Assembly (NCBI GenBank): GCA_024137785.1
Contig: JAHRHZ010000031.1
Location: 14,094,423-14,158,422, forward strand
Length of the DNA: 64,000 bases
From: Ginglymostoma cirratum
Taxonomy: Eukaryota
Direction: 5' to 3'
The notes under the pieces are model-generated. The model did not search any database. It was given only the letters and a program-made list of their open reading frames with translations, and had not been told where the DNA came from. The position numbers were made by a program, and so were the translations under genes. Positions within the stretch are counted from its first letter, which is position 1, and the number at the start of each line of letters is the position of its first letter. Shown here piece after piece: positions 1-64,000 of this stretch.

Positions 1-405
1 CTCTAAAAGGCCATTGACAAATTTGTGGAGTGAGCAGATAGATGGCAGATGCGGTTCAATACAGAAGTGTGAAAAGAACTTTGAAAGACTACAAAATAGG
101 GGGTACAGACCTGAGTCTGTATGTGCACAGATCATTGAAGGTGGGAGGACAAGTGGAGAAAGCAGTTAATAAAGCATACTCATGCTTGCTTAAGTCCATA
201 TAAATGGAGAAATCCGACTTTGAAAGATAGGACCGGCTGTTCCCATTGGAATGGGGAGGCCAAGGAGAAATGTAATTGAAGTGTAACCTACAGCATGATA
301 GAGCAAGATCTGGCAAGTAGTATAGGCTGGACAATTATTTCTTGATTAGCACAGATATGATAGATTATTCGTGGCCTTCTGCTCCACAAATCTTTCATAT
401 TTCTA
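1..405 (+). mobile_element. Degraded CR1-clade LINE 3' fragment
   Basis: Decayed translation IDKFVE*ADRWQMRFN matches the CR1 RT C-terminal L.EWADRWQM.FN motif; CR1-like tail near 370-405. Confidence 0.7.
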
Positions 406-2654
406 TGTGTACAACGTATGTTAACAAATGATTTATTTCTGGTTACCCCCTCCCTGGCAATAATACTAAGTACATGAAGTAATTGATAATTTTCTTCTGA
501 GTTGTTTAAAAAGATCTGGGGTCCTGTGCCTGACTCAGATATTTCACCATAAACTATTGATAATTTAATTGCTCATTCTGTTTCGTTGTGCTCCATCTGG
601 TGGCCTGCCTGAGAAATTGCAAAATTCATTTAATTACAATAAGTGAATTTTACACGATAAATGAGTTTTAATGTTATATTGAAACAGAATTTCAAATTGC
701 TGAATGTATTTTTTGAAAAGGGGTTATAGCACTATATACATGTATACCGCAATACCTTTGCCATTGCAAATGGGAGGAGGTAACGTTTTCACTCCTGCAA
801 ACATGAGCAGAATTTTCCCATTTTTGTTGGAAGTGATGTTTTTGTTTTGTTTTGGGTGGTGACCAACATGCCAGTCCCATTGCTGACAAAACATCCAGTT
901 GCCCACCAAACTCTGTGACAGGTGAGCATTAGAGTTTCCCAGCAAATCACAGACCCTGACATTGGTAACGCGGGTTGGCAAAAAGTGCCAGCCACTCAGA
1001 GGCCAGGAACATCTTGATGCTAACGTTTGCCGGTCCAGGCGAAACTTTGGGGAATCCAGCAGTGAGCAGGCTAATAGTTTTAATTCTTTTCTCTGCTCTT
1101 GGGTGGGCATCATGGGGTGAGATGGGTCAGGGTCAGGCCATCCCTTGTCACTCATCCATGCCCCTGATTGACAATAGATTGGCACAATTCAAGGATCTAC
1201 AAAACTGGCAGGCAGGTGACTCTGGTTTTCTGGTCAAGAAGCAAATTTTTTCAGCTTTGTAGTTACAGCACATCAATGAGGCAAGGAAAAGCGTTAAGGA
1301 AGTGTAAGTTCAATAATAGTGGAGGTATGCATTCCATTGAACGCCCTTTTTCATTTTTTGTTGGGCAATCAGTCTGCTTCCCGAGATTAAGAAGAACCCT
1401 ATCACCACTCATGTTTATTTGAATCTTGATATATTACCCTGCATCCCAACTCTTAATCACACATTCATTAAATCTTGCTTCTCGACCCCACCACTCACCC
1501 TCATTCTGATTAGAAGATTACTGTCTTAGAGCAAGGTAACGGTATGCATCTCCTGTTTAACCCCTCCAACCTGACCCTTTGCACCAAGTCCATTGCATCT
1601 CTATATATCCGTATAAACAATCTATCCATCTTCAACCCTAAACTACTTAGCTACAGTCCTGTTCTCAATCCTTTCATGCTTCCCTCCTCAACAAATTATG
1701 CTTCAGCCTCTTGAGCCCTTGGCTTCACTGGGATAGATTAAGGGTTTCAATTCCTAACCATCTCCTCCATCCCCCACTTCTGTTAACAAGCTTAGTGACC
1801 TTCAGACACTCCTCTTAAAAACTGAACAAGTTTTAACACCATGTACACTCCCAAGAGCAACATTTTCCTACCCCTCCCTAGCACTGAAGAGAGCTTTAAC
1901 TTTCCTCCATTTTGTATCAGTCTAACTCATCCATTGGTTGCCAATCTCATTCTTCTGCTCTGAGTGCAGCTGCCTCCTACTGCTTACCCCAGATCTGCAT
2001 TTCATACCCACAGTAGTCCTGCCTCTCACTGGCTATATTTATTTTCCCCCCGAAAGACTTATTGTCCTAAGGTTCATCCTACCCTCATTAATTGAATGTC
2101 ACCTCCCACATCACTCACTGCAAGAAATCAAAACTATACATGTATTTTTAAAATTGCACTTCTTTTAAATACAAATTTGCACAAAGTGGAGAAAAGCTCC
2201 AATGCAACTGTAAAAATTCAAACAATGTAAGATGACTTTATAGTAGTTTGAGCTTGCAAAGGCTCATGAATAAGATTGAGACCAGTATCCTTTCTTTTTA
2301 GAACACTGAAAACCCAATATTGCTATTATTGTAGCATTACTGCATACTCAAGTGTTGTCTCTCTTAATAAGTACTAATACTAGAGTCCTTACATTAAAAA
2401 ACTTCTTTAGAATAACAATCACATCAATAGTTTGACTTCTTTCCTGTAAATTAGTTCATGTATCTTCATTGAATATGTTTCTTTTTCGAGAGAACAATTC
2501 CCTTTCTGAATTGAAAGGAGAAGAGAATATTTTTATTTGGCATCATATTGATTATTATAAGAATAAAATTTTAAAGATACAAATAAAATTTTGCAGCATT
2601 TTTCTAATGTATATAAATTGTAGTACTCAGTATGATAGTTTTCTTTCCCAAAAG

Positions 2655-2775
2655 GTGTCGATGGATCATTTCTAGCCATTATACCCAGTGTAGCGGGTCA
2701 CCCAACATCGATTACAACAAATGAACTCCATGTTGTCAACAGTCCAAACTCTCCTTTGCCTGACACCAATGAAAG
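2655..2775 (+). CDS. OFD1: OFD1 internal coding exon (equivalent to human exon 17)
   Basis: ttctttcccaaaag| acceptor, |gtaaag donor; 121 bp, phase 1 to 2, open: VDGSFLAIIPSVAGHPTSITTNELHVVNSPNSPLPDTNE(R); splices in frame to 6761. Sequence is divergent, so the call rests on frame continuity and position. Confidence 0.7.
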
Positions 2776-2949
2776 GTAAAGATCCAGATCACTGTGCATA
2801 TCCCTGAAGTCTTTTTATGAACTGTGTAGTGTCTGACAAATAAATTGCGATTCTACTTTTTTAAGCAGTATGAAGCATTTAGGATAATAAATAAATTAAC
2901 TATATACTAAATCTGGCATCTCAGTGTCTGTAATATTTTTATTTAAACA

Positions 2950-4350
2950 TTGTTGGATGGAGTAAAGAAGTCACAACTTTTCTTCTTGTGCTCTTCAGGA
3001 CTGGGACACAAGCAATTAATTTTGGAAAGGCAATAGCAATTCTTACAGCATGAGAAGAGGATACTTATTGATTGGATTGGATCATGAAAATGCAGTAGAA
3101 ATTGTTAGCGGTCAATCTTAGTTAGCGGAGTTAAACTCAGATCAGATGGGTAGACAGTATTTGGTCAGGATGTTGCTATGGGAGCTGTAACATGGTTGGC
3201 AGCTTCCATAAGCTTCTCGTTAATGAGAACGCTGAAATGTATGAACAAATTTATTTTTCCCGCAAAGAATAGGGTCCCATACATGTCCCTTTTATGGTTT
3301 CCTGTATGCTAATTGTTACCCAGTTCAGACGACCAATTGCTGTATATCGCACAAACTCATGTAAGGGCATATGGCTGCCACGTTTGGCCTTGAACAGTGT
3401 CCATTCTACCTCAAATTATCCTGGAAGGAGAAGTTGTCTCAATAATTTGATCAACATATGAAAGTAGCCATCTTTTGCTGCTACTTTGCAGTAAACGCTG
3501 CAGTCAAGCCAAAAAGATGTTTTGTCTACCATACAAATGAGTAATGTGGTGTGGGTTTTAGTGCCAGTGGGATGCCAGGTGTGCAGTCCATTCATCTCAA
3601 TAACTGGCAGACCTTACTTAATAAATATGCATGTTTAACCATTCATAGCAGACTGTGTAATGATTGGATTCAACCAACCCATGCTTGCAAACCTCAAACA
3701 CACTGTCCAATATTCAGTGTGATTCTAAGACCATAAGACATAGGAGTGGAAGTAAGGCCATTCGGCCCATCGAGTCTACTCCGCCATTTAATCATGGCTG
3801 ATGGGCATTTCAACTCCACTTACCCGCACTCTCCCCCCCGCCCCCCCCATAGCCCTTGATTCCTTGCGAGATCAAGGACTTATCAATCTCTGTCTTGAGT
3901 TATAAATTCTGATAGGAGATGACATTTGCAGAATTCTGACTGCTGAGAATTACGTCGGCAGTCAAGTTCAGATTATCAGTGTGTCAGTGTGATTCAATAA
4001 AGCATACTAGAAGCTGCATCTGTTCGCACTCAGCAGTCTGTTCCCTTTAGGCAAAAGGAATTTGTGTATACATTATACCTTTCTTATTAAGTACAGGATT
4101 ATGAAAACTTTTAACTCCTGCTGCAGTACCCTGATCAGTCAAAGTCTGCCTGCCTGCTCAGAGTTGAATCAGCTAACAAAGATTGGTAGTTTAACAGTTC
4201 CTGCTGTATCTCCATGCCAATCATGGTCCAAACAATCAATACCTTCTTCTCATGCTGTATAAACTGTTGCTCCCTTTCTAAATTTGGTTTCTTGCGTTTT
4301 CGTCCTAACGTGTATAAGATGCAAAGCTTCAACTTTGTCTCTTTTTGCAA
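2950..4350 (+). mobile_element. Penelope-like element remnant (RT thumb plus GIY-YIG) with an inverted terminal repeat upstream
   Basis: Decayed reading ATFGLEQCPFYLKLSWKEKLSQ ... SSQKDVLSTIQMSNVV ... QPTHACKPQ ... CDS ... RQKEFVYTL is typical of PLE GIY-YIG ORFs. 2950-3080 is an inverted copy of the terminal repeat; a CR1-type tail interrupts it at 3727-3900. Confidence 0.7.
3727..3900 (-). mobile_element. CR1/HER1-type 3' tail nested in the Penelope remnant
   Basis: taagaccataagacataggag...aggccattcggcccatcgag, the short tandem-repeat tail typical of shark CR1. Confidence 0.75.
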
Positions 4351-4689
4351 GATTTAACGTCTGTACTACCAAACAATTATATTTTTGTCTATTTGTTCAT
4401 GGGATGATAGCATTGCTGGCAAAGTCAGCATTCATTGACTGTCCTTGATGCTGCTTAGAATGTGAAATTGAGCTTTTTTTTTTGAAAACCACCTGATGTA
4501 GGTGCATTCACAATGATGAGAGGAGGAATTTTAAGGAACTTGAACCAGCCACAGTGAGGGAACGTGATGATAATGTGCCAAGTCCACCTACCATGTGTTT
4601 ACTTTTATTTGAGGAGGTGGGGGTGGCAGTCCTGAATGAACAATGATACAAAGAGCAATGCTCTTGGTCCAACTTTATTTAGCTACTAC

Positions 4690-5735
4690 ATTCTTTATCT
4701 TCACTCAATCATGAGGTCAGAATTCGGGCTGCTTGATTGCACAGTGTTGATTTCATTTGCAACTCATAGGTACAGACTGCTTCAGTGTCTAGCATGGAGC
4801 AAAATATAGACAATATTCAGGCTTGAAAGAATGAATCTAAAGTAACATCTGTTGTAACACAGATGGCAGGCAATCACTATCTCCATCAAGAGAGACTCTG
4901 ATCACCTTCCACTGACATTCAATACTATTAGCATCGTCACCTCAAAATCAACATAGTGGAAGTCCTCACTAGCCAGTAAATAATGGGACCACAAATGCAC
5001 ACACTATCATTCATAGGGCAGTCAGAAGATGGATGTTCTTTGGAATTGCTCACTTCCTAATTCCCCAGAGCCTTTCCACCATCTCAAATGCACAAGTCAG
5101 AAAGCCCTCATTTCCTGAATGAACAGTTTGAACAACATAAAGCTCAAACATCATCTGTAATAAAATAGCTTGTATGTATGACACCCCATTCATCAAGAGA
5201 ATAGTGGTATTATTGCTAGATTGTTACTCCAGAGACTCGGGTAATATTCTGGAGATCCTGGTTTGAATCCCACCATGGCAGATGGTGGAGTTTGAATTCA
5301 TTAAAAATCTGGAATTAAAAGTCTAATGATGACCGTGAATCCATTGTCGACTGTCACAAAAACCTAGCTGGTGCACTAACATCCTTTATGGACGGAAACT
5401 GTCATCCTTACCTGGTTTGGCCAACATGTGACTCTAGACCACAGCAATATAGGCAATAAGAGGTTGTCAATCAATGCTGGCCTAGCCAGCAACGCCCTCA
5501 TCCCATGAATGAATTTTAAAAAAAGAACATTACTATCTCTCTTTAAATAACACACCATCCTAATTTCTAAATATATTGATGGTCTTTCATTGTTGCTGGG
5601 TGAAAATGCAGGATTTATTTTCTACCGTCATCACACAGACAGGGCCATTTAAAGAAGTGGGTGTCCAGCTCTTTCTCTGGGACAATAAATTCTGGCATTG
5701 CTACTGACCTCTATATCTCCTGAATGAGCCTATAT
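4690..5735 (+). mobile_element. Degraded L2/CR1-group LINE 3' portion with a SINE inserted at 5200-5527
   Basis: Decayed MEQNIDNIQA...QAITISIKRDSDHLPLTFN...LIPQSLSTI; its tail (5670-5730) resembles the tail of SINE family B. Related fragments at about 4390-4590 (-) and 20195-20450 (+). Confidence 0.6.
5200..5527 (+). mobile_element. tRNA-headed SINE, family B (CTGGCCTACATGTGACTCCAGA core)
   Basis: A-box TAGTGG, B-box-like GTTTGAATCCC, 3' tail GCCAGCAACGCCCTCATCCCATGAATGAA plus A-run; five copies in the window. Confidence 0.85.
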
Positions 5736-5959
5736 TATTGGAAGCAGTTTTCTTGTTTATTAGCTGTAATTCTTGTAGTTATGGCTGAAATATCTGAGCA
5801 AGTGAGCCAGATGTGCACAAAAATTGACCTTTTTCCTTCCCCCAAGAGCCCCTTGAATAGGATTAGCTTAGCACACAAGATAATTGAGTAAAAGTTGTTT
5901 CCAGTTGCAGATTCATGCCTAATTTTGATGCTATTTAGGGTTTGAAATTTTATAATTAC

Positions 5960-6210
5960 ATTGGCAATCATAAATTGGTTGTCAGTTGGGCTCATACTGT
6001 GGCAAACGTGCACACACTGGAAGATACGTGCATTAATACGTGTGTACACTCACTACACCTGTTTAATTGAATAAAATAGACAATAACCATTTTCTTATTC
6101 ATTCCTGAGGGCAATGCCTTGATCAAGCAGTGTCAACTTGCTCGGTTTAAATTTAAACAAAGTTAGGCAGTTAAATGTCAGTCATCATTTAACTGATGCA
6201 TTGTTCTCAG
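5960..6210 (+). mobile_element. Penelope-like 3' fragment
   Basis: Aligns by eye with the 3950-4200 and 32850-33110 copies (ggcaatgccttg...ggtttaaatttaaacaa). Confidence 0.6.
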
Positions 6211-6760
6211 TTCCTGGGAAAGTTAGAACCAGGGGTGGCAGACTAGTCTGCAGATTACTGGTACCAGTTATGTTACTGTGCCACCTCAATCAGGCATGAC
6301 TCAAGAAAGGAAACTTCAGAATGTTGTTATGATAGAATGCACTGAAAACCCTTAATATCACCAATAGACCTGTTCAACAGTATCAGTCTTTTTTATGCTG
6401 GTGTCCATTTGATTTTGATTTTATTCTTCAGTTCTTCTGCACAATATTACTTAACGTAATAAATTTGGTCCAGTGTTTCTCAATACTCTGCTTCATAGGT
6501 ATCTGTAGTTTTAGTGACCTGAATTTTTACTTCATTCAAGTGCTCTGTTTCAAATCCACAATTGATAATGAAATTAAAATCTTTCCAATTATTTTCTGAA
6601 TTCAGTTAACATTTTGTACAATATGAGCACAATTTTTCACTGTAAAAGAAAAAAAGAGGAAGATAAATCCTTGATATATTACTTTTGGGCAAATATATTT
6701 CTGTTTTGAAAGCAGTAAACATCTTGTATCACTTAGCTTTTTCTTTCTATGTATATCCAG

Positions 6761-6861
6761 ATCTGAAAATACTCCAGTAGACCGTCTTGTATCTTGTGAA
6801 TCTTCAACAAATCAAAGGTTTGAAGAACTGATTGAGCAGTCAGATGACCATTTTGAAATTG
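6761..6861 (+). CDS. OFD1: OFD1 internal coding exon (equivalent to human exon 18)
   Basis: ttctttctatgtatatccag| acceptor, |gtaagc donor; 101 bp, phase 2 to 1: SENTPVDRLVSCESSTNQRFEELIEQSDDHFEI(E); in frame with both neighbours. Confidence 0.8.
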
Positions 6862-7293
6862 GTAAGCTAAATCTAGAGCTGCAAAAATATTAACTGTTCT
6901 CATCATTGGTAAAGATAAAATAAAAAATCCTAAGTATGAATTCAAAAACTGAAAATGCAGATCTGATAAGTAGGCATTTTAAAGTCAAAAGATGATATTT
7001 CAGATTGAGACGCTTGAACAGAATTGAAATAAAAAGGCAAATATGTCATTGGGCTAATTACAGAAAATTGGAGGGAAGAAAAGGACCAATTAGAATTCAA
7101 GCAACTTGATACTTTTAAACCAAGAACTAGTTAATGCATATAATTGCCTGCAACTAGATTTTTAAAATGGTTGAAACATGGAGGAAACTGCTGTCCATTA
7201 CACAAAGATCTTCAGTCAGTTTGTGAAAGAGAAAGGCAGACAATTAGCTAAATGTGCAAGGAATCACACTGTGAGTGTTCGAAAGTAGTAGTA

Positions 7294-7408
7294 GGGGTCT
7301 TGTAGTGCTGTGGTAGAGTCCCTGCTGAGTCAGGAGACCCAGGTTCAAGTCTCACTTGCTCCAGAGGTTTGTAATGACATCTCTGAACAAGTTGATTAGA
7401 AATATCTA
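7294..7408 (+). mobile_element. Short tRNA-derived SINE, family C, with 10-bp flanking direct repeat
   Basis: B-box GGTTCAAGTC; agtagtaggg at 7287-7296 and 7412-7421; related copies at about 15598-15670 and 16085-16200. Confidence 0.75.
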
Positions 7409-8004
7409 GGAAGTAGTAGGGAAATCATGAGGCAGATAAAGGCTGAGCTTTTCCTATCTGTAGAACACCATAATAAGTATGAAATAGTTTTATTAATGGA
7501 AATTAATTACTATGTTCAGCAGTAAGAAGGCCAAGGATGCAAAAGTCAAAATAAGAATATGGTACTAGGAGTAGATATACATTAAATTGCAAATTTTATA
7601 ACCAGTGTTTGCTGATTTATTTGCAACTTTTCACTTATTAAATCTAAATGTACAAATTATTATATTGTAGTTTGTTCTGTGAGAAGAATAGTAAACTGGG
7701 GCTGTTGAGTCATGCGTTGGGTGTAGATAAAGAAAATATTTCAAATGTTTTTTCTGTTCTTTTAAGAAGTATTCCTTTTCCTACATGAAGCTCTAGAGGT
7801 ACAGAATGTCTGTGAGGCTAAGATTGAATCTTGTAACCCCTTGATAATCTCAGCTCGGAACTGAAGCTATGGGAATAACTGCATTGTAAATATATAATTG
7901 TGAAGGAATAATAAATGCAAACCCAAATGTGCCACTGTTAAAACTGCAGACATTTGAGAACGTTAAAAGGGTAATACTGTGATGATAAATATTCAGAGAT
8001 ATTT

Positions 8005-9630
8005 CATAGAACATAGAACAGTACAGCACAGTACAGGCCCTTCGGCCCACAATGTTGTGCCGAACTTTTACCCTAATCCTAAGGTCTATCTAACCTCTGC
8101 CCCTACCTTATATTATCATCCATATACCTATCAGTAGCTGCTTAAATGCCCCTAACGAGGCTGACTCCACTACCCTCTCTGGCAATGCATTCCAAGCCCC
8201 TACCACTCTCTGAGTAAAGAACCTACCTCTGACATCTCCCTTATATCTACCTCCACTCACTTTAAAACTATGCCCCCTCGTAATAGCTACCTCCACCCTA
8301 GGAAAAAGTCTCTGGCAGTCTACACTGTCTATATCTCTGATCATTTTGTACACCTCTATCAATGTCACCTCATCCTTCGTTGTTCTAAAGAGAAAAGCCC
8401 TAACTCTCTCAACCTTTCCTCGTAAGACCTTCCCTCCATTCCAGGCAACATCCTGGTAAATCTCCTCTGCACCTTTTCCAACGCTTCCACATCTTTCCTG
8501 TAATGAGGCGACCAGAACTGGACACAATACTCCAGATCTGGCCGAACCAGGCTTCCCGGGGGACTTATCTATCTTCAACCTCCTCAAAATTCCTAGTACA
8601 CCTTCCTTACTAACATCGACCTCCTCTAGCCTACCAGCTTGTTTCACACTGTTCTCCTCTACAACTAGGTCCCTCTCAGCTGTGAATACTGAAGAAAAAT
8701 ATTCATTAAGGACCTCTCCTATCTCTTTAGGCTCCGTGCACAAATTCCCTTTACAATCCTTGATCGGCCCTACCCTTTCTCTGGTCATTCTCTTATTCCT
8801 CACGTATGTGTAAAAAGTCGTGGAGATTTCCATGATCCTATCTGCCAAGGTTTTCTCATGCCCCCTTATAGCTCTCCTAAGCCCTTTCTTCAGCTTCTTC
8901 CTGGATAACTTGTATCCCTCTGGAGCCTTTTTCATTCCTTGTTTCCTAAACCTTACGTAAGCATCCTTCTTCCTCTTAACCAGTCGTTTGACCTCTCTTG
9001 AGAACCAAGGCTCCCTCACTCGACCACATCTTCCCTGCCTGCTAGGGACAAACATATCGAGCACACGCAGTAAACAATCTCCACATTTCAATAGGGCTCT
9101 TCCCTGACAGCATCTGTTCCCATTTTATGTTACCCAGTTCTTGCCTAACAGAATTGTAATTACCCTTCCCCCAATTACAAACCTTACCCTGCTGTACGTA
9201 CCTATCCTTTTCCATGACTATTGTAAAAGTAACAGAGTTATGATCGTTACTGCCAAAATGCTCTCCTACCAACAGGTCATTGCCAAGTACCAAATCCAAA
9301 GTGGCCTCTCTTCTCGTTGGTCTATCTACATACTGTGTCAAGAATCCTTCCTGAATGCACTGGACAAAATCCACTCCATCTAAACTATTACAACTAAAAT
9401 GTTTCCAATCAATATTTGGAAAGTTGAAGTCACCCATGACTACAACCCTGTGATTCTGCACCTTTCCAGTATCTGCCTCCCAATCCGCTCCTCTACTTCT
9501 CTGCAACTACTGGGGGTCTGTTTTAAAAAAAAAACTCCAACAAAGTGACTGCTCCTTTCTTGTTCCGGACCACAACCCAAACTGACTCTGTAGACCTATC
9601 ATTCTCGAACTGCCTTCCAGTAGCTGCTAA
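8005..9630 (-). mobile_element. CR1/HER1-type LINE, 5'-truncated, RT core deleted
   Basis: ORFs 9042-9506 (VVMGDFNFPNIDW, PTR..ATLDLVL, SNDHN: APE endonuclease) and 8108-9091 (LNEYFSSVFT, KSPG, TRGH.FK, FFTQRVV..WN.LP); tandem-repeat tail at 8005-8035. Confidence 0.95.
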
Positions 9631-9925
9631 GCTCCAGCTATAAAAAATGTAGATGTTAACTCTGACTATAAAGAGTATAATTCATTTTTTAATTTCTTAG
9701 GCAGTTAAAAATTTGAGATATTTTTTCTGGTCAGAGATTTATTGAGGATTAAAATGCAACTCTTGTTTGAGAAAGCAATAGGAAATGGAGCTTTTAATGA
9801 ATAAGAATCTGGCCAGAGACAATATATGATCAATAATGTGTTGATATTGATTAGTCCTGTTTTATTGTCTTTTTTTTAAAATTTCATTGTTAACATCAAA
9901 AAGGCTTATTGCTTAATTCTTACAG

Positions 9926-10042
9926 AGCAAGAAGGCAATCTAACCCTTAACAAAAATTTGTCCCAGCACTCGGGGGAAGATGTTAATCGAGGATCTGTTT
10001 CTTCATTAGACCAAGAAGCAATTTTAAATCCTGCAGATACAG
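9926..10042 (+). CDS. OFD1: OFD1 internal coding exon (equivalent to human exon 19)
   Basis: ttcttacag| acceptor, |gtgtgt donor; 117 bp, phase 1 to 1: QEGNLTLNKNLSQHSGEDVNRGSVSSLDQEAILNPADT; open and in frame. Confidence 0.72.
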
Positions 10043-11050
10043 GTGTGTTTGCTACCATTATGTGATAAGTCGCATGAGAGTGTAGGCTATTGTATTCACT
10101 TTTGGGAAATTGCTATAAAATTATTTTGTTTTCTAAGAATTTAATTTTAAAGTTTGCCTTGGTCAATATGTATTGATGGTATTATTATTCCTGTGATATA
10201 AATTTGTTATAAATGGTGATGAACAGTGTTGATTTTTGTCTGTTTACCTTCATGTGCAAATAGAGCAATTTAGTTTTTCACAGGGTAGGAGAAATCATCT
10301 GGAACTATTGGAATCAGTTCAGTTCTCAGTCTGTAGCAGGAGATCTGAAAATTGGGTGAGCAGGTCTTGGATAGATTTTACCTGAAATCCTTCTGATTCG
10401 GATTTTTGAACAGGCCTCCTTTCACGTCCTAGTCTGCTTAAGCACCTCATATGATAACAAACTAAATACAAGCAATAATGGTTAAATCTTTACCAATGCC
10501 AGGCATATTGGCTAAATTCTTCTGTTTTGCTTTCAAGACCTAATTTGAATGGATACAATCAAAATTCCACGTGTGACTGAATTCTTAGACTGAAATATGC
10601 TTTGGTTATTTTGGTTTACAATGTTTGCAGCAATACTTTAATGTTAAAACAGACTTTTTTTCTGTGTTTAATATTTTAGTTTTTGTTTACATTTTGGAAG
10701 ACAAATTTTACTTGCTTACTGGTGAGCTTTTAAAAGTTCCAAAAAACATCCAATAAGTTCCTGGAATGGATTGAAAGTGGAGAAATACAGGGCTTCAGAT
10801 TTGGAATAAAAGAGTGCACGTGAAAAGGAAATCTTAGAATAATAAGAAGTCTTTCAAATTTCAAAGAATTCAGACAAACTGCAAAACTCCTTGACAGGAT
10901 AAATGAAGTTAAATTTCTTGATAACTGTTGGTTTGAATTTAATGCTCGAGGTTGAAGATGAAAGAAAGCGGGCTAAATCGATGAATGGAACTTAAGCTAC
11001 ACTGTCCACACTAGCCATTATGCCACACACCTCTAGCCACCTAATGATAA

Positions 11051-11353
11051 GGGGGTGGGGTACGGTGGTTCGCACTGCTGCCTCACAGCGCCAGGGACAC
11101 GGGTTCAGTTCCACCCTCGGGCAACTGTCTGTGTGGAGTTTGCACATTCTCTCTAGTGTCTGTGTGGGTTTCCTCCGGGTACTCCGGTTTCCTCCCACAG
11201 TCCAAAGATGTGCAGGCTAGGTGGATTGGCCATGCTAAATTGCTAAGTGTTCAGGGATGTGTAGATTGGATGGGTTTGGGTGGGTGCTCTGAGGGATGGT
11301 GTGGACTTGTTGGGTTGAAGGGCCTGTGTCCACACTGTAAGGATTCTATGATA
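11051..11353 (+). mobile_element. HE1-type V-SINE
   Basis: tRNA-like head, V-domain GTCTGTGTGGAGTTTGCAC..CTCCGGTTTCCTCCCACAGTCCAAAGA, CR1/HER1-like tail. Confidence 0.92.
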
Positions 11354-11800
11354 ACTGAACACAGCAGCTTCCGCAACCAATGAGTTAACAAGGATCTAGC
11401 TGCAAGGCTTAGCATCCACTGCAAGAAAATCTTCAACGTAGACATGGTATTATGCATGGCAGATGAGGTTACCATTGTTCTCTATTTTCTGCTCATTAGC
11501 TATTCTCAGACCATGAGGGCTGTCAGTTAATGAGATAGGTACTGACCACACCCAACCAGCTCATTGCTTGCAAAACTCAAAACAAAACAGGAGGCAAAAT
11601 TTTTCCACACCCTGAACACTTGGGCATTGGCAAGTCTGTTAGGAGAATATTGAGCGATTGGAAAAGTTAGATTCTAGACATTGAAAGGAAAAATGTCCAA
11701 TTTTAAACCAACATTTGAGCAGCGATACAAGAATCTCGATAGTGAGTGGGGAGAGGTCTATTTGCATCATATTACATTTCCTAATCTTACCTCATTTATA

Positions 11801-11885
11801 TGTCCAGACCCGAAACGTCAGCTTTCCTGCTCCTGTGATGTTGCTTGGCCTGCTGTGTTGATCCAGCTCTGCACCTTGTTATCTC
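11801..11885 (+). mobile_element. Short Penelope terminal-repeat insertion with 10-bp TSD
   Basis: gacccGAAACGTCagc...gcttggcctgctgtgttgatccagctc; ctcatttata at 11791-11800 and 11883-11892. Confidence 0.75.
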
Positions 11886-14249
11886 ATTTATACGCAGTTT
11901 CTTCTTCTCTCACATGGAGTAGAGAACCTTGATGGTGATACTTCTTGACATGAAAGTCAGAGCAGGGCATCTAGCAGCTCCAGCCTGCCACTTCCTCCTT
12001 CAAGCCTCCACCTTGGACAGTCTTGAGCATCTCCAGGTACTCCGTACAGACAGAGACCATTCTATACCCACTGTTCACATTCGTTAGCATTGGACACACA
12101 TCAGCTTCATCACATTATCAAAGTGCGTTTCTGACTCTCAAAATATAGTTCTCTACTTTAATACTGCTCTTTGAAGTGCACCAACACCTTATATTGTAAT
12201 GCCTTTGTCAGGTCACTTTACATACTGGGAAGGGCACCCATCTCGTGCATTGGAAAATGTTGCATCTCCAGGCTGTTGGCTCACTTTGTTGGCATTCACT
12301 CATTCTGCACTTACTTGGATTCTCTGAGCAGCTCTGCCTTGCCTTGCATTTTTTTTATTTGAGGCTTGTGGCCTCATTCAGAACTCAAAGGCTCCCAGTA
12401 GATTTGTCTTGCCTTGCCATTTAGTGCCAGAACAAAGTAAGGCAGCTTTCCGTGTTTGCCAACAGTGATCAGTCCAGCATACGCCAGCAGTTTACAGAGC
12501 AACCGCACTCATGCTTCAGGCAGATGGTTATGTCTCGAAGTCCAAGGGGACATCCCCTGGTCAAGTCAAGGAAACAGTCATCAGTCACGGGTTTCTGTCA
12601 CAGTCAGTTGGAGATAGATCTGATTTCAGCCCACGGTCCTTGACACAGCCAGTTGGCTAATTTGGGACGGTCAGGGTTAAGTTTCCATACCACTGAAGTC
12701 CAGGAAATGTGCCAGATTGAGCCCTACAGGTCCAGTGCGACCAGTTCAGGGAGTAGTGCTATGTCAGTTGGGCAGCTGAGACCAGTCAGAGGTTTGGTCA
12801 CCATTAATCAGGACTGTCTGACTGCCCAGGAGGGTTTAGCCAAAGGTCACCACTGCCTGAAAATTAAGGGAGTGGTTGACATAGGGCACACTGTGGTATG
12901 AAGGCCAGGGTAGTCAGTAATGGGGATTGGAGGGAGCATGCTGGAGTGCAGAGTGAAAAATAAATGTGAAGGGACCAACTAAACATACTGTAAATACCAT
13001 TTCTTTATTTTTGTGTAGTTTTGATTATGGACTGAAATGGGAAAAGAATTTGTTTAAAAACCAAGGATTGTTAAAGGCACTTGTTAAAAACAAGTTGCTT
13101 GACATTCAATGTAAGTGTTGTTTACACAGCTGTTGGTTTAGCAGTGGAAAAGGCTAGTTACAGATAAGCTGGAACCAGGGACTCTGGAAATTTGGCTGCA
13201 ACAAGTAGCTGTTTGGTCTGAAATAGTGAAATGGTGACCAGTTATCAATGACAAATGCTTCCTGTGTGCTCGTAACTAAATGATAAGCTCCCAAGTAGTC
13301 GAACAGCTTAGGTAGGAACATCCAGGGTAGAAGTCATCGGATCGCTAGAAGGGAAGGAACTTTGTTTCTGCTCTGCAGTAAAAAGTATCCCAAACCTGAA
13401 GATAGCCACTTTATTTTCCACTTATTGATTACACTAAGCTGTGACTTAATTGATACATTAGAAACCTTTGTAAGTGTGAACCAGTCACCTTGTGCCTCTT
13501 GCAAACAAGTGGAAGTAGGAAGTACCCGAAGAAGGAAGATATAGAGGCAGTGTTCTCATCAGCAGATGGATAATGTCAACAAACCCTGTGGAGAAGAACC
13601 ACTAACTGCCTTCCTAGTATCTCATCGTCATTGTTATGACAATTATTCATAATTGTTTATCTGTAGTTTAGAATATTTATTTGTGATAAATAGTAATTCT
13701 TATTAAGCACAGCATTCTGGTCCATACTTTATCAAGGACTAAAAGACAGGTAAATAGGGGAAATTCTACATACTTCTTAAAATCTTTAACGTTTGTAACA
13801 ACTCTGAGCAGTGAGGGTATTATTTCTTGAATGCCAGTGCGGCGTGACGGTCTAACAGTGAGATGATAGTACATTGGAGAACATGGGTTCATGTGCTTTC
13901 GACAGGATGATGCAACATGAAGGTCAGCAAGGCTAACCTGTGGGTAATGTCGAGAGATGAAAATTACCTCAGAGTCAGGTAGGAACGTGTGGGAGCTCAC
14001 TCCTAAGTGGGTCGACAGTGAAGAAAGGAACATGAAGGGTTGTTTTTGGTCACTGATTAACTGTGCTAGCGTATTAGCCTGGGAGTTTTGGATTAATCTA
14101 GTAAAGTTATCACTAAACCACTGCCTCTCCTAATTGGACATCATTTGCTAAATAATTCTGATTATATTAAAAGTTAATCTTAAATTGGTGGTAAGTGTTT
14201 CAGTGGGCTTGCAGTACACTGGACATACTGGAACCTAAGGTTCTTGAGT

Positions 14250-14575
14250 AGGTTTGTAGCTTGGATTGTGGATGCTGTGGTTGGTTTGCTCGCTGAATTG
14301 TTTTGTTAGTTTGCAGACGTTTCATTGTTGTGTTTTCCCGCTGGTTATTTAAACTCTGGAAATGAGATAATCAACTCCAACGGACCCCAGAGTTTAAATG
14401 ACCAGCCGGAAAACACAACAATGCTTCTTCGGAGACTGCCCTGATGACATTACCCAGCAGGGTAACAAAACGTCTGCAAACTAACAAAACAACTCAGCGA
14501 GCGAACCAACCACATTACTCAGCAGGGTAATGAAACTAATGAACCAGCTCGGCAAGCATACCAGAACCTACATAT
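14250..14575. mobile_element. Penelope-type inverted terminal-repeat insertion
   Basis: 14276-14322 pairs with 14468-14514 and 14323-14359 pairs with 14387-14423; contains a hammerhead motif. Confidence 0.8.
14437..14478 (+). ncRNA. Minimal type-I hammerhead ribozyme motif (G12 mutated to A)
   Basis: tgcc-CTGATGA-c-a-TTACCC-agca-GGGTAA-c-AAAA-c-GTC-tgca; the inverted arm at 14316-14323 keeps GAAACGTC. Confidence 0.65.
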
Positions 14576-14749
14576 GTTAGTATTAGGGTTCATTGTTTCC
14601 TCTGAGCTACACATTGCACTGCGGAATGTGTTGCTGTGCGTGGATCTGAGGTTTGTGCAGTGTCAGAAAAATTAGAGGGAATGTTGCTAAGGCCCAGTTC
14701 TTTTCAAAAAGAAAGAATATGTACACCCATTGCAACTGTTTCAACTGGT

Positions 14750-15010
14750 GACAACCAATCTCTAGTTCATTTATCTGGGCAATGACTTGGCCAGTCAGAG
14801 GCTCGATGTCTGGCTTAAACTAAGTGAAGTTAGGCAGTTCACTCTCATCTCCTAACTGGTGCAGTCTCCTTGGCAATGCCTTTACCAGTCAATACACTGC
14901 ACTCATACAGTATAATTGTTGTTTTGCCTTTACATTAGTATTTCATGTGAATGATCTTGATGAGTGCAAGATGAAAAGTTTTGACAAACATGTCTTTTTC
15001 TTTCAACAAT
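14750..15010 (+). mobile_element. Penelope-like terminal region with a decayed hammerhead at 14954-14985
   Basis: Similar to the 40200-40380 and 32715-32930 copies; atc-TTGATGA-gtgcaagat-GAAA-agttttgac. Confidence 0.6.
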
Positions 15011-15314
15011 GTTCTGCAGGCAGTTGTTTTCAGTGGATAGCAGATCTGGTCTTGCAGATCTACTTGGAGAAAATTTGTCTTATTTTGTAGGAACAATACA
15101 GTATGCAGATTTCATAATTTTTGTTCTGGAATGAAGCTGCAAACTTGACAAATTCTCATACGGATTAATATCATAATGTCTTGGTAAAGAATGTTCCTGC
15201 ATTTAGTTTTGCATATGACATGGATTGTTCATAATATGTACAACAAGCATTTTGCTGATCAGGATAGATTTAGCCTGGCACCTCTGCATTAACATATCAA
15301 ATGCCTCGTGTTTG

Positions 15315-15512
15315 TGTGCGGAATGAATTTCCTATGGAAGCAGTGGATGTGGGTACAATTACAACATTTAAAAGACATTTGGGTAAGTACATGAATAAGG
15401 AAGATTTGGAGAGATATGGACCAGGAGGAGGCAGATGGGACTAATTTAATTTAGGATTATGTTTAGCATGGACTATCTTGGACCGAAGGGTCTGTTTCCA
15501 TGCTGTATGACT
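15315..15512 (+). mobile_element. CR1-type 3' tail
   Basis: ggaatga...acatttaaaagacatttgg...ggaccgaagggtctgtttccatgctgtatgactc. Confidence 0.75.
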
Positions 15513-16084
15513 CATCAAAACCCCATATAGGAAGAAACTTTGAACAATCAAATCTGGCAAAAGAGCAAACCAGTTGGAATCAACTTTTTTTTTTGTGCAT
15601 TTGTGGCGCTGTGATCATGCCTGTACCTCTGGGCCAGAAAACCTGGGTTCAAGTCACACCTGCTCCAGAAGACACAAACATAGGGCTAGAATGAAGCAAA
15701 TGTATTGCATATGATGATTTAATGCCCTGAGTAGACCCATTTTAGGGAAGGCAAGATCAGGGACAGTATCTTTCCAAATTTGATACACGTCTTGTTAAGC
15801 TTGTTAAAAGGTCAATTAAGACCAGATCTTGACAGGTGACTGAGACAACAGCTGTAGTCACAGATTTCCCCTCCACACAAGCACCATGGCCGCTATGGGT
15901 CATTTTCAAATTTCAAATCTTTTGAAAGCATCTCTGTCCTCTGCTTGCAATGGCAAGATGTGACTCTGCTAAGGGTGTCCTTCTGTCCCTCTAGCTTCGA
16001 GGCTCTGCCTGTTGTCTTTAACTGGATGGTAATAGCACTGTGCTTATTAATTGGCCAAATCAGGCAAAATCCAAGTTGGTGATT

Positions 16085-16200
16085 GGGTCTCTTGTGGTGC
16101 AGTGGTAGTTTCCCTACCCTTGGACCAAGTGACCTGGGTTCAAGTCCCAGCTGCTCCAGGGATGTGTAATAACATCTCTGAACAGGTTGATCAGCAAAAT
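16085..16200 (+). mobile_element. Short tRNA-derived SINE, family C
   Basis: tggtgcagtggta A-box, GGTTCAAGTCC B-box; matches the 7294 copy. Confidence 0.75.
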
Positions 16201-16370
16201 AGGCTCAATTTTAAACAAAAAAAATTAAGTTGGTGACTACAGAGTCAAGAACACAGTAACGTATCATATCAATCTATTCTATCATTTGTTCCCTAGTTTG
16301 AAGAACTATGATCTTACAAATTAACTGAGTTTAGAGAGTATTTGAGTTATTTGTAACGTATTCTGATAAG

Positions 16371-16543
16371 GTGCAGGTAAATTCAAAAATCCTGAAGAAG
16401 AGAAAGGCAGAGAGAATGAAAAGGGCAAAGAAGAAGAAGAAAAGTCATATCAGAGGCAGGGAGATGGAGACAAACAGTGCCTGGAAAGACAGGAAGCGAT
16501 GGAAGGGGAACAGAGACAACTGGAATTCCTAGAACAGGAAAAG
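16371..16543 (+). CDS. OFD1: OFD1 coiled-coil exon (equivalent to human exon 20); start may be 16377
   Basis: Purine-rich, phase 1 to 0: AGKFKNPEEEKGRENEKGKEEEEKSYQRQGDGDKQCLERQEAMEGEQRQLEFLEQEK, resembling human ...LERERRELEKLYQE; |gtgaaa donor; two in-frame AG acceptors. Confidence 0.85.
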
Positions 16544-17612
16544 GTGAAATTTTTTTTTTATATATGTGAGATGCTTACAGTTAGCATTTCACCTTTTGCC
16601 ATTTATTGCATTCCATATTTCCTTTGTATTTTACAAAAGTGGCTTGGTGATTCTGGAAAGCATTCCAAAAGTAGGATCAGAAAAACCATTCTGACCACTA
16701 AGATTCCAAAACATACTACCACCTCATGAAGTAAACAATGACATTGACACCCAACTCCAAAAACTGAAAAAATATATCTGAAATAGTCCAATTCATACTC
16801 TAACCGAACGGTGAGCAATACTGGGAGAGTTTTCAAAATTCATTGCTATTAGGTATTATTTGTTTGGAGGACAAGTAATGAAATCAACTTGGGGGCAGTC
16901 ATTTGGGTGTTGAATCAGGGCCCTACCGGGTTAAATGGAGGCCTTGACCTTGCACTATGTTGGGAAGTTGGAGGGTGAATGGGAGGTTCTCAAGTTTGAT
17001 CAAAGCCATTTAGTGAGAGACAGAGGGTACCTCCTTCTTGAGGTTAGCTCTCTAAACTTTTGTCAACATTAAAACCAGAACGATCAGATAATGCAGAGAA
17101 AATTATCAGCACAAATTGATGGGTCAAATGGACAGTTTCTGGATCATTCCCTGAATCGTTCCAGATTTCAAAGTTATTCTATAAACAGTTGTTAGTGGAT
17201 ATTCTAGAATAGCTTACATATCTTTTCTCTCCACCTGATTCATAACTCAACTTCTAACTGTCATCTCCCAGCCAAGGTCTGAAATGTGCAGGAAAATTAA
17301 CAAGTGCAAAGCCACATCCAGCTGCTTTTATCAAGTTGCCCTCATGATGTTTGGGGTTACTAAACACTTTAAAATCCCTTTGTAGCCTCTTTATTCAGCC
17401 ATAAATTGATACTGTAAATTTTGCTATCAGTGGAAATTCCAAAATGCTCATTACATTTATTCAATACAACTCATATTTCATCATCTTCAATATCAAAACG
17501 TTCCTCATATCAAAATCAGAGCTTCTTTTCAAACCAGTTTTGTCCTTTAACCTGTACTTTTCTTTTTGGTTATTATGATCTTAATGTTTTGAACTTTACA
17601 CACCTTTAAAAG

Positions 17613-17759
17613 GAGGAAAAACTGAAGATTGAGTCAAACAAAGAGAGATCAAAGGAGTGGATTTCAGAAGGTGCAGAATTGCCAGCTTCAAGTACAGATC
17701 CACTTGAAAAATATATGAAAATAATTCAACAGCAGAAGGAAGAAGAATTGCAAGAACAG
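17613..17759 (+). CDS. OFD1: OFD1 coding exon (equivalent to human exon 21)
   Basis: cctttaaaag| ... |gtgatt; 147 bp: EEKLKIESNKERSKEWISEGAELPASSTDPLEKYMKIIQQQKEEELQEQ; PLEKYMKIIQQ matches the conserved OFD1 C-terminal motif. Confidence 0.93.
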
Positions 17760-19099
17760 GTGATTTGATGTAATTGATGCTCTTTAAAGTAGAATAATCA
17801 TCTCATTTTTGTGAAAGTAGAGTGGCATAATGGGGAGTGCACTGTTTTTCAAACATTTGCATAAACAATCCCAGTCTTATACCTTCTCCCAAAGCAGTGT
17901 AATATTTCAACTTTGTGCCATCCTCTTATAGCTAGTTATGATATGTTTGTAATGACTATTTATGTTTTATTTGAGTATCAATCCAAATAATGGTATAATC
18001 AGTTCTTCAAATTTATGTCGAAACACTTTGAATATTTCAATAAAACGTTTTGAATTTGATAACTTCAAATCATTTCTGGTGTAACACAACATGCCTGTCT
18101 CCGCTAAATCCAAGTTGATCTGGACCACAAAACATTAAGATCGATATTACGGTATTGTTTCTGTGGGCAAGTTCAGAATTTGGTAGCAATGGATTTTCTT
18201 TATTTGTTTGTGGGATGTTGGATTTATTGGCTGGGCCAGCATTTGTTACTCATTGCTAGTTGTAGTTTTATTTGTATGGCAGTCAGTGGTTCAAAGGAAA
18301 GCTCAAGGCACAAAACTTTGTGTATATTTCTCTTGCCGGGTGTTTCCCACTCCTCTATTAGTGTCTTTGAGGAAAGTCCAGGTGATTCTGTTTGTCGTCA
18401 CTTTGCTAAATGGTGTTGAACATTTCAATAAAGTTCTACACTGAAATATTAATTAATCATTTCTTTTGGATGAGGAGCAAAGTTTGGAGACATTTGTAAT
18501 TTGCCATTTGTCCCACTACACAACAACTTTTCATAAAGTTCCTAGTGGTTTCAAATATGAGTTAAAATATTGAATTAAAGCAAATCCTCTGGTAGATAAC
18601 ATAAATTATGTCAAGCGTGCTTATTTAACAGTTCTTAGAATGGCTTCTGCCCACCCTCCCTCAATTGAGAAATATCACAACAAGAACAGGGGACAAGTAG
18701 TACTTAGTGTAGAATTTGAAAGCAGCGTTTGGTTGAGCTCATGCTCTTGCTAAATGGAGGATTGCCATGAAAACATTGGAGTAATTTAGTCTGAAGATGA
18801 TTGTGATGTGGTTGAGTGTTCCATTAGCAGTTGAGGTAGAGAGTAAGGTATACAATGTCACAGGTATAGAAGTCCGTAATGCTTTTGGTGGAGAAGCTTT
18901 CAAAGGGAAAATGACACTGCAAAATAGCACCTAGATTGCTTAAAATAAGATTTTCCACTTTCTGAATTACTTGATCTGAACTCCCCATTACAAACATTGC
19001 TTAGTTCCATCTGTCTAGCAACAGTCACCCCAAACAGCAGCTCCTTTCATTTGCCAATGAAACACAGCTGAGCATAATATTTCAGTGATATTCTGGCCT

Positions 19100-19485
19100 G
19101 TTTTGTCCTCTTCATCTTTCATCAGCTTAACCAAAATTCTTTTGCTCATCTATCCTTTACGAGTTGTGTTTACTCACTGACTTATATTGGTTTCCAGACC
19201 TTCAACGATCAAATTTTAACTTTTCCTTTTTTGAATGTTATGATCTTGACCTTGCCCCTCCTTAATGCTAACTTCCTCATGCCTACAACACTGCCCATAC
19301 ATTTCTTTCTGAAAGAAATGAGTCCTTTCTTTTGCTCCATTTGAAGATATGCATCTTTGCTTGGCTTCCAACCATTCCTCCCCAAGATAGCTCTGTCTTA
19401 ATGTACATTGTACCTCTCTAATCAGGCAAAGTATTTTGGGACAATATTCTTGTTAAAGGTACGGCAGAAATGTAAGTTGCTCAGC
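19100..19485 (+). mobile_element. Highly degraded L2-like LINE 3' end
   Basis: Decayed QL.QNS / L.DL.W.P / R..F motifs and an L2-like tail; similar remnants at about 32100-32640 and 61510-61730. Confidence 0.45.
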
Positions 19486-19555
19486 TTAATTTTTTTTGTA
19501 CTGTGATAGTTTGATAACCCACTAAAATGCAATAACTGCAAAATGTCCTTTTCAG

Positions 19556-19620
19556 AGTTCTAAAAGGGAAGTAGAAGAGAGTTCTTTACTCCAAACGTTG
19601 TCAGATGGAAAAGCTGGCAG
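19556..19620 (+). CDS. OFD1: OFD1 penultimate coding exon
   Basis: tccttttcag| ... |gtaaga; 65 bp: SSKREVEESSLLQTLSDGKAG(S), similar to human SSKKMVQEGSLVDTL. Confidence 0.9.
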
Positions 19621-20550
19621 GTAAGAGAAAATCCCAATTTCATATTTACACTTCACAGGGCTTTTTAAAAGATGCAATGGAAAAATAATAATAATCTATC
19701 ATAGTTATTAGGGCAAAACTAAAATGGTGCAACTCACTTGTTTGCCCAGTAAAATTTGCTGAATAAGTTAAGTCTGTCTTTGCTTTTCAAAATATTGCTA
19801 CCATTGTACATTTTTGGTAAATACCATGATTGAATTAGCTGCAACAAGTTATTATTGCTACAGATCGATGTTCCATACATTTTTAAACTTTAAAGCCTTA
19901 TGAAATAAATTATTGTAGAGATAACAGAGCGCTTAGAGAGGACTAGAAGCAGAGTTTGCTGTAAGGTGTCCGAACCCATGTAAACTTAAAATCTCCAGAA
20001 TATCCAGTAGTTATGTCTGTTTTGCTGAATTAACATCACTGAAAGGTAGTCGTCATTCCTTCCAATTGAAAGTGACAAACAATTATAGCTTTGAAGCCAT
20101 TGCACAAAATGCTATTTATGTTCAGAGCCATATTTAAAATCTAACAACAAGTGTTTGGAATCTGATATTAAAACAGTTAAGCTGCATGCAAAAACACCCG
20201 GACAGCATTCAGGCTTTGGTTTAATGATTGCAAACAATAGCTGCCATGCCTAGCAAGGGGAAAATCTAACCATTGCCGAAGTCAACATCCTAAGGATCAT
20301 GAAACAGAAATACTGTGCTGCTAAGACATTGTAATTTTGCACTGATTTACTTTGGCTCCCCAGAGCCTGTCCACTATTTACAAGATACAAATCGGGAATA
20401 GGATGGAATATTCCCTACTTGTCTGGATGAGTGTACTTTCAGCTCCAAGTTCCTCCAGCTAAAACTGTGTTTTAATGAGGACTGTGGCTACAGAGAATAA
20501 TATCAGTTACCTGGCTGTTCGTTGCTTACAGTGACATTTTCATTTTACAG

Positions 20551-20593
20551 TTCTGCAGCTTCGCATGATGAAGGTGATGACAATTTCTGGTGA
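20551..20593 (+). CDS. OFD1: OFD1 last coding exon
   Basis: ttttcattttacag| acceptor; SAASHDEGDDNFW then TGA at 20591-20593; human ends SHEELDDSW*. Confidence 0.92.
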
Positions 20594-21507
20594 AATACAC
20601 CCAACTACAAAACAGACCTACTGCAGAATGTAATCCATTGTACACTTGAAATTTTAATTGGATTCATATAAATATTTAATTCTTAATAATGTTCTGTCTA
20701 AAGACTTTTTTTTTAAAAAATACTTTAATCACACTGTTCATTGACTAATTATGATACAATTTTTATGCAAAAACTCTGTAAAATGTAAGTTTGAGAAAAA
20801 GTTAAAACCTTTTGTGATTGATACAAACTTATCCCTTCAGGTCTGAATTTTTCAGCTATGGCCTATAGGGTAACCTGTTAGTACTAACTTCGGAGACTGA
20901 TATTTATATGTATAGGGAAAAGTCGAGGGAAAAGTGAAACAGGAAGGGAAAAAGGCTAATTAAAAATAGCACATGGATAGTATGAAAAGGAAAATGAAAG
21001 AAACACACATTTCAGAAATGAGAGGGTGGGAAGAAATCAAAACAGGCTTTAGATAACAAAATAAAAAAACAAAAAAGAGAATTGTGACTTCTGCCCCCAA
21101 GTTGTTGATTGATGTCTTTGGCTTAGGTTATGCATCTGCATAGACATAAAATTTAAACTCAAATGACTTATTAGCCATTTGGAAGGGAACACGAGAAAGA
21201 TGATGACTGTTACAATAGAAAATAGTTTACTTATCAGATTATAAAAGACAAATTACAGACGGTGATTCTAAGCCATGCAATTTCAGTGCATAGAAATGTT
21301 CTGCTCAAGCAACTAAACGAAACAGGGTAACATTGTAATGTTAAAAAAAATCTAGCTTTTAGTTCAAGGCAAACATTTAAGTCAGATTTACCCATATGCT
21401 TTATTTGCTCAATAGTATGTTCAACTGTCTTGCCTTGGATACAAAGAATTTGACTTGCTGAAATATACAAGAATACTTTAAACATCTTAACACTAGGAGA
21501 AATAGCT

Positions 21508-21513
21508 TTTATT
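21508..21513 (-). promoter_or_regulatory. Candidate AATAAA polyadenylation signal for the long-tail GPM6B isoform
   Basis: TTTATT on plus about 1.3 kb past the distal stop; alternative at 21400-21405. Confidence 0.4.
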
Positions 21514-22828
21514 TAATTGTTAATGAATTAGCACATAACTACTAAAATTGAAAAGTAAATTTCCACAGAAAAGTCCTGGAAACAAACTTGGTTAATCTTC
21601 CTCTTCATATGTAAGTGAAGTTTATATGCCCAAGTTAATGTTAAAGTTAAAGTTTAATTTGAAAGAATGCTGTATACTAAAAATGATTTAATTACAAAGT
21701 GACATAAAATGAATTTAACATAACTCTTATAGAATACCTGTTAATGGAATTTGTCACAGGAACTGTTCAGGTTAACAATGTGCGAAGATATGCACTTTCA
21801 TTCAAATAATTAAACTTGTGATAGATATGAGAATTTTAGTTCAAATCATAAGAACAATTTATAACCGCTGGCTTTTGCATGTCCTAATTTTAGCAGTATG
21901 TTTAGTAAAGGAAGATTGTAAATGCCTAAAGTTAGCATTTGTTGACGTTAGAAAGAAAAAGCTGCAGGAATGAGGGCACCTGAATTGTAAAATAACGTTA
22001 ACTAGATTTAATCATCCACTTCTGTCTATCAAAACTGAGCTAAAACTCATTACTGAGTCGTGTTGGTTAACTCGAACAACAATAGAAAACTTAAACTGCA
22101 TGTTTAAGATATAAAATGATAAATGATTAATGTATTAGATTATATTTGCTTATTAGAAACACTGAAAATACTAATTTCAGATTGGATATACAAAAAATGC
22201 AGGCATGATTAAACTATCTGGAATCTTAAAAATTTGTTAATAATGAAATGATAAAGAAGGCTGTGGTCTACAGTAATAAATCAGATTATTACACGTGGAA
22301 AATGAAAGAGATCTATTGCAAAACCATTATGTATTTGGAATACATTTACGTGGATTCCAAAAGCTAGTTTCTTTCTCTTTCTGATAGCTCAATTAGTTTA
22401 CTTTTGCTGCCACCATCCCACCCCCACTACCTCACACACTCACACACTCACACACACACAGCCTCCCCACCCTCCCCCCCCCAAAAAAAACTGCTGTTGA
22501 TCTGTTTTTAATGCACGCTGAAGTTGTACAGCAAATGTAGTCCAGAAATGGAAAAAGGAGCCTAAAGACTAATTCCAAGTACAATTTATGATGAAAATAA
22601 ATCTATTAAAACTGAGCACTTTCCTGGAATCTTAGGAACTGAGGAATGATCTGTAATACAGGAATTAATACAAACTGCTCACTGAAGATGTTCAGTTTGG
22701 TACTTAACACTTGCAAATTTGCTTGTTAATGGACGCACATCTGTACTGCACAGCAGTCTATAGATTTGTCACAGCTGCTAGGTTTTCTGTTCAATGGCTC
22801 TGCTGGTAAAAGTTGGACTGTATTGTTC

Positions 22829-22981
22829 TTATGTGTAAGAATTCAGTCGTTCTTTTGATCGGGAAGCATGGATATCGTGAAGTTCCTGCTCTTCTTTCGT
22901 TTTGAGATCCTGGTATATTTGCATTTTGCATGCATCCTTCAAGTACGCCCAGTTTGCAGACAAAATCATGAGGAAATGGAT
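22829..22981 (-). CDS. GPM6B: GPM6B distal alternative terminal exon (long, M6A-like tail)
   Basis: cccttctcttccag| acceptor; IHFLMILSANWAYLKDACKMQIYQDLKTKEEQELHDIHASRSKERLNSYT* (TAA 22831-22829). Confidence 0.96.
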   Translation of the reverse strand: MHFLMILSANWAYLKDACKMQIYQDLKTKEEQELHDIHASRSKERLNSYT

Positions 22982-23469
22982 CTGGAAGAGAAGGGTGAGG
23001 AGGATGGCTAGTGAGCATGTCAAGATGCATAGCATGCTGCTCGTCAGATTACTCCAAGCTGTTAATTAAAACAAGGTTACAATTAAGGGTAAAACTAAAG
23101 ATCGTATAATTCTCAGTAGTGCAACAACTTAGCTGTTATTTGGGATCACACAAAGACGCAGCTGTCAACACACAAAAGTATGGACATGAAAACTAATTCA
23201 TGAAGCTCTATCTTGAAATACAGTTTAAAGAGAGACATGGACAGTTTTCTATGTCCTGAAAGTTTTTGAAAATCATGAACCAAAGCTAGAAACCAAGTCT
23301 TAAAAATACAGAATACTGAATTTAGTTTAATAAAAGATGTTTTCTAGGTATGCATTTACAACAGTCTAAATTATAGGGAGCATATGATGCTGTTTTCTTA
23401 GGAGAATGTTCGTGAAAAATGCCTAAATCCAACCCAAAATGTAAGTATGTAGAGAAGACTGCATTTTGA

Positions 23470-23670
23470 ATCATCATAGAACTGCTACAATGCAGAAGGA
23501 GGCCATTCGATCAATAGAGTGACCCCCTGAAGAGCATCTCACCCAGACATAGCTCCCCACTATATCCTATAATTCCACATTTACCATGGCTAATCTACCT
23601 AACCTACACATCCCTGAACACTTCGGACAATTTCAGCATAGCCAATCCACCTAACCTGACATCTTTAGAC
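23470..23670 (-). mobile_element. HE1-type SINE 3' half
   Basis: Reverse complement matches aaagatgt.aggttaggtggattggc.atgct of the 11051 copy. Confidence 0.75.
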
Positions 23671-26627
23671 ATTTTGCTATCACTGAAAATTGATAACAGA
23701 AATGCTAGAGGAATGTGTTTGAATTAACATCAATGACTGCAAGATGAAGTTCAATAGTTGTTGGTTTGGTTTCAGAAAGCTTCAGAAAGAATGTCTGTGT
23801 CTCAGTATCTTAAAATACTCCCAAAGGAAAATTAGGCTTTAAAATTGGTTTAAAAGCAATCATTTTTGGATAGCTTGAAAATCCAAGTAGCTTCACAGCT
23901 GAGGCTAATGTCCTAGACTTTTCATATCTTTTAAGTCATTAACTCCAAATCACTCCTGCAAAAACTGAAGAGAAGTAAATGGATAGTGGAGTTTACGTTC
24001 ATACAGTTATTTGTTCAGAGAACTGATGCTAACATTAAAAGGACCAAAAAAAAGCCACAAATTTGGAAGACCAAGTGACAAAGAGAGGAAACAACGAAAA
24101 GATGTTGCGTTACTGCACCGAATACAGGTCTTCGGGTGTGATTGGGAACAAAGAAGATCAAAAAGAGAAAAAGGCAGGGGAATACATGAAAGTGATCCAA
24201 AGTAGGGATCAAGAGATTTGAAAGACTATTGCTACATCATTCTTGTGAGCTTTAGAGCAGACATCTGGAGTTTTAGCTTAATTGCTCATGAAGCATTTTT
24301 GGTATTCTTGTGTGTCATTCCAAATGTAGATGAAGGTTAGAATATCCTCTCACTGTCCAAATAATAACCCAAATTGTACCATCTGAGCAGCTGTCTGTCA
24401 GACTTGGCTACATAACTAGAAACTGTCCTCTGCTTAGACTGATCAGAGAATTGAATGGTTAACTAAGAAGTAGAAGAACCTCTTGTGTTTAAACTTGAAT
24501 AAAGTTCAGTTGTCCTACCATGACTTCCAAAGTTAGCCAGAACTGCAACATCAAAACTTTGTTAACTGCATTAATCTGTATAGAGTCTAGTTCAACCTAA
24601 TAAAAGTTAGAATATAACAGCTCAGACTGATGGTAAAATATTGCTATGCAGTTAAAAATAAACAGCTAATACTGGCCAAAATAGCCTGATGATTACTACC
24701 TTGCCTAGATTGTGAGAGCAAAAAAATGGAGGGGTATTGATAATGGGTCACTCAAAAGGAGAAAGGAAGATTTGGGATTACTGGGTGGGAAAATTAGTAG
24801 GTCGACAGAAATTAGCAAATTAAATGGGCAAGCAATTAATGACAATCGATTGATGGTAAATCATAACTGTCCGAACTTTTCTTTTACATCGTAATATATT
24901 TCACAGTATGAATTACACGATTAAATTCTTAATATTGCTGATTATATAATTGATTTAGTATGCTGTGCTGCACATTCCTACACTTGCAAGTTTGAAAAAT
25001 AGGCATAAATGTGAAACAGATTTGAAGATTACTCTGAAGCATCCTGTAAAAATAGGTGTTTTGCTAAATATAATTCAAAACCTTACAATTCTGAACAGTT
25101 ATTACCAGCGGGGCAGAATCAGACAGCCCCAGCTTTTCTTATTGCTGAGAATGAGTTGTCAATGATCTGATTAAGCTACAGTTTGCTTAGGATACTGCGC
25201 TTAGATTTGTGTGGGAAAGCAAAGAAAATAAGCATGCATAATCTTGAATTACGTTGTGCCCACTGTTGGCTGATGATTGTGAAACAGATGTGACAGTTGT
25301 AAAAATGTTTATTCGCCTGTTGTTTCCACCCTCCCAACTAAAGGAGAATGTGCACTGGTAAATCAAATTGGGTTGGGGATAAATAATAAAGGAACACATG
25401 TAATTCCTAAAAGCATAAAACTTTACTGAAGAATGATGAAAATCACGAAAAGGCAGCGATTTTGTAAAGAAAGCATGTTTATTTTGAGTATATGAAGAAA
25501 AAAATGATTGAAAGTCAATAAAGTGTCTATACATACAATTTCAAAATACTGCATTAAGAAAATTAAATAATGCCGAAATGTGGGAATTTTTGTAACAAAA
25601 GGTGACTAAAAACAAGCGTAAAGCATGCAGTTTTGAGGTTAACAAATATTATAATGGCACATTTGAAGATTTTTAAAATGTCTGGCAAAGGCAAATGTTA
25701 CACTTAATTAACAAAGAAACAATGCACTAACCCTTGGCTGTCAATGCTGTAACTGTAGAGAAAAAAATGTTAGTATTTAGGGTGGTCACTCATTCTCATA
25801 CTAAGCCTCAAACTGGTGCAATCCCAGCAACACAGAAGAACCCTACTCATGGGAATGGGGAATAGGAGACAACCTAGATTCCATCACTTCTTACACCAAA
25901 CAACCTATCTCTCACAATCTCTTGTGCTCCAACAAACAAAACATTTGCCATGGGTCAGGTGCAAGATCTGGCTATTTAAGGAGTCAGTTTCTGAGGACCA
26001 AGACTGGTCTGGTTGTATTCAATTGGTCATTTAACAAATTTAGGCAGATTCTTTTTGATGCACAAGGTATCTTAAAAGCAGTTTAGTTGCTCTCACTGAA
26101 TTATTTCCCTTTTAAAACTTATGTTAAATTTTTCTATTATAGAATACAAAGCTTGTCTCCCTGTATTTTTAAAGTCAGCAATCAATGTGTGTTAGTTTGT
26201 TATATATTTCCATAACATCAAAACTTTTTGAAGACAATATTCCAGAGAAATGAGAAAATTAGAAAACTTAACTGGGTGCAAAATATCTATCAATGCATAC
26301 TTGCCTCTTAAAGAGAAATTTGCTTTAACAAATCATGCCTGTTCAAAGCTCCTATATGTGCCCTTAACTGTTCGTGATAATGGAACAAAATAGATAAACC
26401 ATTCCGACAAATCTACTTTGTTTCCAATACCAGCAGCATTTAATTGGACCCACTATTTTTCAATGTGATTTTTAAAAAAATCTGGCAAGTGCATTGCATT
26501 GGTAAACCAGAATTTATAATTTTTTGAAATAATGAAATCAAATTTACAAAAATGTTTGCCTTATAACAACAACAATTTACTGATTTGTTTTTTGTAGAGA
26601 CACAATTCACTGAGTGACCTGTGTGCT

Positions 26628-26633
26628 TTTATT
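26628..26633 (-). promoter_or_regulatory. Candidate AATAAA polyadenylation signal for the short-tail GPM6B isoform
   Basis: TTTATT on plus about 800 nt past the proximal stop; a second copy lies at 26692-26697. Usage cannot be shown from DNA. Confidence 0.4.
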
Positions 26634-27433
26634 GAACTGAGCACTTGTGATGAAGGCAAAAATGGTAGAAGAAGGGCATCTGATTTGGCATTTTATTGGT
26701 TGTGGTATTTTAAACTGATCAGCCACCTGAATTTTCAAAGCTTCCAAACCATTTACAGTGTAGTTCAAGTTAGTCATCCTGTGGCAAATACACTAATTGA
26801 TTTACCGTTCAGACAAGCCTCACAATTTGGCAATACTGGACGAATAAAGTGGATCTGAAAGAGTCCTTTAAAATGAAATGGAGTTAAGGCAGACTGTGGG
26901 AAAGCTTTGATACAACAAGATTTGCTCCAATAAATTTCTCTTGTGTTTAACACATAAGAAATCAGTTTGGACTTTTTAAAATTTTGTCACCGTTAGTAGT
27001 GAAATTTCTTCATACGAAACCATTGATACATGTTAATTCTTCTGTGTTAAGTCTATCTCATCATCAATTGATAACTGAAACGTGCATACACTTGCAATGG
27101 CATGTGCCAGCAAAAGAATGATTTGGGACCAACCAATAATACATAAACCTTTCTTATCAATGCAATGCAATGCGATCGGCATGAAATAGTGATCCCATAT
27201 TAAGAGACAAAAATAGCCAGACCGTACATCTCTATGGCAGTCATGTTAATTCAAAAAAGACACTAAAAAGAGTGCTGTAAGTGTTGATGCTATATGATGC
27301 TTTCTTGTGCTATTTACAAATTATTCTTTTGTAAAATGCAGATTAATAAGTTCTGTTTTAGTCCATGATGCCAGTGGTAGTTCAAGCTACTCAGTGCGGC
27401 TCGTAGAGCTCTGTATACTGCTTCTATAGCAAC

Positions 27434-27514
27434 TTAGAATTTTGTGCAGCAGTCTTCTCGACTCTTAAACTTCAAAACAGCAAAGTTATATGTGGTAGCC
27501 ATCATGTAGATGAG
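27434..27514 (-). CDS. GPM6B: GPM6B proximal alternative terminal exon (short, PLP/DM20-like tail)
   Basis: tttccttctaccag| acceptor; LIYMMATTYNFAVLKFKSREDCCTKF* (TAA 27436-27434). Confidence 0.96.
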   Translation of the reverse strand, partial: LIYMMATTYNFAVLKFKSREDCCTKF

Positions 27515-29489
27515 CTGGTAGAAGGAAACAGAACAAAGTGATAAGGCAATGCTCACCAACACCGGCACCCCAGACAACACTGCAAATCCACATAAACCCC
27601 TATCAATAAAGTTTGACAAAAATTAAAATCCATTCATTTTGGCAGAAATACCTACAAACAAGAATTTGCCTTTCAATGAATATAGTAACATTTTCAAATT
27701 ATATAGTGCAAGCCCCTAGCCCCAAACAGCTTTTACTGTAAAGCAGTACAAATTGTATTCAACAGACACAATGGGAAATCAAACACCATGTATCATCCAT
27801 TTTGACAGGTCAAGGTGACAGCATTTCAAACATCTATCAAATTGTTCTTACAGTTGTAAAATCGAGATGGTGTTCAACATTTATATTTAGCCCTAAAGTA
27901 AATCATTTTCCTAACTAAATGAATTTGGTTCAGAAATGCTAGATTAGCTGCTGCTCGAGAATAGCAGATCAAAGTTGAAGACACTAAATTCAAACTGCAG
28001 TCTCCACTGATATTCATTTAGAACACAACAGAAAAAAGCACATGTATGAAATTATCCAGTGGTCCCTTTTCAGAGCACTCAAAAACACCCTCAATGGAGT
28101 CAAGGGAAACAAGAGTCGTACAGGTTGAACAGATCAAGTAAAGTTTGAGAAGATAAAATTAAGCTAAACAATAAAATAATCAGTTCTGCTCCACAACATA
28201 TCCCTCATCTGAAGGTGCTTATCTTTAGACTACCTGAGCATCCCCTCAATTTTTGTTGTGAAATACCAAAGACTTTTAGCCAAGTGTTTGTCATGAATGT
28301 ATTGTGTTATTACAATGTGTCATTTTTCAAAACAAATCCAATAAGGTTCAGACCAAAATTAATTTTATATTGTAATAATTATGAATTTAGTGATCATCAT
28401 CCTTATTTCAGTGTTGAAAAATTAAATACAATTACATAACTAAATACAATTGTAAATTGTACAGTTTATATCAAACTTTCAAATTCTAATGAAATGAAAC
28501 AACAATTCTTCTTGGTGTAGCCTTTCATTTATCTAAGTTTTTTTTTAAAATAAATATTGTTGCTTCCCACAACTGTTCTTTACGATGTGTAATCAGTTAT
28601 TATCATGGACTCATCACTGTTAATTTTAATCTTCAGAATGGGTGGGTAATGGCAACTAAAAGAAGGAACAAAAAGGCTACACTAAACAGCCAAGTGCTTT
28701 TAGAGTGCTACGTATGTAACAGGTGAAGCAAAAGCACTTACGTGCACCCTGGATTGCAAAGCTATTTTCTAAATCATGCGTTCACAACTCCTCCACAGCC
28801 ACCAAAAGCTATCCACTTTCTATGTGCAGTCTAATACTGCAGGCCTTGCCACCCAAAAGCCAGCCAGACAGAAACAAGTCCAGAAATTTAAAGCAGGTCC
28901 TTTTATTACATTTCAGCAGAATGTCCAGGGAACCGTACTTCCGGATTTCCCCGCCAATACATCTCACAGCCCACCTCTCTGCAAACACATCCACCAAGTC
29001 CATACTACAGTATGTGTGTGAGAATCCAAATGAGTGGCATGTTTTCAAGGATAAATCATCTCAAGCTTTTCTCGTTTGCTAAATAAATTCTTGCTGTGAG
29101 ATGGAAGGTTGTGAACCTTGAATCTGAGAGACAAAGATTGTGATCTTATGAAACAGTAATTAGAAAGATAGTTGTATGAGAATTGACGAAGGCGTGCAAA
29201 TATGAAGGGCCCTGTGAGGCAAGTATGTTAATTTGACTTCGTGAGGAAAATGAAATGCAGCATCTAAGATGATTATGAGAGTGTATGCAATAGGATTGTA
29301 ACTGTTAGTACATGTGACTGTTTTGCCTGCATACTTCTCAAATTTCTGCAGGTGCATGTTTAAACTCTTAGAGGGCCCTAAATATCTTCAACAGATCTGG
29401 CACATGAGTTCGCTATTTCAGTCATCAATTTCTCTTCCCCTCCAAATAAAGATAGTTCTCTCCTTTATGCAAGGGTATTCCGTATATAC

Positions 29490-29790
29490 AAATGTACAAA
29501 GCAGTAGTAGGCCATTCAGCCCCTCAAGCCTGCTTCACCATTCAATAAGATCACTGTTGATCCGATTGTAACCTCAAACCACATTTCTGCCTTCCCCTCA
29601 TAACCTTACACCTTCTTGCTTAACAAGAATCTATCTACCTCTGCCTTAAAAATATTTAAGAACTCGGTTGCCACCAGCTTTTCAGGGAGAGGATTCCAAA
29701 GATTCACAACCCTCCAGGGGGAAAAAACATCAGCTTAATCTGTTTTCACTGGGCAATGCCTGATTTTTGAACAGTGACCTGTAGTTCCTT
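29490..29790 (-). mobile_element. CR1-type 3' tail
   Basis: aggccattcagcccctcaagcctgct...ctctgccttaaaaatatt; similar tails at about 33250-33470, 39290-39410 and 43515-43900 (all -) and 35745-36060 and 42443-42740 (+). Confidence 0.7.
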
Positions 29791-29928
29791 ATATCCACCA
29801 CAACTGTGTACTCCTGTACACTAAACATTACGTAAAGCAATTTTAGACTGAAATGGTAAATTTTGAATTAAGCAACTCGGAAACAGAAATTAAGTGCACT
29901 CAGTCTAAATAGATTGCACCTTACTCAC

Positions 29929-29994
29929 CAGTGCAATGACAGTAGCACCAGCTCCAGCACAAGCTACGATAAACAGATGATAGGACAAATCAAA
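29929..29994 (-). CDS. GPM6B: GPM6B exon encoding the first part of TM4
   Basis: ttttgttttccag| ... |gtgagt; 66 bp: FDLSYHLFIVACAGAGATVIAL. Confidence 0.97.
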
Positions 29995-30172
29995 CTGGAA
30001 AACAAAAAATAAAATTACCTCATTTTCATCTGCTTTTTGGGCTATCGCAAACATGTTGGATTTTTCAAATTTTTTATGAACAGCATTGAAATAGATAAAT
30101 CTGCCACTGATATTATTTATGTATACCTTTTCAGCACAATCTCTCTCACATGCGAAACAAATGTATATTTAC

Positions 30173-30246
30173 CTCAGATGTGTGGCAGATGGCAGTCAAG
30201 GTTAAGCCACAGGCTTTTCCAGGTGAGGCATTCCAGGGAATGATAC
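30173..30246 (-). CDS. GPM6B: GPM6B extracellular loop exon
   Basis: tttgacag| ... |gtaaat; 74 bp: (G)IIPWNASPGKACGLTLTAICHTSE, PLP-family PWNA-PGK-CG motif. Confidence 0.96.
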
Positions 30247-31397
30247 CTGTCAAATTAATCAAAGTAAAAGTAACATTTCTAGTATTGTGTCAATTAAAAC
30301 CTGATGATTTTCAAATTGCCAAATAAACCCTTCTTGTTTGTGGAAAGATGATAAATTTTTTTTTAAAAAAAAGCCAAATAGTGAACATTGGATTGATCTG
30401 TCGTGTGATTAAACATACAACCTATAACATGTAATATCGGTCTTGCCTTTCCTTGTCCGATAATAAATGCAGCTAGCTATGTGGATGTTTTAACCAACTA
30501 TTTTTCTGAATACTTTACAAAACAACATTAAAAGGTACATTATGTAAATGTTGGACATTAGCTAAAGGGTGGCATCAAAAGATCCAAATCAGGTCTATCT
30601 TAAAGTTGATCCAAAATAGAGAAATTTGAAGAAGAATGGAACTCTGTTCTGTAAGATAGCTTTGCACTGCTCTATGGTTACAGGATAAATAATTGAATAA
30701 TTTACCTGATCCAGTTCAATATAGCAGTTAGAAAGGTACATTTTTAACTGCTGCATAAGCGTATATTTTCAAATGATTTAATTGTAGTCTGAAAGATGAT
30801 TTACTAAAGCATTTGTAGAAAACTGTTGTTAATATCCTCATAAATACCAACGTCAAAGAGAAATTTTCAAAATCTCATGAAGAAAGTTGAGGAAATAGGT
30901 CTGCTGCCAGCTCATTAATACTCTTACCCATCCCACTGAGGCTGTAGACTAAACAGTTTTTTTGTGTTTGGCAGGTATTAGTTGGAAAAAAACACAAGGC
31001 ATGTCTACACCTATGTGTTTTGCTAGATCTGTTGTCATCCTGATCAAGTATGTCCAGACCCGACCACTAACTCCCTCTAATGCTTCCATGAGCGAAAGAA
31101 AGCATGCATGTAGACGCTGCCTTTGTTATCATCCACTTCAAACAGGCACTTCTGGTACCATCCAACCTGCCTCCCTTCACTCTGTCATTCCTGTTCTTAC
31201 AAAAGCCATAAATACAGAAGAGATCATGTCAGCGTCACTGAAGATTAAAACAAATAGAAGCAGAATAATTGTCACAAAAGCTCCAGAAACACAGCTCGTA
31301 TGGAGATGTTTACTGAATCTCCTCATTGGCAGCTGTAATTCAAATTCCCTATACTCTTAGTAAGACAAAATGCCTTCTTAATATTGATGTTACATAA

Positions 31398-31735
31398 AAT
31401 GAAAGAACTTACACTCATATAGCGTCTTTCTCATCCTTGGGACATTCCACAGTATTTCATGCTCAGCACTTTTTGAAGCATGCTCATTGTTCTAATATAA
31501 GAAATATGGCAGCCAATTCATAAAACCATGTCACACAAAGAGCAATGACATAATGATGAGCTAATCTGTTTTTAATCGCGTCGACTGAAGAAGAAATATT
31601 GATGAAAACACGAGGGAGAACTCTCCTGCTTTTATCCAAACTGATGCCATGAACCATCCAACAGAACTGAGGGGTCAGGTCTCTAGGACTTGAACCCACA
31701 ATCTTTTTATAGAAATGAAAGTTATACCATTAAAT
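31398..31735 (-). mobile_element. SacSINE1-like Deu-SINE, internally deleted
   Basis: Reverse complement has B-box GTGGGTTCAAGTCC, a Deu-domain-like catggcatc...gcaggagagttctccctcgtgt and an L2-like tail aaagacgctatat. Confidence 0.7.
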
Positions 31736-32714
31736 CAAAGTAAATGACCCAATATGATATGTAAACCCTAGTGTGTGCACAAAAATCATATCATATAGCA
31801 GCTTCATTTAAACAATTAGTTCTGGTCTGTATCCTTAAGAGATGTTTTAAGAAAACAGCACAGCTAAGACAAAAGGGGCTCATGTTGTTAAATTGTGAAA
31901 TAAAGCTAAGAAAATTGAATCTGCTCTAACTTAACGATGAAAGAGAGAAGAACAGAGGCCACAATTTTTAAATAATGAACAAAATCAATATTGTGGATAA
32001 AAACAAATATTTTGTACACAAGAACATAAGAGAATCAGGGGATATGATTCAGAGCTAAATAAGCAAGCATTTAATCTTGAGAAAATTCTCTCATTGTCCT
32101 TCACTGCTAATGCAACCATTGCACTTTATCAGCTTCAGGTTTGTTCATTTGATCTCCTCATTGGCCTTGCTCCCTCTTCTCGCCACAAATTCCCCATTTA
32201 GCTCCAACTTTCCAAATCGATGTCACGTCTCCTGTGCTGCTGACAGTCCAATTTTCCCATTACCCTCTTCTCACTGACCTGACTCCTAATTCCATGAAGC
32301 TATGAATTTTTAAACCTTATCCACGTTCAGAAAACCCTCCGTGGCCTCTCACATCCAAAATCCCCTCCAAATTATTCATCCTTTCTGCAAATACTCCATT
32401 CTTCCAATATCAGGCGATGGTGCATGGATCTCCCTCCCTACACCCTCGTCCTTTTTTTTTTAAAAAGCAAATAGGGACCGAACTACCAACTGTCTGTAAT
32501 ACATTCTCTAAATCTCCGTTCCTTGTCACTTATCAAAATGCATCTCTTCAACCAATCTTTTGGTCAACCCTTCTAATATTGCATTGCATAGCTCAGGCCA
32601 TTTCCTGCCCCTATTGTTGTTTTCTGTGCTTTAAGTACAGTTGGGGATAATTACCCAAAATTGCCCTATTTCTATAAAATATCAGTGTCCATTGGTAATA
32701 CAAAATTTGAGTGT

Positions 32715-33215
32715 TGCTGGGAAAAGAAAGGACACATTCTTTTCAAATCATTCAGTCTGGCAATCATCAGGATAATTCCAAGAATTCCAAATTAGGGGAA
32801 TACGAACATTTACACCGTATGAGAGGAGAATTTTGATTGCCGAGGAGAATGTACTAGTTAATGATGATTGACAGTTTACAAGCAGATTTTGTTTAAACTT
32901 TAAACCAGGCAAGTTGACTCCTATTAGTTAAGGACTGGAAAATGGTTGTCACCTATTTTGAAGAGTTGAAACAGGTACAGCGTGTGTGTATATGTTCTTT
33001 CTGTCTGCAAAGAATGGGGCCATGTGTATTAAAATATGTATCGTGCAGTACACACAAGTGCATCACATTGTCAGCCTGACCGACAATCTAAATAGGTTAT
33101 CAGCATAAATATTTCACATAGTAAGGTTTATCCAGCAAATGTTGTCCCATTGCAGAATCGCATCCAATGTTGGACACTGTGTTGGAAGATTTGCAAGCAT
33201 GGGGTGTTGGTTACA
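32715..33215 (-). mobile_element. Penelope-like GIY-YIG 3' fragment with terminal repeat
   Basis: Minus reading CDSAMGQHLLDKP ... HGPILCRQKEH, the same family as 2950-4350. Confidence 0.75.
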
Positions 33216-33840
33216 ACAGCCAGAGGTATGCTGATTGATAATGATCTACCATAAGATGTAGGAACAGAAGTAGACCATTCAGCCCATTGCATGTGCTACA
33301 ATATGAGAACATGGCTGCTAATCCCCAACTCCACTTTCCTGCCATATCCCCATAACTATTGATTCCTTTACTGATTAAAAAAATCTGTCTCTCTAGCGTG
33401 AATGTATTTAATGACATAGTCTCAACAACCTTCAGTGGTAAAGAATTCCATAGTTCACTACTCTTGGGATCAAAAATGAAGTAATTTAGATATTGTTAAA
33501 TATGTACTTTTCAGATCAATGCGCTATACATAAATATGTTCTCAATCCATTACATATTTTAGCAGTATTGCCATAGTTTCATAATTTTCATGAAACTGCC
33601 TTGTTATTCTCTTGGAAAACAAAACTCACTAAATTAATCAACAAATTAGTTCATGGGTGTTACTCATAAAATCATAACTACAAATTCAAAGGACCAACTG
33701 GTGATCTTAACTAATAAAACCTAGATCAAGGTCCCCAATTCAACCTCTTAAAGGGTTTTTGCGCTTTCGACTCCATTACTTGTGCTGTTAGTAGGGGAGA
33801 ATTCCTGTCACAAGCCCATACTTTATATAAAGGGGAAAGA

Positions 33841-34110
33841 ATTTTTTTAAAATCAATCACGGAGAGAGGGTGTCATTGGCTAGGCAGCATTTATTGCCAA
33901 TCCCTAATTGTCCAGAGGGCATTTAAGAATCAACTACATCGCTGTGGATCTGGAGTCACATTTAGGCCAGACCAGGTAAGGAAGGCAGTTTCCTACCCGA
34001 AAAGAACATTAGTGACCTTGATGGGTTTTTCCAACAATCAATTCATGGTCATCATTAGACTCCTAATTTGACATTTTTTTTATTGAATTCAAATTCTACC
34101 ACCTGTTGCA
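33841..34110 (-). mobile_element. SINE family B copy
   Basis: tctggagtcacatttaggccagaccaggtaagg core. Confidence 0.8.
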
Positions 34111-34900
34111 GGGAACTCCTCTGAGTGACATTACTGAAAGGTTTGATAAAGCCTCTCCTCTCTCTTTCTTCATTGTAAACAGATGTTATCCTTGTATTAA
34201 GTCATATGGGAAGCTGTTCACAAACATACAGCACTGCAAAACATCAGACCTTTGTAGAGGTCTTTATTCTACTAAGTAATAGATTAAGGAGAAATATATT
34301 TATAGCAATTTATCAGCTGATGGGACTCAATAAAGCAGGAAGGGATGTGGATTTGTAGCGAGCAGGCACACTGGCATTTTTGCTTTTGAGGCACCCCCTC
34401 CCCAACCTCTGGTATTATAAAAATTGCAAGCAGCTGAATATTTTTACTATAAAAACAACTAGTTATAAAATGGAACATACATGTTGTAAAAGGTAATAGT
34501 TCTCAAAGAGTTGATGGGTATAGCTCATGCACATTTAACAATCTGATGCCACAATATCATCTTTTGGTGTAGAAACAGTAAGGCTAAAATGAGATCCAAG
34601 TGGAGCCAGTCATGACATACCTGGTCTCTAACAGTTGCAATTATGCCTAACTAGTTAAGGTTAATTATACTTATGACAATTGTACAATTAACTATACCTT
34701 GATATGTAAAACATATACCTCCTTGTTAAGACTCCCTAGTTATCAATTTTAAAAACTAACAATTAGGCCCTTAGACTCAGCAGAAAAAGGAAGGTTGGTG
34801 GCAGCAAACTACCCAGAGGCGGATATGTCAATATATGTTTTGTTCTTTACTCAATGTGAAGCTGAGCAACAGGTTTGACAAGCTGCAAGGTGTTTTCATG

Positions 34901-35005
34901 TTAGTTCATCAGTCCTGATGAAGGGTCCTGATCCAAAATGTCAACTTTCCTGTTCCTCTGATGCTGCCTGATGTGCTATTGTTCCTCCAGCTCCACACTG
35001 TATTG
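34901..35005 (+). mobile_element. Short Penelope terminal-repeat insertion with 13-bp TSD and decayed hammerhead
   Basis: aggtgttttcatg at 34888-34900 and 35006-35018; gtc-CTGATGA-agggtcctgatcc-AAAA-t-GTC-aac. Confidence 0.8.
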
Positions 35006-37370
35006 AGGTGTTTTCATGCACCCATATTCAGCTGGTAGACTGTAATTGGAGGTTGGGTGGTACAGTTTAACATGGACAAATATTTGATAGATGAATGCAA
35101 CAGATTCTGAATGAGCTTTTGCAAGGTAAAACTGGACTAGGAAAAGAATTTAAAAATTTGATTCTCAAGATGCCACAAATGCAATTGAAGATTTCTTTCT
35201 CCCCTCCAACAGTGGGGCTTCGTTGAGCCAGAAATTTTCAAATGGAATTTTAGGATGTGGGGCTTGAAGCTCAGCTTGGGGTTGGACAATGCAAGTATAC
35301 TAGGTAGGATGTTACACAGTGTTTCAAACTGTCTTTCTACACTGCTTTATTATATACTCTCAGGCGATCTACAATGAACAAGAAACAGAGCAAAGCTCCT
35401 TCTAACACTATACCTGAGGACGAGAGAAAATAGAGAGAAACCAGTTCTGCTGGTTGGTTGACTAGTTCTATGGGACAGAGTCTCAAAAATTAAAGACAGC
35501 TTGGTCAGGAGTGAAATTAGAAAACACTTATCCACACAAAGGTCTGTAGAGAATTGGAACTTTCTTTCTCAAATGATAAGGCTAACACATTTTTCTACAG
35601 TTCCACCACCTCAAAATTTGTCACTACACCCTTGGCCTCAGCTCAAGCATTGTGTTCAGTTAATGAGATTTAGTCAGTATTATTGAGAGTGCTTTTCTGG
35701 CTGAGCGACTTCAGCTATGAAGATTGATTTAAGAAGGTATGACATTTTCCTTGGAGAAGAAAATGCAGAGAGAGGATTTTGACAGTGGTATTCAAAACTA
35801 TGAAGATTTTGGACAGATACAATCTTCCTACTTCTGAAAGCAAAGGAAGCAAAAGTGATAGCAGAATGGTTAAGGTCTGGAATGTGCTACCTGCCAATGT
35901 GGTGGAGCTCGCTTCAATCCAGGCATTCGGAAGGGAATTAGACTATTATTTGAAAAGGAACAATGCGTACGGTTATGAGGAGAAGACAGGACAATTTTGA
36001 GAGCTGGTGTAAACATGAAGGGCCAAATGGCCTCTTTCTGCATTGTAACATTGGTGGTTTCTGTCTGGAATCCTGGGGTCAGCGAGTGAAGTGTAAATTA
36101 AAGCTCTGCTATTCAAAGGAAGCATCACAGCATCTGAACAATGATACATTATCCTTTGAGACTGCTATTTTTTGCATCACTGGTTAACAGTCTTCACAAA
36201 TCCAGATTTCCACACTGGGCAGCCCAAAGGGCCATGAGACCAGAATTCCTCCTACTTATGTGAAAAATAGAATGATTGTTCTGTCCTTCAAGGCATATGG
36301 AACTTTATTTTAAAAATGATTGTTAATGAAACAGGAAATGGAGGTCTGGGGTAGAATAATCAAAACTGCAGCTGCTTTCAATCAGAGGTTGTGACCTAAC
36401 ACCAAAAAAAATTTCCCTAAACAAAAGTGATTGCCGGAATGGAAATATTATGTAATCTACAGTGAGCCCAAAAAATCTGCTTGTGAAGACAAACTAATTC
36501 CCTAGCATTTTTTGGTCCAAAGTTACATTCACACATGCTGTTGTTCCACAGCTGTGACAAGGCAAACTTTTCACAGTATTCACAGTGATGTCATTTTATT
36601 TAAAATAATGACCTGCTGCCTCTTGTACCAGTCTTGACATAAACCCTCATAAGTGATCTTCAATTCCCCCAATGATCAGGGGCTGCAGTCCGCCATAGAC
36701 TCATATTTCTGGAGCGATAGTGGTGCCCACTGCATTTTTGTTCTATTATACACATTCCTATTATACACCATTTGCCAATTAACTGCCATGTTTGCATACA
36801 GTTTATTTTGAAAAAAAACATTTTTCTTATGTTCTGTCCACATCCCCACCTCACCCCTACAGCCTTGTCTTATTTTAATTTGTTCTTAATAGAAAGGATC
36901 CATGGGACCCATTCTCTCCCTTTCACACCTTAATTCACAACCATATTACATCTTTTTCTCTTTCACCACATTAACCCCTTTGTCTCTTGCACTGGGCCTC
37001 TATGCCATCTATCTCCTTGCTCCCCCTACATCTCTATCAAAAGTATATATATAAAAAAAATCCCCAACATCTTTCAGTACCGAAAAAGTCATACTGGGTC
37101 TCAAAATGTTGATTCTGTTTCTCCATCTATTGATGCTGCCAGACTTATTGGGTTTCACCAGCATTCTTTGTGTTTGTTTCCAATTTCCAGCATCAGCATT
37201 ATGGCTTCAAAGCCAGATTGCAACATAAAATCTAGGCAAACACTTCACTGATGAGCTGTCAAATCAAGGGAAAACCGAAAGAACTGCCGATGCTGTAAAT
37301 CAGGAACAAAAACAGAAGTTGCTGGAAAAGCTCAGCAGGTCTGTCAGCATCTGTGAAAAAAAAAAATCAG

Positions 37371-37408
37371 AGTTAACATTTCGGGTCCGGTGACCCTTCC
37401 TCAGAACC
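37371..37408 (-). ncRNA. Minimal type-I hammerhead ribozyme motif, catalytic core intact
   Basis: Minus strand: ggtt-CTGAGGA-a-GGGTC-accg-GACCC-GAAA-t-GTT-aact; perfect 5-bp helix II; helix I ggtt/aact. Confidence 0.7.
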
Positions 37409-37435
37409 CCTACCCCCAACCCTAACGCAGGTGAC

Positions 37436-37445
37436 NNNNNNNNNN
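37436..37445. other. Assembly gap (10 N)
   Basis: N-run flanked on both sides by aacgcaggtgac. Confidence 0.99.
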
Positions 37446-37557
37446 AACGCAGGTGACCCTTCCTCCGAACCCCGAACCCCTAACCCCGATTTTTTTCTTG
37501 ACAGATGCTGCCAGACCTGCTGAGCTTTTCCAAAAACTTCTGTTTTTGTTCTTAATT

Positions 37558-37818
37558 CAAGAGCCCCTATTTGTCCTCTCAGGTGACTGCAAGATCCCAC
37601 AACACCATTGCAAAGAGAAGTAGCAGAGTTTTCCCCTTACTCTAGAAAACATCTTTTCCTTACCAAAATCGATTGTAACAAGAAAGGTAGCATATTGCTA
37701 TTATGTTAAGTTTGGTGTGCACAATTGACAACAGTGTTTACACTTCAAAAATATCAAACTGTTAAGCTCTTTGGAGCATCATAAACTTGTTAAAAGGACT
37801 ATTCAAGTTCGTTTTCTG
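37558..37818 (+). mobile_element. Degraded SacSINE1-like Deu-SINE
   Basis: ctctcaggtg...aagatccca...acacttcaaaa...aagctctttgg. Confidence 0.55.
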
Positions 37819-38583
37819 AACAAAGATTCAAAGATTAAGTTCATACAGAGATATGAGCAGTTTTAAACAGGACATGTAAAGGGAATGACTGCAGCCAAGT
37901 GTGAAAAATGGTGCAGAGGTCAACTGGAACACTTCCGTGCCTCAGACTGTGTCCAACATTGAGGGGCCCTCTGACTATGGATTTTAAAAAAGTTCTGTCA
38001 AAGAAGACAGTGCGTGGTGTTCGTTATACAATTATTTTAAAGAAAGAACCTCATCACCTTAAAAGACAACAATGAATTATGTCTCATTAACATTCTTTGC
38101 CCCATTAATTTGTTGCCTTTTTATTTACATTATGACATTCTTGACTAATACGATCACACAACAGTGAATGAGGCCCACTGTGTGGGATCTGAATTTTTCC
38201 CAGTAAAGATGGGGTTGTAAATGAAACATGGAGAGACTGATCTGCATGTTAATTCTTTTGCTTTTACAATACCTGGGTCACTGGAGAAGAGATAATCTTA
38301 AGCAGTAATGTAGCCTAACCTGCACTTCACTTTTCTGATCTCCATCTTATACTACGGTGAGGTTGTCAGAGCCAGAAATCTGCAGAGCAGTTATTTCATG
38401 ATGCTAACCACCATTCAGCCAATGTTGCCACTTCAGAATTCAAGGTTCTAACTTATGCCCTCCCTTAACCCTAAACAGCAGAATAAGAACCAACCATCAC
38501 TGCTATTTTAAAGGACTTCAAAGCTTCTCCACACATCAGTTGTTCCTAGACACAGGAACATGCATTGACATTCCTTTAGAGCA

Positions 38584-38772
38584 CAGGTAGTTCTCCTATA
38601 ACGTGATAGTTGCGTTCTTCTGTGACTTCGTGCTATAGAAAATCACGTTATAGGGAAATTGCTATACCCGTACAGCTGAAAGTTTGTGTTATTCCAAACA
38701 GCGTCCACTATTCATTCATTGCATTACAGCCAATTTGTGTTAACGAAATATGTGTTATAGCAGAACTACCTG
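38584..38772. mobile_element. Tc1/mariner (Tigger/MER6-like) MITE, 189 bp
   Basis: 19-bp TIRs CAGGTAGTTCT(C/G)CTATAAC, 18/19 match; TA on the right flank, CA on the left. Confidence 0.85.
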
Positions 38773-39498
38773 TATGACAAGACTTGAAGGACGAGGAAAG
38801 GATGTGCATATCAGGATATCCCATATACAAGTGCACAACATGCATGTGATGAAAGCATGTTTCTACACAAATCGTGATGGAGAAACCTAAGGGCAACCAA
38901 AACAATGCTTCCACTGTCTCCAGCACAAGGGTGCAGCCATGCAGTTCTGTTAGTTCTGGTCTCAGTAACATATGCCCCGATAGTAAACAGCGCTGTGTCC
39001 TCCAATAACAGTTAGAAATATGGACTCGCACCCACCCGCCACCTTGGTTAGTTCCTGATGGGGAACACTACATCCTGGAAGACAGAAGGAAGTGTATCGA
39101 TGAGTGGGGTGTAATATGTTCAAATGGTGTGGTTATCTTGTTGAATAGCTAGTCACCTGTACAAGCTGTGAGATATGGATGCAAAGCTTGCAGCAGTTCT
39201 TGGAGTAGGGTGAAAGTAAGGTAAAGCTATTCATGTGAAACTTGAACCTTGGTTGATATAGATTGTTGGTAAGTGAGTAAAGAACCCAAGAAATTGGAAC
39301 AGAAGTAAAGCACATTGGCCATCGAGCTTGCTTCACCATTCAATACGATCATGGCTGATCTTACTCCTCAACACCACTTGCCTGCCTGCTCCCCATTTCC
39401 CTCAGTAGAGAAGTCAAGACTGATGGGAGCATGGCGTATTCCCCAGTAGTCAGGCTGGTGGCGCTGTCGGTCAGATTTGACATTCAAAAGCCCACATT

Positions 39499-39564
39499 GA
39501 AATCATTGAATTTCTTGCAGCGCTGCATCTTGGTCTTCAGGGCTTTACTTCTGGTGTTGACCTC
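39499..39564 (-). mobile_element. Myb/SANT-like coding remnant, probably from a PIF/Harbinger transposon
   Basis: EVNTRSKALKTKMQRCKKFNDF resembles the Myb/SANT-like third helix (VN....RT..QC.KKFNDL). Confidence 0.5.
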
Positions 39565-39784
39565 CAATAGTTTATTGCACTACAACCTTTTCAGCATGTG
39601 TTCAGAGGGCGTGGAGGCATTCTCAGCAATATGAAGAGACATGATTGCATTCAATTTTATAATAAATATAATATTTTATATTCTCCATCCTGTCATGAAG
39701 TCCAGTACAGTATTAGCATTTCAAAATGGCCTTATCCACTTGAGATGCTTCTTATAAGGCTTATGAAACCACCTAAATGGTTTT

Positions 39785-40060
39785 TTAGTGAATTTAGTAG
39801 AACTCTTTGAGGAAGTAACATACAAGATGGATAAAAGGGGATTCTACAGGTTTCCAAAAGTGGATGTAGTGTAGTGGGATTTTCAAAACAATTTGCTGAA
39901 ATGCCACGCAAGAGATTATTATACAAAATTAAAACTCATAGGGTTAGGGTCAATATATTAGCATGGATTTAGGATTACTTAATGGAAAGAAAACAGAATA
40001 GGAATAAACATAACTGTTTCTGTTCAGAGACTATAATTTACAGGCGCTACAAGTGACTTG
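39785..40060 (+). mobile_element. CR1 reverse transcriptase fragment
   Basis: Decayed VDVV*WDFQ...P.KRLLYKIKTHRVRVNILAWI*DYLMERKQ. Confidence 0.75.
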
Positions 40061-40199
40061 AGCTCTCAGTCAGACTTGTAACACATGGCTCCTTTACGCC
40101 AGTGAGAAGCAACATATGTTTATATGCAGGGATCTGTTCCCCACAAATGAAAAGGAATAGATTCAACATGTTTTGTTTAATTATCCAGCAGCTTGGGGG

Positions 40200-40380
40200 A
40201 ACCTATTGTTTCCTGATTTTCTCCATGGCAATGCCTTGGCAAACCACAGTCAACTTGCCAACTACTCCTTCCTCCTGTGGTATAATCTGTGATCGTTTAA
40301 AATTTGGCATTTTTACATTTGTCCTGATGAGTACAAGAGAAAAAAACTTCAGCAACATGCCTCTCTTTTATTGGCGATGA
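40200..40380 (+). mobile_element. Penelope-like terminal region with hammerhead remnant at 40321-40353
   Basis: ttctccatggcaatgccttg...gtc-CTGATGA-gtacaaga-GAAA-aaaacttc. Confidence 0.6.
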
Positions 40381-41931
40381 TATTTCACACCTCGCTTATA
40401 ACCAGTCATGTCTTCCCTGATATCCTCCCTTCTGCAAACAATGGTTTGAAATGTTTATTAAATAATCCTGCCAGTTTCGACCATTCTCTACTAACACACT
40501 TTCTTTGCCTTTCAGAGATTTCACTCTACATTAACTCATTTTTATTATTGGTATAATTATAGAATTTTTTTTATTTTATGAACTCTCCTTATACTGCGTC
40601 CTTGTTTTATTTTTAAGTTCCTCTCCTATTGTCTTCTATTTTTATCATACCTTTCCGACATTTGTGTTTTCTTCTTTATTTCTAATTTGTTACTAATCTC
40701 TAATTTATCCTCTATATTCATGCTCTACATTTACAATGGCCTTTCAAAAGGTCACATGGTTAACCGACTGTCTTGTGTGCCAATTTCCCTTCCCACCATA
40801 CCTCAGCAAGCACAATCCTCATTTTCTAAAAATCTGTCTGACTCCAACTGGTGCCCACAGTTTTCGTCCCTTTCTACTTGCACCTCAAATTTCCAAAGGT
40901 GCTCATCTCCATTTCTCAATTATTCTTTTTTAGCCTGGTGGAAATAAGAGGCAGGACTTATATCAGAAAACTGGGCATCATCTAACCTACCTTTCTTCTG
41001 TGCAGTACACTTTGGCTTTGGCCAAGCACAAGGTCATTTTTGTGAGATTCAGAAAATTTAGACCCAAAGCATTATCGACCAAAATATGAGACAAGACCGT
41101 CTACTATCGCCATTGCTCTTTAACATCTATGCAAAAGTCATAATTAAAGAAACGCTAAATGAAGTACAGAAACAAGAAGGAACAATTACTAATGAAAATC
41201 AAGAAAAGACAACAAGGTTAGATGGCTGTATTCTCAAGTTTGAGAGCTTGAAAGGAGATAATTGAAGGAAGATCAGGTGTATATCAACCAAGAGGCAAGA
41301 ACAGCATGATGATATTTGGTAACAGGAACTTGACTGCTACAGGAAACTGAAGAGGAAAGCAAATCATGGAGAACAAGCATAGGACCTGCCTTTGGGAGGA
41401 TAACTCCCATCACTACAGCGACCAATTGATGCACTTCCAACCGAATGGATCACATTAAGATCAGTAGCTGTAAGTTCAGTCACAAGACAGTATCTCTTAA
41501 CGTGTGCATTAATCTTGAATTGAAATTTGTGTCGGTAGGAAGTACACAAAAATTCAATACCTCGAAGTCTGTATAACTGACAGCTGCAAGAGAGAATAAA
41601 AATAGTGCACATATATCTCTCGTCTTTGCGTTAATCAGTAATGAAAAACAAACAAGATGCCCTACACTTACAGTGAATTGTGCAAATGTGTTGTATACAT
41701 ATGTTCCACCGGAGCTAATGTACTCTTCCATTGATATACCCATAACCTGGTCTATCTTAGGTATGTTGGGACTGTCACAATCCAATGCTACTCAAAAGGT
41801 ACTTTTCGGTTTAATTCTATGCATGTGTAGTTCGATCAGCAAAAAGATGCTGCTATCATTTGCGATTCTCCTTTAAATTTCCTCAACAGAAGCATATGCT
41901 CCTAACAGATGATGGCGAGATGTTACATTAC

Positions 41932-42103
41932 CGTACTGTCGGACGTCCACACAGATATCTTCAATCACCTCTGTCAGATTTGCCGGTGGGTTGTCGATGG
42001 TCTGACAGGTGGAGCGCATGTTGTAATAAATAAAGACTGGAATAGCAGAAAAGCCAAAAACTCCCAGCCACGCTATTCCCAACACATAGGTCAGAAAGAC
42101 AAA
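41932..42103 (-). CDS. GPM6B: GPM6B exon encoding TM3 and the start of the extracellular loop
   Basis: ttttttctctccag| ... |gtaatg; 172 bp: FVFLTYVLGIAWLGVFGFSAIPVFIYYNMRSTCQTIDNPPANLTEVIEDICVDVRQY(G); NLT sequon. Confidence 0.97.
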
Positions 42104-42781
42104 CTGGAGAGAAAAAAACAAATTCAAACAATCAATCAATCAATATACAGATGCACAGCTAAGTATAAAGCAAACTGATTATGCGAAATCAACATAGCAT
42201 GATGACAGAGTCAGCACACCTCCAAAATGCTGCTTTGGGTCCACAGAATGTAAGCTTTCCTACTGTGCACCTGCTTCACACACTAACACACATTCCAGCA
42301 GCTCCCTTACAAATGCTGGTATACTCCTGCAAGAGGTATTACAAGTGCTGACACGTTTCACGCTCGTACAGATGCATTCCAGGGTTCTGGAAGAATATTG
42401 CCATGTTCCCAGTAACACATTCCGGTAGAACATTGCCATCTCCCTCATCACAGGATAAGGGGACATTCATTTAAAATTGAAATGCAAAAGCTTTTTTTTT
42501 TCTCCCAGTAGGTAGTGAATGTCTGATCTTCTCTGCCCCACAGAATTTTGGAAGTTAGATCACTGAAAACATTTGAAGAGAGGTAGATATTCTTGAAATA
42601 CCTGGGAGAAGGGTGGAGAGGGGGAATAGGGGGCTACAGAGAGCTGCCATGAAAGAGTAGTTGATGCCCACAAGATCTTGTTGAATAGTGGAGCAGGCTT
42701 GAGGGAACAAATGGCTACTCGTGCTCCTATTTCTTATGTTTTGGGAGAATACTGACTCAGTCCAGTGTAGTAGTAACACGT

Positions 42782-43087
42782 GGGCAGCACTGTTGGTGCT
42801 TAGGTGGTTAGCACTGCTGCCTCTCCGTGCCAGGGACTCGGGTTCGATTCCATCCTCGGGCGACTGTCTGTGTGGAGTTTGCACGTTTCCCTGGCTCTGT
42901 GTGGGCTTCATCTGGATGCTCTTGTTTCCTCCCACGGTCTAACGATGTGCAGGCTAGGTGGATTAGCCATGGGAAATGCAGGGTTACAGGGATAGAGTAA
43001 GGGGGTGGGATGCGCCTGAGAGGGTCAGCGTGGACTCGATGGGCCAAATGGCCTGCTTCCACACTGTAGAAATTCTACGATTCTATA
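42782..43087 (+). mobile_element. HE1-type V-SINE, near full length
   Basis: A-box ggtgcttaggtggttagc, B-box GGTTCGATTCC, V-domain, CR1-like tail. Confidence 0.92.
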
Positions 43088-44247
43088 TGCCGGGAGATTA
43101 GTGTCAAATTCCAGAGAATGCTGGCACGTTCCAATGGGCAAACTCTCTGAAGCTACTGACATAATACAAGGTATTTTCTCCACTCGGACACACACTTGGT
43201 GTGACATTGCAAATACTGACAGTCTTCCAGGAACTTCCTGAAATTAATGACATTTGCTTTGGGGACCTTCTGCAATTAACGAAATACTCCAGGATGTCCC
43301 TGTTCTAAGTGAATGACTCTGTGCCAGCCAAGGCAAACAAAATATTGGTATGTTAGCAATTAGGGAAATCTGATAACAGATGGTTCACAATCTGCAGTCC
43401 GATTTAGCAGATATCTGGCATCCCCTGACAGATTACTGAAACTTGCTATTTTGAGGGATATATTTACCCTGCCCCCCCCCCCACCCCACCCCCCCAAACT
43501 TCATGCATTTAAAGACACATAAGAACACAACCATTAGGAAGCAGAAAAAGACCATTCGGTACTTTGAGTCTGCATTGCCGTTCAGTAAGATCAATGTTAA
43601 TCTAATTATGGCCTCAAGCACTTTCCTGGCTGACCCTACCCTTCGACTCCTTTGTTAGCCAAGAATCTGTTTACTTCTATCTTAAAAATATTCAGTAACT
43701 CTGCCTCCACCACTCCCTGGGGAAAGAGAATTCCACCAAATTGCAATCATCTGAGGGAAACAAATTCCTCTCGGCTCCACCTCAGATGGATGGCTCCTCA
43801 TTTTTAGACTGTTTCCCCTACTTCTAGTCCCTCCCACAAAGTGAAAGGTTCTTTCAACATCCATTCCGTCACCTGCCTTCAGGATCTTACCTGTGTCAGG
43901 AGACGGCCAGCCTGTCAGAGCCAATTCCTAGGATGAAGGAGTTATTCAAGGCAGTATGTAACTTTCTAATTTAAATGGAGTTTAGCCCATCCAATCAGTT
44001 TGCTCAAATTGTTCATTAAGGTTTTTAAATTTACCCCCTTTCAAGTATTAAACACACACGCTTTTATTTTGCATTATATGTCATACATATGATTATCACC
44101 TCCCCTTCCCCAGGAAGCTACACCCGCTATTTCTAGGGATACAACATTAAAATGAGGACTAGAACTTGTGGCTTCTCTTAATGCACTGGGGTTATGAAGC
44201 AAATTGTGCATAAGCTTTTGTTTTCTCCATTTTTTTCCCCCCCTTTA

Positions 44248-44543
44248 TTCATTCAAGGGATGAGGGCGTCGCTGGCTAGGCAGCATTTATTGCCTATCCC
44301 TAACTGCCCTCTGGGACATAGAATCAGCCACATTGCTGTGGGTCTGGAGTCACATGTAGGCCACACCAGGTAAGGATGGCAGTTTCCTTCCCTAAAGGAC
44401 ATTAGTGAGCCATTAGACTCTTAATTCTAGATATTGATTGAATTCAAATGCCATGAGGGGATTTGAACCTAGGTCCCCAGAACATTATCTGGGTCTCTAG
44501 ATTAATAGTCCAGTGATAATACCATTAGGCTATAGCCTCCCCA
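44248..44543 (-). mobile_element. SINE family B copy
   Basis: Reverse complement of the 45349 copy with an internal deletion. Confidence 0.85.
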
Positions 44544-45348
44544 GTTTCAGTAGCTTCTTTTGATATTGACCTTTTCAGTACATAAGGAACAACATATATT
44601 TTCTTTTTAGACTGGAGTGGAGGTCATGTACTGCTATATCACTAATATACGGAGACAGTTTGCAATTTCAAATCAAGTGGGATTGCAGGGTTCACATTTT
44701 CAGATGCACAGATTATGGCACTTTTCGCATAGTGAAGTTGTTACATTATGAGACAAAGTAGAAGCGGGAATCTGAGAGTTAAGGGAAAAACTGCTTGATG
44801 GCAGCCCTCAGATTGGTCCAGCTACAGTCTGTTACAGACCCGTGATTGCAGTGCAAGTAGAGACAGCCAAAGCTGGCAAACAGAAAGCATTGCTTTTTCT
44901 TCTCTGTGTGAGAGTGAAAAAACAATAAAATCTAAAGACTCTGTGAAAAAAAGAAGGAATTTTGACACAAAAGACCTAGGTCCACCTGATAAGCTAGTGA
45001 CTGAGAGAATAACTATTGCTCTGCAGATAACAGCGTCATCATTGCTAAATTCAAAAGAACAAAATTTTGAAGGGCCTGGTATCTATACTTCTAACTTATA
45101 ACAATAACCATTTCTCTATGTCTAATCTCACACTGTATACCAATGTCCGACTTCCATTCTAGTTTTCAAAAGATCCTTTACAAGTTTACAAGCAGAGTTT
45201 GAGGAGCACTTCAATGTGGTTGGGACAATGAGTTGACAACAGCTGACATAGATGGTGCAAGGGGAGTGAATGTGAGAAGTAGAAACTAGAGGGCCAAATA
45301 TTTCAGGGAAAAAAAAATGGACCTTTTAACCATCCTCAGCACAGTCAG

Positions 45349-45705
45349 GGGAAGGTGATGGCCTAGTGGTAATTATCGCGGGACTGCTAATCCAGAGAAC
45401 CAGATAATATTGTAGGGATTTGAGTTTAAATCCTACCATGGCAGATGGTGGAATTTGAATTTTAAAAAAATCTGGTATTAATAGACTAATGATGACAATG
45501 AAGCTATTGTCCATTGTCGGGGAAAAACCCATCTGGTTCAATAATGTCCTTTAGGGACAATCATCCTTTCCTGGTCTGGCCTACATGTGACTCCAGATCC
45601 ACAACAATGTAGTTGACTTTTAACTGTCCTCTGGGCAATTAGGGATGGGCAATAAATGCTGCCTAGCCAGCGACGCCCTCATCCCATGAATTAATTTTTA
45701 AAAAA
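45349..45705 (+). mobile_element. SINE family B copy, full length
   Basis: gggaaggtgatggcctagtgg head through cgacgccctcatcccatgaattaa tail. Confidence 0.88.
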
Positions 45706-48588
45706 CTCAGCAGACCCTGCAGCAGCCTTCAATCTGCCGAACCCCATTCCAAAATGGACCTTTAGCCCGAGGCAGGTGCACACGGCTGGAAAATATCCTG
45801 CCATGAGCCACCACCTCCAAGATTGAAATCCAGGCTGTGGGACAACATTTCTGGGTTTTCATAAGAATGATTTTGACACCATCGCTGGGAAGGAGGGGCT
45901 CACATAGTTAGTTCCCAGAAAGCTGGGCATGGATTTGGGAGAGGTCAACACGTTCAGAATTTGAAGGGCTGAAGGGAGGAATGTAAAGACAATTTAGAAA
46001 CGGGGTTCAATAACTCACACTTTTGTGAATCAACTCCACTTGCAAGTGGTTTCCTGAATGGTGTTGACTTGGTTAGGAGGCATCAAATGCCTGGTGCTCC
46101 GTAGCTTCAAAACAAACCCCAGATCCTGCCAAACAGTGGAGCTATCAATTTTCAGAGTAATTTTCTGTCAACCAATTGATTTCGTCATAGACTGTACAGA
46201 TTTTTTTTTTGTTGACGGCAGTTTTAGCTCCCAATACGTAGGTATTCCACTTCTGCGTGTAATGATCTTGTGGTGCATGCAGAATTCTACCAATCCAACA
46301 CCCAGCTATAAGTTTGCAAATACGAACCAAACGGAAACACCATTGTTTCCACGAGCATTTCAAATATAGAAAGTAAAAATAGTTGGCAGAAATTCTAAGA
46401 CAGTGTTCTGAGTTTCCACTTTATCAGCGATGTTGCTACAACTCATATCCCAGGAACATCAAGAAGCACAAGGAAAACTAATCAGTTTCAGCTGATTGAA
46501 CTGTGAAATTTTCTAGTTCTGGAGCAGCGTCCATTTATTCCAGGTTCTATCAAATAGTCAATAGAACCTCCCTCAGAAAGGAGGAGAGATCCAATTAAAA
46601 TCAAACATCATAGAGGTTTCAGGGTCAGTCTTGCCTACGTCCACGTAGAGGTTCTTGCCATGCACTCTGTGGTACCTAACGCTTTCTCTAGGAATGTAAG
46701 TGAATTCAAAGGCCCTGATGTACAGCGGCAGTGATGACAAGGCAATGCTACTGCCAATGACCCCAGGTCAATTTTCACTTGTTTAAATATCAAATGGTCG
46801 ACCAGGAATACACCTACAGGAATAAATCGTTTGAGGTGACATTAAAATGATTCGTTCTAGGATTTCTAAAACAATCAACGGCAGAAAAATCCTACAGACA
46901 GTAGGGGAGTAGGATATTTATTCCTGTGAGTTTTAGCAAAATCTTTAACCATGATAATTTCTTGCCAAAGTGGTTTCTCAAGTTTTCAGAACAGTTTCCA
47001 GACCTGGCAGTTTGCAAGGAAGGATTCAAACAAATAGTGACAAAAGGAAGCAAGCCCAGAGCTGTATGGATGTCCACCTGGAATACTACAGAAAAAGCTA
47101 GTTGCTGGGTTTGCGAAGAGGACTTCGCTGAAACAAGAACAAAACTGCTGGTTGTGGAGCTGAACTGCACCTTACTCTCTCCTAGGAGTGGCCTTGTGCC
47201 TCTATAACTGTAATGATATGACAAGGATAACTAAGACAAGATAGTTATAAACTTCTCCTCTCAACTTTGGCCACTAAAATGCTATGGTAAATCCTAATTT
47301 ACAGCACTTCATGGTTCAACAGTTGACTTTTTAATGTTTGTTTCATCAGCACACATTCACACATGCTGCCCTTACATGTCCAGTCTCTGACAGTATCTAG
47401 TTCATCGAACACATGTCAATACCTGTTCTATTAGCTGCTAACTGAGAGGTTTCCTTCAGTTTTATACCATCATGTACTGCTGATAACAGTGTTCCACTCA
47501 AACCTGGCACACACAAGGTCAGGAGAGGTGGCTCAGTGTGGTCTCACTACCTTCTGTTTGTTTCCTCCTTCTCCAACCAGGAGGTAAATTAGGAAAATTG
47601 GTGCTATTCAACAGTACGTAGCTGGGAGTCAGTAATATCCCGGTGACCACCAAGTTTCAAAAATTTGAAGGGAAATTTAGCAGCTTTCAAGCACAAAAAG
47701 AAATCCTAAAATATACAGACTCACATTAAAAAAAAGGAAATAAATCTGCCATTTTAAATAGATTACTTCCACCAAATGGCTTAGCTCATGAGAAGGTTGC
47801 ACCTCATATACCTGTGCATTACACTGGTGGAAACAACTCTTTATGGGGGCCTTATTGATATGAAGTTTATCCCCTTACACCATGCCTATAATTGCCAATG
47901 TAATGAAAGACCCATAGAGGTTTTACATTGGAGCATTCCCAATAGCAATTCCCCAAAAACACATAGTTCGATAAAAAAAAAAATACTGGCATGACATTGG
48001 TGGAAATGAGTTTCACTCAGAAATCCCAACTTCTAGATGCTGACATGTATCGGAAACCTCTTTCAACTCACCAAAAACTGCATGAATACTTAGTTCTATA
48101 TTTGGGCTCTTGTAACAGTTTTCAACTTCACTTTGCATTTTGTTATTCTACACTGGCTGCAAAGCAGAAATGTCTTGGAGCTGGTCTCCCAAATTTTATC
48201 GCATTGCACTTTTGGAGATTACACACTCAAAGTTGCAGATCATCAATGCTGACGGTTGAGAACAAAGCAATGGAATCTAAAATCGCATGCCTACCCACTT
48301 GCCAGCTAATACTCAAGAAAATAAGGTCCAGGTCTTACTTTCAGGAGTTTCTGAACTAGGCACCATCACCATAGAATACTAGCTTCGCATTACAAGTATG
48401 AGATGCGCACTTCAAATGTAAACACTGGGTCAAAATGATCATCCAGTAAGGCAGTGCACTCACGCTCAGCATTCTTTTTGCCAAACCTAGTCCTTTGCTG
48501 TAAACCCAGAACTGTGTTTGTCAGGTATACTTGGAACGCCAACACAAAGATAGTTCTGAAATGAGGAACTACAGCTTGTTGTTCATAC

Positions 48589-48745
48589 CATTCCACTGAT
48601 GCAGCGTCCACACACAGTGGTCTTGAACTCGCCATGAATTTCCTTTACAGCGCTTGTGGTGTAAAACCCTTCTGCCAGAAGGATTATTCCATAGAGGAAG
48701 AAGAATGAAGCAATTCCATAGATGACATACTGCATCATCTGGATT
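48589..48745 (-). CDS. GPM6B: GPM6B (M6b/DM-gamma) exon encoding TM2 and the cytoplasmic loop
   Basis: ctcttcag| ... |gtatga on minus; 157 bp: [52 protein letters not shown], nearly identical to vertebrate M6b. Confidence 0.97.
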
Positions 48746-49039
48746 CTGAAGAGAGACAAAGAGGTAAATGTCACATATTGCAGCGCAGACATTTTCCAAG
48801 CTGTACATCTGGAAGAAAAATAAATAGGCTTTCACGTCAAACTTCACTTTTTAACTGATGAGTAAAAATAAGAGTTAAAAAGAAAGCAAATTGGCAAAAT
48901 TAGAGGCAACTTTGATTATTGATTCAATAAGTGAGTGATGCCAGAAAACTGAAATCATAAATGTTGGAAGATACACTCTCCAATGTGTGCCGAAGTCATA
49001 GCTAAGTTGGAGAAAACTACGAAGCAAGTGGTTAATACA

Positions 49040-49240
49040 CTGAAAACAAGAAGTGCTGGAAGTCACAGCAGGTCAGACAGCATCTGTGGAGACAGAGCAA
49101 GCTCATGTTTCAGGTCTGGATGACTCTTCATCTAGGCTCAAAACGTTAGCTTGCTCTCTCCATGAATACTGCCTGACCCACTATGATCTCCTGCATTTTT
49201 GTTTTCAGTACAGATTCCAGATCTGCAGTAATTTGCTCCT
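49040..49240. mobile_element. Penelope inverted terminal-repeat insertion with about 14-bp TSD
   Basis: Arms 49040-49110 and 49140-49209 are inverted; aagtggttaataca (49026-49039) vs aaatggttaatgca (49241-49254). Confidence 0.78.
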
Positions 49241-51884
49241 AAATGGTTAATGCATTTGTCTTAGACTCTCTTTGATAGGCACACGTTTGGAATCAGTGGG
49301 TTATAATTCTCCACTAAAATGACAAAAACAAACATTGAAACAATCTATTAACCGTTAATAAAGTAGTACCATGGAATTTCTGAACCAAGTTCCAGGTTTT
49401 TCACTTGTTTTGCTCCCTACTCTTTAAAATACAGCTCAAATTATTAAATGGATAGCATCACAAAAAGAAGTGAGAGGATTTACATGGGTAGTGCTATCCT
49501 CCTTCCTATCCCCTGTTACAAAACTTAACATGACATCCAAAACAGCAGCACTTCAAGGCATTTTCCTACACACTGGGGAGCATCACATTTTTAGCAGTGG
49601 GCTGGAGATGATTAATACAAAAAGCATAATGAAGTGAGAAACCCTCCATGGAATGTGGAGGAGACAGTCTGGATGAGAATTAAATTACTTAACATCTCAC
49701 AATTTTTCAAAACAGAACATCTTTGATTTTCAAAATCATCCTTTTCTCTTCAAATTGCTTGTAGATGACAAAATTTTACATTTTATAGAGCCTTCCTTTC
49801 TCTCTCCATCCAGTGTCTTCATTGTCTGAGGATTGCTAAACAGGACAGATACCATGTTATCACCATGAGACAGGACACAAGAACTATCTCAGCTGTTACA
49901 GGAATTAAACCCAACCTGTTAGTGGCATTCTGTATGACACTCTTAACCATCTAGACATCGGAGCTAAAAAATCTCTTCCCGTAGTACCTTCAACGTAGTA
50001 AAATGCCCCACGCAATCAAACCAAAAATTACCATTGAGCCAAATGAGGAGTCATTAGTGACTAGTACTGCAGACCACCTTGACTTGCTGCTGTTATCTTT
50101 GTCGCTACAGGCCATCCCCTTGAAACCAGGGACATATCAATAGAATTCACAGCGTGCAAACTGGAACAAACTGAATAACAGGAGATTGCTCAATGTCTCA
50201 GTGGGATCATTAGAAAGAAATATATATTACGTTTTGTTTCTCTTTCATTCCAAATCAAAACATCACAAGATGTGGAAACGATTGAGCTACAACCTTTTTA
50301 AAAATAGCTCCATTTTCCATTGTGTCCCTTCTTTCAAAGTAGAACTCTTCAGCCATGTCAGCAGTGTATGTACAGACAACTGGAGCAGTCATATGTAGAA
50401 AAACAACGTTCTATGAGCAAGACTGAATGTTTTTGTAAGCACTCAAGTTCTCTGACAAATGGTGAACTGCTGATCTGCAGGGTAATTAGATAGAGGCGTA
50501 GCTTGATATCCAAAGGCTTTTATGTTCTGAAGAAAATTGCACCTTTAACCAACTTCCCTGCAGTCCAAATTGCAACTCACATCGCCTTAAAATAAAAATC
50601 TCCAGAAATAGCCAGGGATCCACAAAATGCCAAATAAATTCCTCCTGTTCCGCTAAACTGCTTCCATAACTAACTGTTTAAAAATCTACAACAATGAGGT
50701 CTGTCCAATCCAGATCCCAATGTGCAAAGAACTACAGCAAAGCAGACTCTGAATGGGATAAAAACACACCCAAATGTGGTTCTGGGAGGAATGTGAAAGT
50801 AAGGCAAGCCCAAACCAGGAGGCTGAAGCCTGGCTGGATTACATTCTAAACCGCCTGTCTTGAGTAGCCCTCAAGAGGCAGAAGAGGAGGATGGAAGGAG
50901 GCTGCCCATTTCTGAGCTGGCAATATCTTTTCAGAGGGCAGGGGCAGCACGAGGAGCACTCCCATCTATAGCAGAAACATTCATGTGTGCCATAGCACAA
51001 GGGCCTCCTGAATTTCCTCAGGAGCGGAGCCAGCCCTCTGGAGAAAATCCGGTAAAAGAGCAGGAGCAACTCCCTGGAAAATGGCGCCAGACTAGTTTTG
51101 CCACTTTGAGGATTTTCTAGAGAAAAATCTATTGGAGGACGCCCAGGTGTAAGGGTTCTCCGGATATGAAGAGCCCACGGTTCCAGTTCAGCCTTACACA
51201 ATCCGCCAAGCCAGACAATGTCTCCAATTTCCACACGGACCAAGGTTAAGAGGTTCCAGGGAACAGCACAGCCTGGAGTTCAGACCTGACAATCGAATTA
51301 TCCCTTGCGCAAACCAAGGGATGGCTGACTGTCTTGGGACTTCTCAGCTGTGTGGAGCAGGCAGACTTCATAAATGTTACCAACCTGTCAAACTGTTGCC
51401 CTCTCCTCTTCTCTTGCCACCACCCAACCCCACTCCCCCACCCCCCACCAATCTAAGTTTCCACTCCTGTTCTGCCAAATATTGGCTCCCACCACCAGAA
51501 TGCAGCTGCACTCCCACTCCCAGGACCACAAGTTCCTGCACTGTTCTCAGGTTTATTGGGACCTCGGACTGTGTTCACTGCTTTAACCCCAAATCCAGAT
51601 TTACCGAGGCCTCAGAAATCCATAACATATTGGGAACGTTCCTACTTTCAGCTTAGGAGGGAATCATTCAGAAAAGCTACAGTTTAGACAGAGCTGGAAT
51701 ATGACAAATTCTAATTTTGTCAGTGCAGTTTCCAGGGAAGGAGCTGTAGGTTACTAGACAAGCTAATCCCAGTACTACAGATTCCCCGTTTACAGATGTC
51801 TGATCACAACTGGCATTCCTGCTTGTTGTATATCCCCAGTTTTAAATAAGGAATTAAGATTCAATAAACTAAATTTCTTCTTAA

Positions 51885-52220
51885 GTGTTCATGGGAATGT
51901 GGGTGCCACTGGTTAGAACAGCATTCGTTACCGATTCTAATTGCCCTGAGGGGACTTAACAGTGAATCATATAACTGAGTCTAGAGTCACATGTAGGCCA
52001 GACCACACGAGGACAGCGGATTTCCTTCTCGAAAGGAAATGAATGAAGCCAGTGGGTTTTTATAACAATCAACGTGGTTACATGGTCACCATTAAACTGG
52101 CTTTTACTTCCAGACATCTTTTTTTGAAAAATTGAATTCAAATTTCATCATCTGCCATGGTGACTGCGAATACATGTCACCAGAACATTGTTCTGGGCTC
52201 TGGATTACTCGTCCGGTGAC
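51885..52220 (-). mobile_element. SINE family B copy
   Basis: tctagagtcacatgtaggccagacc core and ccatctgccatgg-like segment. Confidence 0.8.
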
Positions 52221-55200
52221 CCTCGAGCTCAGACATTATACACTTAGCTTGACAAGCCCACTTGTGTATGGTTTTCAGGGTTTGCTGGGCAGTTGGTAGA
52301 ATGTGATCACCAAAAGATCATCCAGGATTACAGAATGCCTTTTAATAAAAAAAAATGAAATTTGACTTATTCAGCCCACTATAAATCAGCAGCCTTGATG
52401 TTCCTCCCAACATGGTGCAAACACGGAACAGCCAATCCTCTGACTCACTACGGGTAATGCCACAGGAGATCTGCTTCTTTAGTCAGAATAAATAACGGCT
52501 CAGGGTCTGTTGTCAAGCAGCATTTCCATTCAACATGGGGCACAGCAGGAAGCCACCACACTGACTAATCCTAAATTAGGGCTTTTCAGGGATAATGTCA
52601 CACTAAGAGACGGTGCCAGACAGGTTTTACATACTTACACATCAGTCAGCAAGGCATGGTCACTTGAGTTGAGAGAGAAGTATAGGGACACAATCCTTTC
52701 CACCTTGGTTAGAGCCACATGGCCACAGCCGCAGAACAGCGATACGCCAGAGAAACACAGAATTGTTGCCAGCAGCGACGCATACGGAACTCCTCCAAGG
52801 CACTTAATACAGCACTCAAAACAACCTGAGGGCAGAAGAGAGCACAGCTGTAAATGGGAAGCTCCTGCATAACTAGAAACACTTCTCCAGTCAAAAACAT
52901 ACCCGCATTTCTCTAGGGAGCAGCTAATTGCCCAGAAGTAAGAAGGTACAGAACATATTGTACAAACACTTTCATTCAGACCGGAACTGTACTATTCAAT
53001 GCATCTGATCATAAATCATCTGCTTTTAAGCAGTTGACATAAAGCATTGGAAGCAAAATTCCTTAGCGTACCAACAGCAATAGCATCGTTGCAGATGTTC
53101 CGAAGATGATCCATTTTCTATTTAAACTTTATTTCCAACAAACTGAAAAGAATACTGGAACATGTATTTGACTAGGCCAATTGGCCCTGGAGCTTGCTTT
53201 GCCATTCAGTTGGATTGAGACTGATCTATAATCACCACATCATCTCCCTGCTTGAACTCTATGTTCCACCTTTCCACCCTCACCTAAGAAAAATGGATCA
53301 TTCTCAGTCTTTAAAGAACTTAGGTCTGGTGAAGATCAGAAGAATCCCATGAGGCCTACAGTATAATGTCATGTTCCTGGCAGAGAGTACTATGATTTTC
53401 TAACCATGAATTTTAAAGGATGGGGCATCACCACAATTTCTTTAGACAATCCCTGTCGTGACCTGTGCCACTGTGGGACACAGGTTGTGAAACATCACAA
53501 GAGCTACTAGATGACCTTTTGCCCCAGTGACGGTGAAGCATCTTGCTGTATAAATTGACAGCCAGGCTGCTGGCCCCGACCAGGATGAGCTAATGCACAT
53601 AGTTTCCATTTCTCCAGAGTGGCGGATCCTGATTCCAAATGTAGGTTGAGACTAGAAATGTCACAATCCTGAAAACCCTGAGGGAGGATTTGAATAGGGC
53701 CACAGGGGCTTTTAGATTATTATTTAAAGAGCAATTTGGCGGCACGCATTTGAGATAGAACCAGCTGAAGTTACCAAATTCTACAGTGTGGAGGGTGCCA
53801 CAGATGTACCCTCGAACTCCTGGTAGGTCATTCATTGGAGACCCTCCTGGAACCCTCTAAACTCCAGTGATGTCAGTGGTCATGATCAAGGGTGTGCACA
53901 AACGTAATCCAAGTGTCAACCTCACCACTCCATTTGTTAAAAAAGTGTTGCATCTTCCCCTATGAAGCCGATTGAATGCACGAGGCAAATTGATGACTTT
54001 ATTATGTTAAACATCTCTTCCATCTAGCGTAACCCTGGACAATAGATGACTGGCAATCCAGGAGCTGGAAAACCCTGGTTTGAGAATTTATTAGATACTA
54101 TATAATTTTGGTGCACTCCTTAGGAATTTTCAATGGATCGACATATACCTACATAGATACAGACAGTTATTGTTTTTGAAGTCAGTCCATGGGCAGACCA
54201 AACTGCCATCCTGGGATATGGTGTTGAGGTGTTGGGATTGTATCTGCCATCCTACACAGACAGAATATCAATCTTAGCCACTGATGTCATGTCAAGGAAG
54301 CAGGCTCCTCAGGGATGGGACAAATGGGAACTGAAGAATATTTTACCTCAGTTCACATTTGTATCCCTCCCTGACACCAACATTAACGCAGTATATCTTA
54401 GCAGCTGGAAGCACACATCCTTCCAACTAAAAATAATGCATGATACAGTGAGTTTCAAAAAAATAGGCAGACTCAAAATTAAAGCCATTTTTCTGTGTTC
54501 AAGGACATCTTATAGCCAGCTCCCTGGAACAGGCCAGATGTGCAGTGACTTGTGGACAGGATAAAGCAAGACAAGCATTAAAATATTTTCCTGCAGCATA
54601 GATTCCTTCTATTCTGCACGTTTGTCACAACTGGTACGGGACAGGTACAATCTCTGTCAACATCGTTGCACGATTGCAATCAGAACCATTGGTCATTCTG
54701 TTTTGGGAGTTCTCTGTTCTGCTACTTACTTCAGGGTAAATTTGTTTCTGCCAAAGTCTTTCAGGATAGGGATCTGTCTGTAGGGCCTAGACTCTAAGAA
54801 GAGGCTGTCCTCTTAAATAAGATGTAGTATATTGCACGCTAGCACATATGGACAAATTACAATTAAGTGATAGACAATGTTGCAGAGGCTATGAGGAAGA
54901 CCCAAATGGTACATCCTTCTCCTTCAAAATCCTCAGGTGTTCTCCCACCAAACCTGGGCCATCATGAATAGATGGCACTCCTCAGCATTAGCCCTTTCAG
55001 ATCCTTATACAACAAGTGCTAGATTGAAGTCACTGTGGCTTAGTCAATGTGAAAAACAGCCAAATAATGCAGTGAGGTTACAACTAGTCAGAAACAGTTG
55101 CGATTATAAATGTTGTATGCCAATTGTTACAGGGCAAACAGAGTGTCTGAATAATGGAGTTAGATTTGGACAGAAAACAACACATACATTGAAAATGGAT

Positions 55201-55249
55201 GACCTTGCAAAAACCATTTCAGAGCACTGCAGGTGTTGGTAATGTTAAA

Positions 55250-55407
55250 TAGAAATGGAAAATGCTGGAAATATTCAGGCAGCCCGGCAGCATTTGTGAC
55301 AGTAAACAGAGTTAGAGTTCCAGGTCTGTAGAAAGGTGGTAAACCCGAACGTTAACTCCATTTCTCTCTCTTTAGTTGCTGTCAGACTTGTTGAGCATTT
55401 CCAGTTT
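55250..55407. mobile_element. Older Penelope inverted terminal-repeat insertion
   Basis: aaatgctggaaatattcaggcag...gagttag inverted against cccgaacgttaactc...ttgagcatttccag. Confidence 0.6.
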
Positions 55408-55683
55408 ACATATTTGTACAGAAATCTGTATTGAGATATCTGGATATACATTCAGTACAATCTCCTCCAAACAGGAGCCAAAATCTCAGCATTAAAAGCA
55501 GCAACTTTTTTCTGGAGTCCATATTACTCAACATTAATACAGAACACATTTACATTCTGACAGATTTCAAAAATGCAATTAAACTAATGAGATTGTGTTT
55601 ATTACCAACATCTCTAATATACTAGCATTTGTAATCAGCTCCCAGATCTATAATTGCTCCCATTCATAACAAATTCAACATCT

Positions 55684-55739
55684 GTAACAATTCCCAAAAT
55701 GCAGAACCAAATTCCAAAATCTGTCATCCACTCAAACAG
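55684..55739 (+). repeat. 56-bp dispersed direct repeat, copy 1
   Basis: 54/56 identical to 59578-59633. Confidence 0.95.
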
Positions 55740-56619
55740 GCAATTTAAAAAGCTGAATTATCTGTTTCTCTAGATTCCAAAAAGATCATCACTCCCTTCT
55801 CCCCCATAAACGATTTAGCTATTGGGGAATGGAGTGAAGCTCTGAAAGGGCCAATGCTGAAGAATACATTAGGCACTGCCCAATATGAAGACGTCACAAA
55901 GACTCATGGAGGGGTGGGAAAAGAACTTCAGGCTTCCATGTACTAAGATGTAACGTGTCCCCCATTGTCTCAGTATTCCTCAGTAGTTTATCACATCACT
56001 ATAACGTGCACCTGGCTGTTAAATTACATCTTGTTAGACCACCAGGTAGTTTTCCTCTGCCACACCAAATCAACCAGATCCAGTAGTTTCCTGCCAACAA
56101 AGAGGAGGACAGCAACAGATCTACCAGATGGATTTTATCCAACAATGAGCTGTGGCGAAAATCCATCTTACAACATTAACCTTGACTCACTTCCACATGA
56201 TCGCTTTCCAAATTCTGTTTCTAGGTTATGCCTGGGAGCTGTTTATCTAATCAACAATAAAAATAATTGTTTCTCTTCTTGCATGTTTCCCTACAAAAAA
56301 TGTTTTGTAACTGTAATGGAAGACAACTGTGATAAAGCTGATCGCCAAGCCTGATAACGACAAAGGAAATCACACCAGTCATGACAGGAGAACCACTGAA
56401 TGCTCTCTAATTACTATTACTGGTAAATACAGTATACAAGCTGATGAGTTTCTATATTGGTTATCACATTAACATCGTACCATACATTCTGTAAAACTCA
56501 ATTTTAAACAGGGAATATCAAATTAAATCCTTTCAGATTTGTTTGTGGATTAATACAAATAAGAGAATACATTCTAACTGGCAAATGTGCAACAGATCTC
56601 AAGCGATATATGTTGTTAC

Positions 56620-56886
56620 AAGAGTACTGCACAGTCTAAGATGTCATCTTTGATTCAAGAGGTCCCACAGCAACTATTCGAGGAAGAATAAAGGTTTTCT
56701 CCCCGGTGTTCTGGCCAGTGTGTATCGTCTCCAACAATGCCTTACACAAAACAATAACCTGACCATTTATATCATCTGTGGGGTCTTGCTGTGATCAATT
56801 GACTGCCGTATTTTGTTCATTCTCACCGTGACTGCACCGTGGGCTTTTCTGAAGTTATGAAATGTTCAACGTAAACACATGTTCTC
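56620..56886 (+). mobile_element. Degraded SacSINE1-like Deu-SINE
   Basis: tccca.agcaactattcgaggaaga...ctccccggtgttctggcca Deu-domain-like core. Confidence 0.65.
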
Positions 56887-57809
56887 GGTATGACGACGCT
56901 GTACATGTTTCTGTACAATGTATGCAGCTAGTTGTAAGTTTACCACTAATGTGAAATACCGAATTAATGACAACCATACCTAGTCATGCTACTAGAACGA
57001 AGTCACCCAGCTATCCAATATTGTGCAGTCTCTGAACAGCAAGAACTTGAGTTTGAAGAAAGTAGTTCTCCTGTCCATTCTTTCTAGGAACTGGATTAAG
57101 AAGACACCCCAAGAACATCTCATTTAACCCACTGAAAATAGGTCCTAAATTTAGAAGACCAATGTCTAGCCTACTCCATCAATCAGTCTGACAAAAGGAG
57201 AAGTCTTCTCAAAAAGAACTTCATCTTGTCAGTGGAGGAGTTACAGTGACCAAAAAGGTCTCTGTTTTAAGCTTCAGGTCCTGGCCAGGCCAGAGACGAC
57301 AGCAATAGAGTAGGCCATTGTACCTCTGAGCAAGGAAGCTGTTAACATGGAATGGGCACAGTCAAACATATGGTAGTGCTAAACATTATAAGTTGGCACT
57401 TGGATTCCACTGAGCAGGGATAGACGCTGCATTGATCCCATGACAGCTAGCTTCTGAATGAATTTCTGCTTGCTGTGGAAGTCTCAAACCAAGGCCATCA
57501 CACTCAGCTTTCAGACAGAATGGAAACAGAGAGAAGATTTGTGACCGCACACTTGAGATCTCTGGCAACTCTTAGTAGCTGTTTTGACGGCAGATTGTGT
57601 GCCTTCATTATGGCAAGAGAGCAGGTGGCCAAAAATACAGGGAATGAGAGAAATTAGAAACCAGGAGGAGAAACTTTCTCAAACATGCGCATAAAAATAA
57701 AAACATGACTGTCACTTTGTGCCCTCTGCTAGAAAACATAAACCTCTGGGGATTGAATGTGGAGTTGGAAAAATAAACTGCAAGTGAAACAGACCGAATC
57801 AGTCCAATG

Positions 57810-57846
<37 letters not shown>

Positions 57847-57984
57847 TGTGTGTGTGAGAGAGAGAGAGAGTGAGAGTGAGTGTGTGAGAGAGAGACTGTG
57901 TGCGTGCGTGTCTGCACGCGTGTGAGCATGTATGTGTATGTGTATGCGTGTGTGAGAGAGTGCAAGAGGGAGGGAGGAGGAGGA
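57810..57984. repeat. Compound (TG)n/(GA)n microsatellite
   Basis: Seen directly. Confidence 0.95.
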
Positions 57985-59577
57985 GTATTACAAAAATGAC
58001 TAAATGGCTGAGAAGTACCTGTGAATGCCAATAGACACTTATTTTAATCGTGCTGGAATAGAGCCTTGCCCGCTAGTAGTGCCATTCGAAAAGTCTGGAT
58101 CGACATCTCCAATGATTTTCCAAACGTTGGCTTGAAATTCACAGCAAATAGGAGTCCAAATTAGTCGGCCATGCAGACAAAGTCAGAAAATGATTTCTCA
58201 CAGATAACCCACACAAGAATATTCTAATGACACCACAACACAATTCGATATAAACTGCCATCACCCTGCAGTGCTTTGCAAACTGTTCCTCCTTTTGTTT
58301 GCCTATCAAACACTTTTCCAACAAAGACAGTGGCCCCTTTAAATCCTTGGGGGGAACAGATGTACAGGATTCCTTGAACGATTGTGCTGTGGTTGCAGGA
58401 TTCCTATGGACACAATTGACCGTAACAATGAGGCTACAGCACTCTGAACGAACGGGGAGTTAAAAGCAGACTTGAAGGGAAACTCCGGCATTGCTTTTTG
58501 CTTATTCCCATGGCCTTCTGATCTCTCACAATAATCCAGGCGCCAGAACTGAACAAATCCCCAGCTCCTTCCAAGGAATGCAGGACCGTACTTTTTTTTT
58601 AAAAACGTGCCACTGTTTTCAACACTGGGAAACAAAAGACTGAAAGTGAGGGTCTGCTGGCACACAGAGTTTACACCATCAAAGTGAAGTACTGTAAAGG
58701 GCAATTGAAACCAGGGAATCTGAATTATCCAAACAAGCTGGTTTACAGCTTATTCAATGTAGTTCGGAAAGTTAAGTACAGGGTGTAACTAGGGTGGCTT
58801 TTCAGAAATTGCCAAACCTGTCCAGTATATCATTTTGAACAAATGAAGTGAACGAATGTACAAACCAAAAGAATAGTATAGGTCAGAAAGTAGGAAAACA
58901 TGAGATCTGGGACAAGAATGGCCTAAACTTGGTAGAATCTTCTCTGCCCGTCAAAAGCATTTGAAGTAAAATAAACTGCACAAATAATGGCATGATAATG
59001 AATATTTGTCAAGATAGATTTTCGCGATACAGGAAGGATGTTGTGGAATTTTAGGAAAGCAGTTGCGTTGCAGGGCAGTTTTGCTCAGAATGGTTGAGTA
59101 CTGCTTTTATGAACTGCTTCTTTTCTGATTTATTTCTTTTAGATTTGCGTTGTGAAGCTAAAATTACAGCCCAACTCTTGTGAGAAACAACACAAAATCT
59201 ATCTCGGTTCATCATGACCCTGCAATTTTCCTTCCTTTTCAGTCAAACAGGGGATTTCCAAGATTACTCAATCCAGTGGTCTGAGAATACACATGGGATC
59301 TAGTGCAGGGAATTCATTACATCAGAAAATGAAAGGGAGCTATGCAGGTATGTTGTTACAGATGTTGCGTAGGTTACGAATGACTGCTCGACGTTCAGTA
59401 TAGTAACAGGAAAGGATATGGGCTTACACCCGAGATTTCATCACAAAGTAATTTTGTTCAGACGTTGGGAGCCTGAGTGACAAAGAGGTAGGGTTGAGCT
59501 TGGAGAGAGCAAGAAGAGTGGAAATAAGCAAAAGGAAGACATGTGTTCCAGGCTAAAGCAGGCAGGGGAGTTTTGCA

Positions 59578-59633
59578 GTAACAATTCCCAAAATGCAGGA
59601 CCAATTTCCAAAATCTGTCATCCACTCAAACAG
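59578..59633 (+). repeat. 56-bp dispersed direct repeat, copy 2
   Basis: 54/56 identical to 55684-55739. Confidence 0.95.
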
Positions 59634-60158
59634 TCCAAGATCATGAAGTTCAGAGGTCATTGAGCCCAATCAGCTTGGGCCTGCAGGTCTTTGTAAAAAC
59701 TATTCAATTAATGACTAGCCTCACTTTTCTGCTCTTTTCTGTTTGGCAACAATTTGTTGATCATTCGAGTATTATACAGTTCCCTTTTTCATATGGCTGT
59801 TGGATGTGGTTCTATAACTCCTGCAGGCAACACATCTTCTCATCTTAACCTACATTAATCAAAATGATTATTCTACAAACGGATGGTGAGGCAGTGATGC
59901 TCTCCTGATTTAGTTCTGTTAAATGATGTACATTAAAACTTTACTTTTCTGACAGATCTTTTGTGTGTTTCCAGTCTTTTCTGTTCTCAATGCAGATTTC
60001 CACCTTATTCCATTGTTATCAATTTTACTGGTAAGAGTCAATTTATTTTGCCAGTATCCCTTCTCCTCCCTTCCTCTTATCCCCTTGAGCCCCTCCTGAC
60101 TCCATGCAGGAGTCACATTGAGAACTGGTAAAAATCACCCAACACTTCCCTGCCTGAG

Positions 60159-60279
60159 ATCATAGGTACTGCAGATGCTGGAGAATCCGAGATAACAAGG
60201 TGTGGAGCTGGATGAACACAGCAGGCCAAGCAGATGCTCCTATGATGCTGCTTGGCCTGCTGTGTTCATCCAGCTCCAC
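60159..60279. mobile_element. Young Penelope inverted terminal-repeat mini-insertion with perfect 16-bp TSD
   Basis: gtggagctggatgaacacagcaggccaagcag is perfectly inverted; cacttccctgcctgag at 60143-60158 and 60277-60292. Confidence 0.85.
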
Positions 60280-60535
60280 TTCCCTGCCTGAGGCTGCTAG
60301 GTCCCAAACTCAAGCAAGAATCTCAAGTTAAAATGTGCCACATGCACAGAGAACGTGTGACTGAAGATTCAAAGCACCATTTCTGGAAATTTAATTCGCA
60401 TCCAAGTCAGGGTTAGTAAACAAGGAAGGATAATGGGCTAATGATGACCCAAGCTGAATTTGGAACATCAATATTCATGAATGAAAGGCTTCAGTTCAGG
60501 CTTCCTTCGTACACTGGGCTTTTTACAGCAAAGGA

Positions 60536-60537
60536 GC

Positions 60538-60595
<58 letters not shown>
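60536..60595. repeat. (CT)n(CA)n microsatellite
   Basis: Seen directly. Confidence 0.95.
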
Positions 60596-60599
<4 letters not shown>

Positions 60600-61104
60600 C
60601 CTTCCAACGCATCTCAACCATTTCCATCCATTCAATCTTCAATGGCCATTTTGTTTGGAAGTGCCACTGTGCTCTTCTGTAAAGTGCTGCGGATTGAAAA
60701 CATTCTTTTGTCTCCTGGCCTGTAAAAGAAGTGTTTCCATAGAAACATGGTTACTAACGAGCTAGTGATTTGCTGGGACCTGGCCCCACAGCACAGTTGT
60801 TGACGGTGGGTTTAAAGAATTCACAGGAACAGGGCTTTGGTGGGGGTGGGTGGTTACTGGTGCGAGGAAGCAGCAACAAACAGAAAAGAAACAAGGGTTA
60901 TGACTATATTTGTGGTCGTGACCAATGTTTAGACACTGAAGAACAATTTGGAATATCCTGAAGGGGGTGGTAGACAGCAAGAGAGAGAGCAAGTGAAAGA
61001 GAGAGAAGGGCAGGGCAGGGAATAAATCCGTGACACAAATTTGCTATCGATTTTTCTTTCGGATTGTGAAATATTTTTGATGAAGTGGACCATTGAGAGG
61101 CACC

Positions 61105-61420
61105 AACCATCATTTCCAGTCCTACGTTCCTCCAGTAAGTAAAAGGAGAGAGAGTGGAAGCTTCCAGCTGGATGTACTGGTCCTGCCCACCAGCTTTACA
61201 ATAAGGTCTTCTGGCAGGAACAACCAATTCTCCCTTTATTCCAGCAACAATCTGCTGGTTATCTTGTTTGAATCACTCTCTGCCCTGGAGAAATACACTG
61301 AAGATGGTGTGGAAGAAACCTTGTTCGCACTATTATTGTTCCTTATGAAGAGGATTCGATTAGCTGTCAGGCTGGGAAGGAGGTGGATATTTCTTACAGC
61401 TTCAGATGAGCTGCTTGTAT
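61105..61420 (+). mobile_element. Possible degraded L1/Tx1 ORF2 C-terminal (zinc-knuckle) remnant
   Basis: Across frames: SPT...MYWSCP / KVFWQE / RLGRRWIFL, weakly resembling HMFWSCP..FW and LARR.ILL of fish L1. Confidence 0.3.
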
Positions 61421-61968
61421 TTGCATGTCATGCTTTATTAAATGATTCCCTCTGCTGATCATCAATATTACTGTCCAATTTCCCCGTGTTGCTTCTTAGC
61501 TAACAGAAGTGTAATCTGCTGACTAGAAAATACTGTCAGAAAATAATCACTCCTTAATCGTCTCATCCTCTCTTGTTCTCCCTTTAAAATGCTCCATAAA
61601 ATGTGGCTCCTTAATTTTGGTTAGCTGTCCTAATATCCCTCTATGTGGCACTGTGTCAAATTTGGTGTGATAATCGCCTTGGGAGGTTTTACTATGTTAA
61701 AATACACACAGATAAAAGTTGTTGTAGTTGCATCCAGACTTTATCTTAGGGGCCTGCTGTCACCATGCAGAAGCTTCCTGGAACAGCATAAAAGCTGCCC
61801 ACAGTGACTTGCATGGGAAAGTGCCCAGGCTCCAATTCCCGCCAACTCCCTTAACATCATGAAGACAACGTATGAATAACCTAGTCTTTCTGTTTTGCAA
61901 GGCAGGCTACTGGAATACTGATAGGCTACAACAGGATGCTGCCTCCCCCAACTCTGCGCAGAAGTAAG

Positions 61969-62388
61969 GGGACCCTGCCGCCTTCTGGACTCAACATCGA
62001 GTTCAGTAACTTCAGGGCTTGAGCCCTCACATGTCCTTACCCCAACCCCAGCCGACCACGCCTTGTTAACAGAGTCTGCTATTACACACTACCCATTGTT
62101 AGCCATTAACAGTCCCCATTAAGAGATATTCACCCTCCTCACCAAATTGTTATCCAATCCTTTATTTGTCCAACCTATCTTTTCTTTCTTTGGGCTCTAT
62201 TCCCACCTATTGTTTGCTCCTTACCCCCTTACCCCAGCCTATCTTATGCATATAAACCAACAATTCCTTAGCTACCATCGGTTCTGAAGAAGGGTCATTC
62301 AACCCTTTTAAAAACATTTAACTCGGATTTCTCTTCATAGACAATACCAGACCTGCTGAGCTTTTCCAGCAATTTCTGTTTTGCTCCT
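61969..62388 (+). mobile_element. Penelope-like element 3' end (GIY-YIG C-terminus plus terminal repeat)
   Basis: GTLPPSGLNIEFSNFRA* (61969-62022), a typical PLE P.GLN ending; then ggtt-CTGAAGA-agggt-cattca-accct with decayed GAAA, and ccagacctgctgagcttttccagca shared with 37270-37552. Confidence 0.8.
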
Positions 62389-64000
62389 TGCAGGAGTAAG
62401 GTAGCTGGAGCTCAGAGACCTTCCATGATCATGCCCCTCATTGACATTACCTTCATTTAGCTCCACACAGTAAAAAATAAATACATAAATCCCACATCTC
62501 ATATCTTCTTAATATTCTTTCCTCTTGGCAACCAATTTGTTTTGACAGAGAGAGATTCATTCAGCAACTCAAGCTAATTGTCATTAATAAAATCCATAAA
62601 GATGAATTAGTTCCTCAAGACATCTTCCCCCATTCACAAAGGAAAACATATCACATTTTGTACACATGCTGTGGAACTACAACATCTACCTCCAATATAT
62701 TAAGAGGCACCGGCTTGATTTGAGTCTCTAAGCTACCCTCACCAGGAATCAGGCCAGGCCAGGCCAGTCCTTGGCATCTGTTGTGGGTCAGGCGTGGATC
62801 AACTTTAAGTCAGGCCAGGCTGCACACATCAGCAGCGAGACCAGGACGAGGCTTTCCTTCAAAATCAGACACCGTGGAGCTGCAGCTTGGTGTTATTACT
62901 GGGGACTGGTTTGGGTCAAGGCCCTGAGAAGATTTCACAATGGGCCTGCAAGCAACAGTTTAAGTCAATGCGGTCACTTTGCAGCAGCTCCCTGAATCAC
63001 AGTCTGAATGGGAGAATACATCATCACTGTGCTCTTGCTTACTTGCATGTAAGTTTTGTTGAGTTTTGTCCACAGAGGGAGACATTTCACTAACTACTTC
63101 AAGCTGCAGTATTTAATAGAAAATTAAATGACGTAAAGTCTAAGCTCTTTATAATGTAGCGTCTCATGCAAAAACCGGGAATGTTTAAGCCTGTACAAAG
63201 GCCATGTAGAGAGATATTACAGCCAGACTGCAGAGTATTCTTGGCACTCAACACTCAATGAAGCCTTCACTTCAGAGGCACCCTGTACAGATCTAACATG
63301 CCACATAACACAAAAATGTTACAAAAAGGGGAATATTTATACACTTACAGTTCCCTTGCACTTGTCCCTATGATATCACCACACAAAGATTTCCACACAA
63401 ATTATCCATCCCAGCAGTTTACCGGGATAGTAGGAATGCAGCAGTTGCCTTTTATTCAAACTTCCTTTAATGCTGACTTGGTATTGCTGTTACTGAGAAT
63501 AGTTAACACCAGATCACATACAAAGGCCCACTTTCTGCCACGACAGACAGCCAAATTTGGCATGGCGAAAGTGACAGAGGTAGTCAGAAGTCACAAGTCA
63601 CCCCCCTCCCCTTTCCCTGAACCTCCTCACCTCCCCGAAACAAACATGCATTTCCCATTTTCATTGAGTGGAGTATAGTCATGCCTGGTTTTGCACGTGC
63701 AGATTTTACAAGGTAGCAGGCTAGTTAAATCACCAGCCCGCTTCACTTAAGGGGGATTTTGGCACCTTGTGGTGTGGGAATCAGAACCTGCACATTAGAC
63801 CTGCTAAGAGCAGGTGAGAACATTGCAGTTTTGTTTGGATAGTCAGATATCCGCTTTGGAGAGGTAAGGTATCCCAATGGACATGCTTCCGTGGCACCGG
63901 GGAAGGATGTCAGACGCCCTTCAGGATTGATAAAAGTACAAACAAACTTTACTGAAAAGTGCATAAATTGATTGGCACTGTCAAACTTTAAAAAAACTGG

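Follow-up and report, generated by a model that had tools for sequence, protein, structure and literature searches.

A short fold-back Penelope-like insertion with a minimal hammerhead motif in a GPM6B intron of Ginglymostoma cirratum: a high-copy family and a probably idle copy

Background

Minimal hammerhead ribozymes (min-HHRs) of Penelope-like elements (PLEs) form a class that has been known since 2014 from fish, coelacanth, frog and reptiles and is described as inactive in monomeric form and weakly active in dimeric form (PMC4209133). For the anole hammerhead, it is reported that protein is needed, that the ribozyme is dispensable for insertion and that no cut ends appear in RNA-seq; internal starts of reverse transcription (RT) have been shown in vitro for the anole Poseidon element in the same study (PMC11167929). 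How PLEs transpose is poorly understood, and the role of the PLE hammerhead has been called unclear in a work that also describes the motif CX2-5CxxC, located in the linker between the RT and GIY-YIG domains, as a mark of Neptune and Nematis PLEs (PMC8557442). With regard to promoters, a TATA and initiator (Inr) pair has been noted in the pLTR of a rotifer PLE (PMC3846280), and an internal TATA-less promoter is reported for Drosophila Penelope (PMC2377424). A 2026 preprint covers one chondrichthyan (10.64898/2026.07.22.740005), two supplementary files of PMC4209133 contain no shark terms, and our search of the open-licence literature brought up no publication dealing with PLE hammerheads of sharks or with short PLE copies (stubs) bounded by the transcription start.

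Results and discussion

The window, that is, the 64-kb stretch of Ginglymostoma cirratum DNA analysed here, contains a single site that matches a strict min-HHR descriptor (intact core, helix II of at least 4 bp and helix I of at least 3 bp), namely the motif at 37408-37371 (Table 1); the same descriptor yields 0 sites in all 40 of 40 dinucleotide shuffles of the window. The letters bear out the minus-strand reading of the first-pass annotation, with its intact core, 5-bp helix II and extra A, and helix I can be extended to up to 6 bp including two G.U pairs. The motif combines the core CUGANGA / GAAA / UH and helices I and II with one nucleotide between A9 and position 10.1 and a G10.1-C11.1 pair, as in PLE min-HHRs; the palindromic 15.1-16.1 segment is present at the level of the family and absent from this copy, which reads AUGU. 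The extra nucleotide is found in 71 of 71 descriptor matches, under a scoring script that favours it on ties. The parallel with the CChMVd viroid drawn earlier for the extra A is unnecessary, given that the presence of a nucleotide between 9 and 10.1 is standard and conserved among metazoan PLE min-HHRs (PMC4209133), so that a viroid-like origin becomes superfluous. The Rfam check that had been proposed was run on the window and gave no hammerhead match reaching the gathering score, in keeping with the lack of helix III. Neither a loose hammerhead pattern alone (3 matches in the window vs 1.65 expected) nor the folding energy of the motif (z of 0.19, -0.61 and 0.10 relative to shuffles) rises above chance, and thus the strict descriptor alone separates the motif. 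The sequences at 11812 and 14316, previously taken for sister copies, belong in fact to B-like and D PLE families, and their arms lack the CUGANGA half. Taken as a whole, the motif is a genuine PLE minimal hammerhead of the class already described in 2014.

Table 1. Features in the window around the hammerhead motif, with the basis of each assignment
Feature	Position	Strand	Basis or remark
GPM6B host intron	30247..41931	-	11,685 nt; fourth intron from mapped ATG exon
Minimal type I hammerhead motif, family A	37371..37408	-	core intact, 5-bp helix II, extra A, palindrome AUGU
Hammerhead helix I 5' arm	37408-37405	-	sequence
Hammerhead core CUGAGGA	37404-37398	-	sequence
Hammerhead extra A	37397	-	sequence
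Hammerhead helix II arms	37396-37392 / 37387-37383	-	sequence
Hammerhead GAAA	37382-37379	-	sequence
Hammerhead U-G-U-U	37378-37375	-	sequence
Hammerhead putative cut	between 37375 and 37374	-	sequence
Hammerhead AACU	37374-37371	-	sequence
Main arm, short PLE pLTR copy, from inferred transcription start to long 3' end (tail)	37271..37407	-	family copies
Inverted second arm without tail	37471..37557	+	self-complementarity to main arm
G-rich junction with partial tandem duplication of the motif's 5' half	37409..37470		poorly supported
Candidate target-site duplication, left copy	37554..37563	-	8/10 identical to right copy; weak
Candidate target-site duplication, right copy	37261..37270	-	sequence; weak
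Branch-point-like UUAAC, U-rich tract and CAG before AUG (3' splice-acceptor-like)	37348..37376	-	sequence, common to family copies
Further decayed PLE pLTR copies, families A, B, D	62238-62409 (+), 49043-49132 (-), 34915-34995 (+), 11806-11885 (+), 60186-60278, 14235-14514		none passes strict descriptor

The host gene is GPM6B, with chondrichthyan M6B proteins at 80-88% identity as the top matches (best of 28 matches). Its Myelin_PLP exons are on the minus strand of the window, and a tblastn search places the coding exons from about 88 kb (outside the window) down to 22.8 kb. Because these exons are on the minus strand and intron 41931-30247 spans the motif, the hammerhead is both sense and intronic, so that the mapped exons confirm its original placement. 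The gene has alternative last coding exons at 27437-27514 and 22832-23026 (both on the minus strand), which match the short and long C-terminal isoforms. Elsewhere in the window, broken LINE ORFs at 8108-9506 (-), which we take to be CR1-like by motif, include endonuclease- and RT-like stretches, and a tRNA-like Rfam match at 16096-16158 (+) is probably the head of a tRNA-derived SINE.

Family A and other hammerhead families

The 33-nt motif core has 5,568 exact copies in the G. cirratum genome and the downstream 38-mer of the same family, denoted family A, has 15,029 exact matches (0 in the reversed control in both cases), so membership exceeds 15,000 copies. A search of the same genome with the 126-nt arm produced 1,217 candidates, the best of 40 scored being 92-97% identical. 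Among 30 core-selected copies (the first 30 in contig order), 5 extend upstream by 130-373 nt; an inverted arm is present in 11 of 30 family A copies, and the 3' ends of 30 copies are mostly near +100 or +135. Long copies encode a GIY-YIG domain (Pfam E 1.3e-4, just over the cut-off) and RT motifs including YIDD (weak Pfam RVT_1 match, E 0.031), and the hammerhead accordingly lies in the pLTR of an element with both domains. The linker ahead of GIY-YIG contains C-x4-C-x2-C, in agreement with the Neptune pattern CX2-5CxxC, and by this motif, rather than by a tree, family A would be classified as a Neptune-type PLE. No full-length element was recovered in the genome, where the attempts ran into assembly gaps; three long "open frames" considered as full-length coding sequence proved to be runs of N.

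Three other hammerhead families were detected in this genome, namely B (58,062 exact 32-mer matches), C (428 and 532) and D (725). Pair 2.1-1.1 of helix I is U-A in families A and B, C-G in C and A-U in D; helix II reads GGGUC/GACCC, GGGU/GCCC, GGAGC/GCUCC and GUUAC/GUAAC across the families, these strings being fixed by search patterns taken from earlier descriptor matches; and the palindrome is ACGU in A, B and D and AGCU in C. Compensatory changes in helices I-III thus separate the four families, and within family A there is decay only, so that the covariation of helix II anticipated across copies holds between families but not within family A. Family B is a very young, abundant Neptune-type element, with 135,341 first-look endonuclease-region candidates, the best 150 of which are at 95-100% identity. 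In 40 arbitrary 10-kb stretches with a total of 232,928 non-N bases, the strict descriptor matches 12 times (27-90 per Mb; 0 in reversed controls), and it matches 7 times in 193,300 bases beside the window. The estimated density of about 45 per Mb extrapolates to the order of 10^5 motifs genome-wide, which implies that many introns of this genome hold one by chance.

The decay of family A was assessed in 54 of 60 copies picked regardless of the state of the core (6 were dropped as truncated or gapped). The C at the decayed palindrome position is kept in 37 of 54 copies, and CpG sites have changed at rates of 20-31% vs 3-7% elsewhere, in support of the earlier view of AUGU as a CpG-decayed ACGU. 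Core and palindrome are both intact in 14 of the 54 copies, and another 17 show the state of the GPM6B copy, that is, an intact core with a decayed palindrome. Non-CpG core positions have changed in 18 of 540 cases vs 46 of 810 at other positions (p=0.05), a slight retention of the core that may reflect subfamily variation or ascertainment.

Anatomy and proposed origin of the insertion

The short 3' end of the main arm maps near 37305, and loose contig ends heap up in their thousands at 37271, 37305 and 37407 in all seven runs examined. The inverted arm, which precedes the motif in the transcription order of the GPM6B pre-mRNA, is complementary to the main arm over 68 nt at 90% and a further 29 nt at 76%; neither this arm nor the assembly gap near the motif figures in the first-pass annotation. 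The tandem partial duplication at the insertion junction comprises 34 nt. The G-rich repeats of this junction are slippage-like and include two TTAGGG hexamers on the minus strand, G runs also occur ahead of the stub start in four other copies (L002, L004, L007 and L042), and such repeats could represent either non-templated synthesis or sequencing error beside the assembly gap. Judging from the flanking letters, a 10-bp target duplication around the insertion is plausible. The left insertion junction is spanned, with a difference of 4-8%, by contigs from two other organism labels, none of which covers the orthologous core; given that the inverted arm is common to these labels, the insertion is old and fixed, and no empty-site allele is found among the joints listed. 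In family A generally, a strong 3' splice-acceptor-like signal overlaps the cut site and is followed by an AUG, and in two copies (L023 and L081) the tail is succeeded by another acceptor-like tract and by what is likely the start of an ORF.

Two other kinds of hammerhead locus were considered and rejected. A non-LTR retrozyme would form a head-to-tail array of HHR monomers, and no such array is present here; the structure is a fold-back with unique flanks and only the 34-nt partial duplication. The ultraconserved intronic hammerheads of amniotes are canonical, with a full helix III and tertiary contacts; a domesticated ribozyme of this type, with low copy number and a canonical helix III, is at odds with the high copy number and lack of helix III in the shark motif.

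The reading that we favour, with a probability of roughly 0.85, is that a PLE with a Neptune-type linker left a short fold-back insertion, the front of which bears the hammerhead motif, and that this copy is likely idle, decays neutrally and is predicted not to cut GPM6B pre-mRNA. Under this scenario, the pLTR promoter, with a TATA-like box and an initiator-like A, would start an RNA the first ~40 nt of which constitute the hammerhead. The PLE protein would nick AT-rich DNA and reverse transcription would begin at an internal site, some 100 or 135 nt away from the start of the RNA; extension of the cDNA to the 5' end of the RNA would give a 105-140-nt stub, and two cDNAs that originate on opposite sides of the cut would be joined head to head into a fold-back. 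The two 3' ends near +100 and +135 match the internal RT starts described in PMC11167929, and together with the inverted arm they correspond to the PLE layout of an inverted pLTR and a 30-40-bp tail given in PMC8557442. In an active element, the ACGU palindrome would pair two motifs and allow weak, probably protein-aided cleavage; the GPM6B copy has AUGU at this place, and pairing of its inverted arm with the 3' half of the motif is predicted.

Alternative explanations

The first-pass annotation suggested that the motif might self-cleave within GPM6B pre-mRNA upon pairing with a second copy. A working ribozyme of this kind, acting as a dimer with a partner transcript in trans or with help from the PLE protein, is compatible with the intactness of every core residue, with the folding of helices I and II in the isolated 51-mer (helix II at 0.96), with the sense orientation in the intron and with the about 10^5 genomic motifs that could provide trans partners. 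However, the 4-bp dimer helix has a predicted energy of +2.6 kcal/mol for AUGU vs -1.7 kcal/mol for ACGU, and in the assembled context, gap included, the arms fold into a -147 kcal/mol hairpin that sequesters the motif, with a probability of 0.0 for helices I and II (helix II reaches 0.14 when only the sequence 3' of the gap is folded). From the ATG exon to the final GPM6B exon that was mapped, the motif is also the sole strict sense one, leaving it without a cis partner across the mapped coding span; the nearest other intact sense motif is located about 56.6 kb upstream, past the mapped ATG exon, and an unmapped 5' exon of GPM6B could include it. Furthermore, even intact PLE min-HHR dimers are reported to cleave poorly (PMC4209133), and cut ends are missing from the anole RNA-seq (PMC11167929). 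With an unstable AUGU duplex, a sequestered motif and no cis partner in the mapped coding span, the suggestion of self-cleavage is not sustained: the folding models make it unlikely that this copy cuts GPM6B pre-mRNA, and a working dimeric ribozyme is, in our assessment, very improbable. Were the copy to cleave neuronal GPM6B pre-mRNA, relics of PLE ribozymes could act on host transcripts; the evidence points away from this.

The insertion might affect GPM6B in a different manner, as an intronic dsRNA hairpin of ~105 bp that would be a substrate for A-to-I editing, or as a cryptic exon recruited via the splice-acceptor-like signal. The long inverted repeat, the U-rich tract with CAG-AUG in the sense orientation and the bridging of the left junction in runs of the two other organism labels are compatible with such effects, but both features are usual for family A, in which the inverted arm recurs as noted above, and we regard this possibility as unlikely. 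Finally, the motif could be a chance match or an assembly artefact, considering that a 10-N gap (37436-37445) lies 28 nt away with an identical 12 nt flank on both sides, and that the contig depth in the G-rich junction drops to about 2-7 at 37414-37435, compared with 40 in the unique flank (one run). Against this stand the lack of matches in 40 shuffles and the thousands of exact copies, which speak against chance, and the continuation of the unique flanks into both arms in independent runs, which confines the doubt to the junction 37409-37470; an artefactual origin of the motif is therefore hardly credible. As one of roughly 10^5 such motifs, the GPM6B copy is of small consequence by itself, and the pattern of stubs at the family level is more useful.

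Stub 5' ends and a proposed shared transcription start

When 30 family A copies were anchored on downstream sequence, with the motif ignored, the start lay between -5 and -1 relative to C3 in 20 cases and within the motif in 7; another 2 copies started at -10 or -19, and 1 began at a gap. No more than 2 of the same 30 start near the cut site. Among loci picked without reference to upstream sequence, short copies account for 59 of 66 in family A, 24 of 35 in B and 39 of 39 in C, and the family sequence fades at -4/-5, -4/-5 and -7/-8, respectively. The initiator consensus is YYANWYY, and the A found at each stub boundary in these three families fits it. In long copies, the boundary A is preceded by TATAAA at 29 nt in family A and by TATTTAT at 31 nt in family B. 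For family C, it was expected ahead of looking at the long copies that a TATA box would precede the A at -7 by about 30 nt, and in these copies (14/30) the majority sequence from -37, 30 nt before that A, is TATAAATT. Given that this expectation held, the stubs are likely to be complete cDNAs of an uncleaved leader RNA. The offset of the stub boundary is constant with respect to the TATA box and varies with respect to the ribozyme.

Other origins of the boundary fare less well. A splice origin was rejected because the G at -3 is kept in 49 of 59 short copies and the upstream sequence is not shared; a boundary set by RNA structure is disfavoured by family C, which ends at -7, past its helix I. 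Retention of the C before the boundary A in 16 of 25 family A and 7 of 12 family B copies counts against the start model. A cap-derived extra G is not clear in these two families (G at -5 in 3/25 and 3/12, respectively), and family D lacks the stub pattern, with most of its 30 copies long and 2 of about 6 short ones starting at the predicted site. On balance, we lean towards the interpretation that the shark stubs, which number in the tens of thousands, represent full-length cDNAs of the 5' leader of Neptune PLE RNA in its uncleaved state, bounded by a TATA/initiator start and two internal RT starts. If so, they would constitute a huge in vivo record in which the ribozyme occupies position +1 and is hardly ever cleaved in the inserted RNA, and would bear directly on the purpose of PLE hammerheads. 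Stub ends that track the promoter and not the cut site would make the question of the role of the hammerhead testable in a shark.

Comparison with known systems

The metazoan PLE min-HHRs described by Cervera and De la Pena in 2014 (PMC4209133) resemble the shark motifs in the core, the extra nucleotide between 9 and 10.1, the G10.1-C11.1 pair, the short helix I and the palindromic 15-16 segment, as well as in the prevalence of solitary truncated copies, the presence of opposite-strand pairs and the coexistence of many families per genome with compensatory changes. They differ in number, with about 4,000 reported in coelacanth and 9,000 in Xenopus vs the order of 10^5 here, and the GPM6B copy differs further in having lost the palindrome. 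The Poseidon element of Anolis carolinensis (Frangieh et al. 2024, PMC11167929) shares with family A a pLTR hammerhead, two internal RT starts with an optional tail and uncleaved RNA as the main template, whereas family A possesses a Neptune-type zinc linker and lacks an AUG in the core; no connection between a promoter and the 5' ends of stubs is made in the main text of that study. The Neptune EN+ PLEs (PMC8557442; PMC3846280) are described with the same CX2-5CxxC linker, an inverted truncated copy and a 30-40-bp tail on one side, but in the shark most copies are stubs of 105-140 nt, with a single sharp boundary at the 5' side. The ultraconserved intronic hammerheads of amniotes (RECK and others; PMC6155905) are, similarly to the GPM6B motif, type I, sense and intronic; they are reported as conserved across lineages, whereas the shark copy is minimal, belongs to a high-copy family and is decaying.
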